This document shows, piece after piece, positions 1-20,000 of a stretch of DNA of 20,000 nt; position 1 is the first letter of the stretch; every line of letters starts with the position of its first letter. The DNA comes from Peribolospora baueri (Eukaryota), in assembly GCA_029717555.1 (NCBI GenBank), contig JAMDHS010000037.1:178400-198399 (forward strand). Direction: 5' to 3'. The position numbers were made by a program, and so were the translations under genes. The notes under the pieces are model-generated. The model had not been told where the DNA came from, did not search any database, and saw only the letters and a list, made by a program, of their open reading frames with translations.

Positions 1-345
1 AAACAGATAGACAGACGACGGATGGTTGGCCGTTCCGCCCGTTTGGGCTGTACCTGTCTTTGTACATGTAGAAAGAGAGGAAGTGGAAGGAAGGGGAAAA
101 GCGAGCGAAGGGAGATTGCGAGGAACGAGCGTGGGAGCGAGGGGAGAACAGGAAAACGATCACAGGGAGTAAAGAGAGGTGGGAAGGACGGGAAGAGGGG
201 GAGACGGAAGAGGGACGACCCGACGCGACGTGAACACGGACACGGACACGAGGGAATCGTAACAAGGAAGAGGCGCGACAAGTGAAGAAAGGAAAGAAAG
301 CGTAGATGGAGCACACACGTACGGGTGAACGAAATGAAATTCATC

Positions 346-2843
346 TCAAATCAACCCCCGCAGATCGGCCTGCCAGATCTCCTCCCAGCTCATGTACTCC
401 TCTCCCTGCCCCACCGTCTCGTCCACCTTCCTTCCCTTCTCCTCACCCGGCTGCAGCAGGACGCTCTTGTGCCACAGCGGCCTGAGCAGCGTGTCCACGA
501 CGTGCACCGCCCCGTTCCTTGCGATCCAGTCGCGCACCAGCGTCCTCACGCCGCGACCGCGACCGTGGTCATGGCTGTGAGAGTGGCCGTGATGAGCGTT
601 CAGCTCGAGCGCGAAGAACCGAAGTCCACGGCCTCTCTTCCACGGGAACTTTGGACGAAGGACGAGCTGGTCGACGAGGATCGTCTGAAACTTCTGCGCC
701 TTTTGGTCGACCGTGTCGAGGGAAGAGCGACCCTCGAGGAGGGTGGAGAGGTTGTGGCTCGTTCGGTTCACAACCTCCAGCAGCGGAGGCCAGTGGTATG
801 AGAGTCGACGCCTTGGGCGGCCGCCGCGGCCGCGGCCGGGGCGGGGTGCTCGTGGCGGGCCGCGGGGAGGACGCGGTGCGGGAGGAAGGCGACGAGGACG
901 CCGTCGGCCGGGGAGGGGGGAGGAAGGGATGTCTTGAAGAATTATGGAGTCGTCCTGGTCGTCTTTACCCTTCGCCGCTACCGCAGCATCAACGTGGTGA
1001 AGGTAATCCGTAAAGACAATGTCAGAGGGCACGACGTGGTACTGAAGGATCTTTTTCAGCAGGCGCTCTCCCTTCGGGCTGAATAGGTAGGCGCGGAAGC
1101 CGGGTGGGAGGCGGGAGAAGGCCCTGTTCGTGGGGGCGAACAGGGTGAGCGCGCCGGACCCCTTGTCCTTGCCCTCCGTCGCGTTAGGATCCCATTTAAC
1201 GGCCTTGTCGAGGCCGGTCTTGTAGAGCGCGGTCGTGAGGACGGAGAAGAAACGGGGGTGGAAGAGGAGCTGTTGGAGGACGGAGGGAGGAGGGATGAGC
1301 GGGTGGGTGATGCCGTGGATGATGCCGTTAGAGCAGTGCACATTCGTGAGGTGGCTGAAGGGGGGCACCGTCTTCGAATGGAAGTTGAGGCGGAGGCCGG
1401 GGAAGGGAAACTGCGGACACAAATGGACGAACATGGGAGAGACGAAGCGACGAGAATCCAAAGTCACCGAGCTGTCCGTGCGTCACAGTAGAGGTAGAAA
1501 GCGCGAGTCATCACTGCGACACTCACCAGACTCTTGCTCACCCTCACCCTGAGTGGCTGGCCATCCCAAACTCCACCAAGCGGCTCCAGGTCGCCGCGGA
1601 GGAGGGTGTCGACGGTGGCGTTGTTCGCGATCTCGCGCGTCGTCAGGGGCTCGGAGAGCAGGTGGTAGGACAGAACGGCGTTGAAGAGGACCGCCTTCCT
1701 CTCGTCACTATCATGGGATTCTGACGTGACCGGGTCAGAGGCGAACAAGTATTCGAGGGACTCCCATCCGTCGTCCTCCTTGACGTGCTCACAGCCGTGG
1801 CTACGAGCAGGAGGATCCTGAGGACCCCTTCCGGGAGGAGAAGGGGAAGACCACCAGCCCAGGGACCCCCTGCCCGGAGGCGGTGGGGGTGGCGGCGCAC
1901 GCGCAAGCTCACGTCCAGGTGGGGCCCTGCGTCCGGGTCCCCGACGGCGACAACGATGGGGGCGGTGGTCGACGGGAGCGAACAAGGTCAAGTTGGCCTT
2001 AGTATCGTTGAGGCTCTTGACGAGGTCGAGGTCAGAAGCGAAGGAGGCGTTGAGGAGGTGGAAGAGGCGAGTAAAGTGGGGTGAGGCAGCGAGGAAGTCT
2101 AGGATGGTTTGGTTGGTCGTCTGTGCGCGGGCGGAAGGAGAGGGCGATCAGCGAGGAGAGCTGAGGAGACGGCTATGAACAGACACACTCACCATCTCTT
2201 CCGGCTTGTGACGATGGTCGGGGAAGCGATCGATTTCGTCCTGATCTTCCTGAACGGTGAAGTCGCCCTCTTGTTCATCAAGCACGTCGTCGTCGACGAC
2301 ATCGAAGCTGGCATTCATGTCTCCTTCGTGCTCGTCCACTTCTTCTTCCTGCTCCCCTTCTGTCTCCACTACATCTCCCATCTCCTCCTCCTCCTCCTTC
2401 ATGTCGACGACATCATCGTCCTCACCGCCGACGAGGTCGTCATAATCGACGTCAAGATGCTCGCCAACTGGGAGAATCCACACATCGTCCGCCTCGCCTT
2501 CTGTCTTGCCCTCCTCTTCCTCCTTCGACGCTGCCACTTGGCTCGACAACTGCGCCCTCTCGCCGTCGTCTCCGGCTTGGCTGTGAGACCATCCAAATAC
2601 GTGCTCCGTCAGCTCCTCCCACACCTCCTCGGCGAGGCTCGCGGCGACCTCGAGCACGGGCTGGCCGGTGAGGTGAAAGGCGTGTTGGCGGTCGTGAGCG
2701 GCGGAGGTAGGATCGTCGCGGGGAGCAGGCTGATGCTGGGGGGAGGAGAAGAGGCGATCGATGGAGAAGGAGGTGGGGGCGGAGACGACGGAAGGGAGGA
2801 GGGGAACGAAGGCGAGGGCGAGGGAGAGGGCGAGGTGGCGCAT
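346..2843 (-). CDS. Secreted fasciclin (FAS1) domain protein with two FAS1 domains, ~769 aa; exons 2843-2193, 2120-1527, 1410-346
   Basis: ATG at 2843 starts a signal-peptide-like sequence (MRHLALSLALAFVPLLPSVVSAP). Two GTGAGT...CAG introns (2192-2121, 1526-1411) join the exons in frame. FAS1 H1/H2-type motifs occur twice: LTLFAPVD ... VLSYHLL ... NGIIHGITHPL and LTLFAPTNRAF ... ILQYHVV ... ARNGAVHVVDTLL. Confidence 0.88.
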
Positions 2844-3016
2844 GGTCGGCTGGCTGGACAGCAGCCTGAAGGGTGAAGAGAGTCGAGATGGGTTGTCTTT
2901 CCTTGTCTTGTCTGTCTCCCTCCCGGTCTTGCTCGGTCGGTCGACCTGCAAAGGGAACCTGGCTGGAGGGAAGAGGGGGTGGAGGGAGGAAAGGGAAGGT
3001 TAGGGGCGAAGGGAGG

Positions 3017-3022
3017 TTTATA
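3017..3022 (-). promoter_or_regulatory. Candidate TATA box (TATAAA) of the fasciclin gene
   Basis: The + strand reads tttata, i.e. TATAAA on the - strand, ~175 nt upstream of the ATG. It lies in otherwise GC-rich DNA and is followed by a CT-rich tract typical of fungal transcription start regions. Confidence 0.5.
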
Positions 3023-3841
3023 TCGTCGTCGATGCTTCGCCTCGCTGCGCGGAAGGAAGAGGCACACAAGGTGAGTCGAGGCCGGAAAGCGCAGTCAGCG
3101 ACGAGCGATGAACGACGCAAATGGAGTTAGTCAGTGGGCAGACCCATCGGTCCCCCTTTGCAGCGTACGCATCGCATCGCATCAAGAACAGTTAGGACCA
3201 TCGACAAAGGAAAAAGAAACCGGGTCCTCGATCGTCCCGCCGCTGTCATCATCCGTCGTCACCCTCGTCTCACCACCGGCCGAGAAGACGGCGGCCACGA
3301 CGACGACGACGACGAAGACGATTCGACGACGAAGACGACACAACACGACGACACCACTTCTTGCTCTTATCGCCCTTTCGCCCCCTCTTCTCCCCGCCGC
3401 TCGTCCCCGTCCCGCCAGCCGCGCCCTCTTGCCACGGCCCCCTCCTCGCCGTCGTCGCTCTGCGCAGTCGTCGTTCCGCGCAGACTGATTAAGCCAACTC
3501 GCGACTGCGCACACGAGCACTGCGGACGTTGCTCACGTAAGCCGTCGCTGCGAGTCACGTGCTGAATGGCGATCGGGGTCCGAGGGCCACCACTACGCTC
3601 GTGTCATGCTCGTGCTCGTGCTTTGAGTCGATATGATATCGTATCGTATCCCCACCGCCGTCGTCCACTCCATCATTCCTCCTGTTCGCTCTCGCACTTC
3701 CTTCTCCTCTTCCCTCTTCAATTCATCTCGATCTTTCTCACTTTCTCTTTCTTCAGCCTCGCGTGCGGTTTTTCGACCCCACCACACCAAACCTCCCCCC
3801 TCCTCGCCCACCGCCTCCCGCACCCTAACCCCTGACCCACC

Positions 3842-6800
3842 ATGTCCGCCTTCTTCCCCCGCTCCTCCGTTTACTCCATCTTCCAGGATGACCATGCCGC
3901 GCTCGCCTCAGCCGCCGCCGCCGATGAGGCTTTAGACCTCGACGCGTCCGACGATCCTCACAGCCCCCGCCGTCCCACCGGCTCTGCGATCGTCGATGAC
4001 GATGATTACGACCTCGAGGTGGGACGAAAAGGAACGGCGACCGCTTCGAGAGACATGAGTAACCGGAGGTGGAGATCTCCGCCGGCCTCCACCTCATCTC
4101 CTTCCTTTCCTTCCTCCTCCACCACCCCCGCCAGGCCTTTACTTGGTCTGCTCAACCCCGCCGGCAGGGCTTTTGCCCAGAGAAGGGCCAACTGGATGGG
4201 CTACGAGAGCTTGGCGGGCGTGGAGGAGGGCAACGCGGAGGGGGCGGAGGAGGAGGGCGAAGAGGAGCGCCGGCGGACAGGCAAGGAGGTGGAGGACGAA
4301 GAGGAGCGCCGGCGGACAGGCAAGGAGGTGGAGGACGACGACGACGACGATGATGACGACGCTTCGCCCCCTGCCAGCATCATGCTCGAGACGGGCGGCG
4401 CTAGCTCCAGCCGTCGTCCACGATGGTTGTCCAAACACGGCCTCAACATCACCACGAGCCCCACTTCTGTCCCTCCAGCCGCTGCTGGTCCAAGTACGGA
4501 TGCCGCCGTGGACGACCCGTTCAACTCCCCCCTCGAAACGGGAGACCAAACGCCTCGCTCTCGGACGCCTTCCTCGTCCGACGGGCGCCGCTCTTCCTTT
4601 GCCCTCAGCACGAACTCGGCGGCGGTAGAGACAGCTGTCAAGGGCACGACCGCCTCAAAATCGCAGAAGCCCTCCTCTCCCGACAAGGCGAGGAGGACGT
4701 CTGAACCAACCTCCGCCGGCTCCAGACCGGTCGAGTCCATTCAGCTCTCTCGCACCGGTGCTGCCCGTTCCCGTTCCTTCTCCTCTTCGGCTCGGCCATC
4801 TCATCATCCGCGGTCTCAGTCCCGCTTCAGCTCGACGTCCGGCGACGGTGATCAAAATGGTGACGCCGATAGCTACGGCTACGGTTATCGGGACGCCGGA
4901 CCTTCGTCCCGGCTTGGAGGCATGTCGGGCTTGGACGAGAGGGAAAAGGCGCTGTGGAAGTGGGTGAACGTGGAAGATCTGGATAGCTTCTTGCAAGAGG
5001 TTCGTCCTCTTCTCTTTCTTTCTTTTCCCGCTCCATACTCGTCACTCGAACGCGCCAAGTTTTATTTTTCTCACCGTCCCCCTCTTTCACACACACAGGC
5101 GTACGCGTACTACGTCGGTAAAGGCCTAGTCTGCATCGTCCTCTCCCGCGTCCTTAACCTCTTCACTGTTGCCTTCGTCATCGGCTTCACCACCTTCCTT
5201 CTCGGCTGCGTCGATTACTCGCGCATCCGACACGACGGAAACTTGCACGAAGTCGTCGTGCCTCACTGCGTTTCGAGGTGGGTCGGGATGAGACGGATCG
5301 TTGCTTCGGTGTTGTGTCGGAAAAGCTCACATCATCCATTCTTCCACCCTCCCATCGTAGGTTCTCCGGCCTCACCCTCTTTCTCCTCTTCCTCTTCTCT
5401 GCCATGTTCGGCTGGCAGGTCGTCCGCTTCGGCTTCGGACTCCGCCGATTAATCGACATGTATCGCTTTTACACTCACCTGTTGAACATTCCTGACGTGA
5501 GCGCGAGCCCCTTTGTTCTTTCGCTCTGTCTCGTGCGGTCGCTGATGGATGCCTCGTCGCTCCTCCTCACCGCACCACAGGCGGACATTCAAACCATCTC
5601 TTGGTCCGACGTTGTGACTCGCATCTCTCTCATCCGCTCCCAGAACCCCTCCACCGCCTTCTCCTCTTCCCGGCCGGGCGGCCACGGGCCCCGGGAGATG
5701 GACGCGCACGACATCGCGAACCGGATCATGAGGCAGGAGAACTACCTGATTGCCCTCTTCAACAAGGACCTCCTCAACCTCACCGTACCCTTTCCCGGCC
5801 TAAGAAATCTCAGCCCCGTCCTGACGCGCACGCTCGAGTGGAACCTGAGTTTTTGCCTCCTTGGCTACCTCTTCGATCGGAGAGGGAGGGTGAGGAGGGC
5901 GTTCGTGAGCTCGAGGCATCGCGCCGACTTGATCGAGGGGTGAGCGGGTCCGCGTCGTGTCCAACGCTCCTTTCATCGTTCCTCGCACGTCCGTCTGATG
6001 GCTCGCTCATTCGCTTTGTCTTCCCTTTCGTCCCTTTTACCGCAACTCGCCGACAGTCTCCGACGAAGATTCATCTTCATGGGCGTCCTCAACGCTATTT
6101 TTGCACCCTTCATCGTCCTCTACCTTCTCATGTATTCCTTCTTCCGCTACTTCGAGGTGCGTCCGCCCTTTTTGCTTTCTCTTCTCGTTCTCGCTCCCCT
6201 GACCTGTACTTGCCCGGCCGCGGCCGCACCAGGAGTACCACAAGAACCCGTCGACGATCGGCTCGCGACAGTACACCCAGTTCGCTCGCTGGAAGTTCCG
6301 CGAGTTTAACGAGCTGCCCCATCTCTTCCAGAAGCGCCTCGCATCGAGCTACCCGCTGGCAAACGCTTATATCAACCAATTTCCCAAGGAAAGGGTCGCG
6401 CTGCTTTCTCGGTGAGTTGGGCGCGAACGGAGTCCATTATTTTCGATTCGGTCCTCATGTCTGTCCCTCTCTCTCTATCCCTCCCGCCAGCTTCGTCGCC
6501 TTCGTCGCCGGCTCTTTCGCCGCCGTCCTCCTCCTCGCCTCCGTCCTCGATCCAGATCTCTTCCTCCACTTTGAGATCACGTCACAACGGACGGTACTCT
6601 TCTACATCGGCCTTTTCGGCACCGTCGTCGCCGTCGCTCGGTCCATGATCCCGGACGAGAATCAGGTGTTCGAGCCAGAGGTGCTTCTCAGGGCCGTCGT
6701 CGAGCACACGCACTACTTGCCGGACTCGTGGAAGGGCAAGATGCATTCCGCCGAGGTGCGTCTCGGCCGTCTGTCCGTCCGTGGGTTCGGCCACTCACTC

Positions 6801-7884
6801 ACCCACCCTACACCCTCTTCGTTCTACAGGTCCACGCAGCCTTCGGCTCCCTCTTCACGCTCAAAGTCCTCATCTTCATCCAAGAACTTCTCTCCGTCCT
6901 CTTCACCCCTTTCGTCCTCTTCTCCAGCCTGCCCAAGTGCGCGCCTGCGTTGATCGACTTTTTCAGAGAGTTTACCGTTCATGTCGAGGGCGTTGGCTAT
7001 GTGTGCAGCTTTGCCGTGTTTGACTTTAAGAGGCATGGTAACGTCCGGGTGAGTGTCGAGTCGAGCGTACGAGCCCAGATGGAGGCCTTTTTGGGCGGAC
7101 GCTGAGCGTGCCGCGTTTACGTCCACGTCCGCGCGTCCCGCAGTTCGGAGCCCCGACAGAAGTGACCGATGCGCGGCTCATGTCGAAGGAAGGAAAGATG
7201 GAAAAGAGCTTCATCGGCTTCAAGGCGAGTACTCGCTTCTCATCCCCGTCTTTCTTCCTTACAAACGAAGCATCGGTCCGGTGTGACTGACTGACCGACT
7301 GACTGATTGACTGGATGGACGGCACACAGGCAAATCACCCTGACTGGGTACCACAAGATCCGTCCAGTTCTCTCTATCTCTCCCGCCTCACCGAGCTCGG
7401 AGTCGCCGATCCGTCCCACCACCTTCGCCCAGCCACCGGCCTCACATCGCCCCTCGCCGGCCGTCTGCACGGCTACCACCCGTCCGCCTTGGCCACCGCC
7501 ACCGCCACCGCGAACCGCTTCCGATCTCCACCTGTCGACACGGGTGCGGGCGCGCCGCCGCCGCCGACGACGACGACGACGACGACGGTGGACGACGCGC
7601 ACACGAGCGGGAGAGGTCGTCATCGTCATCGCGCCGGCGCTGGCACAGGCGCAAGGAAGGACACGACTGGCGAGGGGGAGGATGGACCGGAGGAAGGGCT
7701 GGCAGGTGTATACGACGATATGGGGTTAGAAAGAGACGACGAAAGCCAAGGTGCTGGAAAGCGAAAGGGCGACGACGACGGTGAGGCAGCGGGCGTCCTA
7801 GGACTCTTAGGCCAGATATATCGTGGCGCAAGCGGGCCGGCGGGTGCGGCGGGTGCGGCGGCTGGCACGAGGACGGGGTGGTGA
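3842..7884 (+). CDS. ATG9: Autophagy-related protein 9 (lipid scramblase), ~1076 aa; exons 3842-4999, 5099-5277, 5361-5496, 5581-5939, 6057-6156, 6233-6411, 6491-6755, 6830-7048, 7144-7224, 7330-7884
   Basis: The spliced translation contains Atg9 hallmarks: [123 protein letters not shown] and C-terminal [10 protein letters not shown]. Exon lengths sum to 3231 nt, a multiple of 3. Confidence 0.96.
4259..4336 (+). repeat. Exact 39-bp tandem duplication within ATG9 exon 1 ([13 protein letters not shown] x2)
   Basis: gaagaggagcgccggcggacaggcaaggaggtggaggac occurs at 4259-4297 and 4298-4336. Confidence 0.95.
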
Positions 7885-7936
7885 AGGGGCCGGGCTTTAC
7901 CGGACTTGAACCTAACCTGGCTTTGTCTAGCTTTGT

Positions 7937-8014
7937 TGTATGTATGTATGTATGTATGTAGGACGGACGGACGGACGTGAGCGAACGAGCGAGCGAGCGA
8001 ACGAGCGAACGAGC
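7937..8014 (+). repeat. Compound microsatellite (TGTA)6-(GGAC)4-(GAGC/GAAC)n just 3' of the ATG9 stop
   Basis: Read directly from the sequence. Confidence 0.9.
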
Positions 8015-8881
8015 GTACTATTGCATGCACGCGTGCATGCGATCGACGTACTATGCCAGCCAGCCGTCCTTATCTGCCCTCCGCCAAGACAGACGAGATG
8101 GTCACGTTAAGACGACGGGACGGGAAGTGGGACAAACACAATCGATCGCATTTCCATGAAACACCGAAAAAAGCTAAGGAACGGGAGGGCGGGCGGGACG
8201 AGAGGAAGGACGGACGGATGGAAGAGAGTGAAAAAAAAGGGAAAGGGAGGGATAAGGAAGGCGGGTGAGTAGACGGAGATGGGTAGAGAGTAGGTGGGGT
8301 GGGTGGGTGGGGTAGGCGAATGACCGAACCGACGTGTGAGAGGGGGAGGGATAAAATACAGCGGCACGAATTGTGGCAATAGAGGTTGGAACGAATGAAC
8401 GAATGAATCGAGGTAGGGAACGAACGACAAAACGGACGGGCGAGCGAGGATGGGTGGTGGGGGTTGGTGGCGTAGTAGGTGTTGGTCGGGAATATATGCG
8501 GCTCATGCGAGGGGAGCTGCGCTCGGAGTAAGATAGGATCGCGCTGGGGCGACGGTGAGGTGGTGGGATACATCGGGCGGAGCGGAGCGGACGGAGCGCT
8601 GAAGACGGCGGCGACGAGAGGAGGCGCGACGGACGAGACGAGACGAGAAGGAACGAGACGGCAAGCAAGCGCTAGCGCGACGACGACGACGATATGAACA
8701 AGAGATAGACAAGAGGTAAGGTAAGAGTGGGTAAGAGGTAGCAAGAAGGAGCACGACGGCGGGTGCGGCACAAACTGGGTCCGTACGAGGAAGCGTCCTA
8801 GGTCCACTGTGGGCGTGGAGAGGAGAGGAGGAGGAGGAGAGGAAGCGGATCGAGCCGGCCTAGCAAATGGGGGCGACGTGG

Positions 8882-11800
8882 CTAGACGTGAAAAGCAAAC
8901 ATGGTTTGCGACGCGGCATTCACCGCGTCAGCGCCGCCGCACGAGTCGATAAACTCGGACAAAAAGTCCTGGCCCGCGTCGTTGAGCCCCTCAAGGCCGA
9001 GCGTCGTGCCCACGCCCGCGCCCGCGCTCGCGCCGGCGTCAAAGCTAGCTCCGGCGCCGGAAGACACGTCGTTCAGCGCGGCGGCCAACGAACCGTCAGG
9101 CATCCAGCCATCGCCCTCCGTTGCGGCGAGGCCGACGAGGCCGCCAGACATGAACTGCGGTGCGTCGGCGTTCATCGGCGACGAGTTGGACGATGACGAC
9201 GACGAGGAAGAGTGGGTGACGGCGGCAACCAAGGACGATGCGGCGGCTTTAGCGCAAGGGGGAGCGGCGCCGCCGGGGGCAAAGACGTTCCGGACGGGCG
9301 AGTCAACCGCCCATCCGTCCGCGGCGGCCCACTTCTGTCCGAGCCTGCTCCTCAGCCAAGGGCTACCGGGCCTGGGAGCCGAGGGCGCCTCGAGCGGGGT
9401 GTGGATGACCTGCGGGAAGGGCGTCACGGGCTGCGAGCCGGCGCCACCGGTGGCGGTGCTCGCGGAGCACATGGAGAGCAGACCGACGGAGAGTTCGCCA
9501 GAGGAGAGAGCGGCGGAGGGGGCGGTGGAGCGAGTGAAGGCCTGGGCAGGCGGGATGGACACGCTGAGGTTGTGTTTGTTGATCGAGCCCTGACGTCGGC
9601 GGCCCGTCTGCGGCTGATGCTGCTGTTGGTGGTGGTGGGCGACGACATCGTCACCGAGGGAGATGGCGGGCATGGGCGAGGTGAATGACTGAGGGCTCGG
9701 GATCTGCTTGGAGCGCACTGCGAGCAGGGACACGGACGCTTGGCCGGCTCGCGTCTCATGGGGCGGGAGGCACTCGAGGTCGTAACAGACGACGAGGACG
9801 ACGTTTCCAATCTCGCTGCCCTTGCTCACGTTCGCCCTCGCGCTCGCCGGTTCGTCGTCGGACGCGCGCACGACAAACTCCTGCACGACGGAGAGGCCGC
9901 CGACGGCGTTGAGGAGGGCCTCTCGCTCCTCGGTCGTCTTGGCCAGGTTGAGCCTGCCGGAGGACCCGGAGGAAGGGGTGGCGGCGACGGCGGCCGAGCC
10001 ACGGTTGTTGGAGGCCAAAGCACCGCGGAAGAAGAGAGAGAAGAACTCGGGGGCGAAGGGAGCGACGTGGGAGTATTTGTGGCCCAGCGGGAGGCCGACC
10101 GAGTCGGCGGTGCCGGGGACGACGCGCTCCGGAGGCGCGAGGTTCTCCTCGAGCGAAAGCACCTGGCGTCCGCACGAGTAGACGGTGGTGACGGCGGTGA
10201 GGGTCTGCTCCTGCTGGGACGAAAGAGTGATCTTTGTGTGCAGGTTATCGAACACCATCGCCGTCTCCGAGTGAGGGAGGGAGACGGTGGCGTTGACGTA
10301 AAGGAACTGGCACGGCAGCCGGTTGTACATGGCCGGCAGCTGGGCGAACTTGGGTACCGAGTGAGGGATGTCCTCGAGGAAGACGGTGGACAGGCCGCCC
10401 GCGGAGGGCTTGTCGAGGCGGGTGTAGACGTGCATCGCATCACTAACCGACGAGTCGGCCCACATGCAGAAGCTGGACGGCAGGATGGGCCCGGCGACTT
10501 GGGAGGGAGGTCCCATGGAGAGGGCGAGAGCGGGAGCGCTGTTGGGGGGCATGCTGTGGTGCTGCTGGTGCTGGTGCTGCTGGTGCTGGTGCTGTAGCGG
10601 CGGCGGGTGGGGGAAGTGCAGCTCGTCGAGGGCGGCGGTGAGGGAGGAGGTGGCGGACATGGGAGGTGCGATCATAGGGAACGGGTAGGCGGGAGAGGGG
10701 TGACTGGCGGCGGTGAGGAGGGCAGGCGAAGGGGCGCCGGAGAAGAGAGAGCCAGTAGACGCGCTGCCCGCCGAGCCCGGTCGACCGTAGAAGGTGGGAG
10801 TGTAGGGAGAAAGGAGACCTTGGGTCTGAGCGGAGATGAGGCTAGCCGGCCAGCCGGAAGCCATGGTGGAGTAGGTGCCCATGGTGTAGTTCATGGCGAG
10901 GGCCTGCTGAAGGCCAGGGAAAGAGGCGAGAGCGGGGAAGTATTGAGGGCCGCCGGCGGGGGTGAAAAAGTCCTCGTCGCTGGTGGGCTCGGAGACGAGA
11001 CTCATGACTGGCGGGGAAAGAGGAAATCAATCATCACATAACGGGCGGGGCAAGAATCATCACATAACAAAGTCAGAAGACGCCGGAAGAAGAAGAAGAA
11101 GAAGAAACAACAACTCACAATCCGCATCACCGCGCTTAACATGCTTAAGCACCTGAATATGACTCGACACCTGCTTCCTGCTCCTCACCTTGCCCGTCTT
11201 GCGGAGGATGTAATCGGCAATCAACTCGTTTCGGCCACACGGCTTGCCGTTCACCAGCACTTTTCGACGGCCGAGCTTGGGAACGATACGCAGGGCGTCG
11301 TAGAAGGCCTCTTCCACGTCTTCGGGCCACACTTCGGCCGTCTTGTCCTTGCCGCCGGATGGCGACGACTCCTTTCTGGCGGCGCCCAAAAGCGACGTGT
11401 TGGGACGCGAGAAGGAGCCGCCGGAAGCGAGCACGGTGGCCAGGGCGGAAGAGGCTCGACGAGGCGGCGGCACGGCCCCTCCCAGTCCCGGTCCGGCCGA
11501 GGTGGAAGGGCGACGTACGGCCGACGCGTCGTCGTGCTTGGGCAGCGCGGGGGCAGTGGCGGCGACGGCGGTGTGGGGCGGGACGGAGAGACTGGAGAAG
11601 AGCTTGCGGGCTGGGTTGACCGACAGAGCGTCGGCGGCGGCGGAGGGGTGGCGGGCGTCGTCGGGAAGGGGGAACGTCTTGGTGCGGAGAGGGGAGTAGG
11701 GCGTGCCGCGTCGGGTGACGGACACGTCCTGGTCCATGGCCGCGTCCTCGTCGGCGGCGTTGTCGACCGAGTTGGTGGGCGATCCGGTAGGGGCGGAGCG

Positions 11801-12730
11801 GGGACGGTCGAGGTGGAACGCGTCGTCGAGGCCAAAGGCGGAGGGCGCGGCGGTAAGGAGGCCGCCTCGGGCCGTCGAGGACGCGTCGGCGGTGGCGACG
11901 CGAGGGGCGGCGGCGGCGATCGCCGGTGGCATGAAGGCAAAATGCGGGGTGGCCGGCGTGGAGGCCTGAGACTGGCTATCGGACGCGGCGCCTTGCTCGG
12001 CGGGCTCGGCGGTGGTCAGGCCCGAGGGCGCGGGGTGGATGGCGACAGGGAGGCCGTTGGACGCGTCCTGGCTGGAGGAGGGCTGTCGAGGGGTCTCAAA
12101 CTTGAGGCCGACGCCGTGATTGGCGGCGGTGACGTCGATGAGAAGCCTCGGCGGCGTCCCGCTGGCGGCCCTCTTGGCCTCTCGAGGCGCTTCGGAGGGA
12201 GTGAGATCTTGGTCGTCGTCGGCGCGGGTGCCTTGTTCTTCGTCGTCGGGCGACTTTCGCTTGACCGACTTGGACGTGGCGGGGGTGGGGGGGAGGAAGG
12301 CGTTGCCGAGGCTGGAGACGGCGGAGGAGAGGCCGGGCATGGGTCTAGACGGCGTATCGAACGAGTAGCTGCCGGCGCCGACGGGGCTGCTGAAGGTGCC
12401 CGAGGGGCCGGAGGGGAGGCTAGCGTACGAGTCGGAGGAGGACATGCTGGCGCTGGAGATGGAGGAGGAGGGCGAAGGGTCGGGGCACCATGCGACGGAG
12501 AGGGTGGTGGTGGTGCCAGGGGGGAGCCTGAAGGGGGGCTCGCGGTCGTCGGAGGCCAAGATGCGGACGGCGTCGTCGTTGGGTTCGCGTTTTACGTTGG
12601 CGCTGGCGGCGGCGTTGGCGTTGGGCTGGCGGGACGAGGCGGAGGGGTGGACGGGGGAGGCGAGGAGGGGCGAAGGGCCGTCGTCGTCGTTGCTCGACGC
12701 GGGCCGAAGAGCGTCGTGAGCCGAGACCAT
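8882..12730 (-). CDS. TEA/ATTS-domain transcription factor (Tec1/AbaA/TEAD family), ~1245 aa; exons 12730-11119 and 11007-8882
   Basis: Clear TEA domain VWPEDVEEAFYDALRIVPKLGRRKVLVNGKPCGRNELIADYILRKTGKVRSRKQVSSHIQVLK (~11150-11335). A phase-1 GTGAGT...CAG intron (11118-11008) joins it in frame (GDAD-F-MSLVSEP) to the 707-aa ORF. The first in-frame ATG is at 12730. Confidence 0.92.
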
Positions 12731-13185
12731 GACGGCTTGGGGTGGTGGTGGAGGAGCAGGAGAAGTGAAAGACTTAAGGGGATGAAAAAGGACGGTGGGT
12801 TGAAAAGACAGTGGGCAGTGAGAGGGGTGGGGAGGGTTCGAAGGATGGTGGTGGTCGACGAAGATCGAGGTCGAGGTGGAAGTGGAAGTGGAAGCGAGAG
12901 GTGGAGCGAGGGAGTGGTGGATGCGACGACGGCGTCGCCTAAAGAAAGGCCGGAGGCTGGTTGGTTGGTTGGTTGGTTGATTGAATGCCGGGCTCGGCGT
13001 CCCTTGCCTGTGTTCGTCTCGTCGTCCGTCGATCGGGTGTGCCTTCTCCCACCCCGTCCGTCCGCTCGCCGGTCTCACACGGCGGCTGGCTGGCTGTGTG
13101 GATATGGACCCGGCTGGGGGATCGTCGTCGCCGGCCGGCAGAGAGGAAGGAAGAAGAAGGGGCCGTCGGTCGTCGGATCCGGAGA

Positions 13186-13210
13186 TGCGTTGCGTTGCGT
13201 TGCGTTGCGT
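13186..13210 (+). repeat. (TGCGT)5 microsatellite
   Basis: Read directly from the sequence. Confidence 0.9.
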
Positions 13211-13635
13211 GCGGGCCTTCTCCTACCTACGAAACGGCGAGGGCCGGGAGAAGAAGGAGAGGGCGCGAGAAGGGGGCTCGGAGGGAGGAAGAGACGATGG
13301 GGAGAGACGAGACGAGACGAGACTAATGGCGGGGCGAGGGAGGCGGGCGAGGCGAGGCGCGAAGAGAAGAGAAGAGAGGGACGGTGGGAGGGACAGACAG
13401 AGAGACGGGGTATGTCAGATCGGAATCGGGCCCGGCCTAGCTGGCACGGCGGATGGCCGCTGAGAGGGGGCGGGCGAGGGAGGGAGAGGAGGGAGAGAGG
13501 GAGGAAGGAGAGTGAAGGAGAGAGAAGGAAAGTGATGAGGAGGGAGTGGGAAGAAGCAGAGTGGGACGAGGGAGAGCGGAAAAGGGGACGAAGGGGGACG
13601 AATGGGTGAGAGAGAGAAAGAGGAAGAGGAAGAGG

Positions 13636-13660
13636 CGACGACGACGACGACGACGACGAC
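13636..13660 (+). repeat. (CGA)8 microsatellite
   Basis: Read directly from the sequence. Confidence 0.9.
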
Positions 13661-14112
13661 GGAGGAGACGGAGATTTTCCAGCGGCTGAGTCTCCAGCGA
13701 GCCGCTTGGCTTGGCTTGGATGGATGATAGAAGGATAGATGGATGGCGGTGAGAGGTGGAGGGAGGGAGGGAGGGGCAAGAGAAATCGCAGGCGCAGGCG
13801 CAGGCGCAGGCAGGCGCACGCAGGCGCACGGCCCCGTCTGTCCGATCCGTCGTCCTATTCGCCTCCGTACACCTCCGTCCGCTCACCTGGCCTGGTCCAC
13901 GTCCGCTCGGTTGCGGCGGTGTAGAAGGAAGGAGGCAGCGAGTGACGACCGGTCGAGGGAGACGCACCGGACGCACTCGGCCAAGTCACACGGACGTCGA
14001 GGGGTGGGAATGAGCGGGGGAAGGGGAAGGGAGAGGAGAGGAGGAGGGAAGGAGTAGGCGGAAGGACCGGCTGGGAGGCAGGCAGGCCACGAAGACTTAC
14101 TTGACTGGCTCG

Positions 14113-14202
14113 ACTGACCACAACTGACCAACTGACAAACTGACCAACTGACAAGCCGACCAACCGACGAACCGACCAACCGACCAACCGACCAACCGAC
14201 CG
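14113..14202 (+). repeat. Degenerate tetranucleotide array (ACTG/ACCA/ACCG)n
   Basis: actgaccacaactgaccaactgac...accgaccaaccgaccaaccgacc is visible directly. Confidence 0.8.
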
Positions 14203-15403
14203 ATAGACAACCGACGGCCAAGACGGCCGGCAAGGAGGCCGAGTGGCGGAGGCGTCGCTTCCACCTACCGTGGGGCCGCCACCCATCGTCCACTCCCTCT
14301 CCCTCGGCACATCACCGGAATCAAGTCGGAGAAGATCGATCTACTTTGGATTACTTTGCTGCGGCACGGCACTCTACTTAAGTCCACCCACTTCCGGGAG
14401 AGAACAGCGTTGGTTTGCTTCCCTTTCGCATCGCCCGTCTGTCTCTCGCCCTAGGCCGCTAGCGCGCACTCTATGCAGCAAACACCCATTGTGCGCCGCT
14501 GACGGCCGGCTGACGGCTGTGCCGCAGCGCAGGATGGGGTCGGATGGATGGATGCATGCATGGATGTTTGGTCGGTTGGTCGGTTGGTTGGTTGGACAAA
14601 CGACAGACAGGTGGATCGGAATATCGATCGCCCGCGCAGGGGCTCGCCCGCATATACACAATCGCTGTCCAGATCGCCGGCATGCAAACTCGCCCTCTTC
14701 GCCCCCCTTCCCGTGACCGAGGGCGAGGGGGAGGACTACGATGAGGACAGGGTGGGGACGTACGTGGGCGCCCTCTCTTTCGCTCTCCCCGACGCTCCTG
14801 CTCTCCTCCTCGACTAGCGTACCATACCGTACCCACAACCGTTCGCTCGCACGCAACGCCGTCGCCGTCCAGTCTCGCCCTCCTCCGCAGAGCACTTTGT
14901 CCACCCACCCCCGTCCGTCCACCGCCTGCTCGCAGCTTTCTATCACCACAGACGGTGCGAGGCATAGTGCCGAGTTGAGATAAGAGGAGAGGTGGTGCCG
15001 GAGACTTACACCGAGAAAGTCGCCGAGCGTAAAGAAAGACCGATGATCCAGCGCTTCGTTTCGATTCAACAGCGGTCAGAGCGCCCTACGCGACCTTTGC
15101 AAAGCACCTGTCCGTCCTCGTCTGTCTGTCTGTCTATCCCGCTTCCGTGTACGTTTCTCTGCCCGTGCGCTTCTCCATGCTTCGACACGAAGAAACCCCT
15201 TTCAGAGACGATGCCAGCCGGGGGGGGGGGGGCGGGCGGCGCGGGCCCGGCGAGAAGACCAAAAAGACAAAGGCCGGTTGAGATTCCCAAAGTCTGTCGT
15301 CAAATCAGATGGATTGCTCTTCTTAGTTAAAGACGGGACGGTAACGCGAGACAGAGCTCGGAGGCCGCGTCAAGGCAATTCCACCCGCACACGAGGTCGA
15401 CCG

Positions 15404-16462
15404 TCAAAAGTCGCAAGCGTCGACAATGACCTTGACGATCCTCTCCAGGCCTATCCGGTCCTCCTCGTCAAAGCCTTCTTCCACCGTGCAGTCGATGTCC
15501 AGCACGCCCTGCGACGATCGGTGGCCGCATTTTCACAGAATCAGCGTAGGAGAGCGATAAAACGAGGGAGCAGGAGAGGACGAGAGAAAAAAACGTGTCC
15601 GTCAGCGTCGCAACGCAAAGCGAGGCGGATCAAGCAAGAAACAAAAAGGCCAGCCGCTCACCACCACCGTCTCCTTCGCCCCGGCCTCCTCGACAGGCCA
15701 CCCGGTCCGCTCGTCCCGGGTTCTGTCCCCCAGCCTGTCGAACGGAACGCGGATCGGCACCACAATCTCGCTCCTGCTCGCAGAGTCGCACGCGATGTGG
15801 CCTGGGTATTTCTCCGTGTCTCCCACCACCACGGTCGTCGGCGGCCTCTTCGCCGACGCGTCCGCGCAGACGCCCTTGCCTACGACCGAGGGGATCTGTT
15901 GGCAGGCCGGAAGGCCGTGGAAGGGGCCTAAGAGGAGGAGCGGCGCACCGGTTTTCGTCGTCATCGGCGAGGCGGCATTGGTAGGCGGGAAGAGGCGGGC
16001 GAGGAGGTAGAAGCCTGGTAGGGTGAAACCAAGGGAGAACAAGGTCCGCCGCGTCCCAAGCCGACAGATCATGAGCAGGTGAGAATGTGGACCGGGAATG
16101 GGCAAGGAACGGACGGGCAGGCGCGCTCACCGGCCCAGTTGACGGGCTTGTTCTCCCACGCGTGGAACCGGTTCATCGAGTTATAGATGACCGAAGAGGC
16201 GTTGGAAAGGTTTGTGACCTGACGTTGCATGCAGAGCGGCGAACGCGCGCCGGGGGGCGTGAGCGGGGAGTAGGAGGAGGCCGACTCGTCTCGAAAGCGC
16301 AGCAGCGCAGCAGCGAGCGCGCCCATCTCGAAATTTGATGGGCCTGCTCACCCAATTCCGCTGCCCTCCGAGCAAAGCCTCGATTTGCCCGACGATGTGC
16401 TCGTAGAACTGTGCCTTGGTCTGCACACCGCCCGGCAGAGCGGCCGCGTCGGCGTGGACCAT
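15404..16462 (-). CDS. GAF-fold free methionine-(R)-sulfoxide reductase (fRMsr; yeast YKL069W / bacterial MsrC-like), ~218 aa; exons 16462-16352, 16218-16131, 16014-15662, 15508-15404
   Basis: The spliced protein has QRNWVTNLSNASS, VNWAGFY, LGPFHGLPAC, GKGVC, YPGHIACDSASRSEIVVP and GVLDIDC...FDEEDRIGLERIV. All three family cysteines are present. The three GTGAGC...CAG introns keep the frame (657 nt total). Confidence 0.93.
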
Positions 16463-16951
16463 GGTGCCGAGGTGGGCTAGATAGATAGCGTCGCTTGCTC
16501 CGCCAAGGTGCGGGTTGGTTCGCCGTGGAGCTGGGGCTGCAGGTCAATGACGTGCAAAAGTGTGCTCAAGGAACGAAGAATCAGCGGGCCGAAGACGCTT
16601 CTCGACCGGGCAGCGATAAGCGAGCGTCGTCGTCCCCGATGTTTGTCTTGGACGACGTTTTGTTTTCCTTCGCACCTCCAATTCCGGGGCAAAGCCAACC
16701 GAGGCGCGACTATTCCGCACGGCCGGCCTAACGGTCGGACCAACAAACGCTGCGGCACGACGGCTTTCCCACGAGCCGGTGGCTGGTTGGGGTGGCCCGA
16801 GCGCAAGCCGAGAGCTTCTCGAAGACTCGGCTGAGAGAAGATGGAATGGTCGTCGAGCAGTCGTCTGTCCCACTTGAGCTCGCCATCAGTCCTCCTCTTG
16901 CTTACTTGCTGCAATACCCACTCGCACACGGTCTCTTTTCTCTCGCCTACC

Positions 16952-18680
16952 ATGCCCACCTGCACGCGCAAAGGATGCGGACAGCCGTACGAGGTCGGAA
17001 GCGTAGACGGGTGCCGCTACCACCCGGGCGGTCCTGTGGGTGGCTCCCGCTCTCTTTCTCCCCATGGTCGACGCATGGTCTATCGGTCTTGTTCGCCGTC
17101 TTTCTGGCCTGACCTTGCTCGCTTCTATATTCCATCCATTTTCTCCTGTACAGGTCTTTCATGAAGGTCTGAAGGTGAGCGCCCCGCGTTCGATCTGGCT
17201 AAGCCTGCCGGGACCCAGGCGGCGTTGGCCATTGCTAGCCGACGGACGGGGACCCATTAGAAGGGACAGCTAACCCGTGCGCGCTCTTGGCTCTACACTC
17301 TTCCACAGAGCTGGTCTTGCTGCAAGGACATGAACAAACCTGTAATCGACTTTGATGCGTTTATGAAGATCCCCGTGAGACGTCTTTACTTCCCTTTCTT
17401 TCTTTAGTCGCCTTGACGTGGCTCATCTGACCCCCGGTGTTCACGTCTCTGACGGCCGTTCGCTCGCTCCTCCTTGATAGGGTTGTGCCGAAGGCCAACA
17501 TACGGATGCAAAGCCCGAGCCTGCCTCGGGAACGTCTACTTCCACCACCCAGCCGAGCGCCGAAGCGCCTACCAAGACGGTCGGGAAAGACGGCGTAGAG
17601 GTATACGGTACCCCCTTGCCCGTCTCGTCCTCATCCGCCTCCGAGAAGCCCTCTCCGTCCCCGAAGCCTTTGACGCCACGCACACTCTCAAAGGAAGAAG
17701 AAAAAGACGATGTGGGTGTTCCTGTGCCGAAGGGGACACGATGCAAGCGCACGGCGTGCGGTAAGGAGTACGTGAGCGAGGCAGAGAGCAGGGGCGGCAA
17801 GGTGGATGAGGAGGGACGGTGGGAAGAGGAAGGAGAGGAGGACGGGAGGGCTTGTAGGTATCATCCTGGACAGCCTGTCTTCCACGAGGGGAGCAAGGTG
17901 AGCCGGCGCCGTTCGTGTCGTGTCGCCCGAGAGCATCCAGTTCTGCGGGATCGGTCGACGTCGCTCACTCGCCCATCTCTCCTCTCAGGGGTACACCTGC
18001 TGCAAACGGCGCGTGATGGACTTTGACGATTTCCTCAACATCAAAGGTTGCAGATTGGCCAAGAGCGGTCATCTCTTCATCGGCTCAGCGACATCCCGAG
18101 CGGCGACGAAGGAAGCGGATGCGGCGTCGAGAGAGGGCTTGGAGGAAGGAGAAGAGCCGACAGAGTGTAGGATCGATCATTACCAGACTCCCGGGGATGT
18201 GAGGGTCAGCGTGTTTGCCAAGGGGGCCGATCCGGAGAAGAGCAGGGTCGAGTTTGGGGAGGAGGAGGTGAGTTCGAGTGGACATGATCGATCGATCGCT
18301 CGGTCGCCGACCGTCGTCGGCACATGGCTCAAGGTCGTCTGCCTCTTCCTGTCCCGTCCCTGCCCCAGGTTCTTCTCTCCATACACATCCCCGGCACGAC
18401 CACCTCTCCCTCTCCCAAGCGCTACCACCGACGACTTTCCCTCTACGGTCCGATCGACCCGACGTCGTCATCGTTCACGTTCATGCGAACCAAGGTCGAA
18501 CTGGTGCTCGTCAAAAAGGACAACCGATCGTGGAACACTCTGCAGAGGCTTAAGCATTCGACGGTGGACTTGGGGAGAGGGTATGGGCCAATGAACTTGA
18601 CGTTTGGTGCGACGGGGAGGACGGGTACGGTGGGCGGGAGGGAGATGGTGTTGCAGGAGGACAACAAGCTGAAGCGTTGA
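16952..18680 (+). CDS. CHORD-CHORD-CS protein (CHORDC1/Morgana/Chp-1-like Hsp90 co-chaperone), ~392 aa; exons 16952-17035, 17154-17174, 17309-17374, 17481-17897, 17989-18267, 18369-18680
   Basis: CHORD-I: CTRKGC...[20 protein letters not shown]...DFDAFMKIPGCAEGQH. CHORD-II: CKRTAC...[36 protein letters not shown]...HLF. CS domain: CRIDHYQTPGDVRVSVFAK...LYGPIDP...TKVELVLVK...SWNTL. Five GT-AG introns keep the frame (1179 nt). Confidence 0.94.
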
Positions 18681-18858
18681 CGGTGGGCTGTGTAACGACA
18701 GACGAACGCGCCTCATCTGGGCTTTCTTTCAACGCTTTGCGAGCCCCCGGTCGTCGCCGAAGCGAGAGAGGGACCCGTGAATTGGGCACAAAACCGAAAG
18801 GAAAGAGAAAAAAAAAAAGGGTTGGACGTCGTCGCCCCTCGCTCAAGGCGAGGCAAGC

Positions 18859-18890
18859 CAAAAAAAAAAAAAAAAAAAAGAAAAAAAAAA
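18859..18890 (+). repeat. A-rich homopolymer tract downstream of the CHORD gene
   Basis: A long A run interrupted by a single G. Confidence 0.9.
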
Positions 18891-18978
18891 GCCTCTTGCG
18901 TTCGTCCGCGCTTCGAGATGTAGCGCCGGCGTCCATCAATCGGGTACGTACGTACGTACGTACAGTGGGCTTCTTCAA

Positions 18979-19023
18979 AGAGGAAGCCAGAGCAGAGGAA
19001 GCCAGAGCAGAGGAAGCCAGAGC
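18979..19023 (+). repeat. 15-bp minisatellite (AGAGGAAGCCAGAGC)x3, perfect copies
   Basis: Units at 18979, 18994 and 19009. Confidence 0.95.
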
Positions 19024-19189
19024 AAACCCGGGAATGTCGTCTCCTCGCCAACAGACGACCGAGCGACCACTGACCGAGCGGCTCTCTCCGGTCTCGTCGC
19101 GATGGCCGATGGACTGCGAGGGCCACGCACGCGACCGCAACCGCAACCGACGACGGGGGCAGTGTGTGTGTGCGTGTGCGTGCGTTGAG

Positions 19190-19237
19190 GTCAAGTCAAG
19201 TCAAGTAAGGTCAAGTCAAGTCGTCAGGTCAGGTCAG
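19190..19237 (+). repeat. (GTCAA/GTCAG)n pentanucleotide array
   Basis: gtcaagtcaagtcaagtaaggtcaagtcaagtcgtcaggtcaggtcag is visible directly. Confidence 0.85.
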
Positions 19238-19968
19238 GATGGCGACGAATGGCGACGAATGGAGACTGCCGTGCCGTGGCAGACAGGGAAGGGAAGGGAG
19301 GCTCGACGACAGACGAAGCAAACCGATGAAACGTGGCGGACGAGCAGCACAAGCAACAAATGAGGGTGGGCGACGAAGGACCACGACGTCCTTCCTTGCT
19401 TTTCGTCACTCCAAAGACGCCCCGCCTAGCCTCGCCATCTCACGCTTCCTTCACCCGCCTGTCTATCTCCCCTGCCCTCCTATCCATCCATCCAGACAGA
19501 CACGCGCGCATGGGCACACAAAGCTTGATAGAAATCGCCATGTGATGTGGTATCGGAGAACGGAAGGAAGAAGAGAAAAAGATCTCGAGAGATGGGGGAA
19601 GGTTGAGGAAGAGGAGAGGAGTGGGGGCGGGGAAAAGAAATGGCGGGGGAAGAAGGATGAGTGGGACGCGCGCTATAGGCAGGAGGCTGCGTGGAGAGGG
19701 ACGAGAGAATGGGCGGAGGCGTCGCAGATGCGTCGAAGAGAAAAAGAAAAAAAGGAAAGGACACGAGCGAGAGGAGCGAAGCGCAGCCAGCGGGCGATAT
19801 CGACGACGGCGCGAGGAGCTCGGATGTGGAACGGAAAGGAGACGGGGGCGTTGGGAGAATAAAGGGCGGGGAGAAGGGACAGGACGAAGGACGGACGGTG
19901 GACGAGACGAGAGGAGGCAAAGAATAAAAAGGCGGGCTATGGGACAGGAACGTTTCGGAGACAAAAGG

Positions 19969-20000
<32 letters not shown>
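19969..20000 (+). repeat. Poly(A) run (at least 32 nt) truncated by the window end
   Basis: Read directly from the sequence. Confidence 0.95.

What the first reader, a model, noticed from the sequence alone, without database searches (positions are those of the whole stretch)
9713..10489. Fungal TEA factor appears to carry a TEAD-like YAP-binding domain
Seen: amid low-complexity sequence, exon 2 encodes a ~260-aa ordered-looking block. By eye it matches the animal TEAD YAP-binding domain (YBD, recalled from memory) in the same order: HVYTRL~HLFVHI; LSTVFLEDI..KFAQLPAMY~LESVDIRQI..KFP..LKELF; FLYVNATVSL~[36 protein letters not shown]~[37 protein letters not shown]~[18 protein letters not shown]~NFTILLVV; NVVLVVCYDLEC~TLLCMACVFEV; ASVSLLAV~AQHHIYRLV. 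Known: the YBD is the Ig-like beta-sandwich that docks YAP/TAZ/VGLL. The well-studied ascomycete TEA proteins Tec1 and AbaA are usually described as sharing only the TEA domain with TEADs, and fungi lack a recognised YAP. Inference: this lineage keeps an ancestral TEA+YBD architecture, which implies an unidentified fungal co-activator or ligand, i.e. a possible Hippo-like nuclear output module. I cannot tell whether this has already been reported for basidiomycete Tea1-type proteins.
Basis: partly seen in the sequence, partly recalled or inferred. Interest (0 to 1): 0.85.

Follow-up and report, generated by a model that had tools for sequence, protein, structure and literature searches.

The report
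Fungal TEA factor keeps TEAD-like domain
A basidiomycete TEA-family transcription factor carries a very diverged copy of the co-activator docking domain of animal TEAD proteins, although fungi are not known to have the animal partner YAP, so what this domain binds in fungi is an open question.

Summary
Window 9713-10489 (minus strand) encodes a 259-residue ordered block in exon 2 of a two-exon TEA/ATTS gene; the TEA domain lies in exon 1 (Pfam E 3e-29).

The block is a true but highly diverged homologue of the TEAD YAP-binding domain (YBD):
- The AlphaFold2 model is confident (pLDDT 89.6). It matches the TEAD2 YBD at Z 17.9 (184 of 199 residues, rmsd 2.7 Å). The next folds, PDE6D, UNC119 and RhoGDI, score Z 6-8.
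- A profile of its TEA-less relatives aligns to Mucoromycota TEA+YBD proteins at hhalign probability 98.7%, E 2e-16. Those proteins match solved TEAD and Scalloped YBD chains at E 1e-16 to 1e-10.

Direct Pfam and PDB sequence searches miss it, so databases annotate only the TEA domain.

The domain is conserved in all three basidiomycete subphyla and in Pezizomycetes and Pneumocystis. The acylated pocket Cys and Lys of animal TEADs are not conserved.

Fungal YBDs are already annotated by Pfam in Mucoromycota, so the architecture is not new for fungi. What is new is that it persists, unannotated, in Dikarya. The partner is unknown, and the "Hippo-like output" idea is untested. Interest is moderate.

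The parts
11120..12730 (-). Exon 1 coding part, residues M165-D701 of the upstream frame. Base 11119 is the first base of a split Phe codon. The start codon is only the first in-frame ATG and is inferred.
   Evidence: Relatives have TEA domains at comparable distances from their N-termini (e.g. P0021, P0027).
11141..11338 (-). TEA/ATTS DNA-binding domain.
   Evidence: Pfam PF01285, E 3.1e-29, 101.5 bits, profile positions 2-67 of 68. Coordinates.
11008..11118 (-). Phase-1 intron of 111 nt, GTGAGT...CAG.
   Evidence: The spliced reading ...DAD-F-MSLVSEP fits the family consensus DxEFxxLxxEP. Many database gene models start at the Met just after this intron (A1 consensus).
8882..11007 (-). Exon 2, including the stop codon at 8882-8884. 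It encodes the linker, the YBD-like domain and a long, mostly disordered tail.
10958..10990 (-). Conserved acidic-aromatic motif EPTSDEDFFTP just after the TEA domain.
   Evidence: Majority-conserved columns in the 60-sequence alignment A3.
9719..10486 (-). Diverged TEAD-type YAP-binding domain: a beta-sandwich plus a helix pair (the finding, 9713-10489).
   Evidence: AF2 pLDDT 89.6, pTM 0.87. VIA Z 17.9 to the TEAD2 YBD 9neo_A. Foldseek E 2.3e-12. hhalign 98.7%, E 2.3e-16 to Mucoromycota YBD proteins.
9971..9997 (-). Disordered lineage-specific insertion between the two helices of the domain (P0001 residues 165-173, pLDDT below 50).
   Evidence: The hhalign alignment shows a gap opposite this stretch.
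10049..10051 (-). Pro codon (P0001 P147) at the column of the acylated pocket Cys of animal TEADs.
   Evidence: Transitive alignment. The column holds Cys in 1 of 60 relatives.
9548..9577 (-). Conserved tail motif KHNLSVSIPP (family consensus KPNLxLxIPP).
   Evidence: Found in 23 of 65 basidiomycete-set proteins and in 0 of 119 and 0 of 17 proteins of the other fungal sets.
9323..9430 (-). Conserved tail motifs PVTPFPQVIHTP..P (9374-9430) and the predicted helix PWLRSRLGQKWAA (9323-9361).
   Evidence: The helix 556-568 has block pLDDT 70 and 67; its flanks are below 50.
8942..8971 (-). C-terminal acidic-hydrophobic helix QDFLSEFIDS (family consensus DYFxxLL).
   Evidence: pLDDT is only about 50.

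Best explanation
The finding is the C-terminal domain of a basidiomycete TEAD-family transcription factor of about 1245 residues, encoded in two exons.

Shown: exon 1 encodes a long N-terminal region and the TEA DNA-binding domain. Exon 2 encodes a linker, a roughly 256-residue domain that is a diverged homologue of the animal TEAD YAP-binding domain, and a long disordered tail with basidiomycete-specific short conserved motifs.

Inferred: the protein binds DNA through the TEA domain. It uses the beta-sandwich and helix-pair domain as a docking platform for one or more co-regulators that are not YAP, since YAP/Yorkie is placed in holozoans only. The Cys and Lys that carry the fatty acid in animal TEADs are replaced (Pro and Leu here). 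The domain is therefore most likely not covalently acylated; its core is either packed by side chains or holds a lipid non-covalently. The architecture was inherited from the common ancestor of fungi and animals. In Dikarya it has drifted beyond the reach of the Pfam YBD model.
For: Fold:
- The AF2 model from 26 sequences has pLDDT 89.6 and pTM 0.87.
- Among 48,161 PDB representatives, TEAD2 YBD 9neo_A scores Z 17.9, rmsd 2.7 Å, 184 of 199 residues aligned, 17% identity. The next hits are PDE6D 8.3, UNC119 8.0 and 7.5, and RhoGDI 6.3 and 6.1.
- In Foldseek, all 44 rows shown are TEAD YBD chains, at E 2.3e-12 to 5e-11 and TM 0.63-0.73 normalised by target length.

Sequence evidence, independent of AF2:
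- hhalign of A1 (26 TEA-less family members) against A2 (25 Mucoromycota TEA+YBD proteins) gives probability 98.7%, E 2.3e-16 over 206 columns. It spans P0001 residues 1-258 and A2 positions 261-471 of 488.
- The same part of A2 matches 43 YBD-only chains of TEAD1-4 and Scalloped at E 5.6e-16 to 3.5e-10.
- An HMM of 59 family domains matches Pfam-YBD-positive Mucoromycota proteins at E 5.3e-7 to 8.6e-4, even with the database size set to 1.84e9.
- With a mixed Dikarya profile, the only PDB matches at E<=10 are 14 TEAD4 YBD sequences. These are colinear but weak, E 0.21-0.82.

Architecture: a TEA domain lies N-terminal of the block here and in 36 of 68 relatives scanned.

Conservation: named relatives are Ceraceosorus, Tilletiaria and Malassezia (Ustilaginomycotina); Meredithblackwellia, Microbotryum, Rhodotorula and Sporobolomyces (Pucciniomycotina); and Dacryopinax (Agaricomycotina). 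The family HMM also matches Tuber, Pneumocystis and Rhizina at E 3e-11 to 4e-7.

Lipid residues:
- The TEAD1 Cys in the printed stretch 'spmcey' aligns to an Asn that is invariant in Mucoromycota (25 of 25) and to P147 here. The family column reads T23, S13, A10, P6 and C1 of 60.
- The Lys in 'vvekve' aligns to L113. That column has no Lys in 60 sequences.
Against: Direct searches fail:
- Pfam hmmscan of the block and of all of exon 2 gives no family at E<=10.
- phmmer of the block against PDB gives nothing at E<=10.
- The A1 profile against PDB gives nothing at E<=10.
- PF17725 appears in only 1 of 68 relatives scanned, and below threshold (P0069, E 0.068, 13.4 bits against a cut-off of 23).

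The link to animal YBDs therefore rests on a fold prediction and on transitive profile evidence.

No binding partner, lipid or expression data exist for this gene. The residue mapping for the Cys and Lys is transitive and could be off by a residue or two, although no conserved Cys or Lys lies within three positions. Which printed Cys is 'C359' rests on my own count of the numbering. The start codon and the absence of further introns are inferred.
Confidence: 0.85

Rival explanations
1. The YBD fold is retained but no longer docks a co-activator in trans. It would serve only a structural, stabilising or oligomerising role in the transcription factor, a relic of the ancestral module.
For: No YAP is placed in fungi (PMC4761220, passage read). 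The lipid-attachment Cys and Lys are lost. Identity to animal YBDs is only 12-17%.
Against: Strong conservation of the domain across three basidiomycete subphyla and early ascomycetes. The most conserved stretches include the helix pair that forms a partner-binding groove in animal TEADs (consensus APFAxDFW..FL and SVVQEFVV); the role of that groove is recalled, not tested here.
Confidence: 0.2
2. The domain's partner is built in. The basidiomycete-specific tail motif (a short extended stretch, a Pro-rich linker and an amphipathic helix, residues 533-568 of exon 2) would fold back onto the YBD like a Vestigial/YAP peptide in cis. That would auto-regulate access of other factors.
For: The tail motifs are conserved in 23-35 of 65 basidiomycete-set proteins and absent from 0 of 119 and 0 of 17 Mucoromycota/ascomycete proteins. 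AF2 predicts a helix at 556-568 with pLDDT about 70 amid disorder. The strand-linker-helix layout resembles Tondu/YAP peptides (recalled).
Against: In the single-chain model the 533-549 stretch stays below pLDDT 52 and forms no strand. Contacts could not be read from the tool output.
Confidence: 0.1
3. The block is a generic lipid-binding immunoglobulin-like beta-sandwich of the PDE-delta/UNC119/RhoGDI type that resembles the YBD by convergence. Alternatively, AlphaFold merely recalled the TEAD fold.
For: PDE6D, UNC119 and RhoGDI are the next structural neighbours (Z 6.1-8.3). No direct sequence hit to TEAD was found.
Against: There is a gap of almost 10 Z units to the TEAD2 YBD. Sequence-only profile evidence links it to accepted YBDs. 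It occupies the same position after a TEA domain.
Confidence: 0.03

Closest known systems
YAP-binding domain of animal TEAD1-4 and Drosophila Scalloped (Pfam PF17725; solved structures e.g. 9neo, 3kys, 6y20)
   Same: Same fold and order of elements: Z 17.9, with 184 of 199 residues superposed. Same position C-terminal to a TEA domain. Colinear conserved segments.
   Different: - Only 12-17% identity, and no match to the Pfam model.
- An insertion of roughly 25 residues, partly disordered, between the two helices, and a longer loop before the APFA strand.
- The acylated Cys and Lys are replaced.
- The host protein has about 1245 residues with long disordered regions, against the roughly 430 residues I recall for animal TEADs.
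- No YAP is known in fungi.
Mucoromycota TEA + YBD proteins (e.g. Linnemannia elongata P0081; Mortierella, Mucor, Rhizopus)
   Same: Fungal, with TEA followed by YBD. Homologous at hhalign E 2.3e-16. They also lack the pocket Cys, which is Asn in 25 of 25.
   Different: These are recognised by Pfam PF17725 (90 of 120 listed rows) and match TEAD chains directly (E 3e-9). They are compact (about 400-690 aa) and lack the basidiomycete tail motifs (0 of 119).
Ascomycete TEA factors Tec1 (S. cerevisiae) and AbaA (Aspergillus)
   Same: They share the TEA domain. A 2025 review describes the homology as lying in the DNA-binding domain (PMC12672301, passage read). One Malassezia member of this family is even named 'Regulatory protein abaA' by its source.
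   Different: That the Tec1 C-terminus binds Ste12 is recalled, not checked.
PDE6-delta / UNC119 / RhoGDI lipid-binding beta-sandwiches
   Same: The same general beta-sandwich class. They are the next structural neighbours (Z 8.3, 8.0, 7.5, 6.3, 6.1).
   Different: Only about 130 residues superpose, at 7-11% identity. They have no helix pair and no TEA context.

Membership tests
TEAD-type YAP-binding domain (YBD) | Beta-sandwich plus helix-pair fold as in solved TEAD YBDs | tested here: met
   VIA Z 17.9, rmsd 2.7 Å, 184 of 199 residues of 9neo_A; the next fold scores Z 8.3. In Foldseek, all 44 rows shown are TEAD YBD chains, best E 2.3e-12. The model has pLDDT 89.6. This is a predicted model, not a solved structure.
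TEAD-type YAP-binding domain (YBD) | Lies C-terminal to a TEA/ATTS domain in the same protein | tested here: met
   TEA domain at 11141-11338, YBD at 9719-10486, same strand, joined by a 111-nt intron whose splice restores the family consensus. The order is the same in 36 of 68 relatives scanned.
TEAD-type YAP-binding domain (YBD) | Significant sequence homology to accepted YBDs | tested here: met
   Met by profiles only: hhalign 98.7%, E 2.3e-16 to Mucoromycota Pfam-YBD proteins. Those proteins match TEAD and Scalloped YBD chains at E 5.6e-16 to 3.5e-10. The family HMM matches Pfam-YBD-positive proteins at E 5.3e-7 with Z set to 1.84e9.
Pfam PF17725 (YBD) as currently modelled | Score above the Pfam gathering cut-off (23 bits) | tested here: not met
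   No hit at E<=10 for the block or for exon 2. Of 68 relatives scanned, 1 has a sub-threshold hit (13.4 bits). I read this as a limit of the model's reach, so I file the domain as a diverged homologue outside the present Pfam model.
TEAD-type YAP-binding domain (YBD) | Conserved pocket Cys (and nearby Lys) that carries the fatty acid | tested here: not met
   The Cys column is Pro here and Cys in 1 of 60 relatives. The Lys column is Leu here and Lys in 0 of 60. The Mucoromycota YBDs that Pfam accepts also lack the Cys (Asn in 25 of 25), so this feature defines animal TEADs rather than the domain family.
TEAD-type YAP-binding domain (YBD) | Binds YAP/TAZ, Vestigial-like or another co-regulator | not testable with these tools
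TEA/ATTS transcription factors | TEA DNA-binding domain | tested here: met
   PF01285, E 3.1e-29, 101.5 bits against a cut-off of 25.1.

The most novel reading that the evidence does not exclude
The Dikarya YBD is a working docking platform whose partner is not YAP. The partner is either a fungal co-regulator still to be found, or the basidiomycete-specific tail motif (residues 533-568 of exon 2) acting as a built-in Vestigial/YAP-like peptide. Docking of a co-regulator onto TEAD would then predate YAP and the Hippo pathway, and would have persisted in fungi without covalent lipidation.
Probability: 0.3. Interest if true: 0.7.

Novelty: new member of a known kind. Interest (0 to 1): 0.42.

Why it matters
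Reviews describe fungal TEA factors as sharing only the DNA-binding domain with animal TEADs (PMC12672301, passage read). Databases annotate this basidiomycete family with the TEA domain alone.

If the co-activator docking domain has been kept in basidiomycetes and early ascomycetes, then the TEA+YBD module is older than YAP. That sets a concrete, testable question: what binds this domain in fungi, and does it couple to MAPK or NDR/LATS-type signalling? Several named relatives are from tractable or medically and industrially relevant yeasts (Rhodotorula, Malassezia, Sporobolomyces).

It would also give a natural YBD without the acylation site, useful for comparing how the lipid pocket contributes to stability.

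It is not a new kind of system, because Mucoromycota YBDs are already annotated by Pfam.

Tried and rejected
Searches that found nothing or too little:
- Pfam hmmscan of the block and of exon 2: no family at E<=10.
- phmmer of the block against PDB: nothing at E<=10.
- Profile of 26 family members against PDB: nothing at E<=10.
- A mixed profile (A4) reached only weak TEAD4 matches, E 0.21-0.82. I use these as colinear hints, not as proof.
- ESM Atlas look-alikes gave TcA_TcB_BD clusters at 0.85. This is below the level the tool calls a lead, with low recognition, so I rejected it.

Tools or data not available:
- Complex prediction, to test docking of the 525-580 tail onto the domain: the queue was full and the tool was then declared unavailable. 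The in-cis idea is untested.
- Whole-genome search for partners, paralogues or Vestigial-like proteins: no genome is held for this window.
- Sequencing runs: no RNA holder was listed, so splicing and expression were not checked with reads.
- Earlier findings of this scan: none.

AbaA and Tec1: the search from the Tuber protein found 21 proteins, and every named one is from Pezizomycetes. Whether AbaA or Tec1 keep the domain is open.

Single-chain AF2 of all of exon 2 gave no confident docking of the tail motifs.

Literature:
- Sebe-Pedros et al. 2012 is not held. I know it only through the summary passage in PMC4761220.
- Full-text searches for a description of a YBD in Dikarya TEA factors found none. 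The library lacks most subscription journals, and I did not look at supplements.
Full report
**What is in the sequence.**
- The minus strand of 8882-11026 is one 714-residue stop-to-stop frame.
- Immediately upstream, the frame 11060-13222 carries a Pfam TEA/ATTS domain on residues 629-694, window 11141-11338 (PF01285, E 3.1e-29, 101.5 bits).
- Between the two frames lies a 111-nt interval, 11008-11118, that starts GTGAGT and ends CAG.
- Splicing it out joins ...RGDAD, a split Phe codon, and MSLVSEP.... This reproduces the family consensus DxEFxxLxxEP of the 60-sequence alignment A3.
- The predicted product is about 1245 residues if the first in-frame ATG (12730) is the start (inferred).
- No RNA run was listed for the locus, so the splice is supported by homology only.
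- Neighbours are ordinary fungal genes: a fasciclin-domain protein, ATG9 and a CHORD protein.

**Direct searches fail.**
- Pfam hmmscan of the block and of all of exon 2 returns no family at E<=10.
- phmmer against PDB sequences returns nothing at E<=10.
- An HMM of 26 family members against PDB also returns nothing at E<=10.
- The word-indexed protein search found 4 relatives, two of them from Ceraceosorus and all annotated with PF01285 only.
- The exhaustive search of 1.84 billion representatives found 70 proteins at E<=1e-3 (58 at <=1e-10, 20 at <=1e-30).
- I scanned 68 of these 70 against Pfam. I left out P0005, already known, and P0068, a 4611-residue protein with a short repetitive match.
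- 36 of the 68 have a TEA domain, always N-terminal of the matched block. Only one, P0069, shows PF17725, at E 0.068 and 13.4 bits, below the 23-bit cut-off.
- The 32 models without TEA include many that begin at the Met just after the intron (A1 consensus MxLVxxP...). I read these as exon-2-only gene calls.

**Fold.**
- AlphaFold2 on P0001 with 25 TEA-less relatives gave mean pLDDT 89.6 and pTM 0.87. 200 of 259 residues are at or above 90, and there is one disordered loop at 165-173.
- Foldseek against the PDB returned at least 500 matches, 223 of them at E<=0.001. All 44 rows shown (ranks 1-50) are TEAD YBD chains, with E 2.3e-12 to 5e-11, probability 1.00, TM 0.63-0.73 normalised by target, and 12-16% identity.
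- There are very many TEAD entries, so I also ran the search over 48,161 cluster representatives, which does not rely on Foldseek.
  - TEAD2 YBD (9neo_A): Z 17.9, rmsd 2.7 Å, 184 of 199 residues aligned, 17% identity, model 1-258 against chain 227-446.
  - Only one other chain reaches Z 8, PDE6D at 8.3.
  - Then come UNC119a (8.0), UNC119B (7.5) and RhoGDI (6.3, 6.1).
- The gap of almost ten Z units makes this specifically the TEAD YBD fold, not just a generic sandwich.
- A second model of all 714 residues of exon 2, with 60 sequences, again folds only 181-436 confidently.

**Sequence evidence independent of the model.**
- A search from the compact relative P0069 listed 120 of 176 hits. 90 of the 120 carry both PF01285 and PF17725 in the precomputed Pfam column.
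- Every named one of those 90 is from Mucoromycota (Mortierella, Linnemannia, Mucor, Rhizopus, Absidia, Umbelopsis and others).
- The 8 named Dikarya rows (three Tuber, three Pneumocystis, Rhizina, Malassezia) have PF01285 only (counts are mine, from the table).
- I aligned 25 of the Pfam-YBD-positive proteins as A2.
- hhalign of the TEA-less family alignment A1 against A2 gives probability 98.7%, E 2.3e-16 over 206 columns. It covers P0001 residues 1-258 and the C-terminal region 261-471 of 488 of A2.
- The same region of the A2 profile (positions about 246-441) matches 43 distinct YBD-only chains of TEAD4, TEAD1, TEAD3, TEAD2 and Drosophila Scalloped at E 5.6e-16 to 3.5e-10. Five further matches are TEA-only chains.
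- A single Linnemannia C-terminal fragment matches Scalloped at 3.1e-9 and TEAD1 at 5.2e-9.
- Locally, an HMM of 59 family domains was searched against 120 stored proteins, with the database size set to 1.84e9.
  - Pfam-YBD-positive proteins: 5.3e-7 (P0114), 1.2e-4 (P0110, P0102), 2.8e-4 (P0078) and 8.6e-4 (P0081).
  - Tuber: 3.3e-10 to 5.9e-10. Pneumocystis: 3e-11 to 1.8e-8. Rhizina: 4e-7.
- A mixed Dikarya profile with one Mucoromycota fragment (A4) retrieves 14 sequences from the whole PDB at E<=10. All 14 are TEAD4 YBD chains, colinear but weak, E 0.21-0.82.
- Together these make homology, not convergence, the clear reading.

**Range.** Named relatives come from:
- Ustilaginomycotina: Ceraceosorus, Tilletiaria, Malassezia.
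- Pucciniomycotina: Meredithblackwellia, Microbotryum, Rhodotorula, Rhodosporidiobolus, Sporobolomyces.
- Agaricomycotina: Dacryopinax.
- A search from the Tuber protein found 21 proteins; the named ones are all Pezizomycetes (Tuber, Choiromyces, Morchella, Rhizina, Geopyxis).

The diverged YBD is thus widespread in Basidiomycota and present in early-branching Ascomycota. Whether Tec1 and AbaA themselves keep it could not be tested.

**How it differs from the animal domain.**
- I chained the hhalign alignment with the printed phmmer alignment to TEAD1.
- The TEAD1 Cys in the stretch printed as 'spmcey' (chain index 152 of 6hil_A) aligns to an Asn that is invariant in the 25 Mucoromycota proteins and to Pro147 of P0001.
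- In the 60-sequence family the column reads T 23, S 13, A 10, P 6, R 2, E 2 and one each of C, M, L, D.
- The Lys in 'vvekve' (index 129) aligns to Ser, Ala or Thr in Mucoromycota and to Leu113 here. That column holds no Lys in 60 sequences.
- That these two residues are TEAD1 C359 and K336 rests on my own numbering: an offset of 207 puts printed cysteines at 327 and 359.
  - PMC8546857 (passages read) names Cys359 of TEAD1 as the pocket cysteine.
  - The title of 6gei names Lys344 of TEAD4 as myristoylated.
- Covalent acylation as in animals is therefore unlikely. This is an inference from alignment.
- The domain also has a partly disordered insertion between its two helices (H147-155 and H186-197 of P0001) and a longer loop before the APFA strand.
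- Residue-level conservation of the YAP and Vestigial interfaces could not be read, because the tools return no coordinates.

**The tail.**
- Downstream of the domain the family shares short motifs in otherwise disordered sequence: KPNLxLxIPP (484-493 of exon 2), PxTPxxQxxHTPxxPPP (533-551), RxRLxxxW (559-566) and DYFxxLL (686-693).
- Simple patterns for the first three occur in 23, 31 and 35 of 65 basidiomycete-set proteins, many of which are partial. They occur in 0 of 119 Mucoromycota/ascomycete proteins and 0 of 17 Pezizomycete proteins.
- AF2 makes 556-568 a helix with block pLDDT 70 and 67, and 686-695 a helix at about 50. The 533-549 stretch stays below 52.
- The layout of extended stretch, Pro-rich linker and amphipathic helix recalls Vestigial/YAP peptides (recalled).

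**What is known.**
- PMC4761220 (passage read) summarises Sebe-Pedros et al. 2012 as placing Sd in the common ancestor of amoebozoans, fungi and animals, Yki only in holozoans, and a loss of Sd in chytrids. The 2012 paper itself is not held.
- PMC7035326 (passage) places the Yorkie/Scalloped complex no earlier than Corallochytrium.
- A 2025 review describes the homology with AbaA and TEC1 as lying in the DNA-binding domain (PMC12672301, passage).
- A 2026 study of a basidiomycete Tec1 does not mention a YBD (PMC13117471, term search).
- Six full-text searches found no description of a YBD in Dikarya TEA factors.
- The held library lacks most subscription journals, I read no supplements, and predicted-structure databases could not be consulted. 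Prior notice elsewhere cannot be excluded.

**Verdict.**
- Most likely this is a TEAD-family transcription factor. Its C-terminal domain is a diverged, non-acylated YBD that serves as a docking surface for a non-YAP co-regulator. The fold and the homology are shown; the function is inferred.
- It is a new member of a known kind. TEA+YBD in fungi is already annotated for Mucoromycota. The persistence of an unannotated, diverged YBD across Dikarya appears undescribed in the papers I could search.
- The 'Hippo-like output module' reading remains an open hypothesis.

Noticed in passing
window 11008-11118 and database models P0008-P0066: 32 of the 68 relatives scanned lack a TEA domain. Many begin at the Met right after the intron position seen here (consensus MxLVxxP...). 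They look like exon-2-only gene calls made without splicing, and they suggest a conserved intron position just after the TEA domain.
   Followed up: partly
window 8942-9577 (minus strand): Basidiomycete-specific conserved short motifs sit in the disordered tail (KPNLxLxIPP, TPxxQxxHTP..PPP, RxRLxxxW, DYFxxLL). They are absent from the Mucoromycota, Tuber, Pneumocystis and Pezizomycete relatives examined. Their function is unknown.
   Followed up: partly
window 3836-6953 (+): Two adjacent frames both match Pfam ATG9 (E 9.7e-21 and 3.5e-36). This is presumably one autophagy ATG9 gene split by an intron or frame change.
   Followed up: no
window 346-2147 (-): Frames with Fasciclin domain matches (E 4e-17 and 1.4e-4), probably one multi-exon fasciclin-domain protein gene.
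   Followed up: no
window 17902-18594 (+): A frame with a CHORD zinc-binding domain match (E 1.6e-8).
   Followed up: no
related proteins P0006, P0099, P0230: Source names look misleading. A Ceraceosorus bombacis family member is named 'protein tyrosine phosphatase-like protein ptpla', a Mucor velutinosus TEA+YBD protein is named 'NAD-dependent histone deacetylase sir2', and a Malassezia restricta member is named 'Regulatory protein abaA'.
   Followed up: no
window 10540-10590 and about 9640-9670 (minus strand): His/Gln-rich low-complexity runs flank the ordered domain on both sides. The columns are poorly occupied in relatives.
   Followed up: no
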